This document shows, in pieces, positions 1-64,000 of a DNA stretch of 64,000 nt. Below the pieces are notes generated by a model, which made no database searches, was not told the DNA's origin, and saw nothing but the letters and a program-made list of their open reading frames with translations. This DNA comes from Eukaryota sp. TZLM1-RC. Its lineage: Eukaryota > Protista > Metamonada: BaSk clade. The DNA lies in contig JAUPSS010000007.1 of the NCBI GenBank assembly GCA_040285825.1, forward strand, positions 210,501 through 274,500. Reading direction: 5' to 3'. Position 1 is the stretch's first letter. Each line of letters opens with the position of its first letter. The position numbers and the translations under genes were made by a program.

Positions 1-1153
1 AAAATATGTTAAGAACCAATTCAATATCAGAATAGTTCAATCTCAGTAATTCATGTTGTCTTCAACAAAACAGTCAGACAATTAGACAGTGCTATCATCA
101 ACTCGGTGATAAATCATTGTGTGAACAAGTGTCTTCGTCATGTGAGTAGTACAATTGAATAATTTCAGACCGATCGATCGGTAGACCAAAAACTAAACCG
201 AACAAACCAATTTGAATAATGTTGAAAATTGAAATAATACTCCCAAGTTAACAGTAAATGATTTCAAACAACTGAAAGTAGACACTTGAACGTGTTACGA
301 AACCCTTATTATTCATAGAAGATTATTCATCAAAGAAGTGAATATTAAATTATCAAAAAAAACTCATCATTGAAATTAATCAAACCGAGAAAACAAAGAG
401 ACAAGCTACAACTAGCCAAAAAAATCTTCAAATAATAATAAAACCAAAGAAACTGGCCAAGAACTGACCTAATTGTCTTCAATTGTAATGGTTCAAAGTA
501 AATGATGAAGAACTTCTGGAGACGAGTCATCAGAGTAAAGAATCACTCCATTGAGTTGATCAAGATACTAAGTAATAGAATAGATCAGAATATCTGGTTA
601 ATAATAACTTTTGAGATTATTGGCTTCCAAAAGAGCAACATTTTTGCAAAATTCAAGTCCCCCTCATACCAAACAATTGATAAACCCATAATTCCTAGGT
701 TCAATCTATTCTGGTGGATAAAATTAAATGAGAAATAACAAGCAATAAAACAAGAAAGGAATAGAAAATCAATAAGATTTGATTAAAGAAGACAAGAGAA
801 AATGCATTGAACAAAACTAAATAGGACATGTAAAAGTTAGCAAACCATGACCATCAACTGAGAGAGGAGAAGAAAACGTGAAGCAGATCAACGTAGCACA
901 CAATGACTTTGGAGTTAAATGAAGATGATTCAGTCCAAAGGCAGGTGTGTAAGAGACAGCTAGGACTTGTCAGGAGATAAACTGAGAGTATCGTGCTCTT
1001 TGATTTCCAACTCAACAAATAGGTCACGGAGAAAGAGAGCAGGGTGGACAGAAAAGACATAAGAAACTCATGGATTATGACTTGAAAGCTTAATGTTGCA
1101 CCAAACCAAAATTCATCATTCAACCTCAACCCTTGGTTGTCCTTAGAGTGACT

Positions 1154-3190
1154 ATGGTTTCCCACACTCTTTGGGATGCTGTAAAGAGTGAGATCAGCCC
1201 ACTCACCTTTAATCTCAACCAGTACTTTCAATCGAAGAATCAGACAGCAATTGCTGTTGATGGACGATATTTCTGCAATATGTTCTTGCGCTCTTTCATC
1301 CCCAATCAAACCGTTGGCAAGGATCATGCAGAAATCAGATCCATCTTTTCAGAGTTCTTCATTGAACTAAAGCAACGCAACATCATCTTTGTCTTTTTTG
1401 ATGCTTCTCTCAATAGTGGCTACCCCATGCCACCTACTACCTCCTCCAGCCCACCACGAAAATTATCGTTCAAGCAATTATCATATGGACATTCCTTTCG
1501 TGGGGACTGCTCTTGCAATCAACTGATGTACTACTGTGCCCTCTCTCATGGACACAGGCTCCACGTTGTAGATGGAACTTATCATCTCGCCGTAGTCCAA
1601 GCCGTAACTTCTGGCGAGTGCATTTTCGCCATTGCCCCACCTTGCATTCACCCTGGTTTTGTGTTTGCCCACCTTCCTGGTCATGCGTGGGCCCTGGCCT
1701 TTAGCTGGCTATGGCTTGACAGACAGCAACCAATCCATCTATTATTATACACCGCCGATCTAATTGTATCTGTCGGGAGGAGAACCGTAGATGAAATTAT
1801 TGTAGTTGATGCTGTGATTAGGTATTCACAGTCATGTTTTGCTGAAATATTTGGTCTCAGTCGAACATCCGAGAACTTTTTGAAAGTTTTGAATTGGAAT
1901 TCTTTTCGTTTCAAGCAAGCCCTAAAAGCAGTATCAAACAGCCGTGAGTTGGTCAGATTCATTGAGTATATCAATGGCCGGTATCATCCACAAGCTCCAG
2001 TGGATTTGAGGAAGATTAAAGTTTTCAATTCATTAAGAAGAAGTAAAAGTGATTTTGACTCTGTAATCTTATCATTTATGGCTGTTTCCAACCAGTTTTC
2101 TCATTATGTCCCTAGATCATTAGTTGATGAAGCGCTTATTGAGGAAATTTCTTGTCAGGATTTGGGAATTTCTTTTGTTACATCTGCAGACGGTAATTAC
2201 TTTGGTTTTAAGTTGGGGTCTGTTTTTGAAGAATTCTTTACGAATTTTGATCTTAGTAAAATTCTGCACTTGTTTTCTTCATGGGGAGGTGATGATTCAG
2301 TTCCCCATAAGTCAAAATTTGAGAAGAAATTTGAATTATTTTGCCAAAATGAACCTATTGCGTGTGTCCTGGCTTTGGCCCTAAGTTTCATCAGAATTCG
2401 CCAGAAAATTTCAAATATTGAAATATTTGATGATTCTGATTTTCTTTTCATTATTGCTTCTTTTTTCTGTAAAGACGACAGCAATCAACACTTTACTTCA
2501 ACTGAAAGCATTTATCTAAAAACCTCAATCCTGTATTCATCTTTCCGCTGTTTTGTTCATTTATTTTCCATTTTTGGCGAAAAAACTGCTTGGGAAATTT
2601 ACAAAATTATTAATTTCAGACTCTTTTCTTTTTTATGTGTCAATTACAAGGATTCTTTTGATTTGGATCCATTAAATACATCCAATTTCTCTCAAAACAT
2701 TGAAAACTTTTTACTATTTTTAACAAACAATACAGATTTTCAAGTTTGCAAAAACAGTTTTAAACAATTTTTTAACATGTATGGTTTGATAATCTTTCCT
2801 GATCTCGATATTGATATGAAAGTCAACAAAATTTTTCATTCAGGTTCAAAAAATTCAATTTTCAGGACAAATTTTGCTCGAAGACCGAGGTTCTTTATCG
2901 GTAAATCCCGTCTCAAAAAGCTTAAACAACGTTATTCTAATGATCTGGACAGTCTTTGTGCCGTTTTCATTGACCAACAAATTGAGGAATTAAGTCGGGA
3001 GTTCAGTGAAGCCGACGAAGACTCTTTTGATGATTGCTATGATGATATTGTAGAAGAAGTGGTAGAAGAATTGGAGAAAAAGGAAAGAAAAAGGAATAAA
3101 AGTGCTTTTAAAGGCACTGAAGACTTTTTTGACGGTGGAGTTCACCATATTCATCGTAGGAAAAGGCCTTTTAAAAGGGGTAGATTTTAG
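1154..3190 (+). CDS. PIN-like (Asteroid/FAM120/XPG-N-like) domain protein, probably catalytically degenerate
   Basis: Long intact ORF, first ATG at 1154. N-terminal IAVDGRYF...FFIELKQRNIIFVFFDAS matches the XPG-N/Asteroid pattern. The later EAD and DSD acidic motifs are not recognisable. Acidic then basic C-terminal tail. Confidence 0.55.
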   Translation: MVSHTLWDAVKSEISPLTFNLNQYFQSKNQTAIAVDGRYFCNMFLRSFIPNQTVGKDHAEIRSIFSEFFIELKQRNIIFVFFDASLNSGYPMPPTTSSSPPRKLSFKQLSYGHSFRGDCSCNQLMYYCALSHGHRLHVVDGTYHLAVVQAVTSGECIFAIAPPCIHPGFVFAHLPGHAWALAFSWLWLDRQQPIHLLLYTADLIVSVGRRTVDEIIVVDAVIRYSQSCFAEIFGLSRTSENFLKVLNWNSFRFKQALKAVSNSRELVRFIEYINGRYHPQAPVDLRKIKVFNSLRRSKSDFDSVILSFMAVSNQFSHYVPRSLVDEALIEEISCQDLGISFVTSADGNYFGFKLGSVFEEFFTNFDLSKILHLFSSWGGDDSVPHKSKFEKKFELFCQNEPIACVLALALSFIRIRQKISNIEIFDDSDFLFIIASFFCKDDSNQHFTSTESIYLKTSILYSSFRCFVHLFSIFGEKTAWEIYKIINFRLFSFLCVNYKDSFDLDPLNTSNFSQNIENFLLFLTNNTDFQVCKNSFKQFFNMYGLIIFPDLDIDMKVNKIFHSGSKNSIFRTNFARRPRFFIGKSRLKKLKQRYSNDLDSLCAVFIDQQIEELSREFSEADEDSFDDCYDDIVEEVVEELEKKERKRNKSAFKGTEDFFDGGVHHIHRRKRPFKRGRF

Positions 3191-3346
3191 CTTTCGGCAG
3201 TTTCTCATTTAGCCACCGCTGGTAAAAAGCTTGTGATTTTGTTATAAAGTCAATTATTGTAAAATTTTGTTTAAAAAGTTCATTTACTGTGATTTATTCA
3301 CTTTTTCAATACATCTATACAAAATTACTGAAATTTATTTTAGGAT

Positions 3347-3555
3347 CAGACACATTTTAAAACATCAAACCTTAAGTAAAATTTTTACCTACTCAAACCC
3401 CATTAATTGAATGATCGGAGGTTTTCGCCATTTACTTGAAAAGCAACTCGCTTGTTGACAGCTCTGTTTTGTCATTCAAAATGAAGTTAATATAACGAGG
3501 AAGAGCTTTAAATAACGAAAATACAATTCTGTTTTTTCAAATCAAATAGTCGAAT
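3347..3555 (+). repeat. ~210-bp dispersed repeat, copy 1 (others at 4912-5127 minus and 33206-33421 plus)
   Basis: Shared core ...acctactcaaacccca...gaatga(t/c)(c/g)ggaggttttcgc...gcaactcgcttgtt...aatataacgaggaa...gaaaatac seen in all three places. Confidence 0.85.
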
Positions 3556-4048
3556 ATACAACCACTTTGCTTGAGAGGATTTCCTAAATCATCTACAAAA
3601 TTATAATCTTCAGTTCCAAGGGTACGAAAAACTGAAATAGCAATTGAGACAAGTTTGATATTTCTGCCTCTTGCCTTATAATTATAAAGCAGCCAGTAAT
3701 GATTTTATGATTGATTTTCCTAATATTGTGATCTAAACGGGTTATACAACTAAAGCGTACCGTAAATTCAATACCAAAAAACATCTCAGTTTTTGAAAAT
3801 AAGTTGCTGCAATGTCCAGATCAACGTCTGATCTCCAAAAAGCTCATTACAATCAATTGAAATTGTTTGCTTGTTTTTCATACAAGCATTTGTAAGTTGT
3901 GCATTGGAATACTGTTGTGTTTAATGAAATTTCCTCTTGAGTTTGCCCCACGAGAACCCATTTTGGCTCTTCTTCTATGTCGGAATTTTGAATTCTTGGA
4001 GCCAAGAGGGTAATTTTGATTTCTTAGCATGTAGTTTGCAGAAAATCA

Positions 4049-7000
4049 GGTTATTTTCAATTTTGATAAATGCAATGTTGTTGCACTGTAAATGTGATAC
4101 AGTGTTTTTCAAAATAACATTATTTCCCATGTTGTGTGAAACTTGTTCTATATGGTATCACAAATACAAAACATGTGCTTCACATGTGAATTAAAATGGC
4201 AACTCTTACAGCCAATAATAGGCTTACATCAATAGATATACAAACCTTCAAAATACTGTTACAACCCAAATGCAAGGTGGACCCACACACAATTCCTGAA
4301 ATTATGCAGAATGTAGTTGAACGAATTGTCGTCTAATAAAAAACAGCTAAGTTGATCATTAATTCGATAAAAACCCCATTTAGAACTCATATCAAATTCA
4401 GCACATCTGAACTCAAAGCTTAGATTAATACATCCTTCCCTGAATTTTGCCCACAATCAAGACTACATTGCCTCTTCCTTATTCTCAATGTCATTGTTTG
4501 CCTTTTTTTCGTGACGACCTCAAAGCTATCTCAAAAGGAATGAAGACATTCAAGTTCTCCAATTATACAGTGAATGAAAACAAATTTCAACTTATTTTAA
4601 GATTGTTTGATGCTTTTTTAGTGAAGGACATCTCTCAAATACAGACGCTGAAACAAAACGCAGAATGGTACATATAGCAACAACAAGAACAAATCAACAA
4701 AACCTAGTAAAAGCATAATCCACATTGAACATTTTTGTTTTAGTAATATATACAACAAGAATTTTGCCAATTATTTACTAACCAAAAACTATTATTTTTC
4801 ATTCGATTTTTCCATAATTGTGCTACACTATATCGTGTTGTAACATTTACACCGTTGAACTTTGATTCACCATTGAACAATGGATCAAGAAAATCTGGTA
4901 AACAAGTAATCATTCGATTGTTTTGATTTGGAAGTACAGAATGGTATTTTCGTTATTCAAAGCTGTTCCTCGTTATATTCATTCAATTTTGAATAACTTT
5001 ACGGAGATTTATAACAAGCGAGTTGCTATACAAGTGAATAGCGAAAACCTCCCGTCATTCAAATGATGGGGTTTGAGTAGGTAAAAGCATTAGTTAAGGT
5101 TTGTGGTTGAATTTTAAAAAATGTCTGTTTCGGGAATAAATGCAAACTTTATTATTTGGTTGTAACTCTACAATTACAAATTAAAATTATTTTTCTTTGT
5201 TGATCTTTTGTAATGAGGAAAAGTTATCAAATTGGTGAGATGAACAAAAGAGGAGAGAAGATGCATTAAAGATAATAAAGAATTAAAGGTAAGAAAGGAT
5301 AAAAGAATTGATGGTACAAGTGCAATGATTCTCAACATTAATCCAAATAAATTTATTTAAACCTAAACACAATTACCACACCAAGCAACAGCATTAGCTA
5401 TTAATAAATGACCATCAGTTGAGGAAGCCCATCTGTAACCAGCTGGATTACCGTCACTACTGAATGAAATCCACCCAAATTCAACTATTCTGCCATTACC
5501 AACATTTTTCTTGGCAATTAAAGGGGAACCATTATTAATAGTAGCAACCAAAGTTCCACTAGTGAGCTTGGTGTTGACTCTACCATAATTTGAGGAAAAA
5601 GAGCTTACATTTGTTAATAAAGGATCATTAGGTAGTGTTGGAGTCATGGTTGCGTAATTGCTTGATGATCCTTGATACCAACCCTTACTACCCCCCTCAA
5701 AACAAGAGTAATTAAAAACATTTGCTGCATCATAATGAAACAAAACCAAACCCTTTCCTGATTCAAGTGTTTCATTAAGAAAAGAAGCTGGCCAATTCAT
5801 TCTCCATGTATCCACAACAACAACATCAAAAGCACTTAATTCATTGAAATTGTTTACTTGTAGGCCTTGGTTAATTGAAATCTCAACGTGATTCCAATTT
5901 TGATTAAATCCTCTTCTTAGCTTGGAAACAAGATCATTTAATAAATCATCAAGATAACAATAAACCCCAACATTAAGCCTAAAACAAACTTCCCTTCCCA
6001 ATAACCGTTTAGAAACTTCCCTAATGTTACCTTGATTACAACTAACCTTTAATACCTTCTCCAACCAAACTTCCTTATTACCATTAACCACATTAGAAAG
6101 GGTCAGATTAGAAAGGAAATCGACAGGAATTTCAACGACTTCTGGTAATGATTGGAATTGGTAATTGTCAATAACTTTGGCTATCAAATCAGTTGATGAG
6201 TGCTTAGTTCCAAAATTTAAAATATTGGTAAATTCTTCTTGATTTAATTCACCAAAATCAATTTTGTTGGTAATAGATTTGAATTCGTTAGTGTTGACCA
6301 AATCAGAAAGTTGTAAAAGCCAAATAAAATCATTTGGTTTAATTACCCTAGATTGAGTAATAAATAAAGAAATGGTTTTTGATTTTAAATCAGCAGAAAT
6401 TTCACAAGAAAGAATTTCCTCAACTATTTGTCTATTGATGGTACAAGTTGCATCCATTTGAACTGCCATAAGGACATCCTGAGCTCTTTTCGAAATATTC
6501 AAGCTGCTGACATCCACCAGATCTTTGTTGAGCAATTTTTTCAATAAACTCATTTTGAAATTTTTGGTGAAATTTTCGACATTTTCAAAGGATTGTAACC
6601 AAATATTTTGGTATTCCTGCAAAATATTCATAGCATTTCCAACACATTCAATACCTTGGTCCTTTAAATTGCCATTAATTGAGAGATTTTCATCAAAAAC
6701 CTCCCCACAATCAATTTGATTGATTAAAGTTGCTGACTGTCTAATCAGATCAGCAATCAAATCATTCAAAATTGATTGCCCTGTAGAAAGTGTTTCCTTT
6801 ACAACTTGGTCTACTTTTTCAGTTGGTTCAGCCAAGCCCAGAGTACATGTACTCAACCCTTGTTGCAATGCCTTGACCTCATCATTCACTGATTCTTTGG
6901 CATCTGAGAGAGGGAGTAAACATTTGTTGTGGGCAGCGTGGCCTTCTAAGAGACCACAAGAATCGCAGATTGCTACCTTGCACTGGGAACAAAAGTATTC

Positions 7001-7408
7001 AAGGTTCTTTGACTTATGGCGAGGACACTTGACGGAGGTGAGGGAGGCTTTCTGTTCGAGAGGGACGATGTTGTGGTTCTTGAAAACTCTGTTCTGGTGT
7101 ATTTGGGCAGAGCACTGTTGGCAGTATGTGACTTCGCATTGTACGCAAAAGAGAGTGGCATCGGATTCGAGACAGTTGTTGCAAACAGGTGATTCCTTTG
7201 GTTTTTGGTTGAGAGCATCGATCGCCTCGAGAAGGGCTATGTTGATGCAAAGAGCACGTTGAGGTACGTCGTTGCGGCACGAGGGACATGTAGAGTTGGA
7301 TTTCAGCCATTTGGAGAGACATTTGGTTCGGCAAAAGCTATGTCCACAAAGAAGGGTTGTAGGTTCTTCCATTGTTTTAAGGCATATACCACACTCAAGG
7401 AGACTCAT
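4049..7408 (-). repeat. 3.4-kb segment duplicated in inverted orientation at 30919-34285
   Basis: The TRIM-like ORF and ~1.3 kb of its non-coding 3' flank align with 30919-34285, up to gcatttatcaaaattgaaaataacc. Confidence 0.93.
5363..7408 (-). CDS. TRIM-like E3 ligase: RING + two B-boxes + helical region + C-terminal ThuA/class I GATase-like domain
   Basis: C3HC4 RING (CGIC...CGHSFC...CPSC); B-box1 (CNNC...CVQC...CQQC...H...H); B-box2 (CPRH...CSQC...CDSC...H..H). The C-terminal motifs FDVVVV, LESGKGLVLFH, PLIAKKNVGNGRIVEFG and LLIANAVAW are typical of ThuA/GATase1-like folds. Confidence 0.88.
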   Translation of the reverse strand: MSLLECGICLKTMEEPTTLLCGHSFCRTKCLSKWLKSNSTCPSCRNDVPQRALCINIALLEAIDALNQKPKESPVCNNCLESDATLFCVQCEVTYCQQCSAQIHQNRVFKNHNIVPLEQKASLTSVKCPRHKSKNLEYFCSQCKVAICDSCGLLEGHAAHNKCLLPLSDAKESVNDEVKALQQGLSTCTLGLAEPTEKVDQVVKETLSTGQSILNDLIADLIRQSATLINQIDCGEVFDENLSINGNLKDQGIECVGNAMNILQEYQNIWLQSFENVENFTKNFKMSLLKKLLNKDLVDVSSLNISKRAQDVLMAVQMDATCTINRQIVEEILSCEISADLKSKTISLFITQSRVIKPNDFIWLLQLSDLVNTNEFKSITNKIDFGELNQEEFTNILNFGTKHSSTDLIAKVIDNYQFQSLPEVVEIPVDFLSNLTLSNVVNGNKEVWLEKVLKVSCNQGNIREVSKRLLGREVCFRLNVGVYCYLDDLLNDLVSKLRRGFNQNWNHVEISINQGLQVNNFNELSAFDVVVVDTWRMNWPASFLNETLESGKGLVLFHYDAANVFNYSCFEGGSKGWYQGSSSNYATMTPTLPNDPLLTNVSSFSSNYGRVNTKLTSGTLVATINNGSPLIAKKNVGNGRIVEFGWISFSSDGNPAGYRWASSTDGHLLIANAVAWCGNCV

Positions 7409-8237
7409 CGGTGGAATGGTAAAGAAGGAGAAAGAAATGGTGGTAATTCTGTATTACTGGATTCAATAACACATGAAATACCAACTGAATGTACAGCTCC
7501 CAGGCACAAGACGTCGATACGTAGAAATATGAGCAACATTTAATCACACTGTTGTTGTTCAGTAAATATCATTGAGTTATCTACACGTTGCTGTCAAAGG
7601 TACTATTTTCAATAAGTATGACTCAAATATCATGTGCTTTACGACATTTCTCAAAAAAATAGTGTTTTTGATTAAAAGCGAGGGATTAAATAAACAAAAA
7701 TGAATTAAGTCGAGCAGTTTCAATAATTTCTAAATGAAAAGATTAATCAAATGTCCGAAAAACAGTTTGTATGTTGATTAGAATTAGAAATGAACCCCAT
7801 TACTTTTTGCTTCTATAATCAAAATAAATAAAGATATAAACAAATAAATGGAGACATTTATCTGTATTTTCTTTGTGATTCTGAAACCGGTCATAATCAG
7901 GTGCTGATATAGAAGGTTTTAAGAATCAATTTTTCAGCATCAAACTCTTGTTATAACAAGAAGTTCATGAGCTCAATCCTTATAACATTCAATTCATCTG
8001 TGGGGTTTTCATAGACATAATCCAGCATCAAGTCAGAGTGGTTCTCATTATAGTGCTTTTGGAAAGTGAACTCAAGTTTAATTCGTGCCGCTTCTACCTG
8101 AAAAATTGTAGACATTAAAGTAAACCATCTTTTTACCTTAAGGTAACAAGATTGCATACATTGTGGTGAAATTGCTGTGATCATCCAAATTGATCTCCAA
8201 GGATTCAGCTACTCAACCTCTTACTATACACACAATA

Positions 8238-10307
8238 ATGCTGCCAAAAGCTACTCCTGGTTGCCTTCGTGGTCTTCGTATTTGCGTCTTGGGAACACAT
8301 ACTCCGTATACTGCTGCTGAACTCAAATCCTACATAACCTCTTTAGGAGCCTCTGTTGTCAATGCACCATCTATACGCACCAATTACGCTGTAGTTGGCT
8401 CAAATATATCAGGTCCTGTTCAAAATCTCCTTAATCGTTTCGAAACCTCATGCAAGGCTATCTCCAGTGATCAGTTATTCTCCCTCATTAAAGAAAGATC
8501 TGACCGCGATCTAGAGGAACAATCTCAATCTCAATCGCAGTCCTTCTCCTCCCCAACATTGACCACCCCATTATCCCCATCTTCTCAGTCATCTCAGCCC
8601 AGGTTAACTCTCCCCAAGAATGGTTTCAAGCTTCCAAAGGCTAAATTTAAACTCCCGACAGATCGGAAACTTCCAACCCTGAAGAAGCCTGTAGCTTTAC
8701 CAAATTCTCAAGAAATTCCTACACAGCCTCTGACACAACCTCCGACACAACCTCCGACACAGCCTTTGATCGATCGGAAAATAGATAGGCAAATTCCAAG
8801 TACCGATATTTGGCCAGAAAAATACCGACCCTCATCTACACGTGATCTGATCGGCAATCAGTCACCAATCAAAAATCTAATCAAATTCCTTCGTGATTTT
8901 GACCCTCGACAGTCCCAAAAACTAGCACTTTTACATGGACCACCTGGTGTAGGAAAAACTACTACAGCTCTGCTTGTTTCTAAAGAAATTGGATTAAAGC
9001 CGCTAGAGTTAAATGCTTCTGATACTCGCTCAAAATCAATCTTGGCATCACTTGCAGGTGATTTCACCCAATCATTTACTATTGATTCGTTTGTTTCCGG
9101 TCAAAAACTCGGTGACCAATCAATCAATCAATCAGTTTTGATTATGGATGAAGTTGATGGTATGTCGACAGGTGATCGAGGGGGTTTGGCTCACTTGATT
9201 AAACTAAGCAAGAATAGTAAAATTCCAATAATTTGTATTGGTAACGATGTTTCTGACCCAAAATTCAAAACTTTAAAGAATCATTCATTAGTTTTGCACT
9301 TTAAATCACCAACAGTAGAACAAGCACTACCAAGGATCAAATATGTAGCTCAAAAAGAAGGAATTTTGATTGGTGATGACGCGATTAAAGAGCTGCTGAC
9401 GTCATCACAGGTGGATTTAAGATATACTATTACTGCTCTTCAAATGCTCTCAATGGGAAAAAATCACATTTCTTTTTTGGATGTTGCTGAAAAAGTGGAT
9501 ACAAAGCAATTTACTCAGACTGCTTTCTCTGTTATTCCTGAGCTTTTTGAGCCGTTGACAGTCAGTAGGCTGTCGGCAACCAGTCAGAAACTGGGTGATC
9601 AATCAAATTTGATTAGATCACGATTGGATTTGTTCTTTGTGGATGATTTGGTTTCTCTTATGGTTCAGGAAAACTACATTCATGTACCTAAACAACCCGA
9701 CATCTCCCCAATCAATCATTTAGACCGTCTATCACGTGCGTCACGGTCAATTTCCCAATCAGATTTGATTGGAAGTTCAATAACGGGTGATCAAGCTTGG
9801 CATTTATTACCAGCTAAGGGGTTCACTTCAACTGTTTATCCGGGGGCAGTAATGTCTGGTAAGCTTTTGAGGACTGATTTTCCCCAATATTTGGGTAAGC
9901 TTAGCAAGTCTAACAGGTTTGCTAGAATAATTAATGGTGCAAGCCAACGTTCTTTCCCATTAACTTTTTGTAATGTTCAAGAATTCATCTTAAACTACAT
10001 TCCAATTTTCCAATACAATTTAGTTTTACCTTTATTAAATAATGATATAGACCATGTTGTTGAGTTTATGGTCAACTACAGACTCGACAAAGAGGATTGG
10101 GATTTGATTGTAACTGAGTTTCCTTTAGTCGAACAGTTTAGTATTGAAGGTAAGGTTAAAGCTAAATTGACTAGGAAGTTGAATTCTCTGGGGGTTAGTT
10201 TTAAATCTGACACGACAGAATCTGTGGAGGAAGGGGAAGAAAAAGAAAAGAAAACAGTGAAGAGGAAAGCTACAAAACCTAAGGCTGTTAAAAAAAAGAA
10301 GGTTTAA
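8238..10307 (+). CDS. RFC1: Replication factor C large subunit (BRCT + AAA+ + RFC1 C-terminal)
   Basis: BRCT (CLRGLRICVLG), WPEKYRP, Walker A GPPGVGKTT, ELNASDTRS, IMDEVDGMSTGDRGG, VKAKLTRKLN. First ATG at 8238. Confidence 0.95.
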   Translation: MLPKATPGCLRGLRICVLGTHTPYTAAELKSYITSLGASVVNAPSIRTNYAVVGSNISGPVQNLLNRFETSCKAISSDQLFSLIKERSDRDLEEQSQSQSQSFSSPTLTTPLSPSSQSSQPRLTLPKNGFKLPKAKFKLPTDRKLPTLKKPVALPNSQEIPTQPLTQPPTQPPTQPLIDRKIDRQIPSTDIWPEKYRPSSTRDLIGNQSPIKNLIKFLRDFDPRQSQKLALLHGPPGVGKTTTALLVSKEIGLKPLELNASDTRSKSILASLAGDFTQSFTIDSFVSGQKLGDQSINQSVLIMDEVDGMSTGDRGGLAHLIKLSKNSKIPIICIGNDVSDPKFKTLKNHSLVLHFKSPTVEQALPRIKYVAQKEGILIGDDAIKELLTSSQVDLRYTITALQMLSMGKNHISFLDVAEKVDTKQFTQTAFSVIPELFEPLTVSRLSATSQKLGDQSNLIRSRLDLFFVDDLVSLMVQENYIHVPKQPDISPINHLDRLSRASRSISQSDLIGSSITGDQAWHLLPAKGFTSTVYPGAVMSGKLLRTDFPQYLGKLSKSNRFARIINGASQRSFPLTFCNVQEFILNYIPIFQYNLVLPLLNNDIDHVVEFMVNYRLDKEDWDLIVTEFPLVEQFSIEGKVKAKLTRKLNSLGVSFKSDTTESVEEGEEKEKKTVKRKATKPKAVKKKKV

Positions 10308-11440
10308 TTAAGAAGGTTTAATTGTTGTTTAGAGTTGTGTTTTAAGTTTATGTAAATAATTCAGGTAAAGGGGTTATCAATTGACTAATTATTTTAAATA
10401 AATAATTAAGATTTAAGTTTTATTTCTTTCCAAGTTGATTCTTTCTCAATAAATTAAATAAATGAAAAAAAATGATGTAATTTGCATAAAATATAATAAT
10501 ATACAATTGATTCTTCTTATTCTATTACGTTGTACTTTTCTCTGAATCGCCCATTATTCATCTTCTGGACAGTGATTTAACAACCCATTGCATGTGATAC
10601 ATTTTCAGGGAATGAACACGACGCCAAAGAAATTTTATTAGACCTGATTTTACCTGACCTGTCGAACAAGCTTGCGGTGAACAATCCTTTTACCTTGGAA
10701 TAACATACACAAGTTATAAAAGATAATGCATCAAAATCACTGATGGTTCCACATATCAGCAGTGAATTCAAAATTCAAATTTCATCAGCAACAAATATAT
10801 TAAAATTAAACAAATCAGTCTTTAAATATGATTTTAAATATATGACGGTGTACTATTGAAATAATTTTCAAAAAGTTATTTCTTTACTTTTGGCTTTTTT
10901 AGCGATATTTTCTACTAGTCTATTAAATGTGCACCTTCTTTCTCCTTGTCATGTATTATCAAACTTGTCCCGTTATTTGCGATGGAAAATATAGAAAAAT
11001 ATTTCGAGTGCCTTGTTTCATCTAAATAGGCTCCAATAATAGAAACAGCCCATGCCCATCTTCGTCTGAGCTTTACTATAGAAGACACTAGATCATAATA
11101 TCTCAGTTGTGACGTGGCAGCATCACACTTCTCCGCGACGTATTCTTTGTCCCTGATGTGGATGTTAATGATGTTTTCTGAAAACAAACACCATTTGTAT
11201 CATTTAATTGTTTGTTTTGTAGTTTTCCGCATGTTGATGGAATTGCAAAAAATTTCAAAAATTGTATGATGAGTTATCAAAACAAATATCAATTGGTAAG
11301 TTACACATTTTTTAATCTGTTCTTGTACCTTACACTCGTTTCGTCTACAGAAAGCAAATACTAAAAATCCACAAAATCAAATAAACAATTTATACGATAA
11401 ACAATAAACATTTAATAGAACAAAATAAATAAAACAAAAA

Positions 11441-13180
11441 CTAAACCCAGAATGGTTTAATAACATTGATACCAACCAATACGGCCAAAACAACAAACAA
11501 AGAATATAGAATTAATTGAACCAAAGCAAATGGCTTTGTGCTCTTAAACTTATTGACTGGAATCATGACCAAGGTAACCAAACAAGAGATTATCAGGAAA
11601 ATAAAGGTAATGCTAATGTTACCATCATCCTCAAATGTGACTGGCTTTGGATATTCACTTATAAGACGTTCCAACATTGAAATACCCAAACCAAGGTTCA
11701 TTGAGAGTAGAGATGAGCTGAAGATGGCACCGACAGCCATTAAAGGTTGACCAGCTCTGGCAACAACCAAGTTTGCAACTAAATCACCAATTCCATTACC
11801 AACTGATAATACCAACAAGCCAATCAGTGTGGGAGAAAGACCAAAAATTCGAGAAATAGAAGACAGCAATAATACCAATTCATCAGCAATCAATTCCAAC
11901 CACTGAACAGATAAGACAACACAAAGGATCAACCATAGAATAAATGGCTTAGGGACTCTGGACTGGGTAGTGGTTAGTGAAACCCAAGCCGTAAGTGCTA
12001 ATACTAAAGCTCCAATAGGGTAAATCATTGGTAAGCCTGCCACTTTATCATGTAAAACATCAATTTCAAACTGCCAGATAAGGAAAATTGAAGCAAAGAA
12101 GGGTGTGGTGAGAGTAAGGGCACGGACTGAGGAATCTTCTTCTATCTGGGGAATGGTAAGATAACGAACAAATACAAAGGGCAACTCAATAAAACCAATA
12201 ATCTTATCCAAAACTGAAGTTTTCTCATCCCATTCTAATCCTTTAACTAGGGCCGATTTGATGGAATAAGGCTCTTCAATCTGTTTTTCAATCAAAACAG
12301 TGTCCAAATCAACGTCATCAGAGTTGATGTTTTTGAGCGACTTTTTTGATAAAAGACCAGCCTTTTTGAGCTTTAGGTTTTCGAAAAGCTCAGAGATAAT
12401 AAGATATCCTATATAGGCAGCAAAGTAAGCCAAAACTATAATGATCTGCCACAAATGGAGTTCTCCATTGAAACAAAAGGCTCCAAAGATAACAACACCA
12501 GCGAAGTAGACCACCAAATCACGCATGAAGGGTCCCTTATTGACTTTGAACTCACCAACAGCGAATGTAACAAAAGTAATGATGAGAGAAACGGCAAAGA
12601 GGGAACTTCCGAGAGCAGCACCAATGGATATGGTAATATCTTCATCAGCTCCGGCAATGATAGAGAAAACGTCTAACGTGAGGAAGAGATGAGGGGAACA
12701 TACCGGGAGCAGCGTTGGCAAAGGAAAGAAGAGTAGCGCCGGCAACTTCAGGGCTGAGCTTCAGAAGATCACTAACTTCGGTGAGAGAGGGAGCCTAGAG
12801 TGAGACATGTGGGGAATGAGACATACAAGATAGCCATCAGCGGTGGAGCCGAGCAAACTGAAAAGCAAAAGAGTACACCCAAAGAGAATGGCAAAGGAGA
12901 GGATCCCGAGTTTATGTGGAAGGAACACACAAGCATGGACCTCTAACCAGTTCCAACCAAAATCAGATTCGAAATCCTCACCCTGGCACTTTTGACGGAC
13001 AAATTCACAAGGATCATCCTGTCCCATTGGATCTACACAAGCATCATCTTCCTGTTGGAAGACATTGAGGGGAGATGAGTTGGAATCATGTTGTTGTGGA
13101 GCAAGACGAGAGTAACACAGCAGAAGCACAACAGAGAAGAAGCAGACACGGGATATCCAGACAAAGCTGGTGGATGACAT
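11441..13180 (-). CDS. Cation/Ca2+ exchanger (CCX/NCLX family), 3 exons
   Basis: Removing GT-AG introns at 12795-12826 (32 nt) and 12673-12703 (31 nt), both starting GTATGT, joins the two track ORFs. This restores the alpha-1 repeat LSPEVAGATLLSFANAAPDVFS. The alpha-2 repeat is LSVGNGIGDLVAN. N-terminal signal/TM segment. Confidence 0.92.
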
Positions 13181-13269
13181 CTTCTAAGGTGAATTAGTAA
13201 AAAGGTTTCTAGCAGTAACTTTCTTAAAACAAATATTTGTTGAAGATGCACACTTAATTAAATTAACTC

Positions 13270-14126
13270 ATAACTAATGGGACGACTATCATTGAACCAA
13301 GATTTCCTCTACAAAATCTTGATCTGCTTGCTGTCGAGCTAAAGCTTCTCTTATTTGATTGAAAAACCGAGGTAATCTATTACTAATGGCAAATTGAATC
13401 CGAGAGCGCCATAAAAAAATATCAAATCTTTTCATTGTTTTTTCTTGCACCATTTTTTGGAAGTCATTCAAAAAAGTTTCTGCTTAAACTGATAATCTTC
13501 CATTTATCGAAAATGGGAAAGCAATAAAAAACTAACTGTGTACTTCTACCAGCATTAGCATTTTCAATATCTTTATCATATTTTCTATGTTTTTCTTTTG
13601 CTTTAAGATCAAGATATAAACTAAGAGAAAGTCTTTGAAAAGTTTTGCCTTTTTGTTTTACAAAATCAACAAAATTTTGCAGATTCATTAACAACAACCC
13701 AAAACACAACTGTTACTGCTTTAAAAGAAAAAATTTAAGAACTGATGTAAAAAACGGAGTCGATGCTTTCCCAATTTAAAATACATTCTTCAAACATAAA
13801 AAGCTTAATAGCGTTCCTGTATCTGCTTTCCCTGATAATCGCCTTGTGGACCGTCTGATGGATCCATCATCTGGCCTTATCTGGCCTATTGGGGGGAGAA
13901 GTCATATTGTTGGAAATGTCTTCGACAGATGGGACACTTAACACAGAAAGTGCAGTAGTAGGAACAACAAAGGGTAAAAGTTTACTTTGAACAAGACGAG
14001 GTTGTTTTGTAGGTGGCGAAAAGACCATGCTAAATGATATGACAAAAAAGTTGGGCGATATGAAAAAAATCGCCCAATTAATAGGCGCCCAATTTTTTGG
14101 CGTCCAAAATTATAGGAAACACGGTA
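13270..14126 (-). mobile_element. Truncated TIR-type element carrying a degenerate unknown ORF
   Basis: The right boundary reads (minus) TA-CCGTGTTTCCTATAATTTTGGACGCC, a pogo-like terminus, with subterminal palindromes (ttgggcgat...atcgcccaa). The broken ORF (...CFPIFDKWKIISLSRNFF / KTMKRFDIFLWRSRI...QDFVEEIL) has a homologous copy at ~22430-22745 (+). The left boundary is approximate. Confidence 0.5.
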
Positions 14127-14142
14127 CCCTAGGAAACACGGT

Positions 14143-15323
14143 GTTGTCTAATAGAATTAAGGAAGAATTTTTGGATCGACCAAAGAAAGGAAGATGCCCT
14201 TTAATTGGTACAGACATGCAGAAAAAGTTGGTGAATTTAATTACAGCTATGGAAAAGGAAAGTGCAATTATGGATGCAGCAGAAGACTATCACCCGCGCC
14301 TAGTACTGATGATGGACGAAACCATGGTACCCTGGATTCCAGTAAAGGGAAAAACTTATGCTCCAAAAGGTCAGAAAACAATCACTATTCAAGGATTAGG
14401 TGATAAAAGAGGCAACACAGCAACACTTACAATTTCGAAAGCTGGAGATTTGCTGCCATTACAATTGATTTGGGAAGGTAAAACACAAGTCAGTGTTCCA
14501 AATTATGAATGGCCCAGTGAAGTAATTCACTCTTTATCACCAAAAAGTGAGGGTGTATCAAAAGCTGCTGTTACAAAGTGGCAAAATGGACATAGTATTG
14601 TCGAATATTTGAGATATGTAGTAGGGAATTATTTGAAACGAGTCAGAGCTGAACTTAAGGAAGGGTTTGAACTTGCAGAAGTACCAATGGGCGAACGTGC
14701 TTTGATGATTTGGGATCACCACCATTCTCATAAATGTGAAAACGCTGTCCAAGTTTGCCAGGAGCTAAATATTGATCCTATTATGATTCCTGAAAGATCA
14801 ACCGATCTCTTTTGTGTCCTTGACATTTCTATAAACAAAGAATTTAAGGCCAATTTAAAGGACAGTTTCGCAGATTATTGTGCTGAACACGTTCAAGATG
14901 CATTGTCAAAGGGAGTACCTGCAGAATGCATCAAGATGAAGTTGACCAAAGGAGCTTTGAATCACTATTTGGGAAGATGGATCATGACTGCTTTTCGTTT
15001 CGTTGAAACAAATGCGTCTCAATGGATCGCGTCAGGATGGGAAAAGGTCGTTAAAAACATCTCCACTTGTCTAGAATATGAAGCAGGTGATATCATAGAA
15101 ATCAGATCAGATTTGTCTGATATTGAGTCAGAGTATGAATGATTGTAGTTTGGTTTAAATTTTGCTTATAAATGTTTGTCTTTAAAATTTGACACGTGTT
15201 ACCAAAAAGTGCACACGTGTAAACACTGTTTAAAAATAAGTGGGAATTTTTAAATTGGGAATTTTTCAAAAAATTCCCAAAATTCCCACTATTTTTTGAA
15301 CCAATTCTAACCGATATACGGTA
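14143..15323 (+). mobile_element. pogo-superfamily (DDE_1) DNA transposon, 5'-truncated, DD35D transposase ending at 15142
   Basis: Catalytic motifs VLMMDET, MIWDHHHSH and VLDISINK, with 35 aa between D2 and D3. The right end ...ccgatatacgg-TA ends at 15323, with a subterminal hairpin (gtgggaattt...aattcccac, ~15240-15290). The track ORF's N-terminus (14027-14142) runs through the neighbouring element's terminus and is likely chimeric. Confidence 0.82.
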
Positions 15324-15405
15324 GCTGATATATCCAAGTGGTTACGGAGGTTGACTTGAAATCAACTGGGCTATGCCCGCGCAGGTTCGAATCCTGCTGT
15401 CAGCG
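15324..15405 (+). tRNA. trnS-UGA: tRNA-Ser (anticodon UGA), intronless
   Basis: Acceptor stem GCTGATA/TGTCAGC with discriminator G; anticodon arm GTTGA-CT TGA AA-TCAAC; long variable arm GGGC-TAT-GCCC; T-loop GGTTCGAATCC; oligo-T Pol III terminator at ~15412. Confidence 0.96.
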
Positions 15406-15654
15406 TGTTGATTTTTTTCCAACAATTATTTATTTCTGTTGATGAGATGTAATGTATCAAATGTGTTTATCTGTTCTAAATGGTTGAATGAATCCTAAAC
15501 TGTATGGTGAATGCATCGGACGAGTTCAAGTTGAACAAAAGTACATTTTGTGGAAACAGGTCTTATACTTCAATAACTAAAGTAAAAAATCGAATGCTAA
15601 CCCAAAAAGCCAAAATTTTGAAAAATTCTCAACAACACTTATCACCCTCACTCA

Positions 15655-17711
15655 ATGTTCGAATCAGAGAACACTGGTAACGATAACAACGTTCTACATT
15701 CAGTTCTTGGCTACTCTCACTTATTAAACACATCTAACAATGTTAGAAGTAATAGTGACAATCAATGTTCATCTGGTATTTAACTACATGATATCGATTC
15801 TCTAAATCAAGCACCTGGCAGAACCACAACCACTAATCCCACTGAGGATTCTAACAATAATCCACTTCTTCTTGGCTTTAGCTCAAAAATCAGGGTTGGC
15901 TAGGTCAAAATAAGTTATTCAAGACAAGAACTTTTGGATCTGAGACAAAACTGTCCAGTTGATCCTGATTTTTCTGGCAAAATGTCAGAAATGATTAATT
16001 TGCATAATAGTCTTCTGATTAAAGGACGGAGTAATTCTAATAACAAGAAGAACAAAAGACGAGGGAACCAACAACAATCAAGAAGTAATAGTCGAAGATC
16101 TAGCCCCAGAGCCAGTTCCAGTCCCAGCATTGGACTTGTTCCTCTAATCGACAGGAACAACACTTGCTACAATATAAATAAGCAAAAAGTCGAGAAAGAA
16201 AAGATTCATTATTAAAAATCACCAAATATTGCATGGGTCTGCTGAACAAGATTTCTTATTCCAATCAAAACAAAATTCGTACTGAATTAAAGCTTATTTT
16301 TAGTAAACAGTTGAAAATCTCAAAGTCTTTCAATCAGCAGCAATTCTCAACATTTGTGGATGATTTTGCAGCTGCCCTGTGGAAGAATGCTGTGTTGGAT
16401 CCCAAGTTCAGGAGTGTTTATGCTTCTTTATGTGAATTTGTTACCCATTTGATCCCAAAAACTGATGCTGATAATGGGTTCCATCACCGATTGGTTGTTC
16501 TCTGCCAAAATAATTTTCAGCAGAATTTTTTGGCATATTTTGATGGAGATTTCAAAAACCAAAACGGTAATGTTTCTCCCAATCAACCAGAGGATAGTCA
16601 TTGGAAAGTCGCCATTGAAAGAAAGCTTCAAAGCTACAAGGAGAAAGTGTCCCATTAGTATGGATCAACCGAATGTGGTGAACGGGAACTTTTTATGCAG
16701 AGAGAATATGAAGGTGTTCTTCACAGTGAAATGATGTTTGGTAACATTAAATTTGTTGCTTTATTGGTTATTCAAGCAGTTTTTGAACCAGGTGTTGCTG
16801 CTCATATTTCAGGTCAACTGGTCCCCTTTCCATATAGAAAAGGATATATTCAAACTTTGGTTGATTTTTGGAAAACCATGCTGTGGAGAGCTGCTCCTGT
16901 GGAATTCACAGACACGCTTGATAGAAACTTTGCCAAATTTTCCAAAGATCCCAGGGTTGACGTAAAATCAAGGGCTTTGTGTGACACTTTTTGTGACTTT
17001 TAACAATCCAAGAAAAAAGAACTACTAGAACGTACCAGAATAGGAACAAGATGGCTTGTTTAAATGCGTTGAATGTATTTGATTACTGGTTATCCGGTGA
17101 AGAAGGTAGGCCTGTTTATCTTAGAACTTAGTTTATTTTTACTGACTAGTAAAATCTAGTCATAGTTGACATGCGCCATGATTATCAGCACAAAGCCAGC
17201 CTTTCCAAACAAATGGCCTTTAACTCCAGTCACCCCAGCATTACCCAAAAGATATAAGAAGATGATAAAAACAATGAAGAAGAAAATCACTCATGAAGTT
17301 GTTGAGAAATTTGCAAGACCCCTGATGACACCAAAAGTAGAAAAAGGCATGCAGTTGGCAAAACTTTGGTTTGATCATAGTTGCGATTCGGCCCAAACCG
17401 GTATCGATTATCTTTCTTACTTTATGAATGTTGTATTTGAAAGGCAGATTATAAACAAAATTGATGTCTCAGTGGCGATGTCCATATTTTTCGAGACAAA
17501 TGTTAGTATTTTGTTGGAAGAATGTCCACTTTCTAAGTATTTCATTGGTGAAATAGTCAAATGTTTGACTGACAAACAGCTGCTTACTTATACCAATCTT
17601 GCTTCTGTGATTGACAATATTGAAGATGAGTTTGTTAAATCCGACGTTTTGAATTTATTAACAATTTTCTTCAAAGACAGAGGTTTAGAATATGAGTTTT
17701 TGTATTTTTAG
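15655..17711 (+). pseudogene. eIF4G-like pseudogene (4E-binding motif + MIF4G + MA3)
   Basis: YSRQELLDLR fits the YX4LL eIF4E-binding motif. MIF4G motifs GLLNKIS, FRSVYASLC and GNIKFVALL. MA3-like LLEECPLSKYFIGEIV. Interrupted by in-frame TAA/TAG (15781, 15901, ~16657, ~17001-17043) and frameshifts (~16200, ~16690). Confidence 0.78.
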
Positions 17712-18207
17712 TATTTTTTAAATGGTAATCATACAATTCAATATTTTTAGTTCGTAAATGAATTGTATAGTTCTTAGTTGCCAATAACCATACCTGATAA
17801 TCAGTTGACTCCAAGGAGGGTGTTCTGAAGTGTTCTATAATTACCATTGATCAAGTCAAAGTTCACTGTAAGTTCAGCACTTAGGGTCAAATATTGTTTC
17901 ATAAAGTGTGTTGAGCAGTCAATTTATGCCAGTACCAAGGAATAGTACTTAACTAAGTATAGATAAAATAACCTTCACGTTTATCTCTTCCCCAGTCAAT
18001 GATGGAAAAAAATCCTATTCCATGCAATTTATTATTCCGTTTTTAAGTTGAAGTTTTGTTAAACATCTTTAGATGGCACCCCTGCTGAAAATAGTCAATA
18101 CTCTCTGACGGAAAAATCTAAAATAACTTACACTCTTCTCTCTCAACAGGTGATCGTTTCACTAGTTGTTGAGATTCCTGTCAATACTTTCGGTCAACGG
18201 TCAAGCC

Positions 18208-18261
18208 CTAGAAAGCTTGAAAAGCTACTAAATGAACAATTTCCTGTTCAAGAAAGTCTCT
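18208..18261 (+). repeat. 54-bp local duplicate of 18628-18681 (fragment of the ART gene 5' part)
   Basis: ctag(a/g)aagcttgaaaagctactaaatgaacaatttcctgttcaagaa(a/g)gtctct occurs twice. Confidence 0.85.
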
Positions 18262-18527
18262 GTGATTTTGTTAGACTGAATCTGTCAAATATAATAGGTG
18301 ATTTTTTCCTATGTTCTGATTGTCTTTCGCAAAATACCACCTTGTGTTGGGTCAATAACAAGAATCTAGTTGAGTGAGTGATGATGTGGCATCACGTGAT
18401 ATCTAATAACTAAATATGGCCAGGAGCCAACAGTTTGAATGAAATGGCAAAAATTTCAAAATTTAATTCTACTCGCCATTGTATTCACTACAGGGTTGCA
18501 GTTATTGATTTATACACAAACTTAACC

Positions 18528-19229
18528 ATGAATTCTAGTACTAGTAGACTAAAAGTCAATACTGATACATGGCAAACATTCAAGGAATACATCAAGGGTC
18601 CAGCAGCATTTAACCAAGATCCTAGTTCTAGGAAGCTTGAAAAGCTACTAAATGAACAATTTCCTGTTCAAGAAGGTCTCTATAACTCGATCAGATCCAA
18701 ACTTCCTGTTCTCCGAAGTGCAATTTCCGGTACCCTTATCAGTCAACTTGATGATGAATCTCTAATAGCTCTCTACGCTTACACCCTTGATTCAGAAGAT
18801 ATTGGTGGTAGAGAACCCATATACAAGCTTTTGAATGAATCTCTTCGTCTACATCGTTACGCATGTTGGAATCCACTCCTGTCTTGTTTATCAAAAGCCA
18901 TGTCAAAGAGATTAAGCTACAAGGAACGTCCTACTTTATTTGCTGGCCTCAACACATCAGTCTCGGATTCTCTCAAACCCAATGAATGTATTTATCTCCG
19001 TGACTTTAGATCTTGCTCTGAACAAAGATCCACAGCGGAACATTTCGGTAGCCTTTTGCTTCGTTTCACCAAGGTACATGCCCTTCCACTTTCTCGCATC
19101 TCACGGTATTCAAATGAAAAAGAATGGTTGATACCTCCAAGCAGCATCAGTGGATGTAAGTTTAGGATTACTAGAGTTGATACAGAGCGTAATGAGGTGC
19201 ATTTGGAACAGGAACCTGAATCCTGTTAG
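18528..19229 (+). CDS. Mono-ADP-ribosyltransferase domain protein (R-S-E / ARTC-like clade)
   Basis: ALYAYT, IYKLLNESLR, LFAG (normally LYRG), FRSCS...AEHF, ISRYSNEKEWLIPP (E-x-E). Start taken at ATG 18528; an upstream in-frame ATG exists at 18444. Confidence 0.8.
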   Translation: MNSSTSRLKVNTDTWQTFKEYIKGPAAFNQDPSSRKLEKLLNEQFPVQEGLYNSIRSKLPVLRSAISGTLISQLDDESLIALYAYTLDSEDIGGREPIYKLLNESLRLHRYACWNPLLSCLSKAMSKRLSYKERPTLFAGLNTSVSDSLKPNECIYLRDFRSCSEQRSTAEHFGSLLLRFTKVHALPLSRISRYSNEKEWLIPPSSISGCKFRITRVDTERNEVHLEQEPESC

Positions 19230-20689
19230 ATTTTGTTGTAAATAAATATATCCTTTGGTGATTATTCTTACTATTGTTACACCTTTATTGTTCACTTAAC
19301 CTGGAAACAAGATTAGAGAAAAGATTATCGTGTATTGCATCTCTGTTTCGGTACCAATGATTGAGTTTTTATTGATTTGACCCAGCGGTCTTCACCATGA
19401 AAAACTTGCGATAGAGGTGCAAAATGGAATCTACCAATATGCAGTTTTGGGGGGGGTGAATGAATTATCTCCTTGATTATTATTTTTACTGTTGCACTTT
19501 TTCTCAAAATTAAATAACAATTAATATGGAAATAAAGTGGCAAGCCGACGTTCTTTTGAATAATGAGTTATTTTCACATAATCCATGATATCACAATTTT
19601 ACTCAAGTCAGCTTTACTCTGTTTTACTATCAGGTCTCTTCACTTTTTGATAGTTTTCAGTTTGATGACAATAGGGATGTGAAATATTTGATAATATTAA
19701 CAAATTTGGTATAAATACTGATGATCATCCTTGCTAATTTTACCAATATTGAAATTCAGTAAATGAAAAATAACAGAAAATCCTGAAGTAAATGATTACA
19801 AAATAGATACAAATCCAACAGCGGCAAATTGAAAGCACTAAAACAAATTCTCTGAATTCGATATCAAACCACAATTTGACAAAGTTTTTTGTGTAGAATG
19901 TGGCCACCGAGGGATGGTCACGAAAATGAAGGTGTGTCAGAAAAAAAAAGCGAAATCAAAACTATAGCTGAAACTGGATGAGGAACTTTGTCTTCAACAC
20001 TGGTTGAATTAATTCTATAGCAGATTGATTACCTTTCTGGAACAACCATTGTTGTCATTGATGTGGAAATCAAGGTACTGTTCAGTTGTTTTAAAAAGTG
20101 ATGTCCACATACTCAACACAGTACATCAAGACAACCAATTTCAATGCTTTGGGACGGCGACAAACATGAATAAGAACACAGATAGTACAGAAGACACAAC
20201 ATGTAAGAAAGAGTGATCGTGTTGATGAGTTGATCAGGACGCTACTTCGTTATATACGATATGATCGAGTTCAGTAGACTAAAAGAGTGATGTCCAAAAG
20301 AAGATTCAATGTGAAACAAAGAGAAACGTAGTAGAGATGGAACCAATGAACAAGGATTGTGGCTGGGAGAGCAAATCAGTAAGCGGAGAAGATGACCATC
20401 CCTCTTCCCAGTAATGTACATAAACAGTGTGAATAAGTGAGGATTGCTGCCTGATGTTGTCAGTTATTCTTCCGGTTTCAAATTGAACTCAGTCAACAAG
20501 GTCGAATCTTGGTGACCAAGGTCAGAGCTTGAAACCCAAACTTTGTAATATAGTGAAGATGCAATTGACTCACAACACAATGTTCTATAGGGCCGTGTGA
20601 AAATCATCACCAACAACTTGAACAAATGAATGAAGATTTGATATTAAACAAATAACCATCAATCCTCCCCCAACATCAAATCACTCTAC

Positions 20690-21883
20690 ATGGCATGCAA
20701 ACTGCGGTCATCTCTTCTGAAAGAACTCATGGACAGGGACAGAAACGCCCTTTCTTCTGCTCTGTCTGATCTAGAAGCAACTAAGAAGAACAATGAGGAC
20801 CTTCGTGCCCAGTACACTGCCCAAGAAGCTAAACTTCTGAAAATGCAAGAAGAACTAGAATCTGCTCAGGAAAACAATCGGAATCTGTCTGCATATATCC
20901 CTCTGCTACGGAAAACTGTTGAGGTAAAACAAGATGAATTTGCACAAGCTGAGTCATCCTTCAAGGAACAACTCGAAGATTTGCGCTTTCAGAACAACCA
21001 GCTTCTCGCTCGTAATGTCGAGTATGAAAAGCAGTTGAGTGATGCGAATAAGCTTTCATATGATTACCAAGAAAGTCTCTATGTTGCTCAAACTGAACTC
21101 GAACACGCAAGGAGAGACTTAAAGAAAAGTCGAACTGAGAACCAAACCTTAAGGATGATGATAGAAGAGCAGCAAGGAGCTACTTCTTCTCATGATTTGG
21201 TTGAAAATGCACTTGAACCCATCCACAATGACTTTTACGCTCCTGTCCAAATGCAAGCCGGTGCAAAGCGAAGATCAGGTCATATCCTAACGAATCTTGC
21301 TTCAGCAAATGATTTACTGAATGATTCTTTTGTGGAACCTCAAACTCATGAGGACGATTTTGATGCTGGTAATCAAGCCAACCAAAAACTGTCTCAGCTT
21401 GTCTCCATTTTAAAGAACTTCGAAACCCCTCATTTCAAGGTGCTCTTGATTCTTGCTATTCATTTACCAATGCCACTATCTCAAATAGTATCTTTCAAGA
21501 TAAACGACATTTTTGACAAGAAAACGAAAAGTTTTGTTAGTTTGCAACATGGCAAGAAATTTATCAATTTGAATGAAATGCACCCAGTGTTTAAAAGACC
21601 ACTTACAATTTGGTTTTGCGAAAAACAACCAAGTGAGAAGTTCCACAATGCCTTTCTGTTTCCTGCCAGTAAACACATCAAAGCTGCTGGAAAAAGAAAA
21701 GTAGTTCAAAGTCGCCATTTGAAGGGAGCTACGGCATGGTGCCGAATCCAGAAGGTTGGTAAAACTGTTGGGTTCAAGTTGGATGTAAAATGGTTGAGGG
21801 ATTTTGGTGAATTAGTGAATAATACTGAGGTTATTTCATTATTTACTACTGAAATTGAAGATGCTTTGGATGATCTTATTTAG
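20690..21883 (+). CDS. Coiled-coil protein with C-terminal degenerate tyrosine-recombinase (phage-integrase-like) domain
   Basis: ~160-aa heptad coiled coil. Then KVLLILAIHLPMPLSQIVSFKINDI (box I, cf. LL..TG.R.SE+..L...DI), FLFPAS, and HLKGATAWCRIQKVGKTVGFKLDVKWLRDFG (cf. LS...+...+K..G....+..H.LR). Confidence 0.65.
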   Translation: MACKLRSSLLKELMDRDRNALSSALSDLEATKKNNEDLRAQYTAQEAKLLKMQEELESAQENNRNLSAYIPLLRKTVEVKQDEFAQAESSFKEQLEDLRFQNNQLLARNVEYEKQLSDANKLSYDYQESLYVAQTELEHARRDLKKSRTENQTLRMMIEEQQGATSSHDLVENALEPIHNDFYAPVQMQAGAKRRSGHILTNLASANDLLNDSFVEPQTHEDDFDAGNQANQKLSQLVSILKNFETPHFKVLLILAIHLPMPLSQIVSFKINDIFDKKTKSFVSLQHGKKFINLNEMHPVFKRPLTIWFCEKQPSEKFHNAFLFPASKHIKAAGKRKVVQSRHLKGATAWCRIQKVGKTVGFKLDVKWLRDFGELVNNTEVISLFTTEIEDALDDLI

Positions 21884-22429
21884 TTGTTATTGTAAATTTG
21901 GAAAAGTAATGTTTAGAGAATTTTTTTAATGTGGATACATAAGCAAAATAACATTAAATAAACCACAATTTTTTATAAAGTTAGTTTTGCTGGGAATTTC
22001 TGAGTTCTTTTTTCAAATGATGATTGGATTATTACAATAAATTTCTACTACTAGATTGTTCACTAAAACATAATTTAAACATCTACATCCACCCAAATAA
22101 AAGCAGTGAGAAAGATTCGAACAGATTGAAACTCATCTTTTTTTCAGATTCTATGTTAACCATACACAATTGATAACAGTTGCAACAAAGCAGTTGCAAC
22201 ATTCAAACTACGTTTCAACAATTGTTATTATAGTCCATAAGTGACGCTGGCAGCGACACTGCTTTAATTATGACATTAAATGCAATAATATTATGAATTA
22301 AGGAGCCCTTGCTTAGACAAACACTGTCATTACACAAATTTGGTTTTGATGATAGAGCAGTTAAACCTCTGGCAACGGTGCAAATGACACTTTGATTCAA
22401 AGAAGAAAATTTTATCATGTAGATGCTCT

Positions 22430-22745
22430 TGAATTTCAAGCGAATAAAAAACATTGAAAATATGACAAAGATATCGAAAAGCTAATGCTGATAGAAACAG
22501 ACCACATGTTGTTATTCCTTTCCCATTTTCTATAAACGGAAAACTATCAGTAGACGCAGGAACTTTTTTGATGATTGGCAAAAACTGGGTCAACAAAAAA
22601 CGATGAAAAGATTTGACACCTTTTCGTGGCGATCGCCAATTTAGCTAGAATAATCAAGACTACTTCGGTTCTTTTACCGAGTAAGAGAAGCAATGGTGAG
22701 AACAGAAGCAGTTCAGGATCTTGTAGAGGAAATCTTGTTTCATTA
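22430..22745 (+). pseudogene. Degenerate copy of the unknown ORF at 13290-13620 (minus)
   Basis: Translates in pieces to YSFPIFYKRKTISRRRNFFDDWQKLGQQKTMKRFDTFSWRSPI...VREAMVRTEAVQDLVEEIL, colinear with the 13.3-13.6 kb fragments. Confidence 0.7.
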
Positions 22746-23342
22746 ATTAAAGTCTCATTAGTTCTGATTTAATTCTCCTTCAGTAATGGACTCAATTTGT
22801 TATCATTAGCATTAAGAACAGCATTATTTGAATTGTGAAACAAATGCAAAATCATTTAAAATTTGCACATTGGTTTCAAGAGCCAACCATTGAAATTGAA
22901 GTTTTTATATTCAAGTTTAAAAAAAGAAGAAGAGGTGTTGTTTCACACAGTCATTGAAAAACAAACTTTTACAACTAAAATTTGTGTTCGCTATTATCAG
23001 TTAGAGCTACTTTGAAATAGGTTATCTGTAGGGGAACAATTAATCACAAATGAACCACTACTTGACACTTTAATTTTTTTCTCTTTATTTGTGAAGGTAG
23101 TGGCGGCAAAATAGTCTATTTAAGTCAACGATTCTCAGAAAATTCAAGAATGATGGAAATTGAGGGAATCCTTTGAAACAAACGTGGACAGGGCAAATTT
23201 TCTCCTTTGCCATGATATCATAACGTAATGTCGATGTATACTCTGAAATAGAGCTGATTACAGTGACATTGAATTAAAAACCAAAAAGCAAAAAGCCAAC
23301 AATTTATAACTAAAAATATGGAATAAAAATGAAACCATTTCT

Positions 23343-25606
23343 TTATTTTTGGCAAGGCTGGCCACAGAAAATAACATTCAAATACCTTTCAGCTGAATAC
23401 TGAATTATCCATGGAGACTGAGGCAATTTAACCAGATATTGATTCTCAAAAACTTGAACAGATTTAATTAAACCTGTATTAATAAGATTTGTAGGAAATA
23501 GCTCAGAATTTGCCAAACTTTGTTTATCAGGTTTAATCAATTAAAGGAATTTTAGCAAAGGAAAGTTTTGTTCAGTGATATTGGTGGGAAGACTCCAATG
23601 AATAACCAATTCCTTTAAGTTTGGTAATTGTATTTCAACACTAACAGAACTGAACAATTCTGCTTCCACTCTGACAATGGATTGAGGTATAGGTATTTGT
23701 CCTTCAAGTATTGCTCTATAAACACTATAAGATATGACTACCAACTCTTTTAATGATGTAAGATAGCTTAAATCAGTAACCTCAATAATGTCATGTATAA
23801 GCACTAACTTCACTAGTGAAGTGGGTAATTGTTCTACATTGAATCGATAATCAAGCTCCAGACACTTAAGTAATGATGAATGTGCCAAGTTAAAAAAGCT
23901 TCTACCAAATTTAGACCATCCACAAAGCTGAACAACCTCAAAAATTGGAAAAAATGACAATAATTGTGGATCATAATCAACACCATCATAGTAAACACCA
24001 AGTTTATTAATTCTAGTATTGGTTACTTTGGGACCATTGTAAGCAGTAGATAATCGTAATTGTAAATCACAAATATTTTCATTTGAATTCAAATCTAATT
24101 TTAATTCTAAGTTTGGAGGATCTTTTAGAAATTCAAAACAACTTACCACTTCTTTAGCAAATTTAGCCACTTTCTTGCTAATTAAACATTTGATATAGAA
24201 TCTGGCTTTTGTATAAGCATGGTGACCAAACAAGTATTTCAAATATTGTAAATATTCAAAGTAAATTTGAGAAATCAATCCACTAAACATTCTATCCAAA
24301 GGTTGTATCGGATATTGGAACCTTCCAACTACTTCTGAACCAAATACTTTGACAGGTTGTGGTCGATCAATCAAATCACCTGTACCTAATTGACCTCTAA
24401 AGTTCCTTCCCCAAGCCCAAACAGTGTTTTTGTTGTAGGCAAAAAGAAAGTCATGACCTACTGAAATACCTTCTATATTAGAGAAAGTTTCAAAATACAA
24501 CGGTTCTTGGATATCCTCATAAGCATTTGTTATTCCAAAGAAGATTCCCCATAAAAAAACTTTCTGACTATGATCAACAGCAGCATAAGTTTCAAACAAA
24601 AGATTAAATCCACTGAAAAATGAAACATTGGTTAAACCTAGAACTTTGGTGGGTTTATTATTGAAAGAGCCACCATCATCATCATTAAACAACCAAACAT
24701 CACCATTATTATCAATAACAAATAGTTTATCTTTCACCAATAATACAGCATTTTCCAATGGTGCTCTGGGAGTAATGTACTTGGTTACATCTATTTTAGT
24801 TGATTGATTCATATAACGAAATCCAATTTTAGTGTGTAAGAAGTCACCATTTGCAGAAATTTGCACAAATGAATCGCCAAACACAGAAATGAAAACAATA
24901 TTGTATCATTCTTGAATTAATTCAAATGGTTGATCATTTCCCCAAATAAGAAATTGGCCTTCTTGGGTCAAAGCAAATGAACAATTATCACCACTATAGA
25001 TTTCCTTAATGTTATAAGGAATGTTGATTAGTGTAATGGACAGTAATCTACTGGTTGAATTATTAATTTGATGGAGATTATTCGAACCCCAACCATATAA
25101 CTAACCTTCAGAAGAGAGGGCAAGTGAATGGTTACGGCCAACTGAAATGGATAAGATATTAGTTAAAGGTAGTTTGATTGGAAAATTGATTGAACTTGAT
25201 CCATTGTAAAGAACTTGGCCATAATCATTATACCCCCAAGCATAAACCTCACCAGAATAAGTGAGAATAACCCAAACCTACTGAAATGGAGTGAACCCCC
25301 ACTTCCCGATCGATCGGGGGAGACAAAAAGTGGGGAGAATGGGATGAGTCTTGACGGATGAGAGAGTGGTTACTTAAATCAAGAAGAGTCGCACCATGTT
25401 GGAGCAGAGGCATTGACGCTATTCTTTGATTGAAGAATAGTAGGAGCATCGGGCAAAGAGATACGAGGAGGGTTTGTGTAATGTTGATAGTGACGTTCCA
25501 TTTGAGAACAAAAAGGTGTAGGACTATCACTACAGTGATGACAACCTTGATTGAGAGTCATTATTGCGTCAGAGATAGTAGTTGATAATAGTGTTGTCAA
25601 AAACAT
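23343..25606 (-). pseudogene. RCC1-repeat + C-terminal LRR/FNIP-like repeat protein pseudogene
   Basis: RCC1 repeats (VYAWGYNDYGQ, SVGRNHSLALSSEG*LYGWGSN, VWAWGRNFRGQLGTGDLIDRPQP) followed by LPTSLVKLVL and LPNLKELVI repeats. In-frame stops at ~25103 and ~24906; frameshift at ~23541. Confidence 0.8.
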
Positions 25607-25804
25607 TCAATTCAGTCTGTTTTAAAAGGGACGATAAAACGTCAATTTTGGTGTTTGGATACTTTTCTCTTCCCCTTCCCTTCTCTCTTCAATTACTCTA
25701 TAAATTTCTATCATCAACTTTCTACCATCAACTGGATTGGCTTCACCAGTTGTGAGCAGTGAGCAATGTTAGAAATTCCAACATTGCCCTATATTCTAAC
25801 TTAG

Positions 25805-26907
25805 TGATGCCGATAGGCAGATGAACACACGAAGGAGAGAGAGAAATCTGTTGTTTATTAATAAAACTGATTCATAAATGAGTATCACGTCATCAGTCGA
25901 AATACAAAAAAACCTACTAATTCAATTTGAGTTCAACAACAACACTACTTTTTCCCACTTTTCTGAGGACAAATACAGTACTGGCTCAATAGAGGGAAGA
26001 TATGGGGTTTGTTAAACTCTTTGGTGCATCGTTTGTGTGACACAAATAATTTACCTCATGTTTGATTTTAGATGGACAATCGCGGGAGATGTGTCCAGGC
26101 TTGTGGCACTTGAAGCACGATTGATTTTTTAAATCCTGAGAGCGCCAAGAGGACCTCGTTTTAGTGCCAGCCGTACGTTCCACATCATTCACTGAGGTTT
26201 TGAAACCACGAGTCCATGAAGCAACCCTAGAGCAGTCCAACAGCTCATCAGTAGTGGTTTCGACAAGAGAGTGAAGATCTGGGAATACATCATCTCGAAT
26301 TCTCGCTAGTAGAGAACGTTGAAGCCCTACGGGAAGAATTCCTCTGGCAAATCGATTCAGAAAAGCTGTGTCTGGTAACTTCAGTCCGGAAGCCCTACTC
26401 TTTACCTGGAGGAAACGTCGCAGGTAACAGGACATACGTTCTCGGACGTCACCAATACGGACATCAAGCTTCAGTTCTGACATAGCCAGACTAAAATCTT
26501 CGTACGTGGCGAACGATACGACAGATTGAAGATGTCTAAGAAGAACATCGTCACTGGAAGAGACGTCGGATTTCTGGAGAGATAGGGACTCTAACAGAAA
26601 AGAATCGACCAAGAGTCTTGCTGGAACAAGCTCTTTCTTAGAAGTCACAGAAGAATAGATCTTCCACTCTTGTAGGAACAAGAGAACACTTTCAACTTTC
26701 ATGGAAGAAAGAGACGGGAGGTTGACAGAAGGAACAGTCATCTGAAATAAGAAGGGCCAATAATTATTGATGCCGTTAGGCAGATGAACACACGAAGGAG
26801 AGAGAGAAATCTGTTGTTTATTAATAAAACTGATTCATAAATGAGTATCACGTCATCAGTCGAAATACAAAGAAACCTACTAATTCAATTTGAGTTCAAC
26901 AACAACA
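25805..26907 (-). mobile_element. Gag-only LTR retroelement (1103 bp), non-autonomous
   Basis: 140-bp LTRs at 25805-25944 and 26768-26907 with TG...CA ends, differing at only ~2 positions. 4-bp TSD TTAG (25801-04 / 26908-11). Polypurine tract GTGGGAAAAAGTAG abuts the 3' LTR. Confidence 0.93.
25986..26741 (-). CDS. gag: Retrotransposon Gag with CCHC zinc knuckle
   Basis: CFKCHKPGHISRDC knuckle; capsid-like YLRRFLQV...LNRFARGIL; lies between the LTRs. Confidence 0.9.
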   Translation of the reverse strand: MTVPSVNLPSLSSMKVESVLLFLQEWKIYSSVTSKKELVPARLLVDSFLLESLSLQKSDVSSSDDVLLRHLQSVVSFATYEDFSLAMSELKLDVRIGDVRERMSCYLRRFLQVKSRASGLKLPDTAFLNRFARGILPVGLQRSLLARIRDDVFPDLHSLVETTTDELLDCSRVASWTRGFKTSVNDVERTAGTKTRSSWRSQDLKNQSCFKCHKPGHISRDCPSKIKHEVNYLCHTNDAPKSLTNPISSLY

Positions 26908-28493
26908 TTAGAATTCGAAAACTAGTTCGGCGTACGTTCGGAATTCTGGCATTGGCGGTAAGTAAATCAATGCCATTATATCAACACCAAGAACAGATTT
27001 GCATTAAAAAAGACTTTAAAAGAATGTTTGAAATTATTGGGAGTTCACCAACAGTTTCACCAGGTGGCTGTCATTTGAAATATTGCAGTAATCTCATTAA
27101 TAAATAAACTCTACAATTGAAGAAAAAAACAATTCCTCATGCAAAAATAATAATTGAAAGTATGTATTTAACTTACAAATTCTTCAAGCGAGTGAACATC
27201 ATCTATTTCAAAACATGTTGAGGGTTATTCCCCAATTTCTATCAATTCAATGGGTTCACATTGATCTCATCTGAATGAAGAGCGTTATTAGGAATCTATG
27301 GAGTTTAAACTTGCAAGATGGTGGTCTAGTGAATTTCCACAACTAAAACATTCCACCACAGGATTCTTCTGACAATGGATTTAACCATCACAAAGAAACT
27401 AACTTTCCAGCTAACAAGACATTAGAGTTCATTGTAGCAATAATGTGAACACATTATACTGGTTTTGGTGCATTTGATCACACCTCAAGCAACCAAGAAT
27501 CAGTTGGTAAGTTTTCACAGAAGTCCCAAGATCTGTTGTTTGTTTCAACAAAATAATTGTGCAGTGATTCATTTAGCCATGATGTAAGCGAATGGATTAA
27601 AGATGTTCCAGATTAGAACTGAGTTGCATGTTATAGGTGAAGCCCGTCATGTCTAACGACGGTCAAAACAGGAAACAAGACAAAATTGTAAACTAAAAAC
27701 GATGTAAAAGTGATCTTGGATGGGTATACCATTTGGGAATTGGGTGTACCAGACGCAACTAAAAACATTATATTTATGTAAGTGAATGAAATGTGTGATC
27801 GGTTTTATATACTGCACATTGTATTTGATCCATGATCCTACACTCAGTAGAGTCCCCGAAAAGACATTCTGTTTCGACTTTTAATATATTAAAATATTAC
27901 ATTATTCAAAAATCTTTATTGTGTTAAATTGTTAATGCTTCAACATCTAGTACTTTTGTACAATGATGAGTCGTCGACTTCTGCAGCTCTTTAGAATTAT
28001 CCGGGCGTGGAAAAGACAAAATATTTTGTATACTTATGTGATTTAAACGTAAGATAACGGGTTTGCAAATAGTTAATACATCACACTCTTCCTCCACAGT
28101 TTGATTGCACACTTGGGACAATCTGGGATGACTAGATGAGGCTTAACCTCGTTAGCAGGGGTACATGCAGTAACGATGATTATTGAATGTAAGTTTGTGG
28201 GTCTTTATATGGGATGTTGAACCAGAGAATCTTGGAATGAATGCGTTTTGGGAGGATTAATACGAACATGATACACTGTTGGTATTTTGGAAGAAGTATA
28301 TAGCTTTTTAAATGACATTGATTTTACTGTGAGTGAAATGAAATTTAAGGATCTAGGGTGATATTCACATCTATTTGAGATGAAATGCCCAGTCTGAAAT
28401 TCTGAAATTCACTGTCCTTATTGATTTGGTATATGTCAATCAATTTGATCCAAAGATTGGTCGATCAGTCGAAACATCTAACATCATTCAAGA

Positions 28494-29513
28494 ATGTCGA
28501 CTTATAGAGTGATCAACCTCTTTCGTATCTCAAGATGTGCACCCATCTCTGATTTGTGGGCTAATGACTCCTTTGACTTCACCATCATTCATGGAGAGGA
28601 AAGAATTCCCGTCCATGAACGAGTTCTTGTTATTTGGTCTAAAGTCTTTCGCGGCTGGTTCCAGCATAGTGTAAAGGAATCGGACAAGCGTGAGGCAGAT
28701 CTATCAGAACATTCCTATTCAACAGACAGTCTACTTACCTTCCTAAAACTACTTTATTGTCAACAAGTGGTACTTGATGATGACAACGTTCTGATGGTTT
28801 ATAGATGGGCGCACTATTTCAATGTTGATGTTGTCATGGACAAGTGCGTAGCAATGATGAAGCAACTCTGGGTTAAGTCGGCAGAATGGGGAAGAGCTTT
28901 CATCCAGACTGTTATTGAAAATGATGATCATGATTTGATCGTCGCTGTTCATAAGAAAGAGCCATCTCAGCGACTTGCTGACACCCTTCCTGCTTTGTTA
29001 CTCGATTTGACAGATGAAATTCAATACCCACATGTTGCAGTAAAGTTTGTAGGGTCAACGGACGATCATGTTATGGACGATGGCAAATTCTATGTCAAGA
29101 TGTCCAAGCACTGTATTTACGGTTCAATTAAGCCTGCTTGGAGGTGCTTTGGCATCGTACAATTTAAATTTTGCATTGATATGATGCAAGGAAACGTTGC
29201 TTTGAGATTTACTGAGAACCAACCTCCACAACCACTTCAAAAAAGTTTTTCACTTTTTGGAACAGGACGCTCACACTCATTCCCAGATGCTTGCGAAACT
29301 GATATCACCCTCGTTTCCCTACAACATCCAGATTTCAATCAAGACAATTCAATAATATCTGATGAAAAGGACATTATTGCTGTGAAGGTTGTTTTTTATC
29401 AATTAACCATCAGTAATGTTAGAACGAAGCAAACTGAAACACGTTTTCGAACAGAATCAGGCATATTAGATTTCTGTCTCATTGGCTGCACTGTTCTTCG
29501 ACTTTTGGTTTGA
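28494..29513 (+). CDS. BTB/POZ domain protein
   Basis: SFDFTIIHGEERIPVHERVLVIWSKVFRGWF...FLKLLYC...AHYFNV...C is a canonical BTB pattern. Confidence 0.88.
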   Translation: MSTYRVINLFRISRCAPISDLWANDSFDFTIIHGEERIPVHERVLVIWSKVFRGWFQHSVKESDKREADLSEHSYSTDSLLTFLKLLYCQQVVLDDDNVLMVYRWAHYFNVDVVMDKCVAMMKQLWVKSAEWGRAFIQTVIENDDHDLIVAVHKKEPSQRLADTLPALLLDLTDEIQYPHVAVKFVGSTDDHVMDDGKFYVKMSKHCIYGSIKPAWRCFGIVQFKFCIDMMQGNVALRFTENQPPQPLQKSFSLFGTGRSHSFPDACETDITLVSLQHPDFNQDNSIISDEKDIIAVKVVFYQLTISNVRTKQTETRFRTESGILDFCLIGCTVLRLLV

Positions 29514-29998
29514 TTATTCAGGATGAACCTAGAACTTCATCATTTTGAAAATAAGCGAGAGTATTGCTGTTGGTGATGATAAAGAATATATTCTGCCATC
29601 CTTATATTGCATGATATGGTATGACAAGACAAAATGAAAGTGTTTTTGTCTTAATTTTCCTCGAAATGCGATGGTTTCATTATATAATAATAATAAACAA
29701 AATTTAGTTGAGATTTGCTAGATGTGATGGTTTCTAAATAATATATTACTATCATCTAGATAATTTTTTGAAAAACAGCTTCATATGTGAAACACTGTAA
29801 AGCCATTTGGTAATGAATTCGTTTCGATTCATTGAATATTGAAACAAATTGACTTATCAAGTCTAAGTTTATCTTTAGAGTAAAACAAAACAGGTTTTTA
29901 CGAAAGCTATCTCTATAAGAAAACAAACCGACAGATTTATTTCTAAAGGATAACAAAACCTAAAAGACACTGTACAAAAAGATATACAAATCTTCCAC

Positions 29999-30355
29999 TT
30001 ACTCCTTAATATGGGCCAAGAAACCATATGGACTTCTGAAAGCAATGCTACATCTAGGTTCACAGGAGACTTTGAAAGGAGAAACAAGAGACCATCTAAT
30101 GGTGACTGGAGCCTGTTGTCTACATTCTTTGAAGGAATACCTGATCATGCCAGTATCTGCGTTGAAGGAGACTTGTGCTCGACCGTCTGGAAGAAGAACT
30201 GTAGGAGGAGGTTGTTCCCAGTGACCTGAGATTTCTGTACCGTTAAGACGAGCAGTACAGGCAAGGTTAACTATTTTAATACCATTGGTGGCAGTGCAAG
30301 TGTAGACCAATAGAAGAAGGGCAATGACTTTGAAGAATTGATGGTTGCTTGTCAT
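29999..30355 (-). CDS. Small secreted beta-rich protein, aegerolysin/Cry34-like pattern
   Basis: Signal peptide (KVIALLLLVYTCTA). Mature part follows I.N...L...G.W...PP..+.P...F...G.+.Y...VT+.W. Intact 118-aa ORF. Confidence 0.5.
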   Translation of the reverse strand: MTSNHQFFKVIALLLLVYTCTATNGIKIVNLACTARLNGTEISGHWEQPPPTVLLPDGRAQVSFNADTGMIRYSFKECRQQAPVTIRWSLVSPFKVSCEPRCSIAFRSPYGFLAHIKE

Positions 30356-30918
30356 TGAGAAATGGATAAATCAATTATTAAAATTGATTGTAATATTGTA
30401 AATACTGTTTGCTCAAATCATTCATTCACCAAAGTCAGCGTTATTGTGTTGGAGCTGCGTATAATTATCGTAAAATAGATGAATGTGTGGGTTGAATCTA
30501 CAATGAGGACATTAATAAGGGCATTGCGATACTTTTTTAAGTGAAGCAACCTCGAAATTGAAGATGCATTAATGGTGTTCAGCAATCCGTTGAGTTAATC
30601 AAATGTTCTGAGCAATATTTTCGCTTACTAAACAAAAGCATACACAAAAGAATGAACGCAAATTTGACTATAACAAATTACCTAGCTTGTTCAAAGTTTT
30701 CTTCTCGCAATGTTGTTGATAATTTAGTCAATGCGTAAGTATTATTCTTATCAAAAAACATTATTTCTAACACACAGCCACTTGATGCAGCAATTATAGT
30801 TGTTTACAAAAGTTTCCATTCAAGTCAGTGTTTAAGAATGTTGACACCGATAATTGAAGAATATTTGTGGTGAATCAGATGGTTTGTTGAGTGAAAATAT
30901 CACCTTCACCAATCTCTG

Positions 30919-32968
30919 ATGAGTCTCTTTGAGTGTGGTATATGCCTCAAAACAATGGAAGAACCTACAACCCTTCCATGTGGACATAGCTTCTGTCGAA
31001 CCAAATGTCTCTCTAAATGGCTGAAATCCAACTCTACATGTCCCTCGTGCCGCAACGACGTACCCCAGCGGGCTCTCTGCATCAACATAGCCCTTTTCGA
31101 GGCGATCGATGCTCTCAACCAATAACCAAAGGAATCGCATGTTTGCAGTAACTGTCACGAATCCGATGCCACTCTCTTTTGCGCACATTGTGACGGTACC
31201 TTCTGTCAACATTGCTCTGCTCAAGTGCATCAGATGCCATTTTTCAAGAACCACAACATCGTCCCTCTCGAACAGAAAGCCTCCCTCACCACCGTCAAGT
31301 GTCCTCGCCATAAAACAAAGGTCCCTTGAATACTTTTGTTCCCAGTGCAAGGTTGCAATCTGCGATTCTTGTGGTCTCTTAGAAGGCCACGCTGCCCACA
31401 ACAAATGTTTGCTTCCTCTCCCAGATGCCAAAGAATCCGTGAATGATGAGGTCAAGGCATTGCAGCAAGGGTTGAGTACATGTACTCTAAGCTTGGCTGA
31501 ACCAACTGAAAAAGTAGACCAAGTTGTAAAGGAAACACTTTCTACAGGGCAATCAATTTTGAATGATTTGATTGCTGATCTGATTAGGCAGTCAGCAACT
31601 TTAATCAATCAAATTGATTGTGGAGAGGCTTTTGATGAAAATCTCTCAATTAATAGCAATTTAAAGGACCAAGGTATTGAATGTGTTGGAAATGCTATGA
31701 ATATTTTGCAGGAATACCAAAATATTTGGTTACAATCCTTTGAAAATGTCGAAAATTTCACCAAAAATTTCAAAATGAGCTTATTGAAAAAATTGCTCAA
31801 CAAAGATTTGGTAGATGTCTGCAGCTTGAATATTTCGAGAAGAGCTCAGGATGTCCTTATGGCAGTTCAAATGGATGCAACTTGTACCATCAATAGACAA
31901 ATAGTTGAGGAAATTCTTTCTTGTGAAATTTCTGCTGATTTAAAATCAAAAACCATTTCTTTATTTATAACTCAATCTAGGGTAATTAAATCAAATGATT
32001 TTATTTGGCTTCTACAACTTTCTGATTTGGTCAACATTGACGAATTCAAATCTATTTCCAACAAAATTGATTTTGGTGAATTAAATCAAGAAGCATTTAC
32101 CATTATTTTAAATTTTGGAATTAACCACTCATTTACTGAATTGATAGCCAACGTTATTGACAATTACCAATTCCAATCATTACCAGAAGTCGTTGAAATT
32201 CCTGTCGATTTCCTTTCTAATTTGACCCTTTCTAATGTTGTTAATGGTAACAAGGAAGTTTGGTTGGAGAAGGTATTAAAGGTTAGTTGTAATCAAGGTA
32301 ATATTAGGGAAGTTTCTAAAAGGTTATTGGGAAGAGAAGTTTGTTTTAGGCTTAATGTTGGGGTTTATTGTTTCCCCGATGATTTTTTAAATGATCTTGT
32401 TTCCAAGCTAAGAAGAGGATTTAATCAAAATTGGAATCACGTTGAGATTTCAATTAACCAAGGCCTACGAGTAAACAATTTCAATGAATTAAGTGCTTTT
32501 GATGTTGTTGTTGTGGAGACTTATGGAATGAAATGGCCAGCTTCTTTTCTTAATCAAATACTTGAATCAGGAAAGGGTTTGGTTTTGTTTCATTCTAATC
32601 CAGCAAATGGTTTTAATTACTCTTGTTTTGAGGGGGGTAGTCATAGTTGGTATCAATCACCATCAACAAAAGGTTACGCCACCATGACTCCAACACTCCC
32701 TAATGATCCTTTATTAACAAATGTAAGCTCTTTTTCCTCAAATTGGGGTAGAATCAACACCAAGCTCACTAGTGGAACTTTGGTTGCTACTATTCATAAT
32801 GGTACCCCTTTAATTGCCAAGAAAGTTGTTGGTAGTGGCAGATTAGTGGAATTTGGGTGCCTTTCATTTAGCAGTGGCAGTAATCCAGGCGGTCCAAATT
32901 GGAATTCCTCAACTGATGGTCATTTATTAATAGCTAATGTTGTTGCTTGGTGTGGTAATTGTGTTTAG
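30919..32968 (+). pseudogene. Paralogue of the TRIM-like gene at 5363-7408, disrupted
   Basis: AAA>TAA nonsense at 31123-31125 and a +1 frameshift at ~31320 (aag g tcc ctt gaa); otherwise colinear with copy 1. Confidence 0.88.
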
Positions 32969-34834
32969 GTTTAAATAAATTTATTTGGATTATTATTGAA
33001 AATTATTGCTCTTGTACCATAAATTCTTTTATCCCTTCTTACCTGTAATTCTTTATTATCTTTAATGCATTTTCTCTCCTCTTTTGTCCATCTCACCAAT
33101 TTGATAACTTTTCCTTATTACAAAAGATCAGCAAAACAATAAATAATTTTAATTAGTAATTGTAGTGTTACAACCAAAAAATAAAATTTGCATTTATTCC
33201 CAAAACAGACATTTTTTAAAATTCAACCACAAACCTTAACTAATGCTTTTACCTACTCAAACCCCATCAATTGAATGACGGGAGGTTTTCGCTATTCACT
33301 TGTATAGCAACTCGCTTGTTATAAATCTCCGTAAAGTTATTCAAAATTGATTGAATATAACGAGGAACAGCTTTGAATAACGAAAATACCATTCTGTTAT
33401 TCCAAATCAAAAAGATCGAATGATGACTTGTTTACCAGATTTTCTTTATCCATTGTTCAATGGTGAATCAAAGTTCAATGGTTTAAATGTTACAACACGA
33501 TATAAAGTAGCACAATTATGGAAAAATCGAATGAAAAATAATAATTTTTGGTTAGTAAATAATTGGCAAAATTCTTGTTGTATATATTACTAAAACAAAA
33601 TTGTTCAATGTGGATTATGATTTTACTAGGTTTTGTTGATTCTTTTCTTGTTGAGGCTATATGTACCATTCTGCGATTTGTTTCAGCGTCTGTATTTGAG
33701 AGATGCCCTTCACTAAAAAAGCATCAAACAATCTTAAAATAAGTTGAAATTAATTTTCACTCACTGTACAATTGGAGAACTCGAATGTATTCCTTCCTTT
33801 TGAGATATCTTTGAGGTCGTCACGAAAATTAGGCAAACAATGACATTGAGAATAAGGAAGAGGCAATGTTGTCTTGATTGTGGGCAAAATTCAGGAAAGG
33901 ATGTCTTAATCAAAGCTTTGAAATCAGATGTGGTGAATATGATATGATTTTTGATTAGGGCTTCTATCGAATTAATGATCAATTTAGCTGTGTTGTATTA
34001 GAAGACAATTCGTTCAATTACATTCTGCATAATTTCAGGAATTCTATGTGGGTCCAGCTTGCATTTGGGTTGTAACAGTATTTTGAAGGTTTGTATATCT
34101 ATTGATGTAAGCCTATTCTTGGTTTTAAGAGTTGCCATTTTAATTCACATGTGAAGCACATGTTTTGTATTTGTGATACCATATAGAACAAGTTTCACAC
34201 AACATGGGAAATACTGTTATTTTGAAAAACACTTTATCACATTAACAGTGCAACCACATTGCATTTATCAAAATTGAAAATAACCAAAATAAAAAAATAA
34301 CAAAAAATGAATGATCACTTGTTTTTGAGAGATTCTAATGCTGAATTGAATTTAAACAGTGTAAATGTTGCAACACCATAAGTAGCACATTGATGGAACA
34401 AACAAAATAATAAAAGCAAATAAATGGTCCATTTACCATTTGCAATGATTTATACCATTCTTGTTAATGTTTACATAAAATTATGCGCTGTGGAGAATCT
34501 ATTTTAATAGTTGAAACAAGTCCTTGATTACATTTTGGTTGAACTGTACCTTAAAAGTGATATTTTCATCATTCAGAAACTCGGCACAATTCCAATTTTC
34601 CACAAAATGTTTATTATCTATTTTTGAGAATTTCATGTATTTGTGCACTATTGAATTTATTATTTCTTATTATTACAAAACTATTTTAAAGTTTTTTTCT
34701 ATTTTCATATATTCATCCCATGAACAAAGGCATCAAAGCTTTCAAAACAGTCAGTAAACAATAAACATAAAAAAGAAATACAATTTATTTGTACATCAAC
34801 AATACAGTTAACAACCCCCTAACCAATCAATCAA

Positions 34835-35832
34835 TCAATAATCATCAAACTCTGATTCCTCAGTCTCCGATTCCACTTTCCTTTTACGTGCTGGCTTTCT
34901 CGTCTTTGCTGCTTGACGGGCACTCCTACGTGTCCCTTGTCTCTTTGGCTTGGCAGGAGCTTTTGCCCGAACCCTCCTCTTGGTTCCTACCTCTGGAGAA
35001 CCTTCAGACTCAACCTCAAAATCACCATCACCATCAGATTCCACTACTTCAGGCTCAGACTCAATAGCAGCTGCAAGTTCTGCCTTCTCTGCTTCCAAAC
35101 GGTCTTCTTCTTTGGTAACATTATCAGGAGAGTCATCAGCAGGCCATTTCCATTCTTCAAGTTGCACTTGGTTCCAGTTAAAAATAGTGTTACAGCTCTT
35201 AAAGGCACTTTCATCATAGTAACCTGGGCATAAAAAGGTATTGTTCTGAGGCACAAACTTTAACTTACCACCTCCGCATACCTTACATGGTTGAGGAATG
35301 GCTCCGTTAGTACGTCCAAAAGCTACCCGTTGTATGAGGTCATCTTTCTTGCCTGTCTTGGCCTGTCCGTTGAGTTCTAGCTCGTTCTTTAGCTTATCAA
35401 CGGTTCTCTTCTTCAGATGGCTAAGCATACCTTCGGAGGGATCCTTGTAGGGCGGGACATCGTAGGTTTCCAAGGAAGAGGCCTTGTCCTCAGGAGCTGT
35501 GGCATCACCGGATTTGATGGCGTTGAGGAAGTCCATGATGGTGGACTTTTCTTCGTCATCAAGATCGGCGAATCCTTCAATATACGTCTCAGGATCTTCC
35601 GTTACATAGGAATCAACATGATCGATGCACTCAAGATGGTGCCATAAAGTGTTACGGACAGGCTCGTCCTTGTTCGGGACCTTACGCCAGGTAAACTTGC
35701 TGGGATGAGTAGAAAGGAAGACTCATGCCCGACGCGAAGTACGCCTTTCTCGATCTTTTCCTTGCAACTTCTACAAGCAGATCTGCTGGATTTGGCAGGT
35801 TCAACAGCTAAGGCGGCTGATGTAGTAGACAT
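34835..35832 (-). CDS. PARP1 N-terminal-like protein: zf-PARP + PADR1/Zn3 + acidic/basic tail, no catalytic domain; one short intron
   Basis: VEPAKSSRSACRSCKEKIEKGVLRVG...WHHLEC...IEGFADLDDEEK (zf-PARP) is restored by an intron ending CCCAG at 35700 (donor 35728 GC or 35722 GT). PADR1: LKNELELNGQ...GAIPQPCKVCGGGKL...CPGY....KSC. Confidence 0.88.
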
Positions 35833-36019
35833 AAGAAGGATGTATGAATTGGGTGTAAAAGTTTTCTTGAAAATGAAATTATTTTCTCAAGGATAGTGCG
35901 TTTCAAAAGAAAGGGAAATGAATTTTGAGAATGTTTTTGAACAAGATTTAAATCAACACATTGACCGACCCAAAATTCAAAGTACAATAACTAATTTTAA
36001 TAATATAAAATATATTATT

Positions 36020-36622
36020 CTACGAAGAAACAAAACAAAACAAAACAAAACAAACAAAAACACATAAGAAACAAAATTCTCCACGCCAACTCTTGATGAA
36101 TCCTGATACAGCTTGGACAGCATTAAATTTAAGTATTTGGGAACACTTCTGCACAAAGCAAAAATGATACGATTCTTCCATAAATTCCCTGCAAAATTCT
36201 TGCCACTCGAAGAACATTAATTATTTAAATCATTGAGAAAATTCAAGGCAACCTGTCCAATGTTGCCAAAAATCGAGAAGGCAAAAGGAAAAAACGAAAA
36301 CTTCGAGTAAAGGTTCTTATTTAAATCATTTAATATCTCAGTATATTTGTCTCTTTTACGATCCTCAGCCTTGTTTAAATGACCATAAGAACTGAGTAAA
36401 ACATCATCACGATAAATAAAAGCAAAGGGATCAACTGTAGTAAAATCAACAACTTGAGATGAATCCACAAAAGGAGCAATTAAATCACCTCAACGTGAAA
36501 TCAACAGATCATTATCGCTATAATGCTTCAACAACGGTTCTGCTTTGCAACTAAAATTGTAACACTTAAACATCTCATATGTCACATCAGGAACGGCATT
36601 ATGAAGAACTGACCGATATTGT
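36020..36622 (-). mobile_element. 5'-truncated non-LTR retrotransposon 3' end (RLE-type, CRE-like), degenerate
   Basis: Homologous to 51421-52091: YRSVLHNAV...EP...GDL...VVDFTTVDP...AEDRKRDKY. Has stops and frameshifts and a (TTTTG)n 3' UTR. Confidence 0.8.
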
Positions 36623-37164
36623 ACAGTAACTAATCGTCAATTATCTCCAGAGCTGTTCCAAATATATCATCTTATGTCACTTGTTATTATCATTATGTTA
36701 TTGCAATGAATCGTTCATGTTTCAAAGGTTGAACCACTGCTTTCATTTGAATTAAAAAATCAACCCATAGATCACGTGGTTTCCTTTTTTTGAAACAATA
36801 GCTATTCAAACTGAATGAACACTCAAACTCTTTGGACCAAAGTAGAAAAATTTGGTGCAAATGATTGTTGTTGATATTTCAAAATGAAACAATTTTATAA
36901 GATTTAATACCCATATTAACTGTATTGGCAAGTCCAACTTTTGGTCATCTCTTTGATATAGAAACTAAAAACACGAGTTTGCAATATCACTATGAAAACT
37001 ATCGCCGAGTTCTCTTGAATCGATTGAACTAAACTATTATTAGATTGTGTCTAACAAAACTGGAATACTGTACAAAATTGCCAAAATTGCGTGCTGAATA
37101 AAAGCAATATTTATACCTTGATCAAGTAAACATGGAAAACAATTCTAAATAAAAAAACTAAAAA

Positions 37165-37245
37165 AGTTGGCGTGGAGAATTTTGTTTCTTATGTGTTTTA
37201 GTTTGTTTTGTTTTGTTTTGTTTCTTCGTAGAAAAAATAAATAAT
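37165..37245 (+). mobile_element. Extreme 5'-truncated copy (3' UTR only) of the same non-LTR element
   Basis: agttggcgtggagaatt...ttcttcgtagaaaa matches both other copies. Flanked by the direct repeat aaaaactaaaaa (37153-64 / 37246-57). Confidence 0.75.
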
Positions 37246-40200
37246 AAAAACTAAAAACAGTTATTAAATCAAAACTTACATGTTTTGTGATCAACATCGG
37301 ATCAACACACTAAAAAATGGCAATAAATTGAAAAAAGAAACCAAGAACCCAATCCTGGTCAATGATGTTCCTCCCAAAGTCCATTCCATTCATCTTTCTG
37401 GTGTTACTTTACGCTTTGAGTCAGATGACGTTGTTATTTCATATAATACAACGTTTGGAAACGGCCATATTAAGTATGTCACTGGAGAGATGAAAAGAAA
37501 CTTCTACTAAGTTGAAAGAAAAAGAATGAGATCCTCTTTCTGGTGAATCTTTCGAGAGATGCTGAAATCCATGGGTGATGTACAATTGAATGATGAGGTG
37601 GATTCCAACATAGACTTCACTGAAGATATCGAGTAAAATGTAGCTTGGGTTATAGTAAAGATACTAATGTTAGTAGCTGGGATGTTGATTCCAATGACAC
37701 TCAATTCAAGGTTGCTCTATGTGATTCATGTGGGTTGCTCCACGGCAAGTCACTGCATTGTCAAGCTCTTGTTGTCATTTCCTAAGCAATGAAGGTGATT
37801 CAGAATCAAATTGAATTCCAACTAACAAAACCTGTTACTTTCTACCTTTACGCTAGTCATTGTGACATGTGATGGGGTTATGGTTATTTTACAATAAGGA
37901 AATAATTGTGGAGAAAGTGGACAAGGAATCTGCTGTGAAAATTGACATTAATTCTGCATTTAAGTTGCAGAATTGACTGATTTGCGGAAATATAAAATAA
38001 GCTTTATCTGGATTTGGGTATTATTTCTCCGTTTTTGTCTATTTCTATTTTGATTCACCACCAAAGGTTTCCTGGTGAATACTGCGCTCAATTTTGCAAT
38101 AAATTTAGTTGCAATTGAATACTTGTTATTTGCTATTTACGTAAAACTTATACACAATAACAAAATTTACACGAATAACATTATTGGTTGTTCATATGAA
38201 TTTTAAAAACAAAGAGCTGGTAGTTATCAAATAGTTAGTAACATTAATTACAACACCTTTAATTACAACTAACGATTGAAACAGAAATATTAAAATACTT
38301 CTTTCACATGACTTGGAACAACTTATTTCTGATGTCAATTCCTGATGTTTTTGACATAATTGTTTGATACAGTTTCAACTAAAACTGAAAGATTGAGAAT
38401 ATTTGTGGGTGTGAAAGAAGCACGGCCACAAGATGAACCACAGGTCAATGTTGGTATGCGAAAATTGAATCAGTCAGATGGACAAAATCAACCAGCCCAC
38501 GTTTGAGGTGTAGATTTGTTATTGAAATTATCTTACAAATGAGACTGACTAAGTTTCCAACTTAAAACACAACAGGGAAAGAATACAATTTACTAACATT
38601 ATTTTTTATGCTGACTTGACCAGATGCAAACTATCACAACACCTAATTCCAAAATAAAATGTAATACACTTACAATCTATAATTCAGTACATCGATCCAT
38701 TTATTAACTCACCTTTTTTTTAAAAAACTGGAACTCGCCTTTTTTGTATACCTTTTCCAATAGGGACGAACTCTCATACGATCTGATACTGTGGGCCTTT
38801 GAGTTGAGTTTTGTGTTGAAAATGTCTTCATTTTCAGACTACTTGCTTATTTGATTCGTGACAGTGAACCTAAATAGACAGGAATAATCGAGGCATTTGT
38901 TTACAAAAAACAGGTGTTGCTGTTTTCGAATTTAACTCCATCTTGTAGAGGAACATTGTATTCTTTACCTTTTCTAGTATTTGCATCCACAACATTCCAG
39001 AACAAGTCAGTCTTTTTGGTGTTTGCCTTTGAATATAGATGGACACTTTGAATAGATCAACTTTTGAATTATATGCCATTGGTATAATGAAAGAGACTTA
39101 GCTCTGTGCATAACAGAACTGGCATAACAGAAAAAAGGTCAAAAGCAATGTCATGAAGTAATGATATAATAACCAATATTATAAACATGTCCAATCTACC
39201 TTCAGAAGTCAAAGGTTGTAAGCCTATTATTGGTGTTGATGGTTGCCACATCACATCACAGTACTTAAGTGTGGTTCTAGTGGCGGCATCTCTAGATATT
39301 GCAGGACTAGGGTTGGGCACTGGGTTAACTTAGTTCGTTAACCTTCAACCAAACATAGTTTTAGTGCACTAAAGACTGAAATTTCTTTAGTCTAGTTTTA
39401 GTGCGACTAAGACATCTCATAGTTTAGCTTTAGCACATTATTTATTCAACACCTAAGTTAACTCGCACTACACTAAAAACAATTAAACACATGAATTTCA
39501 AGTGATCTGATACTGCTAAATTCAGGAATATGAGAAATCAGTTTCAACTTTAAAGACTATTGGTTGAAAATATACACTTTGTACCCCTTCAACTATGGAA
39601 TCAGGTGATAACTTCCCAAACCCCACAAAATTACCCAGAACTGATTCACCAATCGAAGTATCGGATGATGATACAACCACGAGCACTGGTGGTACTCAGA
39701 TTGAGCTGACACCGCTTTTTCCTGGACAAACATGGGATGTTCACAAACTTTTATACATCGCTGATGATAAAAAGTACTGCCGTCTGTGCCGAAATCCCGC
39801 TCCAATGTCAGTGAAAACCTCGTCGCTTAAATACCATCTTGACAAGTTCCATCCTTCCTGGAGAGAGAAAACCTGCCCTGCCCAACCAATTCTTGATTCA
39901 TTTGTTCGCCGTAAACTTCCTTCCTTAGGCCTCACGTCAGATGAACGAAAAGAAGCTCGTCGTCAGTTAATAAGACTCATTATTTTCGAATGTCTTCCTT
40001 TTGCGCTTTGTCGAATCACCTGAATTTACTTAACTTCTATAATTCATCTGATGAATCAATTTCTAGAAGAACACTAGCCAGAGAAATTGGGAAACAACAT
40101 GCTCTTCTAAGAGAGTCTGTGAAGAAACATTTATTAGTGTTAACATCTAAAGTAGCTATAACCATTGATCTCTGGACATCCATCAGTAACGTGCCTTTCA

Positions 40201-40602
40201 TTGGAATCACAGGTCATTTCATCATCAATCGTTATGAGTTCAAATGTCTGACTCTTGATGTGAAAGAGTAACCGCATCCGCATAATGCACTGGACATTTT
40301 CAACTCAATTTTGACTACTTTAGAAGAAACCGGTGTGAAAAAGCCAGTTTCGATCACTGTAACATCCGATGATGTTTCAGAGCTTGAAAACTTGATCTCT
40401 ATTACTACTGATAACGCCAAGAAGGTTGCCATTTCTCTATTAGCCGAACGAGTCCCTGGTTGTCATCCAAAGCGTTGTATGGCCCATGTACTCAACTTGA
40501 TCGCCCAGTCTGGTCTAAAATCTATTTATCCGTTATTGAAAAAAGTTATTGAATTTGTCAACAAAGCCAGATCATCATCAAAAATAGCACAAATGTTCCA
40601 CG

Positions 40603-42953
40603 TAGGCCCCAGCATCAGACTCGGCGAGTCCGCGCTCAGCCGACTAAACTTGAGTTTAGTCTGAGTCAAACTCCTATCTATGTGAGTGCGAGTCTAGTCG
40701 AACTCAACTTGTTGGAGTCTGAGTGTAGTCGAACTAATAAACATAGAATATTGAGTCTGTTACGAGTTTCACACACTCACTTATTGTTTATAATTACATC
40801 CTTTTTCTATAATTCTTTCTTAAATGACAGTAAACCAAACTCCTCCTACCAAGAGGATTCGCGAGGAAGTTAATAACGTAAGTGACTCCGAACTTCCTGT
40901 TGTCCTCTCCCCTCTTTCTGGATATCAACGATGGAATGGCTATCGTCTTTTTTCCGAACAAAATGGCAAGCGTCACTGTCTTCTGTGCCCTGGAATGTCA
41001 ACCAGTTTTTCAGTTTCGACTTCTCAAACAGTACTGAAACGACACCTTGAAAAGGAACATCCCAACTGGACTAGTTCCATAAGGCAGCAGCAACCCACTT
41101 TAAAACTTTCATCGTTCACTCCACTTCCCGCAACAGTCTTGTCTTCCGCAGAAGTTGAAACTGGCCGCAAGCTTTTTGCTCAAGATGTTCATTCAGTCTG
41201 GCGCACCGTACTCGTTGGCGGACAACCCACATTTTCGTAACTTAATGAATTTCTATAATGAGAATACGGTGATAATGTCTTCATGGTCCATTTCTCGTTC
41301 CATTCGCAATGCTTTTTTCCGAAATGCGTCCATCAATGCTGCAGAGGTTAGGTCAAAATAGACATTCCTATTCTTTGACGCTAGATTTATGGACTTCAAG
41401 AGCTAAGCGCCCTTATCTTGGTATAACTGCCCATTTTGTTAGTGATGATTTCAACTTGTCATCTCTAACACTGGACGTTGTTAGAATTCCGCACCCACAT
41501 TCAGCCGAAATAATTCTTGCTTTTTGTACAAGATGCTTTAAGGGATATCAACAGTGAAAACATAATATCCATTACTTTTGATGAAAGTTCTGAGAACTCT
41601 GATAATGCTGAATTGCTCGCCATTACATCTGACAATGCTGCCAATGTCAGAAAGGCTTTGAAACTTTTCACAGAAAAGCAACCAAAGCTGTTTCACAAGA
41701 AATGTATGGCCCATATTTTGAATTTGGTTGTAAAAAAGGGTCTTGTGGTGGTTGATGGTCTTTTGTCGAAGATTCACAACTTTGTTAGACAATGCCATGT
41801 TTCTAGCAAGCTCTACCAGTTACTGTAGGAAGAACTACAAGAACAAGGTCTTCAAAAGAAGACAATCCCTCTTGATACGGCAATTAGGTGGAACAGCACC
41901 TACTTGATGGTGAATACTTACATGAAGATTAAATCGGCTGTTACCAAACTATTGGTTGAAGAGGGAATGACGGCTCTCATAGTCACCGAAGAAGAAGAAC
42001 TGAAGATTGAAGCTATTCTTAATCTTCTTGCACCTTTTACGAATGTACAGTTTACCTTTCAGCTGCATTGCATCCTACCTGTGGTTTAGTGCTTATGCTA
42101 ATAGACGGTCTGTATGCGCATCTCTATTCTTATCAAAACGAAGCGCAGATTATCCAAGAAGCAGCTTCTTTGATGCTAGGAAAGCTGGAACAGTATTTAG
42201 AAGAACTTTACGACTTCCCTGCCTTTGTTTCGTCAATTCTTGATCCCCGTGTACGTCGTTTTGAAGGGCTTCATTTACGATTTCCTGACGATTTCTCTAG
42301 AAAATTGCAAGATCTTATCAATGTAAACTATTAGTCAATAGTCCCATCAGTGGCAAATAGACAGCTTACCTTCTTGGAATCCTTTCTCAGAAGATCACAC
42401 GCAGAAGGTGATGAACTTTCCACTTTTCTATCCGAAGCTCCGGTTGACCTTTCGGTGAATCCACTACAATGGTGGAATGACAACAAACGTCGATTTCCTG
42501 TACTTTCTCAAATAGCAGCTGATTTCTTGGCTATCCAGCCAACTTCTGTACCCTGTGAACGGCTTTTTTCTCTAGCAGGGGATATGGTTTCCGAGAAAAG
42601 ATGCTGTTTGGCTGATGATTCCGTTCGTGCGGTTTTGTGCTTACGGTCATGGCTTGAGAATGGATTTGATTTGATTTAATTATAAAGATGAGTGTTTTGT
42701 TCATATACAATTGCAACATCACAATAAGTTTATCCTAAAACATAGACCTTGTTGTTTATATTTCATCCAAGGTGCTCTAAACGAAAAAAATTCACTCAGA
42801 CTCATTAGTCGACTCAAGCTCGAGTCGAGTTTGAGTGTGACTCACCAGAATGGAGTCGGAGTCGAGTTGAACTCAGTCTATCCGAGTCGAGCTTGAGTAC
42901 GACTCGAAAATGTTGAGTCGAGTCTGAGCGTGTTAGTCAAATGCTGGGGCCTA
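40603..42953 (+). mobile_element. hAT transposon (inner), defective transposase 40824-42679
   Basis: Perfect 13-bp TIR TAGGCCCCAGCAT; 8-bp TSD GTTCCACG (40595-602, 42954-61); subterminal GACTC/GAGTC arrays. BED finger; LTLDLWTS, SDNAANV, IRWNSTYLM, LAIQPTSVPCERLFS. Confidence 0.95.
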
Positions 42954-42999
42954 GTTCCACGAACTTCAAATAGAAAATGGGGAAGAAAAAAAATCTCTC

Positions 43000-43968
43000 A
43001 TCAACGATCTGTGATTTTCAATTCAAATGAATTATCAACACATTGCTTGTCTTTTCACTCAGCCAATAAATTCATTTTTTCTTTCCTCAGTATAGCCAAT
43101 GCATCCTCCATCAAGGTACAACTGATGCTACAACTGTACAAAGGTGCCCGTGCCTTTTTTCAACAGGAAATATCTCTTTATTATGACAACTGCTTCACCG
43201 CAGTAGAACTTCAAGAAGCTGCTCATCAATTTTTCCACTCCCAATTGTCTGCAAAGAAAAAGAAGTTTAACAGTGACTGGCAACTTGAAGTCAAATACAA
43301 GTCAACCGGCAGACAGTTTCGTCCAAAAGTAACCTCCACGATAGCTGGATGGATAAACAATAAAGGATACCTCTGTAGTTGACAACATTAGGCGTGAATT
43401 TGGAGTTTCGTCATTGTTGATTGATTTGTTAAAAGCAGCCTGTAACCAGCGACTAAGAAATGACTGTGAAACGCAGAAGTATTGAGCTATATAAGTTTGT
43501 GGTTTGTTAAGAAACATATAGGTATAACAGGCCCTAACCTTAGTGTCCTCAGATGCTTGGACCCTTAAGGACGCAAGCTGTGAAGACAACAACATGTCGT
43601 ATGTATACCCCATAAATAATAGTGACTGTCTGTTTGTTAGTTTTGTTAAATGTTATGGCAATAAAAAGCTCAATACTACAAAACTTAATTGATATAGACA
43701 TTCTGTCCCAAAAGAAAGCAGGTTGATGTAAGACGTATAAGGTCTCTGCTTATGAAGTTGTTGTGATGACATCATATCTCTTCTGTTACAAAAGAAGCAA
43801 GGTTGATCTTATTGTGTACAAAACGAACTGATATAGAATTACAGACAGGTTTAGCCCTACTTTTTTGTCAATAAAGGCTATGTATAACTTGTGAAAGAGC
43901 GTTTTGTGGAGTGAGTGAAAACTCAGTGAGTAAAAATAGTTTGTACTCACAACCCACTCAAAAAGCGA
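43000..43968 (-). mobile_element. ~1-kb second insertion within the outer hAT, HTH-bearing transposase-like remnant
   Basis: Interrupts the outer hAT ORF between EEKKSLI and SDVSTRWNS. Minus ORF KPQTYIAQYFCVSQSFLSRW is a helix-turn-helix. Ends not resolved. Confidence 0.45.
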
Positions 43969-45422
43969 TCCTCAGATGTATCCACCAGGTGGAATTCTAC
44001 TTATCTAATGATAAAAGTATATAAGGAACAAATCCGGCATGTGACGAACATTCTGGTTGAGAACAATAGATTTGACTTAATTATGGACGAGAACGAGCTG
44101 GTTGTCCTGGATGATATTATCGGTCTCTTGAAGCCGTTCTATGACGCGACTGTCACTTTATCTGAGCAGAACAATCCGACTATTGCCCTGATTTTAACCA
44201 TTTTAGACCACTTAAATACACATTTGCTGAACTTTCATTCATCAAACGCCGCTGAATGGCTTGTCACAGCTGTGAACAGTATGTGTGACAAGTTTCAAAG
44301 TTATATTGCTTTGTTGTATGACTTCTCGGTTTATGCAGGCACAGTACTGGACCCACGTTTTAAAAGACCAGATGCGTCTTCGTTACTTCATAGAAGTGAG
44401 TTTGAAGAGCAGTTGAAATCGCTAGTGTCTCAAAAGCAGCAACAGGAGAATCAACAATCAAGAAATGTATCTCAAAAGGTCTCTTTTCTTCAAAAGTTGC
44501 AACTCGAGAAAGGTATGAAATGTAGTGATGAACTGGAGAGGTACCTAAACGAAGGTCCCATCGATTGGTGTGAAGATCCAATTTTGTGGTGGAAAACCAA
44601 TGAAAGTAGATTCCCTTCAGTAGCTTCCGCTGCAGGTGACTTTTTAGCTATACAGCCCACATCAGTACCCTATGAATGAATGTTCTCGATTGCAGGAGAT
44701 GTTGTTTCTGCCAAACGAAACAGATTGTCTGATGACATGGTTGGAAATCAACTGTGCCTAAAATCATGGTTGGAAAATGATTTTGATTTGAATATGGAAT
44801 GATTATTTATTTGTCAGTATTTCTAATAGTAGTTTTTTAAATAAATTGTTTCTTCTTTTTTCATATTAGTCTTAGTTTAGCCTTAGTGCGACTAAGATGT
44901 GTATAATGTAGTTTTAGTGCAACTAAAGTACTTTGTAGTTTAGTGAAGTACGTTAACTTTTGCCCAACCCTGTGCAGGACACACCTTTCCCTCTTGGTCT
45001 TGGTCTTGTTGGGAACGAACACTACGAGTCATGGACCTGGTTTTTGGAAGAACTCACAGCCCTTTTCGATTGTTCAGAAGTCAGTATTATTTCAGACCGG
45101 TAAAAAGAGTTGGTTAAAGCAGTGGACACGGTGTTTCCCTCAAAAACTCACGCATTTGAAAAACAATGCTCAAAGAAAAGAGTCAAAGAAGGCCCTTCCA
45201 TTCATCGATAAGCTGGCTAGAGCAAAATCAATGGATGAGTATGAACGTAATTTGGAAGATATGAGCTGCGTCAGCAGATCGGCTGCAGACTATAACCGTC
45301 GTACTGCAGATCCAAAACACTGGTTTGAATGCTTGTTTCCTGGTAATAGAAGCGGTCACATTACCAGCAACCTTGTGGAATCGATGAATGCATGTATTGT
45401 CGAGGCTCGTCAACTGCCAGTT

Positions 45423-46124
45423 TGTTGTTGTTAAACTTAAATTGATTTAGTAGGTTTCTTTGTATTTCCACGGATGATGTGATATACACGTTTATGAATC
45501 AGGTTTCTTGATAAACTTTGATTTCTCTCTCTCCTACGTGTAATCATCTGCCTAGCGGCATCAATAATAATTGGCCCTTCTTATTTCAGATGACTGTTCC
45601 CTCTATCTATCAACCTCCCGTCGCTTTCTTCTATGTAAGTTGAAAATGTTCTCTGTTCCTACAAGAGTGGAAGATCTATTCTTCTGTGACTCCTAAGAAA
45701 GAATTTGTTCCAGCAAGGCTCTTGGTCGATTCTTTTCTGTTAGAGTCCCTATCTCTTTAGAAATCCGACGTCTCTTCCAGTTACGATGTTCTTCTTAGAC
45801 ATCTACAATCTGTCGTATCGTTCGCTACGTAGGAAAATTTTGATCTGGATATGTCAGAACTAAAGCTTAATGTCCGTATTGGTGACGTCCGAGAACGAAT
45901 GTCCAGTTACCTGTGACGTTTCCTCCAGGTAAAGAGTAGGGCTTCCGGACTGAAGTTACCAGATATAGCTTTTCTGAATCGATTTGCCAGAGGAATTCTT
46001 CCCGTAGGTCGTCAACGTTCTCTTCTAGGGACAATTTGAGATGATTGATTCCCTGATCTTCACCCAGATCAGAGCTTTTGGATTGTTCCAGGGTTGCTTA
46101 ATGGACTCGTGGTTTCAAAACCTC
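45423..46124 (+). mobile_element. Degenerate 5' LTR + gag fragment of the same family as 25805-26907
   Basis: LTR at 45423-45563 (TGTTGTTG...GGCATCA), near-identical leader ttggcccttcttatttcagATG, gag with stops and frameshifts, 3'-truncated. Confidence 0.9.
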
Positions 46125-46500
46125 TTTGCATTCATGAACAACCTTGTTTGCAACTTTTTGACCATATCCAGCATCAACTGACATTCTGAAGATTGTGTAG
46201 AAAGATGATGTCTGACCAAATAGTTGTTCAGCTTGCTGACTAAGTTGATATAAACAAAGTTGCGGGTTGTCGTCTAACATGTAGTCATGTTGTGTATGGA
46301 TGAGATGACTAGGGAATTTTGCAGCTCCGACAGCTAAATATAGCGTATCTGGGTATCCTGCTGATCGTTTAAATTCATTTAAAGCCTCACTGAATCTTCT
46401 TCCTCTTCCTCTACGGTTGTCAAGCTGCAGATATTTCCACTTGTCACGATTTCCTTCCCTATATACCCTGTCTTAAACCAGTATCCAATGATTCAAATAT
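46125..46500 (-). mobile_element. IS630/Tc1-mariner transposase winged-HTH remnant
   Basis: LDDNPQLCLYQLSQQAEQLFGQTSSFYTIFRMSVDAGYGQK matches the ..NP.L.L.EL......G..VS..TI.R.L...GY..K pattern. Confidence 0.6.
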
Positions 46501-47039
46501 AGTTTCATATTATGAACTGAATACTGGCAGGGCGACATTTTGTGAGGTGAAGGTTTTGAAGCTTCTTGAAGTTTGACATGGTAGAACTCCTCCGTATTCA
46601 CTCCAAAAACCACACAAGCGAGATTGTCCCAGATCTACATCGACAACAGGGTGTACAGGATTGAACTCAAAGGGAGGTGGATCTGTGGGCCTCCTCCATC
46701 TCCTTTTTTCCCAAATTTTGTCTAAAATTTAACACTTTGAGTGCTCTTGTTTGTAGATAGATCGTAAGTCACTTCTTCTTTGGTCCTTCTACGCCTTGGT
46801 GTCCTTTCTTTAACCTCCGAAAACGTAACTAGAATCACGTTTTCATTGCTTCTAATTATCTTACTGAACCTCCTTTTCACCTCAACATTATTAATACTAA
46901 AGAATGAATGAGGACAAGTTTTGAATACCCTTTTTAGATTAGCATCAGTACAATAAATTGTACAATAAATGTATGAGTAGTGAAACGGGTCTTTGACAAT
47001 CCTTACATAAATTTACGTGATCATATAGTATCTCATAGT

Positions 47040-47530
47040 ATGGGAAGCAACTTGGTTGATTTGATTAAAGCAATGGAAAAGCCTCCATTGAAATGACCTT
47101 ATTGATTGTTGTCTCTACAGAGAAGTTGATGATTAACTCTGGATAATGGTGATTTATTGAGATGCAATACCGGATCAATTGAATTCGCCTCTTACTCCGC
47201 GCATACATTTTTGAAAAACCATATGCAATGGACTGACAGAAAGCCTACCACAACCAGAAAAAACCATGGTATCCTGGATTGCTGCAAAAGTGAAAACTTA
47301 TACTCCCAGAGGTCAGAAATAAAATCAGCATTCAAGGATTAGGCGTTAAAAGAGGTAACACTGCACCACTTATAATTTCCAAAGCAGGCGATTCACAACA
47401 CAAGTCAGTGTTCCAAATTATGAATGGCCCAGCGAAGTAATTTGGAAGTTATCACAAAAAATGAGAATGTATCAGGAGCTTCTGTAACAAAGTAACAAAA
47501 TCCAGATAGTATTGTGGAGTACTTGAGATG
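47040..47530 (+). mobile_element. Degenerate second copy of the pogo DD35D element at 14143-15323
   Basis: Shares accatggta.cctggatt, aaaacttat.ctcc, caaggattagg and acaagtcagtgttccaaattatgaatggccc with 14321-14515. Retains a segment (FLKNHMQWTDRKPTT) missing from the 14-kb copy. Confidence 0.8.
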
Positions 47531-48859
47531 CGAAGAAAAATCTTAAGTGAGTCCTGCCCTAAACTCCTGATAGGTAAAGTAACCAATAAAACCCAACACT
47601 GCTCCCACATCAACAATGGAAAACCAGTAATACTAAACACACATCTAGACGACAACATCCTCCAAATCGAGAGAACCTGCTCTGTAAGTAAGAACACTCT
47701 GAAAATCTCGATTTACTGAGCTAAACCCATGTACCATCACTGCCAAAAGAAAAATGAGTACCTTGCTTCCCATTGACTCCATCAAGAATACTAGTACCTA
47801 CAAGAGATGCTTGTTCCTGCATGAACAACCGCCTAGAAAAAAACCTTTATAAAAAGGAAGAAGAGGTAGTGTTGGTTCTGGCCAGACGTATTTGCAGTTT
47901 TTAGTTGATGACATGACGAAGCTTAGATTCTTGTACTTGATTCGCTGTTATTCCTTGTTGCAATGATGAACCACCGTTTTCGTTTGTAATGCTATTCTCA
48001 TGTGCACAAAACCCAACAGATTAAAGAAGTGAAGAATGGTAATTGACAAACTTTCTGTTAAAAGCACAAAAAATGATCATTCATGTGGACATTGGTCACA
48101 AATACAATCCATAAACACAGTTCAATCTATATTGCAAGAAGCTTAAAAGTTTATTGAAAATTCGGTTCGTCAACTTCTCTCTGAAACTACTCTTTTAAAA
48201 GCCAAATTACAGCAACAATCTCAAATACTGTAACCATGGACCATCATTCCAACAAGTATCCTTAAATTGCTCACCAATATTACAACATGGACAACGTTGA
48301 CTGATCAATGCTCCACGAATCAGTGCAAAACCAACAGTCATTCCCAATACCTTGTTGAAATTCTTCACCGCACTTCCTGACTCTATCAATGAGAGGGATC
48401 CAATGCTACCAAAACGTTACACAACCTTTTTAGCAAAAGAACTAACTGCTTTTGACGTAGATTTTAATGGATGTTTTGAAGGTCAAAGAAACCGATTGTT
48501 TCAGAGAATGGAACTTCATATATAGTTGTCTACAAAGTATCTGGAACAACCTGAGCCAGATTTTGAACACCAAATCGTCCATATAGCACACACTGAAAAC
48601 AATGTAGAAGAAAAAGACATTGATTGTAGGCTTGGAACAATTTTTTCTTTTCTGCATAAATATTGAGGTAATCGTTTTGATTATAATATGTCAAAATATG
48701 TTCATCCAAGCCTATTAAACATAAACAGCCTGCTGACTTGACTCAATTAAGGTGGAATAAACTGTCTCATCTGCTCAGAAAGGTTAAACGAAATGCTTGA
48801 AAAGATGATTCAGAAATTTAAAACTATATATATTGCTTGTCAATAGCATCATGACCAAA

Positions 48860-49200
48860 GTTTAATTTTCAATCAATTCAGCCAATTCGGTCGTGTACTT
48901 GATAAATGTACAATTAATTCTGCCGAATTGTCACCCGTAATATTAGCTCTTCTATCTTTAAAGCTAAATTACAAAGCAAAGAAGGTTGAATTTTTTACTG
49001 ATAGTCAAAATGTTCTTAAATGGCTATCTGGTGAATTCATTGTAACGGATTGTTATATTGGGAAATGGTCAACTTTATCAAAAAAATACTTCACAAATTT
49101 AATTCAAAATTCATTTTCAATTGGGTCAAACCTCACAATAATGGCAGGAATGAACTTGCAGACCAATGGACAAAGACTGATCTGCACTCTAATAGTGATT
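48860..49200 (+). pseudogene. RNase H domain remnant (retroelement-derived)
   Basis: NSAELSPVILALL...KVEFFTDSQNVL, then after a frameshift WVKPHN.GRNELADQW. Confidence 0.65.
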
Positions 49201-50520
49201 AATACTTAACTATAATAGATAGTTTGGATGATTCTCTTGGTCTTCCTGATTGGTCTATTGAAATAATTTTTAATGTAGATAACAATTTTATATTCAAATG
49301 AGAGTGTGGTGCCACTCCGAAAGATGTGAAAGGGCTATTGAGCATACGAATGACCAACAAATGTCCTCCGATTTGTCTGATTTGTGTTGTAAACAAAACA
49401 ATATACTAAGACACCCTATTGAAGAATGTAACAAGTTGTGTTCAAAAAATGGTGGAAAAGATCATTTCGGCAAATCGCATATAGATATTGCACGTGATGG
49501 TGTTGATTATCTCAATATTGAGAATTCATCTTTTGATAATTCAAGTTTCACCAATCTCTATGCAATACCAGACTTCAATTGTTCAAAGCGTTTTCTGTTG
49601 TTAATATCTATTTAAAAATTAAAAATTCATCAAATATAAAAAAAACAGATTGACCAGAAAATTTCATAAAAACATTGAATTTAATTGACTTTTCGTAAAT
49701 ACGTATTCTCAGCACTTTTAATCACCGGTCATTGAGCTCGAAGAATATTTGTTTTGTACAGGACATTTTGCAGAACAAAAGCTGAATTAGCAACAAAAAA
49801 GCAGGTAACCAACCACGAATCAATTCATGATACCTTGCTATACAAAGAAAATTGTGCACTCAAAGTAACACTGGAGATGCTATGAACTGAATCTAATAAG
49901 AAATTCCGCTTAAGGAGAAATGTACATACCTCAACAAAATGATGATTAAAATTTCGGTTTATGGAAGAAAATAATTAAAAGCAGAAAAATGATGATAGCT
50001 GATGTACATAGATTCTCACATCAATGGCGAATAAAGTTGTTTAAATTAACGTGTACCTAGAAAATGTAGTGTATACATTTGCTACCTACAGAAAATGAAA
50101 ACTCAATGACCCATCGGTACCCTGGTGATGTTTTAAAGTCTGGGTACTGTAATTTATCAGAATTTTAAGGTTTCTTTAGTGGGGAATGTGTAGCTGTTAC
50201 AATCAAGGTCATCCCTATTGAGGTGGACAAGGAAACGTACAAAGCGTGGCAGCAAGAGCAAGTACAGCAAGAGGTTATCAAAATGCCAGTTGAAGATTTA
50301 AAAGAGCTCAGCACAGGTTTACTGGCTCCATTAACCATTTGGAAATACCTCTTCTAAGCAACTCTTGTGCTAAAGATACAGATGACCCTTATTTGGCGTG
50401 TACAAGTGTACTTACACGGTGTTTTTAAATGTTGAGGGTTTTCGTGTGTGGTAACAGTGCTTCTCATTCTTCATTGCAAATGAGGATTGAATTCTTAACC
50501 AAAGTTGTTGTAAGTATAAC

Positions 50521-50698
50521 ACCAACAAAGATCCAAAAACATGTAGACTATACAGACACATGTAATCAGATCTTTCTTGACTGTAATCAGCCTCAAACAG
50601 TTAAAAACTGAATGATTGATGATTAATCAGTCGTTTATGTATTTATGAATAGAGACTCTTAATAAAGAGAATTACTCTCAATATTTGGTAGAGACTCT
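50521..50698 (+). repeat. ~180-bp repeat family copy (also 54822-54999 plus, 61772-61945 minus)
   Basis: Shared aaaga.ccaaaaacatgta...tcagatctttct.gactgt.atca...tgtatttatgaata...attactctc.atatttggtagagactct. Confidence 0.85.
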
Positions 50699-51420
50699 AA
50701 TTTGGCTGAACATTGAGAACATGAAAACCCGATCGATCGATTAAACTATGCAAAACCATTTTCAGCAAACAACAAAACTTGACTATAATAAATGTTAAAA
50801 TTGGAATTAAATCAATACTTTGAAAAGGGGAGCGAGGAAGATGGGGTTGAGTAATGGAAGATTGATACCTGAGGGGAATGGAAAATAGTGCATCAAAATC
50901 ATCAGAAAGCGATACGGTGAGGGGAGAGGCAACGGGATGGGTAGTGACAATGGAGGTCCGTTTGAAGGATTTATCGCACACATTGATGTGAGATTGGTCC
51001 GTAAGAGAGACGAGGAAGGTGGTGCGGTTTTCCAGGTGGAAAGCCATATGATTTGAAGGTTGCGGGTTAATGAAGAAAGGAGATTCAGAAGGAGGAGACC
51101 ATAATTTGACTGTATCAGAACAGGTGGATTGTGTTTGGGAATATCGGAAAATGGTTCAAGCACCAGTAGTAACTGGTTATTCAAATGAACTTCTTAGATT
51201 GATAATGATGTTCTTTTCCAAAACTTGAGGTTTCTTTTTCCATAAATCCAAACAATGTAGAAAACAGGAGAAATCAACAAACGAGATATATGACACTTAC
51301 TTACCTTGATTTCTTCACTGGATTAATGTCTGCTTTTGAAAGAAAATATTCCTCAAGAGCTGGAACTGGTTACGAATCAGATAAGTGTGAGAAGAAAAGA
51401 AAAAGTAATAAATTAGATTA

Positions 51421-52091
51421 AATTAGACAAAAAACCTACTGCCAATTTTCGTCATATTGTGAGCTGTAAGAAATTTCTCCAATATAGGTCAGTTCTTCAT
51501 AATGCCGTTCGTGATGTGACATATGAGATGTTCAAGTGTTACAATTTTAGTTGCAAAGTAGAACCTTTGTTGAAGCATTATAGTGATGATAATCTTTTTA
51601 ATTCACGTCGAGGTGATTTAATTGCTCCTTTTGTGGATTCCTCTCAAGTTGTTGTTGATTTCACTACAGTTGATCCCTTTGCTTTTGTTTATCGCGATGA
51701 TGTTTTACTTAGTACTAATGGTCATTTAAACAAGGCTGAAGATCGTAAGAGAGATAAATACACTGAGATATTAAATGATTTAAATAAGAACCTTTATTCG
51801 AAGTTTTCGTTTGTTCCTTTGCCTTTTCGATTTTTGGCAACATTGGACAATCCGCCTTGAATTTCATCAATGATTTTGGTAATTTATGTCGTTCAAGTGG
51901 TAAGAATTTTGCAGAGAATTTATGGAAAAATCGTATCATTTTCGCTTTGTACAGAAGTGTTCCCAAGTACTTGAGTTTAATGATGTCTAAACTTTATAAG
52001 GATTCATCAAGAGTTGGCGTGGAGAATTTAGTTTCTTATGTGTTTTAGTTTGTTCTATTTGATTCTTCGTAGAAAATAAATAAATAAATAA
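51421..52091 (+). mobile_element. 5'-truncated non-LTR retrotransposon (RLE-type, CRE-like)
   Basis: HIVSC...HNAVRD...EP...RRGDL...VVDFTTVDP...AEDRKRDKY...FVP (end of Zn knuckle + PD-(D/E)xK-type endonuclease). (AAAT)n tail; 14-bp TSD aataaattagatta (51407-20 / 52092-105). Confidence 0.85.
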
Positions 52092-53702
52092 AATAAATTA
52101 GATTATTAAATTTAAATAAATTTAATTTACACCACAACAATGAAAATGCATCAGTAACAACAACTGATGAACAACTGATGCTTTGTTCAAATCAACAAAT
52201 CACGCTTATAAAACTGGCTTCTCTTTGTTTTTCAACAAATTGCTCAAATGATCTGTAGACTTGTGAATTGTTTTACTCTGCACAAGCACATTAAATTATG
52301 ACTTTCCTCCATAAAGATATTGATTACTCAGTTCAAACACTGACGTCAATGTTTTAAAAGCATCATTATTTTGTTGTAAGGTATTTAGCAACAATCAGAC
52401 AACAAAAAAACAATTTAAAGCAATTGACAGTATTGTCAAAATCTATATTACTGAAGGTAATAAATAACATAAAATTATCATCATTGAGTTTAAAATAACA
52501 ATTCAAAATGAAAGATATCCCCTGATACCTAATTCCACTCTCTTTGTTCTTGGTTCAGTCGTACATTTCAGTACAGACTTAGAGTAAGTAGATGTAATTG
52601 TACTATTGGAGTTATTAATATTAATATGACGTTTACAATTGGAAAGCGAGGAGTGAGTATTGGGCAGAGACTTGGTGCAGAGACTGTATTGTTTTAAGAA
52701 AATCAATAATAGAAGTTATGAATAAATAATATGTTTTTTAAAAAAGTACTGGTGAAGGTGTGTGTTTAAATTCATATAGAAATCAAAAAATATAGCAGCA
52801 AAAGTTATTCCCAACGAGGAACCCACTCCCTGATGAGGAACTATTCTCAATGCGAAATAATTCTGAGTGTTCATTTATTAGTTTAAACAAATATTATATA
52901 GTATAGTAGTATAAAAATTAGAACACAAAAAAAAGTTTGTTTATCACATCGAATGAAACCAAATCTCCATTTTTTAGGACAAGTCACCGTTTCTAAATAT
53001 CTTTGTTTGAACACTACTGAATTTAATACAATATTTCCAACCATTGACCAATACTAACTTTGCATTGGCATTGGTGATTTACATTTATCAACTTGTCTGA
53101 TCAATATACCAGGCCGTTTTCAATACGATAATCCGCTGCAACCATTCTATATTTTGGATGTGTTGTTCAGGTCTACCCTCAAAGATGAGATGAACGAGTC
53201 AGTTTTGTTCACATAACATCCATCATCAGCAAACATTACCGTCAGTGGTTTACGTTTTCGGGAAAGTGAGGAACAGAAAGTGCAACGGGTATGTGTGGTG
53301 CTCAGAAGGTTTTGAAAGTACTCTGCATCATATTGATCCCTGTGATGTCGTTAGGCAAAAAAACCGAAGAAGAAAAGAAGAAAAGAAAGCTTTATTAATA
53401 AAGATACTTGTTCTTGAACAAGTGTCACTTGATCAAATGACTTCCTCATCTGTCTACCAGCCTAGTTCATCAGTAACAACAACAACTCTTAAAATAGTTT
53501 ACCTTGACCTTCTGAATTTTTGAGAACAAAAAGTGCTCATCTGACAAAAACCTTCATCCGTCACTCTAACGAAATTATTTTAAATGAAAATTTATAAAAA
53601 ATGTCAATCTTCAAAGGCCAATCCATCTCAGAAAAGTGAGACATTTACAACAGCCGTCTGAATGAACTTTATTCCACTAGGATTCATGTAATTGATACAT
53701 TT

Positions 53703-53843
53703 TGATGCCGTTAGGCAGATGAACACACGAAGGGGAGAGAGAGAAATCTAAGTTTATTAATAAAACTGATTCATAAACGAGTATCACGTCATCAGTCAAA
53801 ATACAAAGATACCTACTAATTCAATTTAAGTTCGACAACAACA
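53703..53843 (-). mobile_element. Solo LTR of the gag-only family
   Basis: TG...CA, matches the 140-bp LTR; 4-bp TSD ATTT on both sides. Confidence 0.92.
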
Positions 53844-54754
53844 ATTTTTTCAAATCCACCGTAGTGTTGTATATTCTTCCATTCATCCTCGCATTTGCTT
53901 AATCAATATCTTCTATAAGCTTAAATTGAGTCTATCTGATCAAGTGTTGATTATTGGCAGCCTTCAAGAACTATTTTCCCCAAGAATTATGTTTTACATC
54001 AAAATTTAAAATAATTTTTACCAGATTTAGATAGAATTCACTCACCATAACAGATCAAATTCAAGGCTGTTTTCTACAAAACCAACACCGATACAAATGG
54101 TGACATAACCAAAAACATCTCGGCTCTCAACATATATTAGCATAGGACTTGATACCACAATTACCTTTGGTAGTAAACATAGTGAATTACTGTTTAAGTA
54201 TCGATCCACTACAATGTCTTATGTCTTGTTTATGTTTGTTTAAGGGAATTTATTTTTTGAAAAATCATTCTTTCACGAACAATCCTCTTTTTAAGTATAG
54301 TTTACTCCCACTCCCGACTTCCGAAATACCGGGGTATGCTGTCTGGGACTCACAAATTACCGTATTGGCAAAGGTATACCACATCTGATGAACGACTGCG
54401 TGGTGGTGGAAATAGCGCCTGTGTGAGTGTTAATTGAGCGGAACAAATATTTTGAATTGTCAAATATATTCAAAAACCAAAAACTGGCAAGGAAAAAGTG
54501 ATTTCTACAACTATTCAAAAGAGTAGGATATCAAAATAATTCACACAAGGGCAACCATAACTGGTGGAGGAGGTGTATTTGCAATGAAGATTTGGTTGAA
54601 AAACTGTTTCTGTGGCACTCAAGAAGTATAAAAATTCCCTTACACGAATTGGTATCAATTCCTGCACACTAGAAAAAAAGATCCATCACCACTAGAAGAA
54701 TCAACAAAAGAAAATTGGATTTACCTGTTGCTTTTGAGCACCTGTTAAATTCAA

Positions 54755-54999
54755 AGAGTCTCTCCCCTTATTTCTTCTGAAAATAAACATGAAGTTCGTG
54801 ATTGTGCTATTCGTGAAATAGACCCACAAAGAACCAAAAACATGTAAACTGTAGAATCCCATGTAATCAGATCTTTCTGGACTGTGATCAACCTCACACA
54901 GTTTAAAACTAAGGGATTGATGATTCTTCAGTCGTTGATGTATTTATGAATACAAGCTCTAACTATAGAAAATTACTCTCTATATTTGGTAGAGACTCT
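54755..54999. mobile_element. Putative MITE (fullest copy of the 180-bp repeat family)
   Basis: Terminal inverted 9-mers AGAGTCTCT (54755) / AGAGACTCT (54991-99). No clean TSD. Confidence 0.5.
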
Positions 55000-55579
55000 G
55001 AAATCATTTAATATATGTGAAACAATTCCTAAAACCAGACAAATTGGTTAAAGATAAACCATATTATAAACACCAAATGGAAAAACTAACATCTAAATGC
55101 CTTGGTAGAAAAAAGCTCTGAAAGTTGATACATCACACCAAAGTTGACATTACATTGAGTAATTAATTATAGACAACTGAAGGTAGACATTTGTGCATGT
55201 AACGTGAAAGGTGAAGGACAATACAGATTGGAATGGCTTAGAAAATAAGGGAAGCTCATTTGTTAACAGCAAGCGTTTGGGAAATAACAAAGAGAATGTG
55301 TGAACAGCTGCAAGGAGACTCTCTGTATCACTAGTAATGCAAAACAACAATGAGGTTACTTGTGAAAAATAAGAAGTTATTGTAGGGAAAGGGGTTGAAA
55401 TACACTACTTAAACCAAGAATGAAGCAGGATGGGTTAGTAAGGTTTCAGCGGTTATCGCATTATCTATTCAAACAGTTCCAAGAGCTCAGACAACAGGAA
55501 TTCTGAGTGCGAGTGCGATTTCGCACCACTGAGTTGGATACAACAGAATTCTCCTACCCTCACTCTTTTCAGAAACAGT

Positions 55580-57244
55580 ATGCAAGCTCATACTCTTGTA
55601 GAAAACTTCAGAGTGGATTCGTCCCAACTCACCAATAAACAGGAGTCTTTTACTTCTTTTACAGAACGTGCTTGTTATCACGCAACGTTTCATGGTATGA
55701 AAGTGCTGTGGTTGCAGTTTGAGTTTGACCCTTATTCGGAGGCTGCACACAAACTCTTCTTTCTCGCACGGCATCCCAACATGTTATTAGTACTGGGATA
55801 CACCACAGACCCTTCAGGTATAATCATAGAATATCAACCAAATACACTCGAGTCTCCTGAAGTACAACGCACCCTCAAATCCCAACAACCGGGAGCAAGA
55901 TTTACCAATATCTGCACGCCACTAGTTTCAGCAACTGCGTATTTGTCCTCTTTTGACTTGAACATTGGCTGCCTTGCATTAAATACAATATTTGCATCTG
56001 ATGACATGAGTACATTCAAGATATTGCCTCCACTATCCTTACTTAATCCTAGCGTATTTACGGCTAAGCTTATTGACCTTGCTGCTGCCCCTGAAGTTTT
56101 GGTGTCTGGAACACCATCTTCTACTTCTGATGTGTTTTCAATGGCTGTACTGGTTCATCTTCTCTGGGGTCTCCCTGACCTTAGCTCTGGACTGGTCGAG
56201 CGTTCTGTAGCTCGCCGCAAGAATAACCGTGGGATCTTTTTCACCGAAGACTTTAAAATCACCGGTGTTCCAGATATGCTTTCTGAATGTCTACACAATG
56301 CACTCAAAGTAGACTCAACCCAACGTCCCTCACCTGATGTCCTTGTTGCTGTTTTCAACAAAACAAGAGAGCAGCTGCCTGCCTCACCACCTGCTAACAC
56401 TTCGTCATATGCCCCTCCTGCTGCTCCTTCCTATGGTGGTCAGTCAGATTTGTCCCATTTGTTGTCCGGTATTGCTTCTTACCCAGCTTATCCATCAATG
56501 AAACCACAAGAAATGACCCCTCATTATGAGCCTTCCATGTTGGGCGGTTCCTCTTTTTACCCACAGGTTTCATCTTCTCATTATGCCCCCAGTGACCCCC
56601 GTGACCCCCGAGATCCCCGCCTCTCCCATCACCTTGAGCCTCCCCATCTAGATCGTCATCATCGAAGACCTGAGCGACCTGAACGAGATCGTAGAGGCAA
56701 GGGTGATATTATTGATAAAACTGGTAAATTCTTGATGACTCCATGGGAAACCACCATTTTGGGATGGGCTGATGCAAGAAGAAGAGACCATTTGTTCAGT
56801 GGTGATAAGCTTGATTATAAAGGCTTTCACAACAAAACCGGGTCCAACAGGAATCATTGCATTGTTATCCGTAATAATCTAGGCTACATGTTTGGTTGTT
56901 TTGTGTCGGTGTCTTTTGTAAGTGAAGGTCAACGGGAATGTCTTAAGCCTGATCCCGAGGCGTTTATCTTTTCTTTAAAACGAGGAGATGACACTTCCCC
57001 TGTATTGCTCAAAGCAAAACCTACAGCCAAGGTTAGAGTAGCTTTTGATAGAGGTATTGAACTTACTGATGGTAGGTTTGACGATTTGATCATCACTAGA
57101 GATAACATTTCTGTTCATGATTTAGGATCTAATTTTGTTATTGATCATTCAAGACTTGGAGGAATGGACCCTAGGATTTGGCTCACAGGAAGTGAAGCTC
57201 CCACTACTTTTTCTAGGTTTGATGTTTATAGGTTTAGTCGATAA
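55580..57244 (+). CDS. Pseudokinase + Pro/Ser-rich linker + TLDc domain protein
   Basis: Kinase-fold RHPNMLLVLG...IIIEY, AAPE, SDVFSMAV, LKVDSTQRPS, with HRD and DFG replaced (IGCLALNTIF, KILPP). TLDc: GFHNK...IVIRNNLGYMFGCF...DPEAFIFSL...FDVY. Confidence 0.8.
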   Translation: MQAHTLVENFRVDSSQLTNKQESFTSFTERACYHATFHGMKVLWLQFEFDPYSEAAHKLFFLARHPNMLLVLGYTTDPSGIIIEYQPNTLESPEVQRTLKSQQPGARFTNICTPLVSATAYLSSFDLNIGCLALNTIFASDDMSTFKILPPLSLLNPSVFTAKLIDLAAAPEVLVSGTPSSTSDVFSMAVLVHLLWGLPDLSSGLVERSVARRKNNRGIFFTEDFKITGVPDMLSECLHNALKVDSTQRPSPDVLVAVFNKTREQLPASPPANTSSYAPPAAPSYGGQSDLSHLLSGIASYPAYPSMKPQEMTPHYEPSMLGGSSFYPQVSSSHYAPSDPRDPRDPRLSHHLEPPHLDRHHRRPERPERDRRGKGDIIDKTGKFLMTPWETTILGWADARRRDHLFSGDKLDYKGFHNKTGSNRNHCIVIRNNLGYMFGCFVSVSFVSEGQRECLKPDPEAFIFSLKRGDDTSPVLLKAKPTAKVRVAFDRGIELTDGRFDDLIITRDNISVHDLGSNFVIDHSRLGGMDPRIWLTGSEAPTTFSRFDVYRFSR

Positions 57245-57559
57245 TTGTAATTGTATTTGTTTTTGTGATGTTCAATAAATTTTATTTATTATGCATAGTT
57301 TATGTATTAAATTGTTCTCATTGAATGAAATGTTCTATATTTATGAGCAATATCTCAATTTTTAAGAGCTTCTACTTAGCACAAATTCTTGGTCTTAACC
57401 TTGGCTTCTTAGAAAGAGCAAAATGTTGTCCATATGACTACTCCATTTTTCTTGTTCTTTTGGTATTTCGTTATTCCTTTGTTCAGAGCATGTAAACATT
57501 AAACTAAATCTGAGCAAGGAATATTCCAAGAGTCACAAAAGTGTTGAACGACAAAAACA

Positions 57560-58452
57560 TATGAGTTTGGCTCATATTCATAATTCCAACTCTTGTACAT
57601 TTTTGTGTCACTTTTGTATTTAGTCATTGTCTTCGCTATCATGCAATTATAAAAAATGCATGACTTCCATGGTAAAGTTGCTGGATGGGTTACTAATGCG
57701 GAGTTTATATTAGGTTCTGTGGCGTGTTAAAGTAAAAAAGGCACTGAAGGCATCATTTTCTGAAAACCTTGGAACATCATTTGCTGCAGAAAGAGACTTG
57801 CTGTTTTAGTCTGAAAAAGTATGACTCAATACATGGATAACGTTTTTAGAAGATTTGATGAAAACTATTGTGGTGTTGATCTTATGATCAAGGAATTGAT
57901 CAAAGAAAAAACTGTTTCCCGGATAATTGTGTTTGATTTTAAATATTTAAGGAAACATTAACAAACATCTTCCTGAGACCTTCCTGAGCAACTCTGCGGC
58001 TTTTTGTTATATTAAATTTATATTTCGTTGTCTTGTGTTTGGGTGATTACAGTATGAGTTTCACTCATATTCATAATCCCATCTGTTGTATACTTTGTAC
58101 CATTTTTGTAATTAGTCATTATCTTCCTTTATCATGCATTTACTGAGAATCCGTGACTTCCATGGTAAAGTCTTTAAAATGGGTTACTCAAGCGGAGCTT
58201 TGATCAGGTTCTGTGGCGATTTGAAAGTATCGTTATGTGAAAAACTTGGAAAAATGCTCGCTGTAGGAGATTTGTATTTTCAGTCTGAAAAAGTACAACC
58301 AAATACATGGAGAACATTTTCAAGAGAAACTTTATTTAAAATATTGTAATGTTGATCTCATGACGAAGGAATTGATCAAGGAAAGAATTGTTTCCCTAAA
58401 TTCAGTGGATAATTGTGTTTGAGTTTAAATAGTTAAGGAAACATTAACAAAC
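57560..58452 (+). repeat. Imperfect tandem duplication (~57560-57965 and ~58052-58452) directly upstream of the PARP-like gene
   Basis: tatgagttt..ctcatattcataat, tgacttccatggtaaagt, agtctgaaaaagta and ttaaggaaacattaacaaaca each occur twice, ~490 bp apart. Confidence 0.85.
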
Positions 58453-58493
58453 AAATTTTTAATACCTCAAGTTCTCTCAAATTAATAGATTCG

Positions 58494-59039
58494 ATGAGTG
58501 ATCATCTCTTGCTTCGACGTATTGTCACTAATGGTATCAAGGCCATCTCAGACAACTGGACCCCCGGTCAAACATATGGACCTGTTCTACACAATTTGGG
58601 ACTTGTTCAAGGATGTCCTGCTATGCAAATGTTCTGTAGAACAGTGCAACAAGAAGGTAAGCAGTGTTTAAACAATGTAGTGTACGCTTGGCATGGCAGT
58701 GCGTTTCAGAACCTCCCTTCCATCTTTCAGAATGGTTTCGATCCAAAGAAGAGGCGTGGTCAGGCCCTTGGACGGGGAGAATATTTTGCTACCATCAATA
58801 ATCCTACAACTTCTGATAGTTATAGTAGAGATAATGACTGCCTCATTCTTACAGTTATTATACGGTCTCACAACTTCAACGATCATGGTAATGTTTATGT
58901 AATCGATAACGACATAAGTGGTAATTCAAGCCATTGCTTACCATTATGTGCTGTCAGAAATCCTGCTAAAAGAGCGTCAGATAAAGGAGAGATTACATTT
59001 GCTTCGCAAACTTCTGTACCTTGGTCTTTTGGGCATTGA
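58494..59039 (+). CDS. Stand-alone PARP-family catalytic domain protein (likely mono-ART)
   Basis: AWHGS...SIFQNGFDPKKRRGQALGRGEYFA...SDSY...LILTVI...VYVI...LPLCAV. The H and Y of the triad are present; no catalytic E is evident. Confidence 0.82.
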   Translation: MSDHLLLRRIVTNGIKAISDNWTPGQTYGPVLHNLGLVQGCPAMQMFCRTVQQEGKQCLNNVVYAWHGSAFQNLPSIFQNGFDPKKRRGQALGRGEYFATINNPTTSDSYSRDNDCLILTVIIRSHNFNDHGNVYVIDNDISGNSSHCLPLCAVRNPAKRASDKGEITFASQTSVPWSFGH

Positions 59040-60053
59040 ACAGATTAACACCTGTGTATTGAAAGTAGATCAATAAAGCTAGTACATAGTGGGTTTGTGA
59101 TTGTGAGAAATCTTATGCATTGGGGCGGATTGTGATTAATAATCCTTGCTAAATCAGTTGTAAATCAATGTTCACTCTATTTGTTCACTGATTGACTTGG
59201 AAATTATCAAATTAGCAAAATTACTTCTCAACTCATCCTCGTACATTGCTATTTCAATAAATGTTTCAAAATTTGTGTTGATCTTAAACACCACATACTT
59301 TTACAACAAAACAACGATTTAATCAGTTTATTGTTTTAATCAATTCAGGGATAACGTTTTATTTGAAAAAACTTCAGCAACTTCATAAGAATATCACGTA
59401 TCACCACCATTATCTTTGAATCGCTGTAATAGACAATTGTTGCATTCTCACTACCCACCTCCTTCCACCTCAATGTCAAAACGTTCCAAACAACCGAAAC
59501 AACACCACATATCGCCACGTAATTACTAACGGTTCTTTTTCTCATTAATCTACCTACTTAATGTTTCAACATCTCTTGCACCTTGGATGCGATGTTAGGT
59601 TCTTACTTTGTATCACTCTCCTTATTTTGTTTTCAATCACCTCAGTTCTGTCAAACTCAATTATTTTTTTGGAGTTTTTCACCATTTGTTTGTTTCGTTT
59701 TGTGTATATTTTTCCAATTCCACCTTTAACTATGTGGTCATTTTTTCAACCCCTGCATTTTTTTCAAAATTATTTAAATCATAATATCTGTTCGAATTTA
59801 ACCTTACCAATAAAATTCTTACTTCAATTACTATGAATAACCCACTTTTTGTAAAAATCATTTTTTTATTTCCTTTTTCTATTGTCTTTCCAATTATTGC
59901 ACCCGTCTTATTCAACTACAGTTTTAACTCTTCACATAGGTCAAAAAACCGAGTATCACTTCAGCTTGTTTCAGTTAGTGTCTGTCAAATATAACTCAAC
60001 TTTAGTTAACTTTGTTTGATACATCGAATTTTGCTGTTGGTCATTTTTAATCA

Positions 60054-60900
60054 CTATGTTTTTATTATCAAATTGTAGAGTCTCTTTTGCTTGTAAATAA
60101 AAGCTTGCATTTTATGAATTCTCCACAAGTCCAGACCGTAAATGTCAATTGTCAAAAAAACTTGCCGAAGTTTGGCCACCACAAAGTTGGAAAAATCCAT
60201 AAAGGTTGCTGAATTGGCAGCAAACGCGGATAATTCGGAGTTCGCATCTTCAATTGTTATTTCGTTAGACTCTATCATTTGGCTCTGGTCGTAATCTACC
60301 TCTACCTCAGTATAATTTGTCGACCATCGTTTCTGTTTTTCATTCATCCTACTTTTCAAAGAACAGGACATTTGAGTCATTCTCCATCACTTGAATTTCT
60401 TGTTTTCATTCATCACCCGACTATATTTATTGGTCCTTCTCTCATTGAGGAACCTTGGCTTGTTCTTGATCTGTTTTTTTACTCCCAAAATTCAATAAAT
60501 CATGTTTTCCACAAACAACAATTCGTTTGTCTTGAAAAGTATCAACATCAACATTCTCTATATAAATCATAAATACTAGCCTTGTTGTCTGGCTTACATT
60601 TCTGATCTTGTAAATCCCGACGAACAAATTCTACTGCAATATTAAATCCAGCTGTGTGGATAATGTTGTTGAATTAATAGCTCCTCTGTTTGAACATTGG
60701 TTGGTTTAAATCAATAATATTAGACCAAAAGTCAAATTGCTCAGGTGGTTTGATTCTATGGACTTGGGCTTGGTTGTTGATCTTTTTTAATCTCTGATTG
60801 GGCAAACAATCATCCATCAATGTTTGTTCAATAAATGTCCATAATGTTCTCGCATGGTTTGCAAAAAACCAGGACCATTATTGGTTGATATAGGGGTAAT
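60054..60900 (-). pseudogene. Probable Fanzor1 (TnpB-derived) nuclease relic
   Basis: Stitched minus frames: FWSNIIDLNQPMFKQRSY*FNNIIHTAGFNIAVEFVRR; YIENVDVDTFQDKRIVVC(--)GKHDLL; ELSAFAANSATFMDFSNFVVAKL...YGLDLWRIHKMQAFIYKQK. These follow the order of Fanzor1 motifs (F...I.TDG, RuvC-I DPG, ELS...F..Y...K...Y....R..K...Y...Q+). Confidence 0.6.
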
Positions 60901-63484
60901 CTGATATGGTTTCTTTTAATTTTTGTTTTAATGTGAAATTACTCGTTTTATAAGAAAAAAGTGTTGATTATTCACAAATTTCTATCATAAATTTGCAATT
61001 TACAGCAAAAAGATTTAAATTGATACTTTACCAGCCGAACTCTCCTCAATCTTGGTTTTAGTCTTGCGATGTATTCCCTTTCAAAACACCTTCTTCTCAA
61101 CTTTCCTATTTGACACTATTGTTGAGTGTAACACCAATGAGATTGGAAGTCCCCACATCCCAACAAATCCCCTTCTTTGTTTCCCACACGCCTGTCTTTG
61201 CAGAGAATGACCCTTGTTTGTATTGAAAAAAGATCTCACCTTTGAAACTCAATGTGATCTTCGTTGATTTCCTTTACGTTCTCTTTTTCCCTTTCAGTTG
61301 ATCATAAGGGTTTGATATCTTTTCCCTTTCGTTGACGCAGGTTTTATTGAGTATGACATTGGATTCATTGCTATAAATCATCATAATTATTTCTGTGCAT
61401 TCCAGATGATTTTCACTATCATGGGATACCATGCTTCAGAAGGATGAGTTTTTGGCTTTTGTGGGAATTGAACCCATGACCTTGGCTTTGGAAGCATATT
61501 AACTTTAATCATTAGAATCTATATTTGATAATTGTGGTGTTCGAGACAATCTGTTGAACATTTCATTATTATTTTTAGTTTTGTTTCCAAGAAGATTTAC
61601 CTGGTCAGGTTGCACTTTTTCTCAAAATTATTCAATTGTATTCATTCAATTTTTAAATTGGTTTATTGGAATATCTTCTTTGATGAGCAATAGTGGAATC
61701 TTTTATAAAGAATAAGGGTTTTGTAATACGTTCAAGTGCCTAGTTTTAGTTGTTTTTATCAATTCAAATACAGAGTCTCTACCAAATATTGAGAGTAATT
61801 CTGTATATCTTGAGTCTCTATTCATAAATACATAAACGACTGAGTAATCATCAATCATTCAGTTTTTAACTGTTTGAAGTTGATTACAGTCAAGAAAGAT
61901 CTGATCACGTGTGTCTGTGTAGTCTATATGTTTTTGGATCTTTATAGGTTTAATACTATTATTATCCACACTTTACAAAGAGTTTCATATTGATCTTGTA
62001 TAATTACTCTGCAGTTACTTCTGTATGCTGGAGCTAATTCGAAACATTTGTCAATTCTGATGACTTCAAGACATTCTACTGAACAGGTTTTCATACATAA
62101 TCGCCTGCTTGTTTAGACGCATGACTCATTCTCTTGGTATTTTTTAGGTGGATGCTGAAGAATTTCATACAGGAGGTCCAAAAAAAGTTGCACATCTTTG
62201 AAATTGTGTAGTTTTAAGCTGCGCTTGTAGTGGCCAAACTTTTTCAAAACGGAGACAAACAGCTTCAAGATTGTGTGAAGAATTAGTTAGTATTCTTTCA
62301 TCAGTTAATTATTTCGTAATAACGCAAGAAGATCACTTACATCTTTGGAACGGAGGAAACTTTTCTGATCAACCAGTACTGTCTCAATAGTATCATCGAA
62401 AAGGTCGATAAAAGTCAGCTTCAATATACCAAAAGTCTTATTACATTATTTTTCAAAGTATCTGTAACTATGAGCTCTGCAAGTTCAGAGTCTGTTATTC
62501 GTTCAACGACGGCTGATAGGCAATGATTATCCCATTGAAAGATATGACCTTTTCTTTTTTTTTGTTTTATTTTTTGTTTTTATTTTAATTTTTCTTGGGT
62601 TCGTTATTAGCACCCATACTAATCACTTTACCACCTGGATGAACATATGACTTGAAAAAATTACCACACACTACATGGTTAATAGCTTTACCTTCAAAAT
62701 CAACGGTAACTATAGTAGTCAGTTACATTTTCCCTAGCTAGAGAACTCGGTAAAATTAAATCTGATCTTTTAGTCTGTTGAAGGATTCAACGATCACTTT
62801 TTTGCCTTTGTAAACTTTTCAAAATAATTCAAAACAGGAAAATACAGTATTTTTAACTATTAAACCAACCGCCAAAAGCTTAATTGGTACAAACTAATTT
62901 AAATATCCAATGGCGATTAGGAATCGTTTCCACTTTGTTAAGACATTTTGATGGATTTAAAATGACTTAAAATTAGTGGAAACTGGTTCATTTTGAAAAG
63001 AATTTGTGAAAAAATGCAAAGGTCAGTGTGGGAAGCAAGAAAGTTATTATTCCAGCCATAGTCAGTAAACACGCTTAACACGTTTTAACATTGTTCAACG
63101 GTTGAACTTCAACCTCAATATGAAATTTTATAAATTAAAGTTTATTAATCAATTTTAACTACACTCAAAGCCATCCAGATCTTTTCATTGACCAAATCCT
63201 TCTTCACTACTAACATTATGCTATATCTTCTATTTCAATTTCACTATGGCAAACTATTTTGTATCAGTTTGTTGCTTTTCGTTCACTAAACATAAACAAA
63301 TAACAGAAGTTTATGAACGGAATGAAAGAAATCAAAGAAAATAAAAGCTGATACAATTTAAACTAACGATCACGTGATGTACTTTCCAGAATAGGAAGGT
63401 CACGTTTAGCTACTGCTGACACCGCCTTCTCTTTCTCTTTCTTCGGGTTTAGTGGAGAGTTTCTTGAATGTGATGTAGACAGTA

Positions 63485-64000
63485 CTACTGCGCATCATCA
63501 GCCACAATACGCTTTACTTCAGCCGACTTTTCACGCAAATGTCGTTGTCCACTCACTGATAACCATTTATACTCGGAGTGGGTTAACGTGTTGTTGATTT
63601 GCGTATACAATTCATACAATCTCTCTATAACTAAAAAGTGTGTATAAAATCTTGTAACTGTCAGTTTTTTCGGAGCTCCAATTCTTTTCATCAGCTTCTT
63701 AGTAAAAGGTTTATCTAATACGAAATTGACCCCCAATGCAGCTTTTTGAAACAACATTTCAAGTGATTGAAGTCTATGTTTGGAATCAGCAGTACATCTA
63801 TCTTTGAGAAAAAAATTTAATGTGTGAATAGCACAACGAATCCCGCAAATATGTTGGTATTTTTCTGCTTGATTGATGGCAGCGTTTAAATAATAAGAAG
63901 CTCTGTCAGTTATAACAAAATTAATATATGTAGGGCCGATTTGTTGAATACCATCATTGAATAATTTTGTTAAATAACTATCACTTTTTCGTTCATCGCG
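63485..64000 (-). mobile_element. hAT-like (DUF659-type) transposase fragment running off the window
   Basis: QQIGPTYINFVITDRASY...IRCAIHTLNFFLKD...TRFYTHFLVIERL. Confidence 0.75.

Follow-up and report, generated by a model that had tools for sequence, protein, structure and literature searches.

A lineage-specific family of TRIM-like proteins in the metamonad Skoliomonas, with a putatively non-catalytic ThuA-like domain and probable diversifying selection on six loops

Background

To our knowledge, TRIM sensors with variable loops are seen as an invention of animals, and largely of vertebrates, while next to nothing is known of cell-autonomous immunity in free-living protists. In vertebrates, TRIM5alpha, TRIM22 and the finTRIM genes form young, clustered families in which selection has targeted discrete loops of a variable C-terminal PRY-SPRY domain and pseudogenes occur beside intact genes (PMC2657112, PMC2151084, PMC3845644). 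Outside animals, RBCC or TRIM37-like proteins have been described from Dictyostelium and Trichomonas, where they occur in single or few copies and carry a MATH domain or no C-terminal domain at all (PMC3503706).

Here we report on a stretch of 64,000 nucleotides (hereafter the window) whose proteins match "Eukaryota sp. TZLM1-RC", i.e. Skoliomonas, a free-living, anaerobic and bacterivorous metamonad of soda lakes (PMC11603281). A preliminary description of the window, made from the sequence alone, had singled out two TRIM-like paralogues that differ almost only in the loops of a ThuA/GATase-like C-terminal domain, and had proposed them as candidates for a protist family of immune receptors. 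A limited literature search for a combination of TRIM and ThuA retrieved author-name matches only and no paper on the subject, and a limited search of the Skoliomonas literature found nothing on this particular family.

Results and discussion

An intact and a disrupted gene copy in an inverted duplication

The two copies occupy the arms of an inverted segmental duplication of 3.4 kb (4049-7409 and 30918-34285; identity 90-96%), the homology of which begins about 10-20 nt upstream of the ATG and spans the gene and its 3' flank. The shared flank comprises 1,314 aligned, ORF-free bases with 6.0% mismatches. The positions originally given for both copies are right, and so is the near-identity noted for the middle region (pN 0.023 between the copies) and for about 1.3 kb of non-coding flank. 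The domain order in the intact copy 1 is RING, B-box1, B-box2, a presumed coiled coil, a helical domain and a ThuA-like domain (table 1).

Copy 2 aligns with copy 1 along its entire length. What the preliminary description overlooked is that it is damaged, by a TAA at codon 69 and a frameshift at about codon 135, so that RING and B-box1 cannot be made together with the rest of the protein; the ORF left encodes 619 amino acids from position 31109, with the first 72 residues out of frame. We also asked whether the TAA could be a sense codon under a non-standard genetic code and excluded this, since the paralogues end at TAA or TAG. Judged from its reading frame, copy 2 would be either a RING-less remnant or a pseudogene, that is, it either was disabled recently or survives as a RING-less product. 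The pair of copies by itself would thus be ambiguous evidence.

Table 1. Positions of the gene copies, their domains, variable patches and flanks in the window.
Feature	Coordinates	Strand	Evidence or remark
Copy 1 3' flank, non-coding	4049..5362	.	Inverted repeats I2-I4; no ORF >85 aa
Copy 1, intact single-exon gene	5363..7408	-	Uninterrupted 681-aa ORF; Pfam RING and B-box; exists as NCBI protein
RING finger, residues 5-45	7274..7396	-	Pfam zf-RING_2 E 1.2e-10, zf-C3HC4 E 1e-8
B-box1, residues 72-117, island of synonymous and nonsynonymous divergence	7058..7195	-	Pfam zf-B_box
B-box2, residues 128-170	6899..7027	-	Second Pfam B-box stretch; Cys/His invariant
Long helices, presumed coiled coil, residues 167-293	6530..6910	-	AF2 full-length model
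Helical domain, family unassigned, residues 300-470	5999..6511	-	AF2 pLDDT 81-90
GATase1/ThuA-like domain without catalytic triad, residues 471-681	5366..5998	-	AF2, Foldseek, profile
Patch 1, residues 484-490, loop after beta1 and start of helix 1	5939..5959	-	Group B sites 47, 50, 51 (model positions) pp>0.95
Patch 2, residues 533-538, loop after beta3	5795..5812	-	Sites 95, 97, 98, 100 (model positions) pp>0.95
Patch 3, residues 558-564, loop after beta4	5717..5737	-	Sites 121, 122, 124 pp>0.95
Patch 4, residues 575-584, beta-hairpin tip with indel	5657..5686	-	Sites 136-139 pp>0.95
Patch 5, residues 607-611	5576..5590	-	Site 170 pp 0.999
Patch 6, residues 646-661, long loop between last strand and C-terminal helix	5426..5473	-	Sites 210, 220 pp>0.95
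Copy 2, disrupted; RING and B-box1 severed from remainder	30919..32968	+	Translation: stop and frameshift
Copy 2 in-frame TAA, codon 69 (Lys in paralogues)	31123..31125	+	Translation, alignment
Copy 2 +1 frameshift near codon 135, one base more than copy 1, L001 and L002	31321..31326 (approx.)	+	Alignment
Copy 2 ThuA-like domain, frame open (interval of the preliminary description)	32330..32965	+	ORF
Copy 2 3' flank, non-coding	32969..34285	.	Inverted repeat; compared with copy 1 flank

A clustered family in two strains

The preliminary description had spoken of a family on the basis of two copies, and the paralogues that we collected from both strains, at least 14 in Skoliomonas TZLM1-RC and at least five in strain GEM-RC1, confirm that the genes of the window belong to a larger multigene family. 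A third close copy (P0001, 91% identical) lies on the same 3.2-Mb contig, a fourth (P0002) is 78% identical, and a second clade at about 45% identity has 11 members (P0004-P0011 and P0174-P0176), with nine second-clade genes located within about 190 kb on contig JAUPSS010000010.1. The family is a lineage-specific, clustered multigene expansion with a putative pseudogene among its members, as is expected of receptor families driven by conflict. Every gene that we fetched is a single exon and encodes a complete RING if an upstream ATG is used; several database gene models begin at an internal Met.

The N-terminal half has a TRIM-like architecture

The proposed TRIM-like architecture was upheld by Pfam searches and by AF2 modelling, which recover a RING, two B-boxes and a long helix in this order. 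In copy 1 the B-box profile (PF00643, E 3.7e-14) matches in two stretches, the Cys and His ligands of Zn in the RING and B-boxes are invariant among 16 family members, and omega of the RING amounts to 0.04-0.16. The full-length AF2 model (overall pLDDT 69, with the C-terminal alpha/beta domain present) contains helices at residues 167-189, 197-230 and 246-293, whose pLDDT in the monomer is 28-49, the coiled coil being judged from secondary structure alone. The helical domain that follows is strongly conserved among the paralogues (omega 0.2-0.26, pS <0.1), with no positive selection detected in it.

B-box1 is indeed diverged, as had been pointed out, codons 91-110 reaching a pS of 0.62-0.68 and a pN of 0.16-0.23 in both clades. 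Synonymous sites are, however, near saturation there too, and comparison of the M1a and M2a models yields no significant positive selection (p 0.08 in group B and 0.65 in group A, as defined below), so we rejected B-box1 as a second positively selected module.

The C-terminal domain has a ThuA-like fold and lacks a conserved catalytic triad

The ThuA/GATase1-like fold assigned to the C-terminal domain proved correct by several approaches. Searching with an AF2 model of the domain built on a 38-sequence alignment (pLDDT 91.7, pTM 0.87), Foldseek retrieved 2gk3, 4e5v, 1t0b and 3rht at prob 1.0 (E 3e-8 to 1e-6, TM 0.5-0.55), the structural neighbours being ThuA-like proteins, STM3548/STM1381, a planctomycete GATase1-like protein, the GH42 middle domain and true amidotransferases. 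The ESM Atlas returned ThuA, BatA-DUF7408 and BTB-BACK clusters at TM 0.67-0.75, and a profile of the alignment matched 3soz, 2gk3 and 4jqs in the PDB at E 1e-3 to 7e-3 (3soz 1e-3). Against Pfam, copy 1 itself scores 24.1 bits with DUF7408 (E 4e-5), under the cutoff of 27, and has no ThuA match; the link to ThuA is transitive, by way of relatives (P0026 and P0030) that score 50 bits with ThuA versus a cutoff of 33.4. An exhaustive HMMER search gathered 158 representative relatives, several of which exceed the ThuA cutoff or match DUF7408. Within TZLM1-RC the domain also stands alone or occurs joined to other modules, namely BTB (P0032), a protein kinase (P0034) and, in shorter proteins, RING/B-box (P0039, P0043 and P0171). 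The relatives sampled outside skoliomonads are bacterial-type secreted multidomain proteins (31-39% identity for the nearest ones).

GATase1 folds have their oxyanion hole, nucleophile and His/Glu residues in the loops that follow beta3, beta4 and the last strand. The invariant and near-invariant columns of the 38-sequence domain alignment include no conserved Cys, His or Glu that could form a Cys-His-Glu triad, and by this residue pattern the domain is not an amidotransferase enzyme.

Replacements cluster in six loops

All six pairs of variable patches listed for the two copies are present as originally written, including the 3-nt indel in patch 4, and the claim that they come after beta-strands agrees with the AF2 secondary structure, in which they follow or cap strands: patches 1, 2, 3 and 6 come after beta1, beta3, beta4 and the last strand, respectively, patch 4 is the tip of a hairpin and patch 5 the start of a strand. 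In the area of patch 6, residues 648-662 have low pLDDT in the full-length model. Because variable loops follow beta3, beta4 and the last strand, they would surround the edge of the ancestral active site, and patch 3 may, by topology, take the place of the GATase nucleophile elbow. Several of the sites identified as selected (see below) are the last residues of strands.

Between copies 1 and 2, the patches show 0.275 nonsynonymous differences per site, compared with 0.032 for the remainder of the domain and 0.023 for the middle region; with the non-coding flank diverged by 0.060, pN of the patches is 4.6 times the flank value, and the clustering of replacements in them, noted in the preliminary description, is not due to chance (Fisher p 3e-12). 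In a sliding window over patch 4, pN is 0.16-0.23 versus a pS of 0-0.09. A protein alignment reveals the same six stretches as variable in clade A, in clade B and between the GEM-RC1 paralogues, and L001, L002 and L003-L010, all of them intact, are variable there as well. Trp, Tyr and Phe make up 26-29% of the selected sites versus 9% of the remaining domain in both clades, i.e. a roughly threefold enrichment. Overlap of variable columns across the clades is only weakly significant (odds ratio 1.8, p 0.045), and cross-validation gives these columns an omega of 1.44 (group B) and 1.15 (group A). Loops as defined by DSSP are not significantly enriched in selected sites (10 of 19 sites versus 93 of 210, p 0.3), and loop clustering is absent from P0039/P0171, a related pair of smaller RING-B-box-ThuA proteins.

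Site models point to positive selection in the C-terminal domain

Selection was analysed in a codon alignment of 12 genes, in which the stop and the frameshift of copy 2 were masked by N. Group (clade) A, the one of the window itself, comprises copy 1, copy 2, L001 and L002, and group (clade) B comprises L003-L010; the eight-gene group B analysis omits P0174-P0176, and also P0014-P0016 (C-termini differ), and all comparisons are between paralogues, not orthologues or alleles. We used purpose-written GY94-F3x4 site models, whose M0 omega of 0.85 agrees with the Nei-Gojobori (NG86) estimate of 0.90. By region, omega is 0.2-0.33 in the middle and, for the whole C-terminal domain, 0.8-1.2 among copy 1, copy 2 and L001 and 0.9 in clade B.

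For the C-terminal domain of clade B, M2a (log-likelihood -2058.4) fits better than M1a (-2108.7; 2dlnL 100.6) and assigns 14.5% of sites an omega of 7.5; the M7/M8 and M8a/M8 comparisons agree. Posterior support (pp) exceeds 0.95 at 19 sites, 14 of which fall inside the patches, and the signal persists on the topology of the middle region (2dlnL 126) and on a star tree (132). The corresponding 2dlnL for clade A is 21 (p 3e-5). Site models gave nothing significant in the control regions, whether the middle (p 0.45 and 1.0) or the N-terminal part (p 0.08 and 0.65). Site-wise dN/dS, the check suggested in the preliminary description, thus locates sites with omega >1 in the C-terminal domain only, although omega of the patches taken as a whole does not significantly exceed 1 (see below).

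These values have to be read against evident recombination, the C-terminal data fitting the tree of the middle region 48 lnL units worse, which inflates the site-model tests. Sliding windows show a pS of 0.2-0.5 over codons 1-240, with its peak in B-box1, and of <0.1 from codon 240 on except near the patches. Synonymous divergence of the patches is itself raised 2-4-fold (2.5-4.6-fold at codons with identical amino acids), the mean site alpha being 3.4 in the patches versus 1.6, so gene conversion or old divergence contributes to the differences. The simplest reading of this pattern is concerted evolution, in which the 3' two thirds of each gene would be subject to conversion, with the diversity of the loops kept or re-imported. 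The omega of 7.5 is inflated, yet the alignments support omega >1 at a subset of loop sites; diversifying selection on the loops is thus well supported by the codon data, with its strength overstated by the simple models.

Do neutral processes suffice?

The main competitor of this conclusion is a neutral mosaic, in which the loops are merely unconstrained (omega about 1) and stand out because frequent gene conversion keeps the remainder of the genes' 3' two thirds alike. It accounts for the raised synonymous divergence of the patches, for the drop of pS to <0.1 at codons 240-470 from 0.2-0.5 in the 5' third, and for tree topologies that conflict between regions. It is also in keeping with the single M0 omega for the originally defined patches, which is 1.42 for group B and 0.70 for the intact genes of group A (neither significantly >1, and with a tree six-fold longer), and with the few sites reaching significance in a per-site FEL-like grid test with site-specific synonymous rates (p<0.1 at just three sites, from eight genes and hence underpowered). 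However, M2a outperforms M1a even if the analysis is restricted to the patch partition and uses branch lengths specific to it (2dlnL 23, p 1e-5), 42% of sites being assigned an omega of 4.5. Neutrality also sits poorly with a patch pN several times the non-coding divergence, with the enrichment of Tyr and Trp at selected sites in both clades and with the variability of the same loops in three clades and two strains, and conversion alone leaves it unexplained why its tracts should avoid exactly these loops. We therefore regard the neutral mosaic as unlikely, albeit worth keeping in mind.

The differences between the two copies of the window might instead have arisen as copy 2, once disabled, decayed neutrally, an explanation that the preliminary description itself named as potentially fatal to its proposal. 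The nonsense codon and the frameshift are what decay would produce, copy 2 has about twice the private changes of copy 1 or L001 overall, and the excess is seen in the N-terminal part (11 nonsynonymous and 9 synonymous changes versus 4 and 7, and 2 and 8, in copy 1 and L001). In the C-terminal domain, however, the private replacements of the intact copy 1 (14 nonsynonymous, 2 synonymous) and L001 (16 and 6) equal or exceed those of copy 2 (11 and 3), so decay does not explain the patch differences. Moreover, the middle region of copy 2 appears constrained (raw ratio of nonsynonymous to synonymous changes about 1.1; omega between copies 1 and 2 of 0.26), and the intact L001, L002 and L003-L010 differ at the same patches. 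Decay is thus largely refuted, and we consider it hardly credible as the source of the loop differences.

A candidate family of ubiquitin-based sensors

On balance we favour, with some confidence, the interpretation that the genes represent a lineage-specific family of TRIM-like E3 ligases, with a catalytically dead ThuA-like binding module the six loops of which are under diversifying selection. The Skoliomonas proteins, those of copies 1 and 2 among them, would be cytosolic RBCC (TRIM-like) E3 ubiquitin ligases, in which the RING, the two B-boxes and the coiled coil may provide ligase activity and self-assembly, and the former GATase1/ThuA-like enzyme fold may have become a target-binding module that contacts its targets through the loops. 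Four of the six loops would lie at the C-terminal ends of strands, i.e. at the site of the ancestral active site; diversifying selection would keep all six different among paralogues, while gene conversion would homogenise the scaffold around them. Copy 1 is presumably functional and copy 2 recently disabled, whether RING-less or a pseudogene. Plausible targets are fast-evolving and non-self, such as viruses, intracellular bacteria or Gag proteins of retroelements. An immune-receptor function is a candidate role only, suggested by the likeness to TRIM5 and finTRIM. Of the original interpretation, the fold, the TRIM architecture, the family and the hypervariability of the loops have stood, and what has to be corrected is that copy 2 is broken, that B-box1 shows no significant positive selection and that synonymous changes are in excess in the patches.

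The loops might alternatively recognise endogenous or ecological targets, for instance paralogue-specific substrates, partners in mating or kin recognition, or prey glycans sensed by a sugar-binding ThuA-like domain. The domain family is tied to carbohydrate-related proteins (ThuA, the GH42 middle domain, bacterial secreted multidomain proteins), and the organism is a free-living bacterivore (PMC11603281), with pathogens brought in only by analogy. Fast change of Tyr- and Trp-rich loops along with clustered gene birth and death is, on the other hand, a pattern of host-parasite conflict (PMC2657112, PMC3845644), and housekeeping adaptors are usually conserved, as P0039/P0171 are here. Such targets seem to us rather improbable.

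A wider and more tentative possibility, which we would not put forward as the probable one, is that skoliomonads have an intracellular innate-immune repertoire independent of that of animals, built on an ex-enzyme domain, possibly from bacteria, with CDR-like, Tyr/Trp-rich loops and several scaffolds. A GATase1/ThuA-like domain, perhaps of bacterial origin, would have lost catalysis and turned its active-site loops into hypervariable binding loops; the module could then have been built into several scaffolds (TRIM-like, BTB as a cullin-3 adaptor, RING-only and kinase) and been diversified by selection and gene conversion among clustered paralogues. If the interpretation that we favour is true, ubiquitin-based sensing would have evolved convergently in this family, which would also supply a new type of protein scaffold whose loops are naturally hypervariable and would give a handle on the viruses, bacteria or retroelements that exert pressure on a deep-branching anaerobic eukaryote. 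Loop swaps and pull-downs are feasible experiments, given the small size of the family, its lack of introns and the number of its intact paralogues.

Comparison with known systems

Like the RBCC proteins of Dictyostelium and Trichomonas, the Skoliomonas family combines a RING with a B-box outside animals; neither a hypervariable recognition domain nor an expansion of the family has been reported for the former (PMC3503706). With ThuA-like and GATase1-like proteins (PF06283, DUF7408; PDB 1t0b, 4e5v, 2gk3, 3soz, 3rht) it shares the fold and a weak profile similarity, but it differs from them in lacking a conserved Cys-His-Glu triad (copy 1 remaining under the Pfam cutoffs), in its fusion to ubiquitin-ligase modules and in the hypervariability of loops at the former active-site edge.

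The closest parallel is with the antiviral TRIMs, since the Skoliomonas family, too, is clustered and lineage-specific, has its signal of positive selection confined to discrete loops of the C-terminal domain and includes a putatively pseudogenised member beside intact ones. Sequence similarity to animal TRIMs spans no more than the N-terminal 22-31%, and the C-terminal domain is an alpha/beta, GATase1/ThuA-like domain, unlike the beta-sandwich of the TRIM PRY-SPRY. The Skoliomonas proteins further differ from antiviral TRIMs in the extra helical domain (residues 300-470) that separates the recognition domain from the coiled coil, in having two B-boxes, in their metamonad host and in being known from sequence, not from restriction activity. 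The family thus bears the evolutionary hallmarks of TRIM5 and finTRIM on a different, enzyme-derived fold that may serve for recognition.

Composition and extent of the homologous unit

In the intact TRIM-like gene of the window (copy 1, 5363-7408) and in the family genes of the ten paralogue loci fetched from the same genome (L001-L010), GC3 amounts to 0.44-0.49 over codons 1-240 and to 0.15-0.29 over codons 241-470, and this strong intragenic step coincides with a fall in synonymous divergence from 0.2-0.5 to less than 0.1. Similarity between copy 1 and its relatives at L001 and L002 is confined to the ORF and short flanks of about 19 nt on its 5' side and about 29 nt on its 3' side, ending just past an AATAAA-like motif, and the duplicated or converted unit therefore looks transcript-sized. 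No poly(A) trace was found at the end of this homology. At L001 the stop codon TAG is replaced by TCG, adding two codons.

The database models of five family members (L007-L010 and L001) begin at an internal methionine, with the initial 12 residues of the RING missing; the full RING is regained from an in-frame ATG upstream of the annotated start. In L007-L010, another ATG still further upstream would add 20 residues.

Mobile and repeated sequences

The gene cluster of the family contains retroelements, as there is an RVT_1 reverse-transcriptase ORF 1.1 kb downstream of the family member P0007. A piece of about 226 bp from the duplicated 3' flank of copy 1 recurs (80% identity) on another contig, upstream of an unrelated family member; the segment is a dispersed short repeat. 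More direct and inverted repeats (170-410 nt, 81-93% identity) are dispersed across the window.

Positions of the homologous stretches, repeats and genes
Feature	Position	Matching position(s)
Stretch shared by copy 1, L001 and L002	window 5334-7427	L001:2948-5039; L002:1998-4076
Piece of copy 1 3' flank	window ~4916-5141	L005:1679-1898
Repeat pair (window repeat comparison)	26271-26680	45654-46063
Repeat pair (window repeat comparison)	36043-36621	51480-52060
Repeat trio (window repeat comparison)	50513-50698	54822-54999; 61772-61957
RVT_1 ORF	L006:5158-6030	
Family genes of L007-L010	2001-4007	

The ThuA-like domain in other proteins

On other contigs of the same genome, the same ThuA-like domain is present in P0032, P0034, P0039/P0171, P0043, P0022, P0027 and P0029. 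Variation focused on the loops was not found in the P0039/P0171 pair (95% identical). The domain is found in fusions with BTB, with a protein kinase and with short RING/B-box proteins, and it also occurs in solitary form.
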